Origin: Promethearchaeota archaeon | GTDB taxonomy: Archaea > Asgardarchaeota > Lokiarchaeia > Sigyniarchaeales > SOKP01 | Assembly: GCA_030606485.1 (NCBI GenBank) | Contig: JAUWGH010000011.1 | Location: 30,001 to 62,000, forward strand | Direction: 5' to 3' | Length of the DNA: 32,000 nt | Part shown: piece after piece, positions 1 to 32,000 of the stretch | How the letters are laid out: every line of letters begins with the position of its first letter | Numbering within the stretch: the first letter of the stretch is position 1 | The notes under the pieces: generated by a model | The model's input: the letters and a program-made list of their open reading frames with translations, nothing else | What the model was told of the DNA's origin: nothing | Database searches by the model: none | Translations under genes and position numbers: made by a program

Positions 1-530
1 TTATATTCCTTTAAAGTTTCCTCAGATAATGGAAAAAACTTAGGTAAAGGTGCATCGTCTGCAAAAGCTTTAGCATATAATACGTAATTAGGGGTTATCT
101 CATCTACCTTTTCAAATCCATGCTTAAGGAATAATGCTTTTTTAGGCAACCAACCTCCTTTCTCAGCGGTCATAATTACAACACCAAATAATCCTTGCCC
201 TTTTGCATCCTTGAAACATTCTTCTAAGAGTTTTGAACCATGTCCTTTCTTCTTATGCTTACCTACGACCCAAAGGCAATGAATTACCATCCAGCCATCC
301 GCTTGAATTCCACGCCAATTATACTCACCTGGAATGTATTCAATAAAACCTCGTGATGTTAATTTATTAGATTCTTTAACTAAGAGAAGCTTGTATTTTA
401 ACCCTTCTTTAAATCGTTCTTTTATCCATTTGGCCTTATTTTGATAGCCCTTTTCCTTGCTTTGCGATTTCTTGCAAAATAACTTATATTCATCCATATT
501 TTCTTCATTAATATCAATTATTTTTGCCAT
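1..530 (-). CDS. GNAT-family N-acetyltransferase, YoaP-like (3' end runs off the window)
   Basis: Not in the ORF track. Hand translation from ATG at 530 gives MAKIIDINEENMDEYKLFC...GFIEYIPGEYNWRGI...IHCLWVVGKHKKKGHGSKLLEEC, with the acetyl-CoA-binding K-K-G-H-G-S-K-L-L motif. GGAGG SD at 539-543 (minus strand). No stop before base 1. Confidence 0.85.
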   Translation of the reverse strand, partial: MAKIIDINEENMDEYKLFCKKSQSKEKGYQNKAKWIKERFKEGLKYKLLLVKESNKLTSRGFIEYIPGEYNWRGIQADGWMVIHCLWVVGKHKKKGHGSKLLEECFKDAKGQGLFGVVIMTAEKGGWLPKKALFLKHGFEKVDEITPNYVLYAKAFADDAPLPKFFPLSEETLKEY

Positions 531-574
531 ATTTTTTACCTCCTTTTTATCTTAAAAAAAAAAGATTTGAATAT

Positions 575-1075
575 TTATTGTGATTCTTCTTCGAAAAATC
601 CTTGTTCAGCTGCCCATTCAGCCGCATCTTCATACCATTCTGGCCACCCTTTAAGCCATGGAGGTATAAAAGCTTCTCTTACTCGATCACAAACAGGGAA
701 ATAACCTTTTATATCAATAACAGGCGTTCCATCAAAAGCATCTATAAATGGTATTTTTACTAATCCTTTATCATGATTAACTTCTAAAATATTCACTGCT
801 GTTAAAGCAATGGGGTTTGGGCGAAATTCTGCTCTGGTAGCAAATACACCAGTAACAGGGGGATTTTCACCGTAGGGAGGAGTAACTTGCATAGTATTAC
901 GGCTCTCCTTATTATCATTTATATGAGCCCACCAGAAAACCTGTGCATGACTAAAATGCTCTAATTCTTTAAGTGCAGGAATAAAAGGCTTTAAAATTTC
1001 AATATAAAATTCTCCATTAATTTGTTTAACATATCCAATTGGATATATATTAAATTCTTCTTTTTTTTCGTTCAT
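575..1075 (-). CDS. trmO: TrmO/TsaA (YaeB)-like SAM-binding protein, putative tRNA m6t6A37 methyltransferase domain
   Basis: Motifs PIGYV, GVFATRAEFRPNPIAL and IDAFDGTPVIDIKGY match the TsaA-like family. The actual substrate is not provable from sequence. Confidence 0.8.
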   Translation of the reverse strand: MNEKKEEFNIYPIGYVKQINGEFYIEILKPFIPALKELEHFSHAQVFWWAHINDNKESRNTMQVTPPYGENPPVTGVFATRAEFRPNPIALTAVNILEVNHDKGLVKIPFIDAFDGTPVIDIKGYFPVCDRVREAFIPPWLKGWPEWYEDAAEWAAEQGFFEEESQ

Positions 1076-1254
1076 GATTTATTTCCTCTAAGTCTGTTTT
1101 CTATCATTTTCAATTTTTTTTAAAAATATAAATACAACAAATCAATTTCATATTTAAATATTCACATTTGTTAGGATTTTATTCATTTTTTTTAGGAAGA
1201 TTTAAATATGAAATATGCCATTACTATATCAGTAATGAAAAGGCTGTGTGTGCT

Positions 1255-1767
1255 TTGAACAGAGAACCAAAAATAATCGATGAAAAAAGCTATAGACTAC
1301 TAGGATGCGTTTTTTATGGTGATCCTTTCCATTCTGCGAAGGAATGGACAATAGAAAATGAAATAGGTAAAACTTGGCTGCGTTTTGGGAACCTTTCTAG
1401 AAAATATTCAATTTTACTTAAAAAAATTAACGTAAATCCTTATGTGGCATATGAAATACATATAGAACCTGAAGAATACAAGAAAACTAAAAAATATGAT
1501 GTTTTTGTGGGTATTGAAGTAAAAAATTATGAAGAAGTACCCGTGGAGATGTTTGTTAAAATTCTTCCAAAAACAAGCTATGTGATGTTCATTACTAAAG
1601 GCAGAGATTTCAGCGAAGGCGAATATGTTTTTAAAAAGTGGTTACCAAATTCAAATTGCGAGCAAGCATATCCATATATAATTCAATCTTACGATAGAAG
1701 ACGATTCAAGGCACTCGATGATGAGGAGTCCGAAATTGATTGGTATATTCCAATTAAAGAAAAATAA
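1255..1767 (+). CDS. GyrI-like / AraC effector-binding (Cass2-like) small-molecule binding protein
   Basis: ENEIGKTW, YDVFVGIEV, LPKTSYVMF and EIDWYIPIK follow the GyrI-like fold pattern. TTG at 1255 is preferred over the ORF-track start at 1168; the start is uncertain. Confidence 0.7.
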   Translation: MNREPKIIDEKSYRLLGCVFYGDPFHSAKEWTIENEIGKTWLRFGNLSRKYSILLKKINVNPYVAYEIHIEPEEYKKTKKYDVFVGIEVKNYEEVPVEMFVKILPKTSYVMFITKGRDFSEGEYVFKKWLPNSNCEQAYPYIIQSYDRRRFKALDDEESEIDWYIPIKEK

Positions 1768-1793
1768 AGAAAAATATAACCATTAAATTTAAT

Positions 1794-2186
1794 ATGATTG
1801 AAAAAATAACACCAAATGAATTAAAAGAATCACTTGAACAATCATTCGATGATATTTTAGCTATTATAAAAGCTATGGGAAACCAAAATAGGTTAAAAAT
1901 TCTCATAACTTTACTTTCTGGAGAAAAATCATTTCAAACTCTTATGAGTGAAACAAATTTGCAAAAAACGGCATTATCAAATCATCTTACATTATTATTC
2001 AAAAATAGTTTAATAGAAAAGCCGGATTATGGTAAGTATAAAATAACTCAAGATGGTGTAGAGTTCATTCGAGCAATTCAAGCGGTTTATTATCAATCTG
2101 ATACCCAAAGGAAAAAAGAACTAGAAATCATACAAGGAAGAAAATTATCTGAAACTTTTCTTGAATCGTTTTTTAAAAGAAAATAA
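1794..2186 (+). CDS. ArsR-family winged-helix transcriptional regulator
   Basis: KAMGNQNRLKILITL...SFQTLM...LQKTALSNHLTLL...LIEK...GKYKIT is the ArsR HTH/wing pattern. Confidence 0.85.
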   Translation: MIEKITPNELKESLEQSFDDILAIIKAMGNQNRLKILITLLSGEKSFQTLMSETNLQKTALSNHLTLLFKNSLIEKPDYGKYKITQDGVEFIRAIQAVYYQSDTQRKKELEIIQGRKLSETFLESFFKRK

Positions 2187-2236
2187 TTAATAATTAATTG
2201 ATTTTTACTGATTTTATTTTAATAAAAAAGATGAAA

Positions 2237-3037
2237 TTAATACCAATCCCACTTTATATACGAATATGGCAAAAATTCATCTGGATCTACTTCTGCGATT
2301 TTCTCACCTGGCAACATTGTGTTATCTGTCTTGAGATATAAAGCACCCAGCACCTTAACTACCTCTATTTCGCCCCACGGGTCGTGGGCTGTTGAGTTAA
2401 GAGTAATTTCTGCTTCACCCATTTCCATTGATTTAGGACCTACAGCAGTCTCTTGTTTAACCAACCACGGATTATAATCGAAACCAACTTTATTTGGAGC
2501 CGGAAAGTATTTAAAATTGTAATTAACAGTATTCTTTTTCCGACCAGGAAGTAAGCCAAGTTCTTTTATAATCTTTGGAGTCTCAGGATCGTTAAATTTT
2601 CCCGTTAATTTTACGCGAATTTCGATGTTTTTTACTCCAAGACGCTCGGAGTAAGCATAAACATCCTTATCAGTGCGTTCAAGATAAACATTTGCAATTT
2701 TTTTAGGAAACCCAAAAATTTCTCGACCACCTATCATTGCTCTATCGTCAGTCACCGGCATTGCTAAGTAATAATTTCCCATTTCACCATTGAATTCACA
2801 TCTCAAAATAAGAGCGCCTTCAAAGTAAGGCAGACCCTGATTAGTAGAAGAATAATTTGCGATAAAGGCAAAGGCAATGGGTCTCGAAATGGGTTTAAGT
2901 GGAGGTGGAAGTATTTTCTCGATAATTTCTGGTTTAGTCTCCCATAAAACTGTTATCATTTCCGCATCTTTGAAAATAGTCGTTCTCAATTCTTTTCTTT
3001 TTTTCTCAATCTCTTCTAAAGACCTTTTAAAACTCAT
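2237..3037 (-). CDS. Acetoacetate decarboxylase-family protein
   Basis: GGREIFGFPKK retains the PKK Schiff-base lysine motif; also LPPPLKP and YFEGAL. Confidence 0.85.
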   Translation of the reverse strand: MSFKRSLEEIEKKRKELRTTIFKDAEMITVLWETKPEIIEKILPPPLKPISRPIAFAFIANYSSTNQGLPYFEGALILRCEFNGEMGNYYLAMPVTDDRAMIGGREIFGFPKKIANVYLERTDKDVYAYSERLGVKNIEIRVKLTGKFNDPETPKIIKELGLLPGRKKNTVNYNFKYFPAPNKVGFDYNPWLVKQETAVGPKSMEMGEAEITLNSTAHDPWGEIEVVKVLGALYLKTDNTMLPGEKIAEVDPDEFLPYSYIKWDWY

Positions 3038-3079
3038 AATAAATCAACCTTATAAATTACAAATAGAATTTCCCTTTTA

Positions 3080-4609
3080 TTATTCCTCATCTTTGACGAT
3101 ATATTTTGTAATATCATCTTCATAACTGTGAAAATGGAACTTCTCTGGACTCAACAAAAAATTTGGATCCACAGTTCTCTTCATATCCTTAAAAAATTGG
3201 ATAAATTCCGGTGTGTAAGCACCAGCCTCAACTATCGACTGCGAAATTGCCTCTCCAAGCCAATAATGAACTCCACCATATTTTACTTGATGCCTTAATT
3301 TCTTATGCCACATATTCATCGCAATCTGGCGTTGTTCCTCAATATTGTCTGCATTAAAACCGCCTACAAAAACACAATTTCCGTTAGGTAATAGAAATAT
3401 ACATGTGGCAAATAAAGATATACTTCCAGGTGGAAATTCAGCCCGATACTTTGCATCAAATTGAGTGCTTAATTTAACTATTTCTGGTATAGATGAAATT
3501 GGAACTTTATGACAAGTTGTGCAGGATATCTTTGGTGGTTGAATAGAAATGTATTGATTAAAATAATTATAGGCAAACTTTAAATTGAACTCCCAATCCT
3601 TTGATAATGGCTGGCTTAAATCAATTTCCTGCCATTCAAATGGTCTGGCATCATCTTTCATAATCTCATCAACTTTTTCTTGATAAACATCCAAGATTCG
3701 CTGATCAAATGCCTCCAACCCAACCATAAAGACAGAACCTCTTATTTTAGGTCTTGTGGGAGGTTTTTGCTGTGCCATACCCTCCATAAATTTAACCACA
3801 GTAAATGGTACAAGAATTAAATCATGTAATCCATCATTAACTTCTTTTCGCAATCTGTACATTATTTCGAATACTTTATTATAATCATTCTTGTTAAGGA
3901 TATAATGTCGCTGAGATTTGAATGGAGCATCCGGAAATATTTTTAAAAATGCTTTAGTCTTAATCCCCATGGTTCCCACATCCCCCATAAAAAGACCCGT
4001 GAAATCCGGTGCAACTCCATACCGGCAAAATGGCTTTGCATATTTACTTGCGGCTGCCCCTGTTCTCAAAATAGTTCCCTGTGGGTTTGGTAATACAACC
4101 TCAACTCCCAAACATATATCAGGAACTAAACCATATTTTGTCGAACCAAACCCCGCTGTGCTATTAGAAAGACCGCCCCCGATGGTCGCTGAGTAACCGC
4201 TTCCAGGTCCCAGAACTCCCGTTGTTAGACCTTTCTTTTGCAATTCTGAAACCAAAATGCCCCAAGTTATTCCACACTCAACCTCACAATAATAATCTAT
4301 TTCATTAATCTCCAAAATCTGATTCATTCTCGTAAGATCCATCAGAATTCCTCCCTCGGTGACTGACCCCCCAACCAAGTCAGCGCCACCGCCCCTCGGA
4401 ACCATGTGAATCTTGTATTTGTTCGCAATCTTGATAATTTCTGATACTTCCTCCGTTGATTGCGGTCTTACAATCATATCTGCCCATCTATCGGGAAAAG
4501 CGGGGTCAACATTTCTCGAATATGCTGCTTTCATGAAATCCTTATCAGTAATATAATCCGAGCCAATAATTTTTTCTATCTCAACATACACTTCCTTAAC
4601 TTTGGACAT
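3080..4609 (-). CDS. FAD-binding oxidoreductase (GlcD / D-lactate dehydrogenase / VAO-type, FAD_binding_4)
   Basis: IVRPQSTEEVSEIIK, VPRGGGADLVGG, MDLTRMNQILEI, ATIGG, GLEV-like CLGVEVVLP, GTMGIKT and DPNFLLSP. Confidence 0.9.
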   Translation of the reverse strand: MSKVKEVYVEIEKIIGSDYITDKDFMKAAYSRNVDPAFPDRWADMIVRPQSTEEVSEIIKIANKYKIHMVPRGGGADLVGGSVTEGGILMDLTRMNQILEINEIDYYCEVECGITWGILVSELQKKGLTTGVLGPGSGYSATIGGGLSNSTAGFGSTKYGLVPDICLGVEVVLPNPQGTILRTGAAASKYAKPFCRYGVAPDFTGLFMGDVGTMGIKTKAFLKIFPDAPFKSQRHYILNKNDYNKVFEIMYRLRKEVNDGLHDLILVPFTVVKFMEGMAQQKPPTRPKIRGSVFMVGLEAFDQRILDVYQEKVDEIMKDDARPFEWQEIDLSQPLSKDWEFNLKFAYNYFNQYISIQPPKISCTTCHKVPISSIPEIVKLSTQFDAKYRAEFPPGSISLFATCIFLLPNGNCVFVGGFNADNIEEQRQIAMNMWHKKLRHQVKYGGVHYWLGEAISQSIVEAGAYTPEFIQFFKDMKRTVDPNFLLSPEKFHFHSYEDDITKYIVKDEE

Positions 4610-4769
4610 TTTTTTACCACATGTTTTCCCTAACTAGCTTTAAATAAAACAACTGCAATTTATATACAATAGTGTGAAATTTAATAAAAAATTTTATCAT
4701 ACTATTAGTATAATTAAAACTAAATTAAATCTTGTAAAAAAAATAAATAATAATAAGAGGGAACAAACA

Positions 4770-5153
4770 ATGGCAACCGAAATTTTAAAAGGGCTTAAAA
4801 TAATATTTCTCCTTCAATTTATCACAATGACATTCTTTGGGATTTTTTTCTTTTTTTTCATTGAAGCATATGTAGTACTTTTTAGTTGGCCATATTTAGA
4901 CCCAATCGCTGGACATTATATTGGTGCATTCTCATTAGGAATCGCAGTTTTAGCCATATTAGCTTATAGAGAAACAGAATGGGATAGAATAGAGCTTTTA
5001 GTTATTTTTCATATCGTCTGGATTCTTTTAGGCTTAATTGCAATGATATGGGGACTTGTCACGGATTTCACTTTTGCTGGTACGTTTAATTCAATTTTAC
5101 TTGTATTCTTTCTCGTAGCTTTTACATATTTCTATTTGCAACAGAGAAAGTAG
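4770..5153 (+). CDS. Small 4-TM membrane protein, unknown function
   Basis: Four hydrophobic segments. ATG at 4770 follows a GAGG SD; the ORF-track start at 4674 adds an implausible K/N-rich leader. Confidence 0.75.
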   Translation: MATEILKGLKIIFLLQFITMTFFGIFFFFFIEAYVVLFSWPYLDPIAGHYIGAFSLGIAVLAILAYRETEWDRIELLVIFHIVWILLGLIAMIWGLVTDFTFAGTFNSILLVFFLVAFTYFYLQQRK

Positions 5154-5203
5154 CTTAATTAAAACGAGCATCTTAAGAAACCCCAACACGAGAATATTAA
5201 AAT

Positions 5204-5488
5204 CTAAAACTTTTTTTTTATTCCAACTACAATTCCTATTAATATTGATCCTAAAACTCCAAATATTGTGGCTCTATTAATATTTAAAGTAAAAAGAAAC
5301 CAAGCTGACAAAAGAACAGAGAAAGTTCCAGCTATTAAAATCGCTTGTAATAGATGAAAAGGATCGAAATCTGGGAAATTGGTACTTACAAAAATATCTG
5401 CAAAATAAGTATTCCAAGCAAGAGAAATAAAAGAAATAAAAACATAAAGTATCCTAATTATACGCGGAGTTTTACTTTTAATTTTAAT
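5204..5488 (-). CDS. Probable 94-aa, 3-TM membrane protein with non-canonical ATT start
   Basis: Not in the ORF track. The frame is open for 95 codons: IKIKSKTPRIIRILYVFISFISLAWNTYF...FHLLQAILIAGTFSVLLSAWFLFTL...ATIFGVLGSILIGIVVGIKKKF*. AGGAAAGGTG lies just upstream and there is no in-frame ATG/GTG. Confidence 0.55.
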   Translation of the reverse strand: MKIKSKTPRIIRILYVFISFISLAWNTYFADIFVSTNFPDFDPFHLLQAILIAGTFSVLLSAWFLFTLNINRATIFGVLGSILIGIVVGIKKKF

Positions 5489-5547
5489 ACACCTTTCCTA
5501 AATTTTTTTTCTCTTCGATTTAAAATTATTACCTATTTTACCTTGAA

Positions 5548-6456
5548 TTATAAACCTAACACTTTTGCAGCATTCTCTCCAAGAATTTTATTCTTCTCCT
5601 CATCAGTAAATTCAGGCAGCCCCATTAATTGGAGCGGAGGAGGTAATTTCATTTTCTTAATTCCCCTTACCCATTTTTTAAGTGAAAGTATAGGGGTAAA
5701 TAAAGGCCAATCTGTGCCAAATAGAATTTTTTCTATTCCGCATGAAAGCTTAGCTTGCACGAGAGTCTGAAAAAAAGCAAATGGAACCATTTTAAAAGTT
5801 GGTTCCCATGCAGAAATATCAAGATATACATTTGGATTTTTTGTAGCCACTGATATTGCCTCATCTGTCCATGGCTTTCCCATATGTGCCATAATAAATT
5901 TAATTTTAGGAAAATCAATTGCAATTTTATCTATATAGACCGGTCTACAATATTTCAAATATGTTCTAGGAGGGCCTTCTCCCGTATGACAAAATATTAC
6001 AGCCCCAAGTTCCTCCACCCGTTCATAAAAAGGGTAATACTTCATATCATCAGGATAAAACCCAGTTAAAGGCCATAATTTGACTCCACGAAATCCTAAT
6101 TCTTCAATACACCTCTCTAATTCTTGAATTGCTTCTTTACCCCTCCTAGGATCAATACCAGCAAATCCAATTAATCTATCAGGATATTCATTGAACATCT
6201 CTGCGACCATATCATTATACTCCCTATAACTTACTTTCCCCCTAAAAAGATACTGATAATCCAAAGCAACAATCACCGCCTTATCTATCCCAGCTTCATC
6301 CATTTCTTCAACCAATCTCTCAGGAGTTCCATTTAATATTAAATTTGGATCAAAATCGTGCTGCTTTGCAATCGAAACTATAACTTCTCGTAGTTCTTTA
6401 GACAAGGACTCCTCATCCCACACATGACAATGACCATCAATTATCACAATTTCCAC
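5548..6456 (-). CDS. Amidohydrolase_2-family metal-dependent hydrolase
   Basis: Metal ligands in IDGHCH, FCHTG, IMAHMG and LFGTDWP. GTG start. Confidence 0.9.
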   Translation of the reverse strand: MEIVIIDGHCHVWDEESLSKELREVIVSIAKQHDFDPNLILNGTPERLVEEMDEAGIDKAVIVALDYQYLFRGKVSYREYNDMVAEMFNEYPDRLIGFAGIDPRRGKEAIQELERCIEELGFRGVKLWPLTGFYPDDMKYYPFYERVEELGAVIFCHTGEGPPRTYLKYCRPVYIDKIAIDFPKIKFIMAHMGKPWTDEAISVATKNPNVYLDISAWEPTFKMVPFAFFQTLVQAKLSCGIEKILFGTDWPLFTPILSLKKWVRGIKKMKLPPPLQLMGLPEFTDEEKNKILGENAAKVLGL

Positions 6457-6789
6457 CTTAAAATTTTATAAACATTCGATTTAAATTTATGATTCAATAT
6501 TTCCTCAAACAAATAAAAATATATTGATCATTGAGCTTTTCATTGAAAATCTAACTATTTTTAATCAGAAATTAAATTTAATTAGGTATAAGATTATTTA
6601 AAAAAAAAATCATTCTATCTAATTTCACCCATTCCTTGTTTGATTACCTGGCTAAGAATTGTAGGTCTTGTTTAGTCCAACTTTAGCAATTTTTTTTCTA
6701 TAAATCTTTATTTACAATATTCTTACTCGTAATTTTCTTCTTATATTATATAAATATCTTTTTAATTAACTATTATTTAATTAAGAATT

Positions 6790-7536
6790 ATGAGTTACTG
6801 GTATGCTTTTTTCGTTATCATTGGAATTATTTCTATTTTAATTCTGATATTTGGCTTACCTCGAAAAAAGAGTACCAGACAACCAAATATAGAAGGTCTT
6901 GATAATCCAGAAGTTGCTAAAGCATTCGAAAAAATGACAAATTTTCTTCCCTTTAAACTCTTACGCCGAAAAGTAATATCTCGATTGAAAAAATTTAACC
7001 CAAGCGGAAAGTTGGTGGATATAGGTTGCGGTTCTGGAAATTTAATTATCCAAATTGCAGAAAAACTTCCAAAGCTTAATTTAATTGGAGTTGATATTTC
7101 CTCTGAAATACTCGAACTTGCAAAAAAACGAGCAATTGAGAAAAAGGTGGATAATAAAGTTGAATTTAAAAACGGAACTGTAGAAAATTTGCCTTTTCCA
7201 AATAATTCAATCGATTTTATAATAAGTACTTTCTCACTTCATCATTGGGTGAATCCCATTAAAGCGTTTAAAGAACTTTATCGCATTTTGAAAGAAAGTG
7301 GAACCTTTTTAATCTTTGATTTTCGCCGAGATTCACGAAAATTTTTTTATGGCTTTTTAACTTTTATTACTAAAGTGGTTGTTCCTAAAGCATTAAAAAA
7401 TATTAATGAGCCTTTAGGTTCAATTCAGGCAAGCTATACTCCTGATGAAGTGCTCCAATTCTTCTCTCAATTTTTTTTCCCGAATACTGAAATTAAACTG
7501 TTTCTCGCTTGGATGTTTATTAGTAGCAAAAAGTAA
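6790..7536 (+). CDS. Class I SAM-dependent methyltransferase (UbiE-like) with N-terminal membrane anchor
   Basis: LVDIGCGSG motif I, GVDIS, LPFPNNSIDFIISTFSLHHW and RILKESG; hydrophobic first 23 aa. Confidence 0.9.
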   Translation: MSYWYAFFVIIGIISILILIFGLPRKKSTRQPNIEGLDNPEVAKAFEKMTNFLPFKLLRRKVISRLKKFNPSGKLVDIGCGSGNLIIQIAEKLPKLNLIGVDISSEILELAKKRAIEKKVDNKVEFKNGTVENLPFPNNSIDFIISTFSLHHWVNPIKAFKELYRILKESGTFLIFDFRRDSRKFFYGFLTFITKVVVPKALKNINEPLGSIQASYTPDEVLQFFSQFFFPNTEIKLFLAWMFISSKK

Positions 7537-7809
7537 AATTAAAATTGTTCAAAAATACGAAATACGATATTATTGAACAAAAAGGGGATATATCATAATT
7601 AAATTTAATTCATTCAGTAGGGTATAAATGAACTATTTAAAATAGATCCATTCTTTGAGCTTATTAAGGAAGTCTATTTATTAAAATTAACAAAAAAAAT
7701 ACAATATTAAGAATAGTATTCATTATTCAAACAATTCGCTTTATAAATAAAAGAAAGTCTGAAATTAATCGATAATTTCTTGTGTTTTAAATAGGAGAAT
7801 AAGTGGAAG

Positions 7810-8424
7810 ATGTACATTTTGTTTTTTATTTGTATATTAAGTCTAATTTCTATGGCACCCATTCATTTTTTATCTGTTGAGCATCTAAAGCTTCAAGAAA
7901 AATATGGAAAACAAAAAGGAACTAAAATTGCCAAAATTTTTGGAATAATTTCAGGATGGGGCTTCTTCATATTTTTAATTGGAACCTGGATTTTACCTCA
8001 ACCCAGATTTGTTATCCCAATTTTTCAAAATATTTCAATCTTAATTCCAATTATCAATTTCTTAATTCACTTATTCCATCTAATAGTTTCTATGCCCTTC
8101 TTAATATTTGGTGCTTGGCTTGGAATTGCAGGCGTAAAAGAAATAACCCTTAAAGTAGCAGAAACACATCAACCCAAAAAAATTATTACTACTGGGATTT
8201 ATTCTATTATTAGACATCCGCAATATTTCGGTGCAATATTAGCACACGTGGGTATTTCTATTTTGTTATCTTCGTTATATTCATTACTTTCCACTCCTTT
8301 AATAATCATATTTAATTATCTCATCTCATGGAAAGAAGAAAAAGAGTTGATTAAAGAATTTGGCAAGGATTATGAGGATTATAAGAAAAATGTCCCAATG
8401 TTAATTCCAAAATTAAGAAGATAA
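7810..8424 (+). CDS. Isoprenylcysteine carboxyl methyltransferase (ICMT/PEMT)-family membrane protein
   Basis: LKVAETHQ...ITTGIYSIIRHPQYFG, EEKELIKEFGKDYEDY and PMLIP, plus multiple TM segments. Confidence 0.85.
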   Translation: MYILFFICILSLISMAPIHFLSVEHLKLQEKYGKQKGTKIAKIFGIISGWGFFIFLIGTWILPQPRFVIPIFQNISILIPIINFLIHLFHLIVSMPFLIFGAWLGIAGVKEITLKVAETHQPKKIITTGIYSIIRHPQYFGAILAHVGISILLSSLYSLLSTPLIIIFNYLISWKEEKELIKEFGKDYEDYKKNVPMLIPKLRR

Positions 8425-8587
8425 TGATATTTAAATGGGCTTTTAATCAATAACTAAAAAACGAGACTTTAATCGGTATAGATAAAGTTCTAAAGAAAAC
8501 TTTTTTAAGAGCTCCTATTATTTAACTTATCATTAAGTTAGATTTCCCATTTTTAAATATTTTAAAATTAAAGAATTTGGTGATATT

Positions 8588-9046
8588 TTGAGTCTTGATA
8601 ATGCGTTTGACCTGTTATTTGTAATTATTGCAATTACTTTTAATCTTTTAATTATTGGCATTTTTATCGCTGGAAAGAGGAAGCAGGATAAACTGAGGAG
8701 ATGGTTTGGGATTGTATTTGTTTGTTTAACAATACCATTGATCATCGTTTTCATTAATTATTTGATCATCGGGCAAGAATTGTGGATTATTATATGTTTG
8801 GTGATTATTTTATTATACTTATTCTTAGAATTATTACTCGATTTAATATTAAAATACGATTTTAGGAAAAAACCGATAACCCACGTTCCATACATCATAC
8901 TATTTTATATCGTATCTTTTAGCTTGATTGGGATTACGTTTTATATTGATGAAATCAGTGGATGGATTGTCTCAATTACATTCTGGGCTGTTTTGGCAAG
9001 TTTGATTTATAATTTAGCTGGTCGAAAAAAGAAAGATAATGAATAA
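8588..9046 (+). CDS. Membrane protein (about 5 TM), unknown function
   Basis: Alternating hydrophobic segments and a basic C-tail. TTG start. Confidence 0.7.
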   Translation: MSLDNAFDLLFVIIAITFNLLIIGIFIAGKRKQDKLRRWFGIVFVCLTIPLIIVFINYLIIGQELWIIICLVIILLYLFLELLLDLILKYDFRKKPITHVPYIILFYIVSFSLIGITFYIDEISGWIVSITFWAVLASLIYNLAGRKKKDNE

Positions 9047-9191
9047 GTAACTCCCTTTTTCTTCCAAGTTAGTATTTAATATCCAATTTTAATATTTAAT
9101 TTATAATACATAAGAGAAAAGATTATAAACATAATTAGTAATACTTAATAATAAAAAATAAATCTCCTTTTAATTTAAAGAGGAATATAAA

Positions 9192-9626
9192 ATGTCATCC
9201 GAAATTAAAATTGACCCTTTTGCCGCGTTGATATTAGTACTTAGTGTTGTCGGGATAATTCTAATAGCAGCTTTTAGTTTTGCAGGTTTTTTTTTACCTA
9301 GTTATGGAAATAGATATTCTTGCTTGGGTTGTGAATATTGGACACCCGGTGATTTAGCAGCACAAGTCATTATGATAATACTATTAATAATACAAATAGT
9401 TGTGGCCTTAAATGACCTGCTCCCCAAAAAATTCATAGAAATGGATCTAGAGATATTTGGCATACTTCTTGCAGGTTTAACAATCCTTCTTGCCATCATA
9501 GGGATTGCTTCATTTGGAATAGCTTATGAGGCATATATATGGTGGCCTGAGACTGGATTTTACGGCGGTATTATAGCGGGAATACTCAACACAATCTTGT
9601 TTTTCTTAAAATATAAAAATAAGTAA
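9192..9626 (+). CDS. 4-TM membrane protein with a CxxC loop, unknown function
   Basis: Four hydrophobic segments and YSCLGCEY in the first loop. GAGGA SD upstream. Confidence 0.75.
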   Translation: MSSEIKIDPFAALILVLSVVGIILIAAFSFAGFFLPSYGNRYSCLGCEYWTPGDLAAQVIMIILLIIQIVVALNDLLPKKFIEMDLEIFGILLAGLTILLAIIGIASFGIAYEAYIWWPETGFYGGIIAGILNTILFFLKYKNK

Positions 9627-9631
9627 TTTAT

Positions 9632-9650
9632 CATTTTTTTTCTTTTTTGC
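9632..9650 (+). terminator. Probable archaeal oligo-T terminator
   Basis: T8-C-T6 tract a few bases after the stop at 9626. Confidence 0.45.
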
Positions 9651-9740
9651 CATTATTTTTTTCCACCCATCTTTCGCATAAATAAATAGGTAAGAGTTAT
9701 AAACATAATCAATAAACTTAAGAAAGAACTACCAACTAAT

Positions 9741-10409
9741 ATGGTTGATCCAGTTGAATTAACTAAAATTGTTGAGACAAAAGTATGCAGGAGTAGTTCG
9801 AGAAAGTATTATAGATTCCGTAAAACAAGTTTCTATGGAGGTTGCGCCACTGCTGATTGCTTAGGTTGCAATCTGAGATGTGCCTATTGCTGGGCTCAAA
9901 AAAAAGTTTGGACTCCTGAAAAATTCGGTAAGTTTTATACACCGAGAGAAGTTAGTGAAAAATTAATTAAAATGAATTACGCATTAGTGAGAGTGAGTGG
10001 TGGAGAACCGACAATTTGCAAGAAACATTTGCTTGAACTTATAAGTTTATTTCCAGAAAATAAATTATTCATTCTTGAAACCAATGGAATATTATTAGAT
10101 GAAGATTATATTGAGGAATTAAGCAATTTTAAGAATATTTATGTTAGAATTTCTTTAAAAGGAGTTGATGAGAAAACCTTTAAACAAATTACCGGTGCGG
10201 ATGGTGAAATTTTCAAAAACCAGCTAAATGCGTTGGAATTACTTAAGAAATATAGAATTAAAAGCAGAGCCGCTATTCTTGTTGATTTATTTTCTGAGAA
10301 ACAAATTGAAAGTTTAGGAATTCCCGACTTGGAATATGAGACTCTGATATCATATCCTTTTGTAATGAAGAGTTTGAAAAAAAAAGGAATTAAATTAGCA
10401 AGAAAATAA
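9741..10409 (+). CDS. Radical SAM protein (COG5014-like Fe-S oxidoreductase)
   Basis: YYRFR...FYGGCATADCLGCNLRCAYCW contains CxxxCxxC; also RVSGGEP and FILETNG. Confidence 0.9.
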   Translation: MVDPVELTKIVETKVCRSSSRKYYRFRKTSFYGGCATADCLGCNLRCAYCWAQKKVWTPEKFGKFYTPREVSEKLIKMNYALVRVSGGEPTICKKHLLELISLFPENKLFILETNGILLDEDYIEELSNFKNIYVRISLKGVDEKTFKQITGADGEIFKNQLNALELLKKYRIKSRAAILVDLFSEKQIESLGIPDLEYETLISYPFVMKSLKKKGIKLARK

Positions 10410-10452
10410 CTTTTAGAATATCTTGTAAGTTTTTATCTTCTTTTTTCCACTT

Positions 10453-11334
10453 TTAAACTTTAGCTGCATTCTTTGCAATCGCATCCACAATTTGTGGCCA
10501 AGTTTCAGGTGGCAAGCTATGTCCCATGCCATTGATAATTAGCAATTCTGCACCATATATTGCTTCTGCGGTATCTATCCCACCTTCAACGGGTACAAGT
10601 AGATCATCTCCTCCGTGAATTACAAGTGTTGGTACTTTTATTGATGCCAATGTTGACCTCCGATTACCACTTGCAAGAACCGCAGCTAATTGACGTGCGA
10701 AACCCTGCGGATAGAAACTACGGTCATACGCTCTTGTTGCCATTTTTCGCCTTCTTTTTTCATCGAAAGGAAAGCCAGTACCATAAAGAATCCGCCAACG
10801 TTTTACAGATTCCTCAATATAAGCCTCACGTTCAGTTGGCGCAGGTGTCATGACTACTTTCATTGCCTCTTGTTTTGGCTGTAGAAGGTCAAAATTTCCG
10901 GTAGATCCCATAATAGAAGTAAGACTTAAAACTCGGGAGGGATATCGAACCGCTATAACTTGAACAATCATTGCACCCATCGAAGCACCACAAATATGGG
11001 CTTCATCAATCTTAAGAGCATCTAGAAGACCAATTGCATCATCAGCCATATCTTCCAAAGTATAAGGAAATTCAATTTTTTCACCCCGTTGAGCCCCTAT
11101 GACTAATTTCATTATATCTGGCACACCTATTTCTTCAAATTTAGTTGATAAACCAACATCTCGATTATCGAATCGAATCACATAAAAACCATGATTTACA
11201 AGTAGTTCGCAGAATTCCTCTTCCCAAGAAATCATTTGAGAGCCAAGCCCCCTAATTAGAAGTAATGGATTAGATAAGGGATCTCCAAACGTGTCATACT
11301 CAATCTCGATATTATTAGCAATTATTTTAGGCAT
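10453..11334 (-). CDS. Alpha/beta hydrolase (esterase/lipase-like)
   Basis: RFDNRDVGLS, nucleophile elbow GASMGA, acid in HGGDDLLVP and His in GMGH. Confidence 0.9.
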   Translation of the reverse strand: MPKIIANNIEIEYDTFGDPLSNPLLLIRGLGSQMISWEEEFCELLVNHGFYVIRFDNRDVGLSTKFEEIGVPDIMKLVIGAQRGEKIEFPYTLEDMADDAIGLLDALKIDEAHICGASMGAMIVQVIAVRYPSRVLSLTSIMGSTGNFDLLQPKQEAMKVVMTPAPTEREAYIEESVKRWRILYGTGFPFDEKRRRKMATRAYDRSFYPQGFARQLAAVLASGNRRSTLASIKVPTLVIHGGDDLLVPVEGGIDTAEAIYGAELLIINGMGHSLPPETWPQIVDAIAKNAAKV

Positions 11335-11417
11335 ATTTATTCCCTTTTTAAATTACAACGGTTTATTATAAATTTTTATTAAATTAAAATTTCCTCTTAT
11401 AAAGTAAAATAAATTCT

Positions 11418-11870
11418 TTAAATGGAATCAAATATTTCTTCCATAATAATAGTTATTCCATTTCTTTTCAATAAAGCAGTCGTTACGCCATCGCCGTTAA
11501 TAATTTTACCAGTAAAAGTGCCATCATAGATTTTCCCACAGCCGCACGCGGGACTTTCCTGTTTAGCAATAAATTCCTTTACACCAAGCAATCTTATGAT
11601 TTTTAATACTTCATAAGCGCCCCGAATAAATTGTTCGGTAACGTCAGCACCTTCCTTATTAATAACTCGACATTGATTATCTAACACATCCTCACCCGAA
11701 TGCCTATGAATTTCTTGCGACGGTCGAGGAGTCGGCAAACCCCCTAACTGTTCAGGACAAACGGGTATCAAAATTTCCTTCTTTAATAAAGCAATAACCT
11801 TTTCATTCTTTCGATCCTTACCGTCCCAAGCACATTTCATCCCCAATAAACACGCACTACATAGCTTCAT
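11418..11870 (-). CDS. DUF523 (YbbK / thiouracil desulfidase TudS-like) [4Fe-4S] protein
   Basis: SACLLG..C.WDG, PVCPEQLGGLPTPR, K.ESPACG and GDGVTTALL. Confidence 0.9.
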   Translation of the reverse strand: MKLCSACLLGMKCAWDGKDRKNEKVIALLKKEILIPVCPEQLGGLPTPRPSQEIHRHSGEDVLDNQCRVINKEGADVTEQFIRGAYEVLKIIRLLGVKEFIAKQESPACGCGKIYDGTFTGKIINGDGVTTALLKRNGITIIMEEIFDSI

Positions 11871-12089
11871 TTTACACTCATTTTTTCCTTTTGTACCATT
11901 GTTTAATCTATTATTATAAAAATTTTTAACTTCTAATATATTAAGCGGATGAAAATTATAAATTTAAGAGATATTTTTGAGAAAATTACTAAATTTGAAT
12001 TAGTTCGAAAAAATTTAAATACTCTTATATCGTATTGAGATTGAAGTTAAAAAAATTATCTATTAAGCAACTTACAAGGTCGTGATTTA

Positions 12090-12851
12090 ATGAGTATTGA
12101 TTGGAATTCAGTAGAGGCTAAACCAGATAAGTCCCATAAAGTTATTGGACAGGCTCTTTTAGATTTGCGTGCAAAAGTTAATAGTTTAGAAAAACAGTTG
12201 GCAATCAACCGAACAGAGCTGGAAAAAACTACTAATGAATTAAATGCCACCAAGACAAAATTAACTACCACAGAAACTGACTTGAGCACAATTAAAGAGG
12301 AAAAAGAAAATATTGATAAGAAATTTACAGATCTTGAATCAACCAAATCCGCTTTAGAGAATGAATTAAATGATGGAAAAGCGAAAATTACTGAGTTAGA
12401 AGAAAAACTAAATACCTCTGCGGCAACCAACACTGAACTACTAAAAAAAATTGAAAACCTTGAAGCCGATTTAACTACAAAAACAAATAAAATCCAAACC
12501 CTTGAATCTGAAATTCCCTCAAAACAAGAAAAAATTAATGAATTAACCAACACTTTAAGTGAAAAAGAAAGCCAATTAGAAGAATTAAAATCATCTCTTG
12601 CCGAAAAAGAACAGACATTGAGTCAAATTACTGCCCAATTGGAAGAAACGAAGTCAGAATTGAGTGCATTTAAACTCCCTGAGATTGGCCCCGTTGAACC
12701 ATTTCGGAGAGAAGAGAGAGTGATATGCCCTATGTGTAGTGGAACTGCTATAAAAGAAATAGACGACAAAACCAAAATTTTATATTATTCAGGAACCAAA
12801 GCCATTTACGCAAAGAAAAAAATATGCAAAAAATGCGGATACGAATTCTAA
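12090..12851 (+). CDS. Long coiled-coil protein with C-terminal zinc ribbon
   Basis: Heptad-rich residues about 20-195, then CPMC...CKKCGYEF. Confidence 0.85.
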   Translation: MSIDWNSVEAKPDKSHKVIGQALLDLRAKVNSLEKQLAINRTELEKTTNELNATKTKLTTTETDLSTIKEEKENIDKKFTDLESTKSALENELNDGKAKITELEEKLNTSAATNTELLKKIENLEADLTTKTNKIQTLESEIPSKQEKINELTNTLSEKESQLEELKSSLAEKEQTLSQITAQLEETKSELSAFKLPEIGPVEPFRREERVICPMCSGTAIKEIDDKTKILYYSGTKAIYAKKKICKKCGYEF

Positions 12852-12890
12852 GAAATGAAACTCTAATAAAGTCTATAATAAAACCAATTA

Positions 12891-13076
12891 CCCACTAACC
12901 AAGTCAATCCCTCTACACCTAGGAACTATATGAATCTCTTATTTATTTGTTATCATAACAATTTCAGTAACTTCTTCAGTTGGTTGCGGCCTTATAAGTA
13001 CGTGGGCCCATCTATCAGAAAAAGCGGGATTAACATTTCTTGAATATGGAGTCTTCATAAAACCTTTATTTGTAAT
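12891..13076 (-). pseudogene. Decayed N-terminal fragment homologous to the FAD oxidoreductase at 3080-4609
   Basis: Translates ITNKGFMKTPYSRNVNPAFSDRWAHVLIRPQPTEEVTEIVMITNK*EIHIVPRCRGIDLVSG*, versus intact ITDKDFMKAAYSRNVDPAFPDRWADMIVRPQSTEEVSEIIKIANKYKIHMVPRGGGADLVGG. Nonsense codon at 12939-12941. Confidence 0.9.
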
Positions 13077-13191
13077 TCTAAAAATTGTTGTAATGGAAAA
13101 AAAATTAAAAAGCATATTAATTTAATTTTCTTATTCTTACTATAGAACAAACGGGTCAAAATATAAATAAAAATTCAATAAAAACTTAAAA

Positions 13192-14139
13192 GTGGAGCAA
13201 TTGGATTCCTTAGGATTAGTAATTAAAGATGAATTATTGCGATTTTTAGAAAAAGAATTTGAAAGTAGCAAGCTTAACCTTCTTCCTGAGAAATATAAGG
13301 GTGGAAAAATATTTTCTCATCCATTAATAGGCGTTGCTCAAGGTAATGATCCTATTTTTCAAAAGTTCAAAGAAGTTGTAGGTCCGGAACATCTAACACC
13401 TCTAGAAATGTGGGTAGGAAGTGGTCAAGATCAATTGTCAGCGTCTGACCTTTATGTAGTATCTATGGTGTTTCCTTTTACTGATAAGATTCGCAGGGAA
13501 AGTAATAATCCAATTGTATTGCCTCGAATAACATTACCAGCTGAAACTTATTCTGTTGCTAGAAATTATGGTAATGTATTCAAAAGGGATATAATGAAGC
13601 AAACAATTAATTTTTTAAAGGAAAAAGGTTATAATGCCGTATCTGGGATGTCCTGTGATGCTTATTCAGTTATTTTGAAAGGAAAATTTTATTCTACTTG
13701 GTCTGAAAGATATATTGCTTTTGCTGCGGGATTAGGAACCTTCGGTTTGCATGAAGGACTAATTACTGAAGTAGGGTGTAATATTCGATTAGCCTCAGTG
13801 GTCACTAATGCCCCAATTAAAGTTTCTCGAAGAAAGAGTGATGAACCTTACTCAAATTGTTTATATTATGCAAAAGGAACTTGCAAAGAATGTGCGAAAA
13901 AGTGCCCTGCAAATGCGATTACAGAAAAAGGACATAATAAAACAAAATGTAATAAATATCGCTGGAAGGTTGCAAGAAAAATGATACCACGTCTTGGTTC
14001 AATTCTGAAGCCTGATTCCCGCCGTATTAACTGGAAATTAAAAGAAGATATTTTCCTTGTAGGTTGTGAATTTTGTCAATTTGGAGTCCAATGTACGGAT
14101 AAAAACCCTATGGTCAGTGACTACTTAGATTTTGATTGA
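13192..14139 (+). CDS. Epoxyqueuosine-reductase (QueG)/reductive-dehalogenase-like cobalamin, 2x[4Fe-4S] protein
   Basis: WSERYIAFAAGLGTFG...GCNIRLASVVT, C...CKECAKKCPANAI and C...CEFCQFGVQC. GTG start. Confidence 0.75.
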   Translation: MEQLDSLGLVIKDELLRFLEKEFESSKLNLLPEKYKGGKIFSHPLIGVAQGNDPIFQKFKEVVGPEHLTPLEMWVGSGQDQLSASDLYVVSMVFPFTDKIRRESNNPIVLPRITLPAETYSVARNYGNVFKRDIMKQTINFLKEKGYNAVSGMSCDAYSVILKGKFYSTWSERYIAFAAGLGTFGLHEGLITEVGCNIRLASVVTNAPIKVSRRKSDEPYSNCLYYAKGTCKECAKKCPANAITEKGHNKTKCNKYRWKVARKMIPRLGSILKPDSRRINWKLKEDIFLVGCEFCQFGVQCTDKNPMVSDYLDFD

Positions 14140-14912
14140 GATTGATGCTTAAACCAGGTTACTACTGATTCAACCGTCTTCTCAAAAGCTTTGGGATCTG
14201 TAAGTTTATGATCTGCTCCTTCGATAACAATAAGCTCCTTAGGCTCTTTAGCCAATTCGAAAAGGCGGTGAACCCCCGCCAAATCTATTCCTTCATCTGC
14301 ATCTCCTGCAATTATAAGCAGTGGACGGGGAGCAATACTTAAAACCTCCCGAATAGGATTTAACTTTTTCGAATCCTCCAGCATACTTTCAAGGATTTCT
14401 TTGCTAATATCTGGATCACTCAATCCATGCATTTCGTCTGGTGAATTTTGCACCAAGTCTTCTACAGCGAGTTGAATAAGGGGGGAACGAGCAAATGCAA
14501 GCGTGTCATACACAGGTGCCCGAAGGCATACCACACTAATTCGATTATCGCGAACCGCAGCCAACACAGCTACAGCTCCACCATAACTAGCCCCATATAC
14601 TCCAATCCAGTTTTTAACTGAGTAATCAGACTCTAGCAGATGAGAAACAGCATTTCGGGCGTCTTTAACTTCTCGGGCAAGACTGAAATATCCTTCACTC
14701 CGACGGAATCCCCTAAAATCAAACGTTAAAACTAGGAAACCGGCTTCCGCTAGTCGAGAGGCTATACCATGCACTTGATCAGGAGACCCTGGAAGCCCAT
14801 GAAATTTACATATCCCCGGAAATGGTCCATCGCCCTCTGGAACTAAAAAGTTTCCCCTCAGCAACTGCCCCTCTGAATGAAATTCGGTTGGAATAAGACG
14901 GAAATTCGACAA
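14121..14912 (-). CDS. Alpha/beta hydrolase (S9/S15-like serine hydrolase)
   Basis: FHGLPG, FDFRGFRRSEG, GASYGG nucleophile, GDADE and GADH. TTG start. Overlaps the convergent gene by 19 bp. Confidence 0.85.
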   Translation of the reverse strand: MSNFRLIPTEFHSEGQLLRGNFLVPEGDGPFPGICKFHGLPGSPDQVHGIASRLAEAGFLVLTFDFRGFRRSEGYFSLAREVKDARNAVSHLLESDYSVKNWIGVYGASYGGAVAVLAAVRDNRISVVCLRAPVYDTLAFARSPLIQLAVEDLVQNSPDEMHGLSDPDISKEILESMLEDSKKLNPIREVLSIAPRPLLIIAGDADEGIDLAGVHRLFELAKEPKELIVIEGADHKLTDPKAFEKTVESVVTWFKHQSQSKSK

Positions 14913-15022
14913 TTAGTTTTCACTCTTCAAATTTTGTTCTCATATGATTGAGAGAATCCTATTAATTATTGATAAATTTTACTATAAATTTGTATTTGCT
15001 TATCTTTTTATAATAATTTCCT

Positions 15023-15167
15023 TTTTGGTTTCATTTTTCTCTATATAACAACTTTCGCAAATACCTTGACAAACATTTATAATTTTAATTTCAAATCTTT
15101 TACTATGTCAGAAACATCCAAAAAATTTTCAACCCCAGTATCAATAGCATTAATTATTCTTGGCGAT
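15023..15167 (+). pseudogene. Copy of the promoter plus first 21 codons of the ICMT gene at 15855
   Basis: ACAACTTTCGCAAAT..CTTGACAAAC.TTTATAA...ACTATGTCA then MSETSKKFSTPVSIALIILGD versus MSKTSKKFSTPVLIAIIIFAD. Homology stops at the Asp codon; the ORF 15105-15218 ends after 37 aa. Confidence 0.85.
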
Positions 15168-15433
15168 CACTCCTATCAATTTGCGTTTGGTATTCAAATT
15201 TTTGCACACTCATTATAATTTTATTTTTAACAGTCTAATATTTATAAGATGTAGATTTAAATTTTTGCCACTTTTTATTACACTTCTATAGATTGCTTTT
15301 TTATAAGTATCTTCCATAGGTATCATTATCTATATTTATTCATTCTATGGTAAAGTAAATTATTTTACAGAAATATATATAAATTCGAGTGGGTTTATTT
15401 ATAAACGTAATAAAATAACACAAAAAAAAGGGT

Positions 15434-15721
15434 GTGAAAATGCCAAAATTTATTGTAATTCATACAATACCGAAAAAACAAATTGAACAAATGGCCGAAA
15501 TTCCTCCTGAGAAAAATACCATGATTATTAATGCGAGAAAAAATCAAAATTTTGATGCCTATTGGGTTAGAAGCTGGGTGGTTCCAGATCAAGATAAGTT
15601 ATATTGTGAATGGAATGCTAAAGATGAAGAATCAATCCGAAAAGCATGGGAGAGTGTGAAAGGAATTGGAATTGACTCCATCAATGAAATGCAAATAATA
15701 GACGCAGAAGATTATAGGTAA
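15434..15721 (+). CDS. DUF4242-like small protein
   Basis: MPKFIVIH...WVRSWV...KLYCEWNAKDEESIRKA...IDSINE resembles the DUF4242 pattern. The start may be ATG at 15440. Confidence 0.6.
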   Translation: MKMPKFIVIHTIPKKQIEQMAEIPPEKNTMIINARKNQNFDAYWVRSWVVPDQDKLYCEWNAKDEESIRKAWESVKGIGIDSINEMQIIDAEDYR

Positions 15722-15770
15722 AAATGATTTTATCTTAAATAATAATAAAAATTTTTTTTAAAAATTTCTT

Positions 15771-15854
15771 TTTTGTTTTTTATATTTCTCTACATAACAA
15801 CTTTCGCAAATATCTTGACAAACCTTTATAATATTAATTTTCAAATCTTTAACT
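15771..15854 (+). promoter_or_regulatory. Archaeal promoter block (TATA box, probably leaderless), present in three copies
   Basis: TTTATAA at 15825-15831, 30 nt before the ATG. Near-identical blocks have TATA at 15076-15082 and 19984-19990 with the same spacing. Conserved upstream TTTCGCAAA. Confidence 0.65.
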
Positions 15855-16547
15855 ATGTCAAAAACATCCAAAAAATTTTCAACCCCAGTATTAATTGCCA
15901 TAATTATTTTTGCCGATGTAATGCAAGCGTTGCCTTTGATACTCCTCTCTGGAAACTTTCTCTGGATTGAAATGTGGATTTATCTATTAATATTTACCAT
16001 TTTCATGACTTATTCTATGTTTTGGTTAAGAAAAAACAACCCCCAATTACTTGAAAGTAGAACCTCAATGAAAGGGTCGTCGGGTTCAGATAAAATCATT
16101 CTGTCTTTACTCGGCGTTGTGTGTATTGTTTATTTTTTTGTAGTTAGTCTAGACGGTGGAAGATTTCATTGGTCATTGGTTCCAGTCTTAGTAAAAATAC
16201 TTGGATTCATTGGTGTAGCTCTTGGGTTAATTATTATATTTCTAGTTATGAAAGAAAATGCTTACGCTTCAAAAGTTCTGAGAATAGATAAAGAGGGAGG
16301 ACAAAAAGTAATTACTACGGGACCATATGCTGTTGTGCGACATCCAATGTATACCGGGTTTATATTAATGTTTTCTGGATTAACCATCGCATTGGGCTCC
16401 CTTTTTGGTCTTATTCCAACAGCAATATTAGCCATCTTAATAATAATACGAATTCCTCTTGAAGAAAAACTATTACACGAAGGACTCGAAGGATATACTG
16501 AATACACAGAGAAAGTAAAATGTAGATTAATTCCAAAGATTTGGTAG
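15855..16547 (+). CDS. ICMT/PEMT-family membrane methyltransferase (intact copy)
   Basis: ENAYASKVLRI...QKVITTGPYAVVRHPMYTG, RIPLEEKLL and RLIPKIW. Confidence 0.9.
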   Translation: MSKTSKKFSTPVLIAIIIFADVMQALPLILLSGNFLWIEMWIYLLIFTIFMTYSMFWLRKNNPQLLESRTSMKGSSGSDKIILSLLGVVCIVYFFVVSLDGGRFHWSLVPVLVKILGFIGVALGLIIIFLVMKENAYASKVLRIDKEGGQKVITTGPYAVVRHPMYTGFILMFSGLTIALGSLFGLIPTAILAILIIIRIPLEEKLLHEGLEGYTEYTEKVKCRLIPKIW

Positions 16548-17088
16548 AATATTAGTAAAGGGGGTTTTAATGTAATGGCAAATAATATAAATTACAATTT
16601 TTTTTTAATATTCTCTATTTACAATTGGGTTATTTATCAGATTTAATAAGTTTTTTCCTACTTTAGGATTGGCAAGACTAATTGACCCAGAAGGAGGATT
16701 CATAGGAAAGTACAGCCCTTTAGATAAGTAATGCCCAAAATTCCTTAACAGTTTCAGCTACTTACTTGAAATCAAAAAATAAGTATCAATTTTAGATAAT
16801 ACTCCCGTAGACTAATTGATGGATGTAAGTAAGTAAAAAAAGGGATTTATAAGACAAAACATTTCTATTCTATTTTAGAAATTAACTTTCAGAATAAACC
16901 AATTTTGTTTAATTAAATTTGTTTCATAACATTTTAATCATTTTATTCTTTATTGGATTACACAAGGGCTTTAATGATGGAAAAGTTTCGGTTATTAAAC
17001 CAGCTTTATTATTGATATTTATTTTTATTTTTTCAAGACTTTCCTTTTCTCATCGTCTTTTTTCTTCTTTTTTCTTTTCAGCTTCTAG

Positions 17089-17994
17089 TCACTTCTCTTT
17101 TATTTCTAATAACTCCCACACTTTTACCATTTTATCATATGATCCGCTGACTATGTAGTTTCCATCTGGAGAAACCGCAACCGAAAATACATCAGCTTTA
17201 TGCCCCCTAAGAGTGCGAATGAGCCTTCCCGTTCCTAATTCCCACACTTTTACCGTTATGTCCACTGGCCCTGCTCCGCTGACTATGTAGTTTCCATCGG
17301 GAGAAACCGCAACCGATAACACCTCATCTTCATGCCCTTCAAGAGTGCGAACGAGCATTCCCGTCCCTAACTCCCACACTTTTACCATTTTGTCCCATGA
17401 TCCGCTGACTATGTAGTTTCCATCGGGAGAGACCGCAACCGAACTCACATCAGCTTTATGCCCTTTAAGAGTGCGAATGAGTCTTCCCGTCCCTAATTCC
17501 CACACTTTTATCGTTTTATCAACTGATCCACTGACTATGTAGTTTCCATCGGGAGAGACCGCAACCGAATCCACAGGACTTTCATCCTCTTTAAGAGTGC
17601 GAACGAGCCTTCCCGTCCCTAATTCCCACACTTTTACCGTTGCGTCCAATGATCCGCTGACCATGTAATTTCCATCAGGAGAGACCGCAACCGAATTCGC
17701 CCAACTTTCATGCCCTTCAAGAGTGCGAACGAGCCTTCCCGTTCTTAATTCCCATACTTTTATCTTTTTGTCAGATGATCCGCTGACTATGTAGATTCCA
17801 TCGGGAGAGACCGCAACCGAATACACACCACCTTCATGCCCTTTAAGAGTGCGAACGAGCATTCCCGTCCCTAATCTCCACACCTTTATCGTTTTATCAA
17901 CTGATCCACTGACTATGTAGTTTCCATCGGGAGAGACCACAACCGACAACACAGTACCTTCATGCCCTTTAAGGGTGCGAATAGACAGTTCCAT
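17089..17994 (-). CDS. WD40-repeat protein, single 7-bladed beta-propeller
   Basis: Seven repeats of consensus TGRLVRTLKGH..V.SVAVSPDGNYIVSGS.DK.VKVWELG (42 aa; blade 6 is 44 aa). Confidence 0.95.
   Translation of the reverse strand: MELSIRTLKGHEGTVLSVVVSPDGNYIVSGSVDKTIKVWRLGTGMLVRTLKGHEGGVYSVAVSPDGIYIVSGSSDKKIKVWELRTGRLVRTLEGHESWANSVAVSPDGNYMVSGSLDATVKVWELGTGRLVRTLKEDESPVDSVAVSPDGNYIVSGSVDKTIKVWELGTGRLIRTLKGHKADVSSVAVSPDGNYIVSGSWDKMVKVWELGTGMLVRTLEGHEDEVLSVAVSPDGNYIVSGAGPVDITVKVWELGTGRLIRTLRGHKADVFSVAVSPDGNYIVSGSYDKMVKVWELLEIKEK
17107..17994 (-). repeat. Coding tandem repeat, 7 x 126 bp (one unit 132 bp)
   Basis: Recurring DNA such as GACTATGTAGTTTCCATCGGGAGAGACCGCAACCGA and AAGAGTGCGAACGAGC at about 126-bp spacing. 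Confidence 0.9.
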
Positions 17995-18279
17995 TATTTT
18001 TCCCTTTATATCTTAAAACATTAATTAAATTAAATTAGAAAAAATATAATTCTAAACATGTACTCTTTCAATAGAATTAATACTTTAGATACTTATAAAG
18101 TTTATAACATTCTATTTACTTATCATTTTACCTTGAAGTTGCAGAATTATTTAATCCCAATTACAAATTTAATTTCTTTTGTTAATTCTTATGGATATAT
18201 TTAAATATTTTTTTGTTGAGTTAGAATATTTTAGCAATGTTTCAGAAAATTTTTGCAAATGCAAGAGACAATATTCAGA

Positions 18280-18342
18280 ATATACTGAATACACAGAGAA
18301 AGTAAAATATAGATTAATTCCACAGATTTCCGTAGAATATTA
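18280..18342 (+). pseudogene. Isolated copy of the ICMT gene 3' end
   Basis: ATATACTGAATACACAGAGAAAGTAAAATATAGATTAATTCCACAGATTTCCGTAGAATATTA matches 16493-16554 apart from a few substitutions and one extra base. Confidence 0.85.
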
Positions 18343-18418
18343 AAAAAATCTTTCATTATTTAATTTGCGGGGCTTAATATACAAAAGAATTGACATATTA
18401 TCCATTTTGTGGTTCTTA

Positions 18419-18826
18419 CTAAAAAAATTCAGATAACCTAAGTTCTGTTGCATCTTCACCATCCAAATTAGGTCCTGGAAAGAGAAAAGGGGAAAGTCCA
18501 GCTCCCAATCCAGCTCCTAAACGAGGATATCTGATTGTTGATAGAACTAATATTCGATTTTTGCCCGCAGCCATTATGAGGATTAAGCCATTATCTCCCT
18601 CAATCATAATTCTCTTTAGATTTCCACGAACAACCTCTAAAACCCCACGTTCTCCTAATGAAAATATCGCAGCGGTCATAGCGGCAATTTTTGTATCATC
18701 GATCGCCTCGGGAAAAACACTTACAATAAGGGACCCCTCTATTGAAACAATTGCTCCAGCCTCAACGTCAGGATTGGACTTAACCAATCTTTTTAATTCT
18801 CGCTTAAGTGATTTTAAATCATCCAT
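18419..18826 (-). CDS. Roadblock/LC7 (MglB-like) protein, copy 1
   Basis: NPDVEAGAIVSIEGSLIVS, IAAMTAAIFSLGERG, IMIEGDNGLILIMAAG and LVLST give the roadblock alpha-beta-beta-alpha-beta-beta-beta pattern. Confidence 0.9.
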   Translation of the reverse strand: MDDLKSLKRELKRLVKSNPDVEAGAIVSIEGSLIVSVFPEAIDDTKIAAMTAAIFSLGERGVLEVVRGNLKRIMIEGDNGLILIMAAGKNRILVLSTIRYPRLGAGLGAGLSPFLFPGPNLDGEDATELRLSEFF

Positions 18827-18957
18827 TAATTTCTCATTGGATCATTATTTCTCAAATTTATATAAAAATAAATTTAGAAGATAAGTTATTTAATAATTGT
18901 GATAGGAACTAAATAAAATTTATTAATGTTTTATTCAATCTTATTTCCGCAATTTTT
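18503..18957. repeat. About 455-bp dispersed direct repeat, second copy at 28479-28932
   Basis: Covers most of the roadblock CDS, its upstream intergenic region (GGATCATTATTTCTCAAATTT...GAAGATAAGTTATTTAATAATTGTGATA) and the last codons of the upstream zinc-ribbon gene. Confidence 0.95.
18931..18957 (-). pseudogene. Orphan C-terminal half of a double zinc ribbon (KNCGNKIE*)
   Basis: AAA AAT TGC GGA AAT AAG ATT GAA TAA aligns to KICGNKVE* at the end of the 28906-29100 ORF. An in-frame stop lies a few codons upstream. Confidence 0.7.
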
Positions 18958-19040
18958 CGGATCTTTTTATCTTTCTAGAGACTTTAATATCTTTTAGCAA
19001 AATTCTCAATATCATATTTCATTCAGTACTATCTTTTTCT

Positions 19041-19199
19041 TTATTGCTCAATTTCTTTCGAAGTTTTTATTAAGTTATCTATACCCAACCATGTTGGATG
19101 TGTAAAGTGATGTAGCGTAATTATTGGTTCCTTTCTTGCTTTAAATATGATTTCTACAATTTTTGCATAGTGATCAACAACCTCATAATCATTCTGATC
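19041..19199 (-). pseudogene. Internal fragment of a glycoside hydrolase family 1 gene
   Basis: DQNDYEVVDHYAKIVEIIFKARKEPIITLHHFTHPTWLGID... contains the GH1 signature EP..TLHHF..P.W. The fragment is bounded by stops and lacks both catalytic Glu motifs. Confidence 0.75.
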
Positions 19200-19390
19200 T
19201 GATTAAAGAAAGTCGGGATAATTGAAAAATTTGGAGGATAAAATTATACAAAAAATATTAAAATATTAATTTCATTTCCATTAGACAAAAAATACTTAAC
19301 AAAAATGTAAGGTTTATATATTAAAAGATTTTATAGTTCTTTACTTCAAAATATAATTTTAATAAAAATATAATAAGAAAGGTAAAAATT

Positions 19391-19711
19391 ATGCCATATG
19401 TTGTTATAAAGACTTGGTTTCCAACTAATAAAGCAAATGAAGTTGCAAAAATATATATTGAAGAGCGTAAGAAATATCCTTTTGATAGATCTCTAGGAAA
19501 AGAAGTTGTAACTGCTGTTTCGACAGATGAAAATGGTATAATATCCATGGGTGTTATAGATGTAAAAGAAGGCAAACTTGAAGAAACTCTAGCCCGAGAT
19601 AATAACATTTTTGTAATGTACCTTAACATCGAAGGATATAACCGTAAGCAGGAAGTTTGGTCGACTGCTGTAGAAGCCTTGACATTATTAGGAATGAAAG
19701 CGCCAGAATAA
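19391..19711 (+). CDS. Small hypothetical protein (probable ferredoxin-like alpha+beta barrel)
   Basis: Clean 106-aa ORF with AAGG SD, alternating beta/alpha pattern and an oligo-T tract downstream. Confidence 0.75.
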   Translation: MPYVVIKTWFPTNKANEVAKIYIEERKKYPFDRSLGKEVVTAVSTDENGIISMGVIDVKEGKLEETLARDNNIFVMYLNIEGYNRKQEVWSTAVEALTLLGMKAPE

Positions 19712-19930
19712 TTATTTAATATCTAATTTCTTTTTTTTCTTTATCTTTTCCTAATTTATTAGATTTTTTTAAAAAAATTTTTAAGATTTCAAAATTGAAC
19801 TTTATTTTTTTATAAATTTAATTTCAAAAGCAGCTAATAATTTTTTATAAAAAACAATAAATTTACCTAGACCAATAAATATATTTCCACTTTCTATCGA
19901 GCATTAACTTTGTTAGCTAAATAATTATTT

Positions 19931-20205
19931 TTTTGGTTTCATATTTCCCTACATAACAACTTTCGCAAATATATTGGAAAACATTTATAATTTTAATTTT
20001 CAAATCTTTAACTATGTCAAAAATATCCAAAAAATTTTCATCCCCAGTAATGAAGGGTTCGCCGAGGGCAGGTAAAATCATTCTGTCTTTACTCATTGTT
20101 GTGGCTATCGTTTATTTTATAGTAGTTAGTCTGGACGATGGAAGATTTTATTGGTCATTTGTTCCGGTCTTAGTAAAAATCCTTGAAAAAGTAAAAGAGG
20201 TGTAA
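19931..20205 (+). pseudogene. Internally deleted, 3'-truncated ICMT copy with its promoter
   Basis: MSKISKKFSSPV is joined in frame to MKGSPRAGKIILSLL...SLDDGRFYWSFVPVLVKIL, so codons 13-71 (177 bp) of the 15855 gene are missing. Homology ends at about 20185. Confidence 0.9.
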
Positions 20206-20210
20206 AATTT

Positions 20211-20996
20211 TTGGCAGAAATTGCTATTGCATTGTTATCTCCTATCGCTAGTTTTATAGGGAAAATGATAGTAAAGAAAATTAAAAAGAAAATAGACCAA
20301 AAATTAATTAAGATTAATGTGAAAAGTCCAGATTATAATGGAACAGCAAATCACTGGGTTACCTATCTTGACGAGCGTATCAAAACCGAACAAGAAAAAC
20401 AATTTCAATATGCCTATCTTGGAGATGATATCCAAACTTCAATTGAGAAAGATAATAAAGTCTCAACCATAAAAATTCAAGTGCCTAATGTAGATAAGGA
20501 TGCTTTAAAGGAACTTATGTTAAAAAAACAATGGAATAATCAAAATGATCCAATTCATGGAAATGGTGTTTTTAATCTGGCCCTCCCCCAAATTACTCAC
20601 GCGAATTTAGAAGGAGATACATATCAAATCCAGTATCTAAATCTATCCTCGATTCCTCTAAATGGTAAATATCTGTTTACTACTAAATTAGAATCCTTAA
20701 GTTTTGAAAAATATGACCCTGATGAGTTCTATAAACATGGAGGGACCTTTGAAATCCCAATTTATCTAGAAAAATCAACACCAGATTATCATGTTTACCC
20801 AATCACACCTCCAGCGCCAAAAATTCCAGATTATGCTATTAAAACAAAAATCATTAAAGAAAAAATTATCCCATCCATTGAAGAAACTCAAGTTTTTGTA
20901 TTCTGCCCATTTTGTGGAGCTAGAATGCCAAAATCTAAAGATCTTAAATTCTGTTTATCATGTGGGAAAAATATTGAACAACATCTTAATTTTTAA
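20211..20996 (+). CDS. Hypothetical protein with C-terminal double zinc ribbon
   Basis: Unrecognised beta-rich N-domain, Pro-rich linker (PITPPAPKIP), then FCPFCGARM...FCLSCGKNI. TTG start. Confidence 0.8.
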   Translation: MAEIAIALLSPIASFIGKMIVKKIKKKIDQKLIKINVKSPDYNGTANHWVTYLDERIKTEQEKQFQYAYLGDDIQTSIEKDNKVSTIKIQVPNVDKDALKELMLKKQWNNQNDPIHGNGVFNLALPQITHANLEGDTYQIQYLNLSSIPLNGKYLFTTKLESLSFEKYDPDEFYKHGGTFEIPIYLEKSTPDYHVYPITPPAPKIPDYAIKTKIIKEKIIPSIEETQVFVFCPFCGARMPKSKDLKFCLSCGKNIEQHLNF

Positions 20997-21015
20997 CTGT
21001 TAAGGATTAGTTTAA

Positions 21016-21927
21016 ATGACAAAAACTGAAAAATTATTATCTCAGGCAAAAAAATTTGAAATAGAACATCAATTTGAAAAAGCTGCTACACTTTATATAA
21101 AAGCGGCCCAAATATCGTTAAATAAGGGTAATTTGAAAACAGCTACAATTGGGTTTAGTAAGGGGGCAGATTGCTTATATGGTGCTAGAAAAATCAGCAA
21201 TGGACTAAAATATTCTCAACAGGCTTTAGAAATTATCAATAAATTAAATGATTTGAGTGGAAAAGCCGCTATATTGAATAATATTGGAAGAATATTACGT
21301 GAGAGTGATGATCTTGATGAAGCTCTTATGTACTTTAAACGTGCCTTGGAAATTGACGAACAATTAGAAGACTTTATAGGAATAGGTATCAGATTAACTA
21401 ATATCGCAGAAATTCAAGGCAAAAAGGGAGAATTCAGCGAAGCTCTCAAGAACTATCGAAGCGCTATAGTAGTTGTAGAATATACTGGTGATTTGAAGGT
21501 TAACGCCGCTATATTAAATAATATCGGACTATTATTACACGAGCAAGGCGAATTTGGCGATGCACTCGAATCTTATCTTAAAGCTTTGGAAATTGATGAC
21601 TTACTAGGGGATTTAAGGACAAAAGCTATACATTTAACTAACATTGGAGAGCTTTTAGGTGATATGGGCAGGATCGATGAAGGTCTTGAGCACTGGCAAC
21701 AAGCTTTAAAAATAATGGAAGATTTGGACGAAATTATAGATAAAGTTGCTCTATTAAGCCAATTTGGTGAAAAACTAATTAATAAAGATGATTCCGCAAA
21801 AGGTTTTGAATACTTATTAAAGGCTAGAGAAATTGCCAATAGTGTGAGAAATCCAAATCAAAAAGCATTTCTTTTAGAAAAAATCAACACAATTTTACGA
21901 GATAAAGGATTTAATTTTCAAACTTAA
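21016..21927 (+). CDS. TPR protein (40-aa period, MalT/CHAT-associated type)
   Basis: Seven 38-40-aa units plus a partial one, e.g. DLSGKAAILNNIGRIL...ALEIDEQL. Confidence 0.9.
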   Translation: MTKTEKLLSQAKKFEIEHQFEKAATLYIKAAQISLNKGNLKTATIGFSKGADCLYGARKISNGLKYSQQALEIINKLNDLSGKAAILNNIGRILRESDDLDEALMYFKRALEIDEQLEDFIGIGIRLTNIAEIQGKKGEFSEALKNYRSAIVVVEYTGDLKVNAAILNNIGLLLHEQGEFGDALESYLKALEIDDLLGDLRTKAIHLTNIGELLGDMGRIDEGLEHWQQALKIMEDLDEIIDKVALLSQFGEKLINKDDSAKGFEYLLKAREIANSVRNPNQKAFLLEKINTILRDKGFNFQT

Positions 21928-24197
21928 TGAAAATGTCAGATTTAAATAAACTTAGGCAATTAGCTCAAAAATTTGAGGGAGAATTCCAATATAATGAAGC
22001 TGCTAAACATTATTTAAAAGCGGCTGAATTAGATTTAAAAAAAGGCAATAAGAATATCGCTGGAGTGGAATTTAATAGAGCTGCAAAATGTTTATATAAC
22101 ATTGGGAAAATTAATGAAGCTTTAAATTATTTTGAACGTGCTCTGGAAATTGCCGATCAAGTCGGTGATTTGGCAGGTAAAATTGTTCTATTAAATAATA
22201 TTGGAGAAATTTTTCATAATAAACGTGAACTTGATAAGGCATTAAAATATTTTCAACCCGCCTTAGTAATTGCTGAACAGATAGGTATGCTAGAAGGGAA
22301 AACAGCTTTATTAACTAATATCGGAAGCATCTTATATGAAAGTGGAAAACTCGATGTAGCTCTCGATAACTTTCAACATGCCTTAAAAAATGCAGAACAG
22401 TTAGGGGATTTAAGAGCAAAAGCCACTCTTTTAATCCACCTTGGATTGATTTTTCGCGATAAGGGCGAGATTGATGAAGCTCTTCGGTCATACCAACGGG
22501 CTCTGAAAATTGCCGACCATCTAAGAGATTTGAGAATAAGTTCTAGTATATTAATCAACGTTGGAAATATATTACATGATAAGGGGAAACTCGACGAATC
22601 TATCGAGAATTATCAACATGCATTGGAAATTTCTGAACAATTAGGCGATTTAAGGGGAAAAATAACTCCATTAACCAATATTGGGGAAATTTTTCGAGAT
22701 AAAGGAAAGTTGGATGATGCTTTTAAATATTACCAACAAGCTTTGAAAATTGCCGAACAATTAGGCGATTTAGGTGGAAAAGCTGCTCTATTAAATAACA
22801 TTGGCATGGTATTTTACAATAGGGGAGAGCTAAAGGAGGCTTTAAAAAATTATCATCGTGCTTTGGAAATTGATGAACAGTCGGGATACTTGAAAGGAAA
22901 GGCTATCCGATTAAATAATATCGGTTTGGTTTTATATGATCAAGGCGAACTTGATAAAGCCTTGAAATACTATCAACATGCCTTGGAAATTGATAAAAAA
23001 TTAGGAAACTTGAAAGGAAAAGCCGATCGATTAACCAACATTGGAGAGATACTAGTAAATAAGGGTGAATTCAAGAAAGCATTTGAGTGTTACCAGGATG
23101 CTTTGGAAATTGCTAAAAAATTAGGTGATTTGAAGGGTAAAGCTAATCAATTAAACAATATTGGCTTGATATATCTTGATAAAGGCAAGCTCGATAATGC
23201 ACTTGAGAATTTTCAACATGCATTGGAAATTTATGAGCAAATAGGCATCTTGGGAGGCAAAGCAGCTCTATTAAACAATATAGGAACCGTTTTATTTGAT
23301 AAAAATGAAATCAGTGAGGCTCTCGATTACTTACAGCGTTCATTGAATTTATTTCAGAAGAGAATTGCAGGAAAAGAATTAGACTTCAAAACTGGAATAT
23401 TATCTTGTCCAAATGCTATTTGTTCGGCAGAACTAGAAATTAAAATAATGGGTATCCAGGGAGCGATAATTGAAACATGTCCCAGATGTAATATCCAATT
23501 TTCAGTCTGGATTGATTCTATAAACTCAAAATATCAAATTGGGATACTTTCTGATGAAATTTTTGAAACAAGAAGTATTACATCGGGAACAATAGAATTC
23601 CAAGATCAAGTAGGAAGGAAAACGGAAACAACTATTTCGGAATGGTTAAAGCACGGAGCACTAACGACAGAAAACATCGCAGTTTGCCATAAAATAAGAA
23701 AAGATTTCTTAAACTCTTGTACAAATTATTACCAAGCGGCAAGTTTATACCGTGGTCTTGGATTTTTGGAGAAATCGGAGAATATATTGAAAATCCTTGA
23801 AGATTTGTTAATTCATATTGATGAGAAAAATAGGGAAATTTTCGTCCATGAGATTGCCCAGCTTCGGAAAAGAACTTCTGAAAGCTTACGCACAAGAGAT
23901 TTCTCTTACATCTTCATTTCGTGCCCAAGTTGTCAGAAAGAACACCGCGTTCAAGCCAGTCCAACTACAATTGCAACTAAAATTTGTACTCATTGCCGCG
24001 GAAAATTTTCAATCTACTACGATGATAACACGGAAGAATTTTACACCAATATCTTAGAAAACCCAGTGGTTAAGACAAGTATTCGAGATAAGGGGTTGAA
24101 ACGAGATGTTGTAAAATTTTGCGCGAGATGTGGATTAAAAGTGGGTGAAATTGCACAATATTGTGCGAGATGCGGTTTAAAAATGTTGAGAAAATAG
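21927..24197 (+). CDS. TPR protein (12 x 40 aa) with two internal Zn-binding modules and a terminal double zinc ribbon
   Basis: Residues 1-480 parse into twelve 40-aa units (D..GKA..LNNIG). Then CPNAIC..CPRC, CPSC..CTHC and FCARCGLK/YCARCGLK. TAATG stop/start overlap with the upstream gene. Confidence 0.92.
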   Translation: MKMSDLNKLRQLAQKFEGEFQYNEAAKHYLKAAELDLKKGNKNIAGVEFNRAAKCLYNIGKINEALNYFERALEIADQVGDLAGKIVLLNNIGEIFHNKRELDKALKYFQPALVIAEQIGMLEGKTALLTNIGSILYESGKLDVALDNFQHALKNAEQLGDLRAKATLLIHLGLIFRDKGEIDEALRSYQRALKIADHLRDLRISSSILINVGNILHDKGKLDESIENYQHALEISEQLGDLRGKITPLTNIGEIFRDKGKLDDAFKYYQQALKIAEQLGDLGGKAALLNNIGMVFYNRGELKEALKNYHRALEIDEQSGYLKGKAIRLNNIGLVLYDQGELDKALKYYQHALEIDKKLGNLKGKADRLTNIGEILVNKGEFKKAFECYQDALEIAKKLGDLKGKANQLNNIGLIYLDKGKLDNALENFQHALEIYEQIGILGGKAALLNNIGTVLFDKNEISEALDYLQRSLNLFQKRIAGKELDFKTGILSCPNAICSAELEIKIMGIQGAIIETCPRCNIQFSVWIDSINSKYQIGILSDEIFETRSITSGTIEFQDQVGRKTETTISEWLKHGALTTENIAVCHKIRKDFLNSCTNYYQAASLYRGLGFLEKSENILKILEDLLIHIDEKNREIFVHEIAQLRKRTSESLRTRDFSYIFISCPSCQKEHRVQASPTTIATKICTHCRGKFSIYYDDNTEEFYTNILENPVVKTSIRDKGLKRDVVKFCARCGLKVGEIAQYCARCGLKMLRK

Positions 24198-24233
24198 CAA
24201 ATTATTAAATAATTTGCATAAGATTTGTTAGGT

Positions 24234-24506
24234 TTAACGTTGTTTTAAGAAATCCTCATCCAGCTTAATTTGCTCTTTCATCATTGTTAAGATAATATCG
24301 CGCACTTTAAATATTTTTGAATCATCATATTGATCCGCTGATATTAAAGCATGAACATATTCTTTATTTTCCGAAACTTTGGAGACTATCGTGGCTACCT
24401 TAAACATACCATCTCTTAATTTATCTGGTTTTTTGCATTTTTGCAAAATTGTAATAGACTTTTTAAGTACTTTAATATCTTCTTTAATATTTTCTAAATT
24501 GCTCAA
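24234..24506 (-). CDS. Small helical hypothetical protein
   Basis: 90-aa ORF filling the gap between convergent and divergent genes. TTG start with a GAGAG-like upstream sequence. No recognised motif. Confidence 0.6.
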   Translation of the reverse strand: MSNLENIKEDIKVLKKSITILQKCKKPDKLRDGMFKVATIVSKVSENKEYVHALISADQYDDSKIFKVRDIILTMMKEQIKLDEDFLKQR

Positions 24507-24668
24507 TTCTAATTCTCACTCTCTTCTTTTTATATAAAATAAAAATGAACTCGGTATTCATTAATCCTTATTCATTTATTAAATTTAAATAAAATTAAAA
24601 AATATTTGAATATCTATGGTTTAAACTTTAAATTTAAATTTTAAACCTCTAAAAAAGATTTTTAGTGA

Positions 24669-25973
24669 GTGAATTTTATGGAGAAAGTTAAGTATAAAAA
24701 ATTTGTATATCATGTGGAAAATAGGGGGCTAAATTTAAGTGATTTAAAAATTAGTGATATAAGCAAGATTAAAGGACTTGAAAATCTCATGAATCTACAA
24801 ATATTAGATTTGGGTGCAAATCAGATTTCTGAAATTGAAGGGCTTGAAAATCTTAAGAATTTACAAGAACTTTACTTTTATAATAATCAAATTACCGAGA
24901 TTAAGAGGCTTGAAAATCTTGGGAATTTGAAAAAATTAGACCTTCGAAATAATCAAATAACTGAGATAAAAGGAGTTGAGATGCTCAAGAACCTGCAAAT
25001 ATTAATGCTTTCTAATAACAAAGGTTCAACTAATGGGCTGGTTATCAAAAAAAATAAAATTTCTGAGATTAAGGGTTTAGAAAAACTCACTAATTTGCAA
25101 GAATTATATTTATCTCGTAATAATATCTCTGAAATTAAAGGACTTGAAACACTTACGAATTTGCAGAAATTAGACCTTCATTGGAATTATATAAAAGAGA
25201 TTAAGGGCCTCAAAAATCTTACAAAATTGAAAACATTAAATCTACAGGATACCCTAATTACTGAGATTAAAGGGTTAGAGAATCTCACGAATTTGCATAT
25301 ATTAGATTTTAGAGGAAATCAAATCACAGAGATAAAAGGACTCGAAACGCTCATAAATTTGACACGCTTAACTCTTAGTAATAACCAAATCTCTAAGATC
25401 AAGGGATTCGAAAAACTTACAAATTTACAAGAATTATGGCTTGATAGAAATCAAATCTCTGAAATAGAAGGTCTTGAAACTTCCATAAATCTATGGATCT
25501 TAAATCTTGGATATAATCAAATCTCCGAGATCAAAGGACTAGAATCTCTCACGAAACTTACAACATTTTACCTAAAAGAAAATCAAATCCCTCAAGACTT
25601 ATTAAATCAATTGGGTGGTGTAGGTAAAAATGGATTTGCTAAAAGTCCTCAAAATTTGGTAGAATACTGTCGTAAAAAAAGAGAGAAGGAAGAAAAATTG
25701 GAAAAGGAATCACTCGAAAAAATAAAAAAGATAATTAAAGTATCCACCCGAATTAAACTTGATATGCTTATAGATGCTCTTAAAATGGATACACAAACAT
25801 TTAACGAAAAAATTTTCGAATGGGCAGAAAAATTCGGTTTTACAATTGATGGGGATTATTTAATTACTAATATAGATATGGTTTCAGATTTTATAGATGA
25901 ATTAGATAAACAATTTGCCATATGGGAAAAATCAGAAAGAGAAAAAATCAAAAAATTAAATAATTCGATTTGA
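24669..25973 (+). CDS. Leucine-rich-repeat protein (SDS22/internalin-like, 22-aa units) with C-terminal PCI-like winged helix
   Basis: About 12 units of LE.LTNLQ.L.L..NQISEIKG. C-terminal IKKIIKVSTRIKLDMLIDALKM...FEWAEKFGFTIDGDYLI. The start may be ATG at 24678. Confidence 0.88.
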   Translation: MNFMEKVKYKKFVYHVENRGLNLSDLKISDISKIKGLENLMNLQILDLGANQISEIEGLENLKNLQELYFYNNQITEIKRLENLGNLKKLDLRNNQITEIKGVEMLKNLQILMLSNNKGSTNGLVIKKNKISEIKGLEKLTNLQELYLSRNNISEIKGLETLTNLQKLDLHWNYIKEIKGLKNLTKLKTLNLQDTLITEIKGLENLTNLHILDFRGNQITEIKGLETLINLTRLTLSNNQISKIKGFEKLTNLQELWLDRNQISEIEGLETSINLWILNLGYNQISEIKGLESLTKLTTFYLKENQIPQDLLNQLGGVGKNGFAKSPQNLVEYCRKKREKEEKLEKESLEKIKKIIKVSTRIKLDMLIDALKMDTQTFNEKIFEWAEKFGFTIDGDYLITNIDMVSDFIDELDKQFAIWEKSEREKIKKLNNSI

Positions 25974-26081
25974 AACTAAGAATAATGACCCTTATTACTA
26001 AATTTAAAATGAGAATATTTAATTAAAGCTTTTTTAATATTATACACTCTATTTAAACACAAAAAATTAAATAAATAAGAT

Positions 26082-26651
26082 ATGGGAACAGATATCCATT
26101 TATTTGTAGAAAAGAAGGAAAATAATAAGTGGATTTATGTTGGAAAACATGACATAGCTAGAAATTATCCACTCTTCGCAATTTTAGCTAATGTAAGGAA
26201 TGGAATAAGAAGCGGAAAGTTTGAGCCAATTTCATATCCAAGAGGCCTTCCTAATAATGTTTCCCCAGAAGTTCGTAAAAGAGCAGATAATTGGATACTT
26301 GAGTTTCATTCACATAGTTGGTTTTTATTAAAAGAATTGAATCATTTTGATTGGGATGGAAAAAAAGTGAAATTTAAGGCATATGTGAATAAAATAGGTT
26401 ATGATAAGTGGAAAAAAACTGGAAAACCATGGGGAGCAGCACAGTTGGCAGGTGGAAAGATAATTTCACATGAAGAGATGGAAAAATATGACCCAATAAA
26501 AAATGGTTATATTGCCCATACTATGGTGGAATGGGTGCAAACTTATCGTGAATGTTGTATTTATTTTGTTGAAGATTTTTTAAAAGAATTGAATAATATG
26601 AGTAGAGAAAATGGCGAGGATATTAGAATTATTTTTTGGTTTGATAATTAA
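26082..26651 (+). CDS. Conserved hypothetical protein of a family I associate with bacteriophages/bacteria
   Basis: MG.DIH..VE, RNY.LFA.LA.VR, PRGLP...S, HSHSW..L.EL and RI.FWFDN. Family recalled, not searched. Confidence 0.7.
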   Translation: MGTDIHLFVEKKENNKWIYVGKHDIARNYPLFAILANVRNGIRSGKFEPISYPRGLPNNVSPEVRKRADNWILEFHSHSWFLLKELNHFDWDGKKVKFKAYVNKIGYDKWKKTGKPWGAAQLAGGKIISHEEMEKYDPIKNGYIAHTMVEWVQTYRECCIYFVEDFLKELNNMSRENGEDIRIIFWFDN

Positions 26652-26722
26652 TTCAACTATAAATGATATTGAATATACTGTTCGAAAAAGATTTTCTTGA
26701 TTATTTAGGACCATAATATTAT

Positions 26723-26812
26723 TTAGTTAAAAATTTTCTGTTCCTTTGTTAGTTTGCTTCCGCAATGCTTACAAAATTTTCGACTCTTTATCAATTCTAC
26801 TGTTTCTTTCAT
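26723..26812 (-). pseudogene. Out-of-frame, truncated zinc-ribbon tail of the gelsolin gene
   Basis: MKETVELIKSRKFCKHCGSKLTKEQKIFN* aligns without gaps to ETKVLIKSRKFYKNCGSKLKNRQKV of the 28906 ORF. One extra A in the A7 run near 26840 would fuse it to the gelsolin ORF. Confidence 0.75.
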
Positions 26813-26826
26813 CACTATTGTCGTTT

Positions 26827-27735
26827 TTACCGTTTGATTTTTTTCTCTTTTTCTTTAATTTCAATGTTTTTTTTCTTAATTAAGTCTTTTAAATAATCAA
26901 TCTGACTAGTTTTTCTCATATTTTCTTCCTTTAAATTAGTAATTAATAGTCTTTGTTTTTTCAACTTCTCTTGTAAATCTCTAACAAGATTATGTACAGG
27001 TATTTCCTCCTCTTTAATCTCAATTATATGACCATTTGATTTAGATCCTTTCTTTCTTTCCTGTTCTAATTGTTGCTGAAGCTGAATTTTTTCTTTTCTA
27101 AGTAAACCCATGTTAATCTTTAATTCCCTATATTTTTTTTCTGTTTCTTCTAATTTCAACTGTAATTTTTTAGCATATGCACGTTTTTTTCCGTACTTAT
27201 CAATTAGATCATTTAATTTATTTAATTCTTCTCTATATGAGGATATTGATATTTCACTAATCTCTAAATCCGTTTTGAGGTGTTCAATTTCTCTATTTTT
27301 AAAATCAAATTCCTTTTTTATTTGATTTACCTCAACTCTCAGTTGATCTATGCTTTCCTCAATTTGTTCTTTTAATTCAATTCCTTCTTTTGGTTTTATT
27401 TCTTGTTTTATTTCTATTTTATCAAATTTTTTTGCAAGTTTAATACTTTTACTTCCTTCTATAAACTCAAGAAAATCACGGGGCTCTATCCCTTCGTCTA
27501 CAGGCACAACTGAATACTCCAAACCTACTTGCCCTCTAATATCTTGGCTTTTTTGAGCACCAATAAATTTCTTTCTAACTGATGATTCTGCCCCCTTCCA
27601 TAACCAAATTGTTTTATCAGGGGGATCACTGATGATAATATACACTTCAAAAGTCTTCAGGATATCCTTTATATCTTTATCGATTTGTATTTCTTCTATT
27701 TCTCCAGTTTCTAATACTTTAAATATCCGGATCAT
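26827..27735 (-). CDS. Single gelsolin/villin-like domain plus long coiled coil
   Basis: VYIII...IWLWKGAESSVRKKFIGAQKS..IRG...VDEGIEPRDFL resembles Asgard gelsolin domains (W.G..S, EG.E..F). Residues about 100-302 are heptad-rich. Confidence 0.8.
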   Translation of the reverse strand: MIRIFKVLETGEIEEIQIDKDIKDILKTFEVYIIISDPPDKTIWLWKGAESSVRKKFIGAQKSQDIRGQVGLEYSVVPVDEGIEPRDFLEFIEGSKSIKLAKKFDKIEIKQEIKPKEGIELKEQIEESIDQLRVEVNQIKKEFDFKNREIEHLKTDLEISEISISSYREELNKLNDLIDKYGKKRAYAKKLQLKLEETEKKYRELKINMGLLRKEKIQLQQQLEQERKKGSKSNGHIIEIKEEEIPVHNLVRDLQEKLKKQRLLITNLKEENMRKTSQIDYLKDLIKKKNIEIKEKEKKIKR

Positions 27736-27865
27736 ATTTTATGCCGTTGAGATTATCATAATTTTTTTGAATGTTAATAAGATAAATTTGTTTTTTATCC
27801 ATCAATGTAAAAATGCTAATATAATTTTTAAAATCTTTCCTAATTTTCGTATATCAATAACTTCC

Positions 27866-28387
27866 TTATCTTTTAGATTTCTCATCCAATGCCATTTTTG
27901 CAATCCTAGAGAAAATTTCAGATGCTCCTTCTTTTGAAACAACCGAAGTTTCAATATAGTTCAGTTTAAAATCTTCAATTAATTTCTCAACTTCCTTGTG
28001 AGATACAGTAAAAAAATTGGAATATCTTTTATTTCCCACAAGAAGTATAGGAATACCTACAGCATTCTTCCTAACTAAGTTAATCCAATCAGGCAAATTC
28101 TCGAAAGATCTCCGATCGGCAAAATCGAAAAATAATATCAACCCTTCAGCTCCTTTAACATACTGCGGGAATAAAAATTTGTACTTTTTTTCACTTCTAA
28201 AATTCCACAATTGTAGTTTTACTTTTATATTTGCGATCTCAACATTTTTACTGAAAAAATTAACTCCAATAGTAAGGCTCAGATCCTCCTCAAATAATTT
28301 AGGCTTATTAATATGACGTGATAAAAGCGCTTTCTTAATCCAGCCCTCGCCTAACATTAATATCTTAAATGTTTCATCAGTCTTCAT
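27866..28387 (-). CDS. Rab/Ras-like small GTPase fold with degenerate G1, G3, G4 and G5 motifs
   Basis: FKILMLG, TIGVNF, VKLQLW, YVKGAEGLILFFD, SFENL..W, PILLVGNK and YIETS show the Rab-like scaffold; the catalytic motifs are altered. Confidence 0.88.
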   Translation of the reverse strand: MKTDETFKILMLGEGWIKKALLSRHINKPKLFEEDLSLTIGVNFFSKNVEIANIKVKLQLWNFRSEKKYKFLFPQYVKGAEGLILFFDFADRRSFENLPDWINLVRKNAVGIPILLVGNKRYSNFFTVSHKEVEKLIEDFKLNYIETSVVSKEGASEIFSRIAKMALDEKSKR

Positions 28388-28457
28388 TTAAGATTTTTCC
28401 TCCACTCTAGTTAATTTAAATATCAAGTCTGAAATTAATCTCTTTTTTCTTCAATAT

Positions 28458-28802
28458 TCAGGTATCAATTAAGAAATCTCCTAATCCAGCTCCTAAACGA
28501 GGATATCTGGTTGTTGATAGAACTAATATTCGATTTTTGCCCGCGGCTATTATGAGGATTAAACCATTATCTCCCTCAATCATAATTCTCTTTAGATTTC
28601 CACGAGCAACCTCTAAAACCCCACGTTCTCCTAATGAAAATATCGCAGCGGTCATAGCGGCAATTATTGTATCATCGATCACCTCGGGAAAAACACTTAC
28701 AATAAGGGACCCCTCTATTGAAACAATTGCTCCAGCCTCAACGTCAGGATTGGACTTAACCAATCTTTTTAGATCTCGCTTAAGTGATTTTAAATCAACC
28801 AT
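28458..28802 (-). CDS. Roadblock/LC7 (MglB-like) protein, copy 2
   Basis: Nearly identical to 18419-18826 through RYPRLGAGLG, then a different short tail (DFLIDT). Confidence 0.9.
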   Translation of the reverse strand: MVDLKSLKRDLKRLVKSNPDVEAGAIVSIEGSLIVSVFPEVIDDTIIAAMTAAIFSLGERGVLEVARGNLKRIMIEGDNGLILIIAAGKNRILVLSTTRYPRLGAGLGDFLIDT

Positions 28803-28905
28803 TAATTTTTCATTGGATCATTATTTCTCAAATTTACTAAAAATAAATTTAGAAGATAAGTTATTTAATAATTGTGATAAGAATTAACTAAAATTTATTA
28901 ACCTT

Positions 28906-29100
28906 TTATTCAACCTTATTCCCGCAAATTTTACACACTTTTTGTCTATTTTTGAGTTTGCTACCGCAATTCTTATAAAATTTCCTGCTTTTTATTAACA
29001 CTTTTGTCTCATTATCAATTACTTTTATATTTCTATAGCCTTTTATTTTTTCTATTTCAAAGCCATCTAACGTTTTTATCAGTACATATACCTCGATCAC
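28906..29100 (-). CDS. Short double-zinc-ribbon ORF, possibly the remnant 3' end of a longer gene
   Basis: KFYKNCGSKL...KVCKICGNKVE, with the first Cys replaced by Tyr. GTG start. Homologous to the gelsolin tail at 26723-26812. Confidence 0.5.
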   Translation of the reverse strand: MIEVYVLIKTLDGFEIEKIKGYRNIKVIDNETKVLIKSRKFYKNCGSKLKNRQKVCKICGNKVE

Positions 29101-29410
29101 GTTTTGTTCTATTTCTCTTTTTATTGGAAAAAATAAGATTTTAATGTTCTTTATATCAATGCAAAATAAAGGTTCGACAAAAATCCGACAGAAATTTAAA
29201 ATCTCCTTGATAAAAGAGAGGGGAGACTAAAAGTAAAAAATAAAATTCACTAATTCTACAGCCTTTTGAAATTTTAATTCTAGAAATTGTATCTTCTCTT
29301 CATGAAAGGTATTATTACATCTTCAACTATTGTATCCTTCGCTTTAAGATTAAAGGCTTTGGATGTTTTAAAATATTTTATTTTCAATAAAAACAAAAGG
29401 AGGGGTTAAT

Positions 29411-29968
29411 ATGATTACGATAGAAAGTTTTCTGGATTTAAAGAATATTAAAATTCTAATAGATGTTTGCAATATATGTTATTGCCAAAAAACTGATGAT
29501 GGGAAACCTATTCTTGCCAACTTAATGTCAGTTTTACATCATTTGATTAAAGAATTAGAAATCCCGAGGCATAATATTATTTGTATTTCGGATCCTGGAG
29601 TTGTTAGGTATATGGATGATTCGAAAAAGTTCCAAAAAATGATAGATTCTGGAGAGGTCATAAAATCGCCGAAAACGGCAGATGAGTTCATTTTAGGGTT
29701 TGCACTTAGTTGCGACTTCTGTCTAATTATATCTAACGATAAATATAGAGACTATATTAAACAATTACCGAGTGAAGAATGGCTTCAAGATAGGAGTGTG
29801 AATTTTATGATAATTAATGGTGTAACGGTTTTAAGTCCTAATATCGAATTTGAGAAATTAAGCGGTAGAGTTGGAAAAACTTTTAGTGAAAAAATTAGTG
29901 AAAATATTGAAGAATTTATTGACATAACTAAATTAGAAAAAATTACGTTAAGTGAAAGAGATGTATAA
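29411..29968 (+). CDS. NYN/PIN-like ribonuclease, Zc3h12a (Regnase)-type
   Basis: ILIDVCNI, ISD, ADEFILGFA and LIISNDKYRDY retain the acidic PIN active-site residues. GGAGG SD. Confidence 0.8.
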   Translation: MITIESFLDLKNIKILIDVCNICYCQKTDDGKPILANLMSVLHHLIKELEIPRHNIICISDPGVVRYMDDSKKFQKMIDSGEVIKSPKTADEFILGFALSCDFCLIISNDKYRDYIKQLPSEEWLQDRSVNFMIINGVTVLSPNIEFEKLSGRVGKTFSEKISENIEEFIDITKLEKITLSERDV

Positions 29969-30058
29969 AAAACGCAATATATTTGGTGGGATATTAAAAA
30001 AAATAAAAGAAAATTAAGAGTAAAATATATTTATAATAAACCTTAATTGGTAAATTTT

Positions 30059-30838
30059 ATGAGTTGGGAGGAAAGAGAGATTTTATTAGTTGCAAAAACC
30101 TATCCTGTAAGAAGTAGATCTCATGGAAATACCGTATGTACTGCAGGGATTTTAGAAGATACAAATGAATGGGTAAGAATTTATCCAATCAGATGGATAA
30201 AATATGCTAAAAATAATTTAAAGAAATTTGTGCGCTTTAAAGCTCAAATTAAGAAAAATACTTCAGAATATCTACAAAGAAAAGATTCCTATAAAATCAG
30301 AGAACCTACAATCAGAATAACTGATGATAGTTTAACTAAAACTCAAAATAAAGGAGTCTGGCAAGAAAGAAAAAAGATATTATTAAAAACTCTCTCCAAT
30401 TCAATTGAAACTCTTAATGAAAAATTTAAGGAGGATAAAACATCATTAGGAATGATAAAACCAATAGCAAATTCAATAGAATTTTTGATTCTTAAACCAG
30501 TTGATGAAATTGAAATTGATGTTGAAAAATCAACTCAATATACCATTTTTGGAGAGAAATTAATAAAAGTTGATAAAATAGAAAATGTATTTAAATATAA
30601 ATTTAAATGTATTAATGTTAAATGTTCCACTCATAAAATGATATGTGAAGATTGGGAATTACTACAAGCTTTTAGAAAATTTAGAAAGATATACGATTCT
30701 GAAGAACTCGAAAAACAATTAAGAAATCAATTTTATGAAAAAATGATTAAATATAGAGATTTATATTTTATTGTAGGTACTCATTGGCAATTTCCTAAAT
30801 TTTTAATAATTGGACTTTTTTATCCCCCAAAAAGATAA
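30059..30838 (+). CDS. KTYP-motif protein, probable dual-OB-fold (DuOB-like) nucleic-acid binder
   Basis: LLVAKTYP...TVCTAGI...EWVRIYPI, SLGMIKP, FKYKFKC....C..H.MICEDWE and YFIVGT...F.IIGLFYPP. ATG at 30059 lies 29 nt after TTTATAA (30030-30036). The fold assignment is recalled or inferred. Confidence 0.65.
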   Translation: MSWEEREILLVAKTYPVRSRSHGNTVCTAGILEDTNEWVRIYPIRWIKYAKNNLKKFVRFKAQIKKNTSEYLQRKDSYKIREPTIRITDDSLTKTQNKGVWQERKKILLKTLSNSIETLNEKFKEDKTSLGMIKPIANSIEFLILKPVDEIEIDVEKSTQYTIFGEKLIKVDKIENVFKYKFKCINVKCSTHKMICEDWELLQAFRKFRKIYDSEELEKQLRNQFYEKMIKYRDLYFIVGTHWQFPKFLIIGLFYPPKR

Positions 30839-30851
30839 GAGATTAAATAAA

Positions 30852-31916
30852 ATGAAAATAAAAATTGAAAAAATAATAGTTGGAAAATATAATGTAAGAG
30901 AAAAATTTGAACAAGAATATTTAGAAGAAATAAAAGAAAGCCTAAAAATTGATGGGCAATGGAATCCTATAATTATAAGACCTATAGGAAATGGGAAATA
31001 TGAATTGATTTCAGGACATTATCGTTTACAAGCGGCCATAGAATTAGGTTGGAAAGAAATCGAGGCTACTGTAAAAGATATATCAGAAATTAATGCAGAT
31101 GTATTGTCTTTAAAAACAAATTTATTAAGATTGAATATGTCTCCAAGAGAACAAGGTAAAGTTATACATAATTTAATAACAAAATATGGGATTAGTCAAA
31201 ATGAATTAGCGGAAAAAATAGGAATGAGTCAGAGCAAAATTAGTCAATTATTAACAATTGTATTGAAATTACATAAATCTGTCGTTGATGCTTTAAATTT
31301 AAAAACCATAAATTATGGAATTGCATCTGTTATTGGAAGTCTTAGTTTAGAACAGCAACCTATTTTTTTAGAAATCATTTTGAATAGTAAAATCTCATCT
31401 CCAGCATTAGCAACAAAAATAAAGAATAAATTTTTAAATAACACCTTATATACGATTGGATATCAAGGACGAAATTCAGCTAATTTTATTGAAATTTTAG
31501 AAAAAAATGATATTAAACTTGTCGTTGATATTAGAAGTTCTGCAAAATCAGAAAAAAAACCAGAATTTAATGAAGAAATCCTGAGTCGAGAATTGGAGCG
31601 AAATGATATGAAATATAAACACTATCCAGAATTAGGTGTTCCATATATACTTCAAGAACCATATAAAGATGGAAAATTTTCATATGAGTGTTTAAAACAA
31701 TGGTACAATTGGCATATCAAAGAAAATGTTGAATTGGAAGAAATAATAAAATTTTTAAAAGATTCGGGACGGTCGGTAATATTATGTATGGAAAGATATG
31801 CAAAACCAACGAAAGAGCAAAAATATGCTTGCCACAGAAATATTCTTGCAGATTTAATTTTAAAATTTAAGGTTTCAGATCCCTTGCTTGAATTTAATAA
31901 AAGGATAGATTTATAA
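30852..31916 (+). CDS. ParB/Spo0J N-domain + HTH + DUF488 fusion
   Basis: ParB: NVR, LKIDGQWNPIIIR, LISGHYRLQAA, TNLLR. HTH: ISQNELAEKIGMSQSKISQLL. DUF488: LYTIGYQG, VVDIR, YPELG, ILCME...CHRNILA. ATG at 30852, 13 nt after the upstream stop, is preferred over 30810. Confidence 0.85.
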   Translation: MKIKIEKIIVGKYNVREKFEQEYLEEIKESLKIDGQWNPIIIRPIGNGKYELISGHYRLQAAIELGWKEIEATVKDISEINADVLSLKTNLLRLNMSPREQGKVIHNLITKYGISQNELAEKIGMSQSKISQLLTIVLKLHKSVVDALNLKTINYGIASVIGSLSLEQQPIFLEIILNSKISSPALATKIKNKFLNNTLYTIGYQGRNSANFIEILEKNDIKLVVDIRSSAKSEKKPEFNEEILSRELERNDMKYKHYPELGVPYILQEPYKDGKFSYECLKQWYNWHIKENVELEEIIKFLKDSGRSVILCMERYAKPTKEQKYACHRNILADLILKFKVSDPLLEFNKRIDL

Positions 31917-32000
31917 AATTATTTTTAATTTTAATTTATTTTAAAATAAAGATTTTCAGCTTTTTATGAAGATGATACTCATTTCTTTTATTTTCTTTAA

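Follow-up and report, generated by a model that had tools for sequence, protein, structure and literature searches.

Introduction

Several described systems encode a roadblock protein beside a protein of the Ras superfamily, including MglB-MglA, Ragulator/LAMTOR-Rag, and the fusions of roadblock (RB) and GTPase of Asgard archaea (PMC10933270), and the locus analyzed here shares this arrangement. Asgard archaea encode dozens of small GTPases, roadblock proteins, and several gelsolins, and operons rarely help to link the GTPases or their regulators to actin (PMC10933270). In MK-D1, for instance, a GTPase gene does not usually share an operon with a roadblock gene (PMC10933270), and almost nothing ties individual GTPases or regulators to the Asgard actin system. 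The proteins that co-precipitated with Lokiactin in L. ossiferum included five with gelsolin homology and an Arf GTPase (bioRxiv 10.1101/2025.11.30.690169). The Asgard proteins 1DGelX/GelX and ProGel (PMC7444086; PDB 7c2f) have a single gelsolin/cofilin-fold domain, as does the gelsolin-type protein encoded here, and 1DGelX binds and severs actin in vitro in a calcium-independent manner (PMC7444086). Eukaryotic nucleotide-free pseudoGTPase scaffolds such as CENP-M and p190RhoGAP pG1/pG2 (reviewed in PMC10211241) retain the fold of a G domain and have lost its nucleotide motifs. In the literature searched, we found no description of archaeal pseudoGTPases or of a link between gelsolin and roadblock genes.

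The original prediction for the window (the whole 32,000-nt stretch of DNA that was analyzed) was that a roadblock, a GTPase, and a gelsolin gene form a tandemly repeated cassette and a scaffold-type module coupling a roadblock/G-domain complex to the actin cytoskeleton. Here, we report that the three-gene cassette is real DNA and is not a conserved signaling module, because the pseudo-GTPase/gelsolin pair within it is young and strain-variable, with changeable roadblock neighbors. Only this pair behaves as a unit.

Organization of the locus

The three genes are co-oriented on the minus strand and encode a Roadblock/LC7 protein of 114 amino acids (RobB, 28458-28802), a Ras-family pseudo-GTPase of 173 amino acids (27866-28387), and a gelsolin/coiled-coil protein of 302 amino acids (GelCC, 26827-27735). 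The open reading frame (ORF) coordinates gave gaps of 70 and 130 nt between them, exactly as first read from the sequence, and the initial domain calls likewise held, the roadblock and Ras-like calls by Pfam matches and the gelsolin call by structure. The 130-nt spacer between the pseudo-GTPase and gelsolin genes (27736-27865, minus strand) is part of the highly conserved gelsolin segment, as defined by identity to the relative G002. Because independent assemblies and contigs of other studies bridge the junctions in the window, these junctions are not assembly artifacts.

A Ras-family protein without nucleotide-binding motifs

The Ras-like protein matched the Pfam Ras model over residues 8–165 (E = 2.5e-27, 95.9 bits), placing its G domain within the Ras-superfamily small GTPases (PF00071), and scored 39.6 bits against the NCBIfam model TIGR00231 (small_GTP), under the cut-off of 42.5. 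Its G motifs were then compared by alignment with those of ten intact paralogs. G1 (GxxxxGK[ST]), which is GxxxxGKT in all ten paralogs, reads GEGWIKKA in the window and in the metagenomic carrier L100, GEGWIRKA in the carrier L099, and GEDRIKKE in G002. In place of the DxxG of G3 the window has NFRS, with NFRS/NFRG/DFAA across carriers, and in place of the xKxD that the paralogs have at G4 (canonically [NT]KxD) the window has NKRY, with NKRY/IKSH across carriers. G5 is altered by a one-residue insertion, while the switch-I Thr and the switch-I/interswitch sequence are retained. In a motif scan of the 37 Ras-like matches in the genome, this protein was the sole full-length match without G1, G3, and G4. 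The GTPase had been suspected of being catalytically dead, and the destruction of these three motifs bears this out. Given the loss of the P-loop Ser/Thr and second Gly, of DxxG, and of the guanine-specificity Asp, the protein is likely nucleotide-free; Mg-GTP binding and switching are both most likely lost. As a protein without G motifs is predicted to be unable to cycle, a GAP or GEF relation with the roadblock protein makes no sense. The intact paralog C5:328362-328904 has 40% amino acid identity to the pseudo-GTPase, and an intact Rab-like relative adjoins ribosomal-protein genes. The pseudo-GTPase is, to judge from these comparisons, a recent, lineage-restricted offshoot of a Rab-like paralog.

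The roadblock gene and a duplicated patch

RobB is a member of the Robl_LC7 family (PF03259; E = 8e-13, 48.4 bits against a cut-off of 23, residues 11–95) with a complete RB domain, although the C-terminal ~25 residues of its parent are replaced by a 6-residue tail. The parent, RobA (18419-18826, minus strand; 135 amino acids, Pfam E = 7.2e-13), is 92% identical to RobB in amino acid sequence. At the nucleotide level, a blastn search aligned a 455-nt patch at 28478-28932, consisting of a zinc-ribbon end, a 103-nt spacer, and roadblock codons 1–108, with 18502-18957, located 10 kb away (95.2% identity over 456 nt). The RobA region is collinear with G001:C11 (92%) and G002:C62 (95%), and the orthologs of the patch in G001 and G002 are syntenic with the 18.5-kb copy only. 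RobA is evidently the ancestral copy, from which RobB was derived. The patch border at 28478 falls next to position 28479, where collinearity with a sister species (G002:C208) begins. The claim of a tandemly repeated cassette therefore stands for the zinc-ribbon/roadblock junction, which is duplicated, but not for the pseudo-GTPase and gelsolin genes, which are single-copy; only the 455-nt patch occurs twice. The 3.75-Mb genome contains 17 roadblock matches and three RB-GTPase fusion ORFs, and the window holds its only adjacency of an unfused roadblock gene and GTPase gene.

Upstream of RobB, the ORF list, Pfam, and alignments identified a 64-amino acid zinc-ribbon-like ORF, ZnR64 (28906-29100, minus strand), the last ~25–50 nt of which fall inside the duplicated patch. 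This ORF scored 20.3 bits against Pfam Zn_ribbon_3 (E = 3.8e-4), under the cut-off of 27, and has only three Cys rather than the four Cys/His ligands, in two knuckles, of a zinc ribbon; a relic of 29 amino acids at the other end of the locus has the first CxxC alone. This relic had been described as carried by the gelsolin and is instead a separate 29-codon ORF (26723-26812, minus strand) that begins 14 nt past the GelCC stop codon in a different frame and corresponds to the N-terminal half of a ZnR64 paralog. In the alignment, the relic and an orphan zinc-ribbon end that precedes RobA (18930-18957) are complementary halves that overlap by about 10 nt. A contig from another sample (X3) joins 28936 to 26733, a joint that may represent either an unsplit zinc ribbon followed by a roadblock gene or a tandem repetition of the 2.2-kb unit.

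A gelsolin domain with a coiled coil

GelCC scored 15.5 bits against the Pfam Gelsolin model and thus did not reach the gathering score of 21. In an AF2 model, residues 1–95 (27451-27735, minus strand) were modeled at a pLDDT of 85–93. The top Foldseek match was Thorarchaeota ProGel on actin (7c2f_B; E = 3e-8, TM 0.89, rmsd 1.8 Å), followed by Asgard 2DGels and then eukaryotic gelsolin, villin, and adseverin, and the predicted structure confirms a gelsolin/cofilin fold. The long helix retains the family-invariant residues W, R, K, F, A, S, Q, R, and G in the alignment and, judging from homologous gelsolin-actin complexes of solved structure, is the putative actin-binding helix. The remainder of the protein, residues 115–302 (26830-27393, minus strand), is modeled as helices at residues 115–181, 185–235, and 247–301, and its heptad periodicity (z = 7.4 against shuffles) classifies it as a coiled coil. 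The long coiled coil first noticed on the gelsolin is thus present, at ~190 amino acids. The gelsolin part matches C2:161134-161402 at 79% nucleotide identity, and the coiled-coil part matches C2:93705-94123 at 77%; the coiled coil was, by this match, apparently copied from the N-terminal part of a 396-amino acid coiled-coil protein (C2:93702-94892). GelCC falls outside the 1DGelX/GelX orthologous group, as it aligns over the gelsolin domain only and the coiled coil replaces the linker motifs and X domain.

Distribution and flanks of the pair

An ortholog of the pseudo-GTPase was found in one of 60 relatives, G002, where it is likewise degenerate (55% amino acid identity) and is followed by the same gelsolin gene (96% amino acid identity). 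Searches of the 59 other relatives, which include a 100%-complete congener, detected nothing of the pair. Metagenomes provided two further carriers, L100 (98% nucleotide identity) and L099 (96%), and all four carriers, the window included, are close strains or species of one genus. The flanks of the pair differ among them. In the window, ZnR64 and RobB lie upstream; in L100, RobB lies upstream and another, unrelated roadblock gene of 125 amino acids lies downstream with a radical-SAM gene; in L099, an RNase H gene lies upstream and a radical-SAM gene downstream, with a roadblock gene on neither side; and in G002, a 93-amino acid zinc ribbon and an unknown 112-amino acid ORF lie upstream, with no roadblock gene on that side. 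A third roadblock configuration was found on the contig of another sample, in which a complete zinc ribbon plus a roadblock gene is joined to the gelsolin gene, and several 3' junctions coexist in natural populations (26865, 26811, 26788, and 26733). A roadblock gene is adjacent to the GTPase gene in two of the four carriers. The synteny check of the cassette was therefore divided: the pair is kept in four carriers, but the order roadblock-GTPase-gelsolin is limited to the window and L100, which are 98% identical in nucleotide sequence, and this order was not found in independent lineages, the 59 other relatives having no ortholog of the pair.

A roadblock gene would be expected beside the pair by chance about 0.04 times, based on the 17 matches in 3.75 Mb. 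Since the pair has roadblock neighbors in three configurations, the link may be selected rather than incidental, and the notion of the roadblock gene as a pure chance neighbor was dropped in light of the other configurations seen in L100 and at the X3 joint. A looser linkage of GTPase and roadblock genes at 3–7 kb in other genera was also dropped, with opposite-strand housekeeping genes intervening at the two loci checked. Identity to G002 is about 70% across the GTPase gene and its upstream region and 96–97% from about 27870 onwards, into the adjoining gelsolin segment, a difference that makes vertical descent of the "unit" too simple an account.

A conserved gelsolin-roadblock cluster elsewhere in the genome

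The true GelX ortholog of this genome (C7:39110-39931) has the conserved linker motifs together with an alpha+beta X domain and is part of a GelX-roadblock-vWA(-actin paralog) cluster at C7:39110-45550. GelX adjoins a dedicated roadblock gene in 79 of 80 loci. The order of secondary structure elements in the X domain (helix, five strands, helix) ruled out a roadblock fold, and the Foldseek matches of GelX were dominated by its gelsolin domain. A complex prediction with two copies of the C7 roadblock protein and full-length GelX gave an ipSAE of 0.25, against a mark of 0.32.

Selection and expression

The dN/dS ratios were 0.19–0.58 for the GTPase, 0.43–0.50 for GelCC, and 0.5–0.57 for RobB, all estimated from few substitutions, compared with 0.13 in the parent GTPase; the ratio for RobA was 0.5–0.96. 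Between the two closest strains, the gelsolin domain has 9 nonsynonymous changes and 1 synonymous change. None of the three ORFs has a frameshift or stop in any carrier, with the dS of the GTPase reaching 0.6. By these substitution patterns, selection on the locus appears relaxed relative to the parent genes but not neutral. Relaxed selection and a lineage-unique adjacency, which the original prediction had named as grounds against itself, largely describe the roadblock link and half describe the GTPase-gelsolin pair. Contigs from an RNA library (run X20) cover only 26999-27456, within GelCC. A scan for sigma-70 promoters returned 15 sites with 14.8 expected, and no intrinsic terminators were found, by models not suited to archaea.

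Discussion

We favor, with modest confidence, the view that this locus is an accessory, strain-variable block of cold-seep and marine-sediment Promethearchaeota that was recently assembled from copies, with the pair as its stable core and the roadblock gene as an optional neighbor. By their sequence matches, all three genes were copied recently from conserved genes at other places in the genome. A copy of a Rab-like paralog would have lost its nucleotide motifs to become the pseudo-GTPase, and a ProGel-type gelsolin domain would have joined a copied coiled coil of ~190 amino acids to form the chimera GelCC 130 nt downstream. RobB would have arrived upstream of the pair on the 455-nt paralogous patch, its own upstream spacer included, and the recombining flanks of the pair, with four contexts in four carriers, would be zinc-ribbon/roadblock units. 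GelCC is predicted to dimerize via its coiled coil and may bind, sever, or bundle Lokiactin filaments, as 1DGelX does in vitro, while the pseudo-GTPase may act as a nucleotide-independent adaptor; partnership with a roadblock protein would be optional and not built in.

A functional three-part scaffold in the style of MglB-MglA or Ragulator-Rag, in which the nucleotide-free Ras-like protein is docked on a roadblock dimer and in turn recruits or regulates dimeric gelsolin on Lokiactin, is in our judgment unlikely. Such a scaffold would be consistent with the recurrence of roadblock genes beside the pair in three configurations and from two unrelated paralogs, with the intact ORFs and dN/dS ratios below 1, with the retained switch-I/interswitch sequence, and, beyond this locus, with the GelX-roadblock linkage in 79 of 80 loci and the Lokiactin co-precipitation result from L. 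ossiferum. However, the three-gene order is not conserved and selection is relaxed, a roadblock gene is missing on both flanks in L099 and upstream in G002, and RobB, a shortened copy with 95% identity to the parent locus, brought its upstream spacer along. A separate upstream region of 70–130 nt precedes each gene, recombination breakpoints lie between the genes, and operons of roadblock and GTPase genes are not typical of Loki-type genomes (PMC10933270). The original reading as a scaffold module thus keeps the recurrent proximity of roadblock genes and loses the fixed cassette. It is quite improbable, in our estimate, that the locus is a functional offshoot of the GelX-roadblock-vWA-actin module, with a roadblock dimer holding a nucleotide-free adaptor that positions dimeric GelCC on Lokiactin.

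The same relaxed selection could instead mark evolutionary debris, i.e. chimeras and redundant, functionless duplicates that are drifting to loss within a hot spot of recombination. Every part is a partial or chimeric copy with zinc-ribbon relics around it, the block is absent from the 100%-complete congener, its dN/dS stands at three to four times the parent GTPase value, RobA too is at 0.5–0.96, and the gelsolin domain has the 9 to 1 excess of nonsynonymous changes. We nevertheless regard decay as rather improbable, as the three genes have no frameshift or stop in four carriers despite a GTPase dS of up to 0.6, dN/dS is under 1 in most comparisons, the invariant gelsolin residues are retained, and RNA-library contigs over part of GelCC offer a weak hint of expression. 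Very improbable is that the pair is carried as cargo by a variable island of conflict or defense type and is under diversifying selection, its gelsolin and Ras-like surfaces being in an arms race with, for example, actin-exploiting viruses. Strain-variable surroundings with WD40, TPR, LRR, NYN RNase, and ParB-DUF488 genes, variable flanks, strain-specific presence, and a strongly divergent GTPase allele (70% nucleotide identity) beside flanking DNA that is 96–97% identical would suit an island. Yet the three proteins and their neighbors have no PADLOC match save a generic coiled-coil resemblance, NCBIfam likewise assigned no further family, the carriers do not share any nuclease, NTPase, or other effector linked to the pair, and the divergent segment includes noncoding DNA, which indicates recombination and not positive selection on codons.

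In this accessory block, eukaryote-signature genes and their domains have been recombined in a natural experiment. The outcome includes a candidate archaeal pseudoGTPase, a motif-less Rab-like paralog that is still an open reading frame, and a ProGel-type actin-binding domain that has gained a predicted dimerizing stalk, and the two move jointly between roadblock-rich contexts. If the locus were a functional offshoot of the GelX module, it would hold the first archaeal pseudoGTPase with a function and provide a direct genetic handle on the pre-eukaryotic wiring of roadblock/GTPase-type regulators to the actin cytoskeleton. Given its narrow distribution, the pair has little bearing on the ancestor of eukaryotes, and for that question the GelX-roadblock-vWA-actin cluster of the same genome is the better target.

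Comparison with known systems

The archaeal pseudo-GTPase and the CENP-M and p190RhoGAP-type pseudoGTPases have a presumed protein-binding role in common, but their origins are independent and the nucleotide-free state of the archaeal protein is predicted from its sequence. GelCC shares with 1DGelX the plan of one gelsolin domain followed by a C-terminal extension. It differs in that this extension is a ~190-amino acid coiled coil from an unrelated 396-amino acid protein rather than domain X and, compared with GelX, in being confined to one genus. Unlike MglB-MglA and Ragulator-Rag, which are marked by conserved pairing with a cycling GTPase, the window pairs its roadblock gene with a GTPase that has lost its G motifs, through a patch-derived adjacency present in two of four carriers and not conserved. 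The closest parallel for the gelsolin-roadblock neighborhood is the GelX-roadblock-vWA-actin cluster, which, as in the window, places co-oriented gelsolin-domain and roadblock genes side by side in a Loki-type genome. There the gelsolin gene precedes the roadblock gene and no GTPase gene is present, in contrast to the order roadblock-GTPase-gelsolin of the window, and the roadblock protein belongs to a different subfamily with about 25% identity to RobB. The cluster is nearly invariant, whereas the cassette in the window is young and varies from strain to strain.

Gene content of the locus

On the minus strand, the ORFs of the window run in the order ZnR64, a 64-aa zinc-ribbon-like ORF from the ORF listing (28906–29100); RobB, a 114-aa roadblock/LC7 protein (28458–28802; Pfam Robl_LC7, E 8e-13); a Ras-family gene of 173 aa (27866–28387; Pfam Ras, E 2.5e-27); and GelCC, a 302-aa gelsolin and coiled-coil protein (26827–27735) that scored 15.5 bits with Pfam Gelsolin, below the cut-off of 21. 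The original prediction of closely spaced, co-oriented roadblock, Ras-like, and gelsolin genes was borne out by the ORFs, the Pfam matches and, for the gelsolin fold, Foldseek, with gaps of 70 nt between RobB and the Ras-like gene and 130 nt between the latter and GelCC. The gelsolin was also expected to carry a coiled coil, which it does, and a relic zinc ribbon, which instead is a separate 29-codon minus-strand ORF (26723–26812) with the first CxxC only, beginning 14 nt past the GelCC stop codon in a different frame. The window corresponds to C13:30001–62000 of its genome (G000; 3.75 Mb in 13 contigs), which contains 37 Ras-like and 17 roadblock matches, and the DNA is present in cold-seep and marine-sediment metagenomes from nine studies. 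Contigs from other studies were aligned to the locus; one DNA contig spans the RobB/GTPase junction without any difference (28344–28540) and further contigs span the GTPase/GelCC junction, which rules out an assembly artefact. Contigs from an RNA-library run cover only 26999–27456, in the GelCC coiled coil, a weak hint that GelCC is expressed.

The pseudo-GTPase and GelCC proteins

The motifs of the Ras-like protein were judged by alignment with ten intact paralogues that the genome also encodes. G1 reads GEGWIKKA, lacking the second Gly and the Mg-binding Ser/Thr; G3 reads NFRS where the paralogues have DxxG; G4 reads NKRY, the guanine-specificity Asp being gone; and one residue is inserted in G5. 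Retained are the switch-I Thr and the interswitch region. Among the 37 Ras-like matches, this is the sole full-length one without G1, G3, and G4, and it scores under the NCBIfam small_GTP cut-off. The view that the GTPase is catalytically dead therefore holds at the level of sequence, and this pseudo-GTPase probably does not bind nucleotide. A 152-nt blastn match (72% nt identity; 40% aa identity) connects it to an intact Rab-like GTPase gene (C5:328362–328904) beside ribosomal-protein genes; from their translations, we take the neighbors in C5:326612–328904 to be L1, L10/P0, and L12/P1. Three partial Ras-like matches elsewhere in the genome (C8:185065–185478, C10:229672–229887, and C10:304026–304385), within ORFs of 272–334 aa, have no recognisable G1 or G4, two of them retaining a DxxG-like G3, and may be further degenerate G domains.

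In an AF2 model built from a 19-row alignment, GelCC residues 1–95 form a confident N-terminal domain (pLDDT 85–93), behind which lie a disordered linker and long helices (115–181, 185–235, and 247–301) with strong heptad periodicity (z = 7.4). The top Foldseek match of the N-terminal domain was the actin-bound Thorarchaeota ProGel 7c2f_B (E 3e-8, TM 0.89), followed by Asgard 2DGels and then by eukaryotic gelsolin, villin, and adseverin. In an alignment of the gelsolins of these archaea, all family-invariant residues on or around the long helix are present in GelCC.

Origin of the parts

Searching the genome with this region by blastn revealed that each of its parts is a recent copy and that GelCC is chimeric. 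Its gelsolin domain is 79% identical in nucleotides to a 114-aa single-domain gelsolin gene (C2:161053–161397) and 73% identical to the GelX-type gene on C7, and its coiled coil matches, at 77% identity, the 5′ part of a gene for a 396-aa coiled-coil protein (C2:93702–94892). The stretch 28478–28932 is 95% identical to 18502–18957, which covers the related roadblock gene RobA (18419–18826, 135 aa) plus its upstream spacer. In two congeners, the orthologues of this roadblock (88% aa) lie in DNA that runs parallel to the 18.5-kb copy for 1.4–2.6 kb and is not collinear with the 28.5-kb copy, which indicates that RobB, without the last ~25 codons of its parent, is derived from RobA. The zinc-ribbon/roadblock junction does occur twice, but only this patch is duplicated, and the proposed tandem repetition of the whole cassette was not upheld.

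The relic and an orphan zinc-ribbon end before RobA (18930–18957) complement each other as the two halves of a ZnR64 paralogue, overlapping by ~10 nt; the 7.8 kb between them hold TPR, LRR, and other genes, and the junction at 18957 is common to the congeners G001 and G002. Since the relic and ZnR64 are only ~75% identical, versus 95% for the two roadblock patches, the latter were likely converted or re-copied recently. Upstream of the RobA orthologue in G002 (C62, locus L094, 4279–4411), 133 bp of zinc-ribbon end, spacer, and roadblock start are repeated again, so the junction acts as a small repeat. A WD40 gene downstream of RobA (17089–17994) is absent from the collinear G002 locus, where the alignment jumps from ~18462 to ~16330.

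Carriers of the pair and their flanks

An orthologue of the pseudo-GTPase was found in only one of 60 relatives, G002 (55% identical in amino acids), where partly different substitutions have likewise destroyed G1, G3, and G4; the remaining matches in these genomes, none above 48% identity, represent other paralogues. Neither pseudo-GTPase nor GelCC was found in the 100%-complete G001. In G002, GelCC follows (96% aa over 125 residues up to the contig end), and the upstream flank holds a 93-aa zinc ribbon and an unknown 112-aa ORF, with no roadblock; collinearity with the window begins at 28479, right where the RobB patch ends (28478). Two close-strain metagenome loci from a large protein database complete the set. 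L100 (98% nt identity to 28714–26865) has RobB upstream like the window and, downstream, a different 125-aa roadblock (2022–2399; at most 43% identical to any G000 roadblock), a 58-aa called ORF, and a radical-SAM gene. In L099 (96% nt identity to 28368–26788), the pair is preceded by RNase H and a 46-aa ORF and followed by a radical-SAM gene; the 4.8 kb upstream and the 3 kb downstream contain no roadblock. As the same pair occurs in four carriers with different flanks in each, the persisting unit is pseudo-GTPase plus GelCC. The three-gene order is not general across relatives, and the cassette is a young, genus-restricted mosaic in which only this pair behaves as a unit.

The 125-aa roadblock of L100 and the 274-aa radical-SAM gene of both loci have no nucleotide-level counterpart in G000 and belong to the accessory content of this hot spot. 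Two further studies show the 3′ junction of L100 (26865), and a different one occurs at 26811. In a contig from a separate sample, 28936 is connected directly to 26733, giving GelCC, then an unsplit zinc ribbon, then a roadblock. Either these are contiguous in some strains and the window's 7.8 kb are an insertion, or that strain carries tandem copies of the 2.2-kb unit.

Selection and recombination

By the Nei-Gojobori method, dN/dS of the pseudo-GTPase was 0.19, 0.37, and 0.42 among three close strains and 0.51–0.58 against G002 (dS ~0.6), with 0.43–0.50 for GelCC, ~0.5 for RobB, 0.5–0.96 for RobA, and 0.13 for the parent C5 GTPase against its orthologues in G001 and G003. Between the two closest strains, the GelCC gelsolin domain alone has 9 nonsynonymous changes versus 1 synonymous. 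The reading frame is intact in every carrier, and the ratios point to purifying selection that is relaxed but not absent. Compared with G002 (C208), the G000 GTPase and the region upstream of it (27866–28470) show ~70% nucleotide identity, rising to 96–97% from the GTPase stop onward (spacer and gelsolin), with dS of 0.63 versus 0.10 across the step. Because noncoding DNA shares in the divergence, the step at the 3′ end of the GTPase looks like the product of recombination, or of an old allele, and less like that of codon-level positive selection.

Roadblock genes beside gelsolins and GTPases

A conserved block on C7 supports, as a general idea, a tie between roadblock proteins and actin regulators in these archaea. 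The 273-aa GelX-type gene (C7:39110–39931) encodes a gelsolin domain (pLDDT > 90, best match 7c2f_B), a linker with conserved motifs, and an alpha+beta X domain, and a dedicated 130-aa roadblock gene lies ~100 nt downstream. The two genes share one orientation in 21 of the 26 loci from relatives, and GelX lies directly upstream, co-oriented, in 79 of 80 public-genome loci gathered with the roadblock as query. Around them are a YjeF-like gene (65 of 80) and a 721-aa CDC48_N/vWA protein (74 of 80); after the vWA gene come an MraZ/AbrB-like gene, a 230-aa ORF, and a 400-aa actin-family paralogue (Pfam Actin, E 1.5e-46), which in at least 17 of the family's genomes lies 3–13 kb downstream of GelX on the same contig and strand. 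From YjeF-like gene to actin paralogue, the block spans C7:37429–45550 (loci L095 and L181). Unlike the window cassette, it has another roadblock subfamily, another gene order, and no GTPase.

The other three roadblock/GTPase co-locations in G000 are fusions within one ORF, leaving the window's as the only unfused adjacency. About 0.25 such adjacencies per genome are estimated by chance, so this one is unremarkable by itself; MK-D1 GTPase genes generally lie outside operons with roadblock genes (Tran et al., PMC10933270). Roadblocks, however, neighbor this pair in three independent configurations: RobB on the upstream side, the 125-aa roadblock on the downstream side, and a zinc ribbon–roadblock also on the downstream side. 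Chance would predict far fewer. The three may reflect selection for co-location, or the pair's place in a recombining nest of zinc-ribbon/roadblock units.

Possible function

The cassette had been read as a scaffold module coupling a roadblock/G-domain complex to Asgard actin. The GelX–roadblock link and the recurring roadblock neighbors favor that reading, but the cassette is a young mosaic and only the pair moves as a unit, so the reading is partly supported; a full scaffold of roadblock, pseudo-GTPase, and GelCC is improbable. Slightly less probable still is that the locus is non-functional debris; copied parts and loosened constraint stand beside frames that have stayed open in all carriers. 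That the pair is cargo of a conflict island, at a site that gathers accessory genes, is very unlikely, and PADLOC gave it no support.

On the most likely reading, with the pair as the unit, GelCC would dimerise via its coiled coil, presenting two ProGel-like actin-binding heads, and would sever or bundle Lokiactin by analogy with 1DGelX, in which a C-terminal extension gives a weak actin binder calcium-independent severing activity (PMC7444086). The pseudo-GTPase would be a nucleotide-independent protein-binding module, comparable to CENP-M or the p190RhoGAP pseudoGTPase domains (PMC10211241), and roadblock partners would be optional. Asgard mini-gelsolins, pseudoGTPases, and roadblock neighbors are all known kinds, of which this cassette is a new variation.

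Follow-up and report, generated by a model that had tools for sequence, protein, structure and literature searches.

A ParB–DUF488 fusion gene and its DuOB partner in an Asgard archaeon: an archaeal variant of a catalogued candidate anti-virus cassette

PDC-M19, a PADLOC system in which a DUF488 protein (PDC-M19A) and a DuOB protein (PDC-M19B) are encoded by two adjacent genes, is a predicted phage-defence candidate (Payne et al., bioRxiv 10.1101/2024.01.29.577857). PDC systems are defined by their embedding in BREX, DISARM or type I RM loci (bioRxiv 10.1101/2024.01.29.577857). Neither 'DuOB' nor 'PDC-M19' turned up as a term in the searchable full-text literature. A DUF488 domain also occurs in the archaeal ParB-CTPase–archDUF488 protein GA93 (GCA_016839905.1, JAEOTJ010000457.1-8), which, according to the main text of the article, bound CTP in vitro in a DRaCALA assay after purification, while mutants of the same study in which the Box II arginine was changed to alanine lost nucleotide binding (Kaljevic et al., PNAS 2025, PMC12704722). 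The survey presented there found no consistent parA neighbour for the DUF488 fusion class, and the ParB homologues KorB, VirB and BisD are described as acting in gene regulation (PMC12704722, main text).

The gene pair analysed here comes from an Asgard archaeon from marine sediment and lies in a stretch of 32 000 nucleotides (the window). A preliminary description of this DNA took the pair for a candidate new DNA-scanning defence or repair system and knew of no characterisation of the fusion. The pair, however, matches PDC-M19, the partner family is Pfam DuOB (PF22557) and GA93 is a purified, CTP-binding ortholog of the fusion (PMC12704722, main text).

Gene layout and the ParB–HTH module

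The features of the locus are listed in Table 1. The start of gene 1 was placed at the ATG that aligns with the 'MSWEE' start of its homologues. The two-gene unit and its short gap were confirmed as first described, whereas the TATA box ascribed to it fared less well: the octamer TTTATAAT is present, but the match carries no statistical weight because the surrounding DNA is AT-rich (24% G+C). It is a possible promoter of a leaderless gene 1 transcript. The AT/T-rich stretch that follows gene 2 is a possible terminator and contains a perfect AT-only palindrome of 16 nt (31935–31950), which was found at the window locus only and is not kept at the other loci. A local repeat search around the locus gave nothing notable. 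The upstream gene for an NYN/Zc3h12a-like RNase (29411–29968) and a zinc-ribbon gene were rejected as further components, as neither is conserved at any other locus.

Table 1. Features of the gene pair (window positions; residues of gene 2 are numbered on the 354-residue protein).
Feature	Position	Strand	Remarks
TATA-like box TTTATAAT	30030–30037	+	About 22 nt 5' of the gene 1 ATG; sequence reading
Gene 1, DuOB-family tandem-OB protein, 259 aa	30059–30838	+	KTYP at residues 13–16
Gene 1 stop TAA	30836–30838	+	
Intergenic spacer, 13 nt	30839–30851	+	Read from the sequence
Gene 2, ParB_N + HTH_ParB + DUF488 fusion, 354 aa	30852–31916	+	
ParB N-terminal CTP-binding fold, gene 2 residues 1–95	30852–31136	+	Pfam ParB_N; Noc/Spo0J alignment
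Box I loop, G35-Q-W-N-P39			Gene 2
Box II, G55-H-Y-R58			Gene 2
Box III, K88-T-N-L-L-R93			Gene 2; includes N90-L-L-R93
ParB-type helix-turn-helix DNA-binding domain, gene 2 residues 98–195	31143–31436	+	HTH_ParB 4e-11
DUF488 domain, gene 2 residues 196–354 and stop	31437–31916	+	Pfam DUF488 1e-15; predicted cysteine-phosphatase-like fold
D226-I-R228			Gene 2 DUF488 motif
C312-M-E314	31785–31793	+	Gene 2 DUF488 motif
C327-H328-R329	31830–31838	+	Gene 2 DUF488 motif
AT/T-rich stretch 3' of the gene 2 stop	31917–31960	+	

The ParB CTP-binding domain (with its GHYR and NxxR motifs) and the helix-turn-helix (HTH) that had been recognised in gene 2 were borne out. The ParB_N match (3e-17, residues 16–105 of the longer open reading frame) and the HTH_ParB match both exceed the Pfam cut-offs, and the protein also matches TIGR00180 (7.7e-35) and the Noc profile (E value of 2e-35). 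Noc and Spo0J are the nearest solved sequence relatives of residues 1–190, and residues 19–189 align with the Spo0J structure with a Z score of 14.6 and an r.m.s.d. of 3.0 for 167 aligned residues. In the Noc/Spo0J alignment, Arg58 of Box II and Asn90 and Arg93 of Box III are retained; the canonical ParB CTP-hydrolysis residues (Box I Gln, Box II Glu and Box III Glu) are replaced by Asn38, His56 and Thr89, respectively. The protein starts with MKIKI, which forms the first strand of the fold, and lacks the N-terminal ParA-binding peptide LG(R/K)GL; an N-terminal extension is absent across the 38 fusion-family members, except for a few with unrelated leaders. The C-terminal ParB dimerisation domain is missing and, as originally stated, its place (residues 196–354) is taken by DUF488. 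Owing to this replacement, closure of a clamp would require dimerisation supplied by DUF488 or DuOB. Closure or sliding of the ParB–HTH module, for which the preliminary description had proposed a sliding clamp, is something that we infer, with the three hydrolysis residues replaced.

The DUF488 domain and the DuOB partner

The match of gene 2 to DUF488 (PF04343) scores 58.7 bits, compared with a curated cut-off of 22.2. Five residues (Asp226, Arg228, Glu314, His328 and Arg329) are invariant among the 38 fusion-family members, and the domain has a conserved C-terminal R-x-D-L motif. No solved structure relates to it by sequence. In structure comparisons, residues 196–354 match PTP and dual-specificity phosphatases with Z scores of 6–7.8 and the N-domains of CobF and CbiL with Z scores of 7.5–8.5, which are middling values of a fold likeness that proves no function. 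These matches are consistent with one another and point to a rhodanese/cysteine-phosphatase-like fold of the modelled domain, in which the central strand ends with Cys312 and the next helix begins with Arg329. The cysteine-dependent enzyme of the earlier proposal is likewise something that we infer, and neither of its two cysteines is strictly invariant: Cys312 and Cys327 are each kept in at least 90% of the 38 members, with Cys312 replaced by Gly in two and Cys327 by Ser in one. Burroughs and Aravind are said to have defined, in 2023, a RapZ-C–DUF488–DUF4326 clade of the rhodanese/cysteine-phosphatase superfamily and reportedly predicted DNA-end processing in conflict systems; the similarity of the domain to phosphatases and to tetrapyrrole-methylase N-domains fits this superfamily. 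To our knowledge, no activity has been established for either DUF488 or DuOB.

The protein encoded by gene 1 does not itself match Pfam DuOB, even at an E value of 1, and 11 of its 41 clear homologues do (best 1.1e-06); its assignment to the family thus rests on these homologues and on the fold. Searches with gene 1 found 573 homologues, DuOB as a whole has 3069 representatives at 50% identity, and phrog_25907, which holds DuOB homologues, matches gene 1 with 6.6e-42. AF2 predicts a tandem-OB fold with confidence (pLDDT of 91), and the model matches RPA, HIN-200, PriB and SSB with Foldseek probabilities of 0.96–1.0 and Z scores of 6.4–7.4. The HIN-200 and RPA matches cover residues 3–258, and the N-terminal OB domain resembles those of PriB, RPA, SSB and RecO. 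No solved structure relates to gene 1 by sequence. The KTYP/OB-fold partner named in the preliminary description was correctly recognised. In its KTYP motif (K13-T-Y15-P16), Lys13, Tyr15 and Pro16 are invariant in the close DuOB family and Pro16 also in the wide family. The invariant set of the gene 1 family (Pro16, Cys27, Arg40, Pro43, Arg74 and Gly240) is its own, which suggests a specific ligand-binding or metal-binding site, and Cys27, Cys184, Cys189 and His192 probably form a CCHC zinc site.

Distribution, neighbourhood and proposed role

The ParB_N–HTH_ParB–DUF488 architecture is present in at least 120 clusters, nearly all of them 354 residues long, and the source genome itself carries a second copy with 80% identity; the fusion is thus not a one-off. 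The co-occurrence of fusion and KTYP gene also held: a DuOB gene adjoins the 354-residue fusion on the same strand, in either gene order, at 16 of the 17 loci examined. A DUF488 gene lies beside DuOB in about 24 of the 27 Asgard genomes that have DuOB, and one natural single-chain DUF488 and DuOB protein (P0389) was found. Stand-alone DUF488 enzymes without ParB retain the DuOB partner, and DuOB-linked DUF488 enzymes are also found fused to further modules that bind DNA, either ParB_N with a KorB-like HTH (466–522 residues) or a MazE/AbrB domain, in line with DNA targeting.

A survey of 400 genomes of the phylum found the full-length fusion in only 13, together with one split and one decayed copy; a 100%-complete genome of the same genus lacks the fusion. 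The copies from Bathyarchaeia show 53% identity to the window fusion, compared with 43% for copies from the same genus. Same-genus genomes lack, at high identity, the segment that lies between conserved flanks, and the summed metagenome contig depth of this segment is 5–40 times below that of the flanks. Joints in the contig layouts, with sides of only 20–26 letters, were disregarded as proof of precise excision. Integrases, transposases or TnpB adjoin some of the fusion or DuOB loci, and many loci have no mobility gene within 8 kb. The best reading of these data is an accessory, horizontally mobile and patchily distributed cassette.

Gordonia phage Nymphadora and its relatives carry DuOB and DUF488 genes flanked by the immunity repressor on one side and the integrase on the other, and the second copy in the source genome is near an LmuB/SMC-like ATPase. 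Several archaeal loci have housekeeping neighbours (an upstream ribosomal protein operon and genes for Rad51-family, ERCC4/XPF, tRNA-synthetase and CCA-enzyme proteins), with no recognised defence genes nearby. Macro or DarT-type families are present in none of the neighbourhoods examined, contrary to a suggested link to DarTG. It had been remarked that no parA is visible on the available side; within the window this is correct, but just outside, at window-equivalent positions 33230–34147, the minus strand carries a ParA gene, 1.3 kb downstream of and convergent with the fusion gene. This ParA, the best Soj-type match in the genome (6.8e-43), belongs to another operon, in which it is joined by a 201-residue protein and a NucS-like nuclease. 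Four other genomes keep this trio together, and ParB, DUF488 and DuOB are all absent from the roughly 3.5 kb surveyed there. The 22 other fusion or DuOB loci, the second copy among them, show no ParA homologue. A search for a parS-like palindrome common to 16 loci returned none beyond AT-rich noise; a non-palindromic or distant loading site would escape such a search.

On balance, we favour a mobile conflict-type cassette whose biological role and chemistry are putative: the ParB–HTH module would, under the control of CTP, bring an enzyme of cysteine-phosphatase fold to DNA, and single-stranded DNA or DNA ends would be held by DuOB. The cassette would be a self-contained DuOB–DUF488 pair of the PDC-M19 kind, with DUF488 fused behind a Noc/Spo0J-like ParB domain and HTH. 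In the proposed mechanism, the ParB–HTH module would bind DNA and be switched by CTP; DUF488 might remove or transfer a phosphate-linked group, either on a sugar-phosphate, on a nucleotide that is damaged or modified, or at a DNA end, and the tandem-OB DuOB would hold the single-stranded DNA or DNA end as the substrate. The pair most likely acts in conflicts with mobile DNA such as viruses, in line with the restriction-type loci of PDC systems, the position of the genes in the Gordonia phages and the ATPase near the second copy. This reading has to be set against the candidate status of PDC-M19, the middling fold matches of DUF488, the incomplete conservation of Cys312 and Cys327, the housekeeping rather than defence genes at several archaeal loci, the replaced hydrolysis residues together with the missing dimerisation domain, and a loading site that the palindrome search of 16 loci did not find. 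With considerable doubt on our part, the fusion may even be a new type of ParB machine, a CTP-switched clamp that dimerises through DUF488 or DuOB, carries its own enzyme along DNA and, with DuOB, processes invading DNA ends or modified nucleotides. If so, this would be an immune mechanism of Asgard archaea and Bathyarchaeia whose chemistry has no known precedent among defence systems and, once shown, the first ParB-type CTP switch that delivers an enzyme; an ordinary outcome would add one more catalogued candidate cassette. DUF488 and DuOB are in any case widespread and recurrent in candidate defence cassettes, and the ParB fusion offers a concrete handle on them, as it points to an enzyme that acts on or beside DNA and is CTP-gated.

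Four other explanations were weighed against a conflict-type cassette. The Rad51-family and ERCC4/XPF genes and the site after a ribosomal operon at several loci would suit a housekeeping module for DNA repair or end processing that serves the host genome, in which ParB–HTH directs a DUF488 phosphoesterase to DNA damage such as blocked 3' or 5' ends, with the exposed single strand under the cover of DuOB; the PriB-, RPA-, SSB- and RecO-like N-terminal OB domain and the phosphatase-like fold of DUF488 agree with this. We nevertheless regard it as unlikely, given the patchy spread and the absence from a complete genome of the same genus, the divergent duplicates within one genome, the cross-phylum pattern of similarity, the location of the pair in a prophage immunity module, the PADLOC embedding in restriction-type loci and a segment that varies between genomes. 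Service to mobile elements, as an anti-defence, addiction (toxin–antitoxin-like) or maintenance pair of integrated elements or temperate phages, would account for the mobility genes beside some loci, the occurrence in temperate Gordonia phages, the DuOB homologues in phrog_25907 and the patchy distribution, but is improbable: many loci lack a mobility gene within 8 kb, the phage genes are in the lysogeny module, which is the usual place of host-protecting genes, and a small labile antitoxin is not in evidence. Even less probable is a protein akin to KorB, VirB or Noc, which would depend on CTP to regulate transcription or organise the nucleoid and in which DUF488 would sense a ligand instead of acting on DNA as an enzyme. 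Noc and Spo0J as the nearest solved relatives, the regulatory functions of KorB, VirB and BisD (PMC12704722, main text) and the lack of a ParA-binding motif are in line with such a protein, which would leave unexplained the near-obligate DuOB partner, the same partner of stand-alone DUF488 enzymes without ParB and the invariant catalytic-type residues of DUF488. Ordinary ParABS partitioning, with the fusion as the ParB of the convergent Soj-type ParA, is largely refuted, and, as already supposed in the preliminary description, a role in chromosome or plasmid partitioning is very unlikely because that ParA sits in a separate conserved operon and is absent from the 22 other loci, to which can be added the missing LG(R/K)GL peptide and dimerisation domain, the lack of a parS-like palindrome shared by the 16 loci searched and the published survey of parA neighbours (PMC12704722, main text).

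Comparison with known systems

With respect to canonical ParB, Spo0J and Noc clamps, gene 2 shares the N-terminal CTP-binding fold and the HTH and differs in its boxes, with GHYR for GERR, KTNLLR for ENLQR and Asn for the Box I Gln. Unlike these proteins, it has no ParA-binding peptide, C-terminal dimerisation domain or conserved parA, and the palindrome search of 16 loci brought up no shared parS. The loop from Cys to Arg in its DUF488 domain has 16 residues, in contrast to the CX5R of classical phosphatases, and gene 1 resembles the tandem OB binders RPA, PriB, SSB and HIN-200 in fold but has no detectable sequence similarity to them.

GA93 is another member of the fusion family, an archaeal 'DUF488-HTH' fusion with the architecture of gene 2, and its Box I helix (21–34), Box I loop (35–39) and Box II (55–61) are at the same positions as in gene 2 (PMC12704722, main text). 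As far as we found, the main text of that article refers to neither an OB-fold protein nor a phosphatase, and we came upon no data there on DNA, hydrolysis or enzyme activity for GA93 (PMC12704722). The near-obligate DuOB partner, which we did not find discussed there, is now linked to this published CTP-binding protein.

Among the PADLOC systems, PDC-M45 (DuOB and two DUF488 genes) contains the same two protein families, and the DUF488 domain of gene 2 matches M45B (5e-15) and M45C (3e-08), but the window pair has a single DUF488 gene and the ParB fusion is absent from PDC-M45. PDC-M19, which was built from cassettes of RefSeq genomes whereas the window pair is archaeal, likewise has two adjacent genes. 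PDC-M19B matches the whole of gene 1 (1.8e-46), and PDC-M19A matches only the DUF488 domain of gene 2 (3e-23, profile positions 140–285 of 294); the first ∼140 positions of its profile are unmatched, and gene 2 has the ParB CTP-binding domain and HTH there. Because of this match to PDC-M19 and the CTP-binding archaeal ortholog GA93, we conclude that the gene pair is an archaeal variant of a catalogued kind of candidate anti-virus cassette and not a new kind of system.

Domain architecture of the gene pair

The two genes have the same direction with a 13-nt spacer between them, and both genes, the gap and every motif named in the preliminary description are present in the sequence. A TATA-like octamer ∼22 nt 5′ of gene 1 and a T-rich stretch 3′ of gene 2 carry no weight because the DNA is 24% G+C. 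Judging by the names of its best homologues, the host belongs to the Lokiarchaeota/Promethearchaeota type of Asgard archaea; it derives from cold-seep and marine sediment. Its genome comprises 3.75 Mb in 13 contigs, and the window corresponds to C13:30001-62000; the same gene arrangement occurs on contigs of independent studies with ∼99% identity.

In gene 2, ParB_N, HTH_ParB and DUF488 each score above the Pfam thresholds and TIGR00180 is also matched. The nearest relatives of residues 1-190 are Noc (profile E 2e-35) and Spo0J (structural Z 14.6), and alignment with both shows that the arginine of Box II (R58) and N90/R93 of Box III are retained. In canonical ParB, CTP hydrolysis requires three residues: the Gln of Box I and the Glu residues of GERR and ENLQR. 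Gene 2 has N38, H56 and T89 at these positions, the H56 and T89 replacements being general across its family. Unlike canonical ParB, gene 2 also lacks the N-terminal ParA-binding peptide and the C-terminal dimerization domain; its last HTH helix continues directly into the first DUF488 strand, so that DUF488 stands in place of the usual dimerization domain, as originally described.

The DUF488 part (residues 196-354) matches cysteine phosphatases, including the laforin DSP (Z 7.8), Sulfolobus PTP (Z 7.6), KAP, PRL, Siw14 and baculovirus RNA 5′-phosphatase, as well as the N-domains of the CobF/CbiL methylases (Z 7.5-8.5). Burroughs and Aravind are said to have united these phosphatase and methylase N-domain folds, in 2023, in a rhodanese-phosphatase superfamily. 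C312 ends a strand (308-312) and R329 starts a helix (328-338), which reproduces the Cys...Arg loop geometry of the phosphatases but with 16 intervening residues rather than five. D226, R228, E314, H328 and R329 are invariant in the family, and both DUF488 cysteines are at least 90% conserved, not strictly invariant.

The gene 1 protein of the window has no Pfam or NCBIfam match itself; it matches PADLOC PDC-M19B (1.8e-46) and phrog_25907, and the Pfam DuOB family ('Dual OB-containing domain') is reached by 11 of 41 homologues. The family is large: a word-indexed search gave 573 matches, and an exhaustive one yielded 3069 representatives (50% identity). The confident AF2 model (pLDDT 91) resembles the tandem-OB HIN-200 and RPA proteins over its whole length and the OB folds of PriB, RPA, SSB and RecO over its first 95-110 residues. 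Across the wide family P16, C27, R40, P43, R74 and G240 are invariant and C184, H192, W199, D72, E76 and S77 are at least 90% conserved; C27, C184, C189 and H192 may form a zinc site joining both OB folds.

Distribution and pairing

The three-domain fusion is not a one-off: at least 120 clusters (90% identity), some from Bathyarchaeia, share its domains, nearly all of exactly 354 aa and with 46-80% identity. The host genome carries the whole pair twice; in the copy on contig C10 the fusion is 80% identical to that of the window. Among 400 genomes of the phylum, 13 contain the full-length fusion, one of them in split form, and one further genome retains only a decayed remnant; the fusion is absent from a same-genus genome that is 100% complete. 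This patchy presence points to lateral movement of the cassette, as does the fact that same-genus copies show 43% identity to the window copy and reversed gene order, whereas Bathyarchaeia copies reach 53%.

Co-occurrence with the OB-fold partner was borne out by a local profile scan of 23 loci, 17 of them with the 354-aa fusion: a same-strand DuOB gene adjoins the fusion at 16 of the 17, the split copy being the sole exception. DuOB lies upstream or downstream, sometimes as two or three tandem paralogues. More widely, of the 27 Asgard genomes that encode DuOB, ∼24 have a DUF488 gene next to it. Other forms of this partner are a DUF488 that stands alone behind an unassigned N-extension and is often convergent with DuOB, a fusion of MazE/AbrB to DUF488, and a second architecture of ParB_N, KorB-like HTH and DUF488 (466-522 aa). 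P0389, a 595-aa ENA metagenome protein, carries an unknown N-domain, DUF488 (175-303) and DuOB (324-591) in one chain and is a natural fusion of both partners, although a lost stop codon is possible for this single sequence. In a Bathyarchaeia-type sub-lineage, the ParB-DUF488 gene is immediately preceded, and often overlapped, by the gene for a conserved winged-helix-like protein of 61-71 aa, which suggests a third component of the cassette there; this protein is absent from the window and the close Loki-type loci.

Coordinates of the features (L, fetched loci; G, genomes; C, contigs; G000, host genome; L006 spans the window end; L012 is G000:C10:94000-113000)
Feature	Location	Strand	Remarks
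Gene 1 (DuOB)	window 30059-30838	+	259 aa; start set by homologues' 'MSWEE...' start
Gene 2 (ParB-HTH-DUF488)	window 30852-31916	+	354 aa; 'MKIKI...' start the same in all homologues
Eukaryotic-signature cluster, Asgard type	window 26827-28802	-	Roadblock/LC7, Ras-like GTPase, coiled-coil
Roadblock/LC7	window 28458-28802	-	
Ras-like small GTPase	window 27866-28387	-	
Soj-type ParA	L006 5231-6148	-	305 aa, KGGVGKTT; just past window end
ParA operon	L006 4122-6148 = G000:C13:62122-64148 (window-equivalent 32122-34148)	-	three genes
C10 pair	L012 10846-12698		
LmuB/SMC-like ATPase	L012 242-2131		within 10 kb of C10 pair
341-aa protein	L012 7000-8025		within 10 kb of C10 pair; ParB_N sole Pfam match
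DUF3800 protein	L012 9033-9839		within 10 kb of C10 pair
1293-aa protein			within 10 kb of C10 pair; no family match
Split fusion	G165:C110:1506-2580 (L024)		two overlapping frames; no DuOB within 10 kb
Decayed DUF488 fragment	G179:C11:3819-4211		two in-frame stops
Winged-helix-like protein	L009 6789-7004; L010 6792-7004; L038 7789-8004; L039 7760-7954; L040 7815-8000		
Winged-helix-like protein	L023 7189-7419		here upstream of DuOB
Nymphadora pair	L031 (NC_031061.1) 3983-5280		between immunity repressor gp44 and integrase gp39

Genomic context and biological role

Evidence on whether the pair serves in conflict or in housekeeping repair is mixed. A conflict role is favored by the patchiness, duplication, decay and cross-phylum similarity of the cassette. 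The segment L006 958-6315 has no high-identity counterpart in same-genus genomes, in which its flanks are 91-98% identical, and its summed contig depth in metagenomes is 5-40 times below that of the flanks; the Roadblock region, 91-93% identical in same-genus genomes, marks the left edge of this variable segment. An integrase, methylase and TnpB, or a transposase, adjoin some loci, and an LmuB/SMC-like ATPase is encoded close to the C10 copy. In Gordonia phage Nymphadora and relatives, the DuOB homologue gp43 (annotated hypothetical) directly follows the immunity repressor, with the convergent gp42 (annotated 'HipA toxin') being a DUF488 protein (1.2e-29); this is the usual site of prophage host-protection genes, and six further records of related phages share the arrangement. 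Housekeeping repair is favored by other loci, which follow a ribosomal operon or lie beside Rad51-family, ERCC4 or tRNA-enzyme genes, with no recognized defence gene near them.

Directly upstream of the pair, a 185-aa protein (window 29411-29968, + strand) matches Zc3h12a-like NYN RNases (6.9e-06; 26.3 bits, Pfam cut-off 23); this gene is conserved at no other DuOB or DUF488 locus examined. The coiled-coil protein of the minus-strand cluster (window 26827-28802) has 302 aa.

The pair is very unlikely to be a partitioning locus, since the nearby ParA, the best Soj-type match of the genome, belongs to a conserved operon of its own, no ParA homologue occurs at the 22 other fusion or DuOB loci (the C10 copy included) and a comparison of 16 loci gave no shared parS-like palindrome beyond AT-rich noise. 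The operon begins with this ParA and continues with an uncharacterized protein of 201 aa and a NucS_C/PD-(D/E)XK-like nuclease of 154 aa that carries a zinc ribbon. Four further genomes of the family share the trio (G181, G268, G193 and partly G164); ParA is 75-80% identical in three of these, and no ParB, DUF488 or DuOB lies in the ∼3.5 kb examined at any of the four. The trio may be an independent module in which ParA guides the nuclease. In a published survey, the only class of fusion that regularly has parA beside it is another one (PMC12704722).

Proposed mechanism and relation to known systems

The ParB-HTH module would bring the DUF488 enzyme to DNA in a CTP-controlled manner, probably hydrolyzing CTP slowly or not at all, and clamp closure would need dimerization supplied by DUF488 or DuOB. 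DUF488 might then process a phosphate-linked group, carried either by a DNA end or by a modified nucleotide, with single-stranded DNA presented by DuOB.

The archaeal 'DUF488-HTH' ParB fusion has been listed before; one ortholog (GA93, from GCA_016839905.1), with motif positions identical to those of gene 2, was purified and binds CTP, and in the assays of that study substitution of the Box II arginine by alanine abolished nucleotide binding (Kaljevic et al., PNAS 2025; PMC12704722). In the main text of that paper we saw neither an OB-fold partner nor a phosphatase mentioned. PADLOC lists the DUF488 and DuOB pair as PDC-M19 and a three-gene set with a second DUF488 gene as PDC-M45; both belong to its 145 candidates predicted from their embedding in BREX, DISARM or type I RM loci (Payne et al., bioRxiv 10.1101/2024.01.29.577857). 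The finding at 30030-31916 is real and was well described, but the proposal of a new DNA-scanning defence or repair system did not hold: the pair is not new in kind and represents an archaeal form, fused to ParB, of the catalogued candidate DuOB-DUF488 cassette. Its value lies in opening two widespread, functionally uncharacterized families to experiment.
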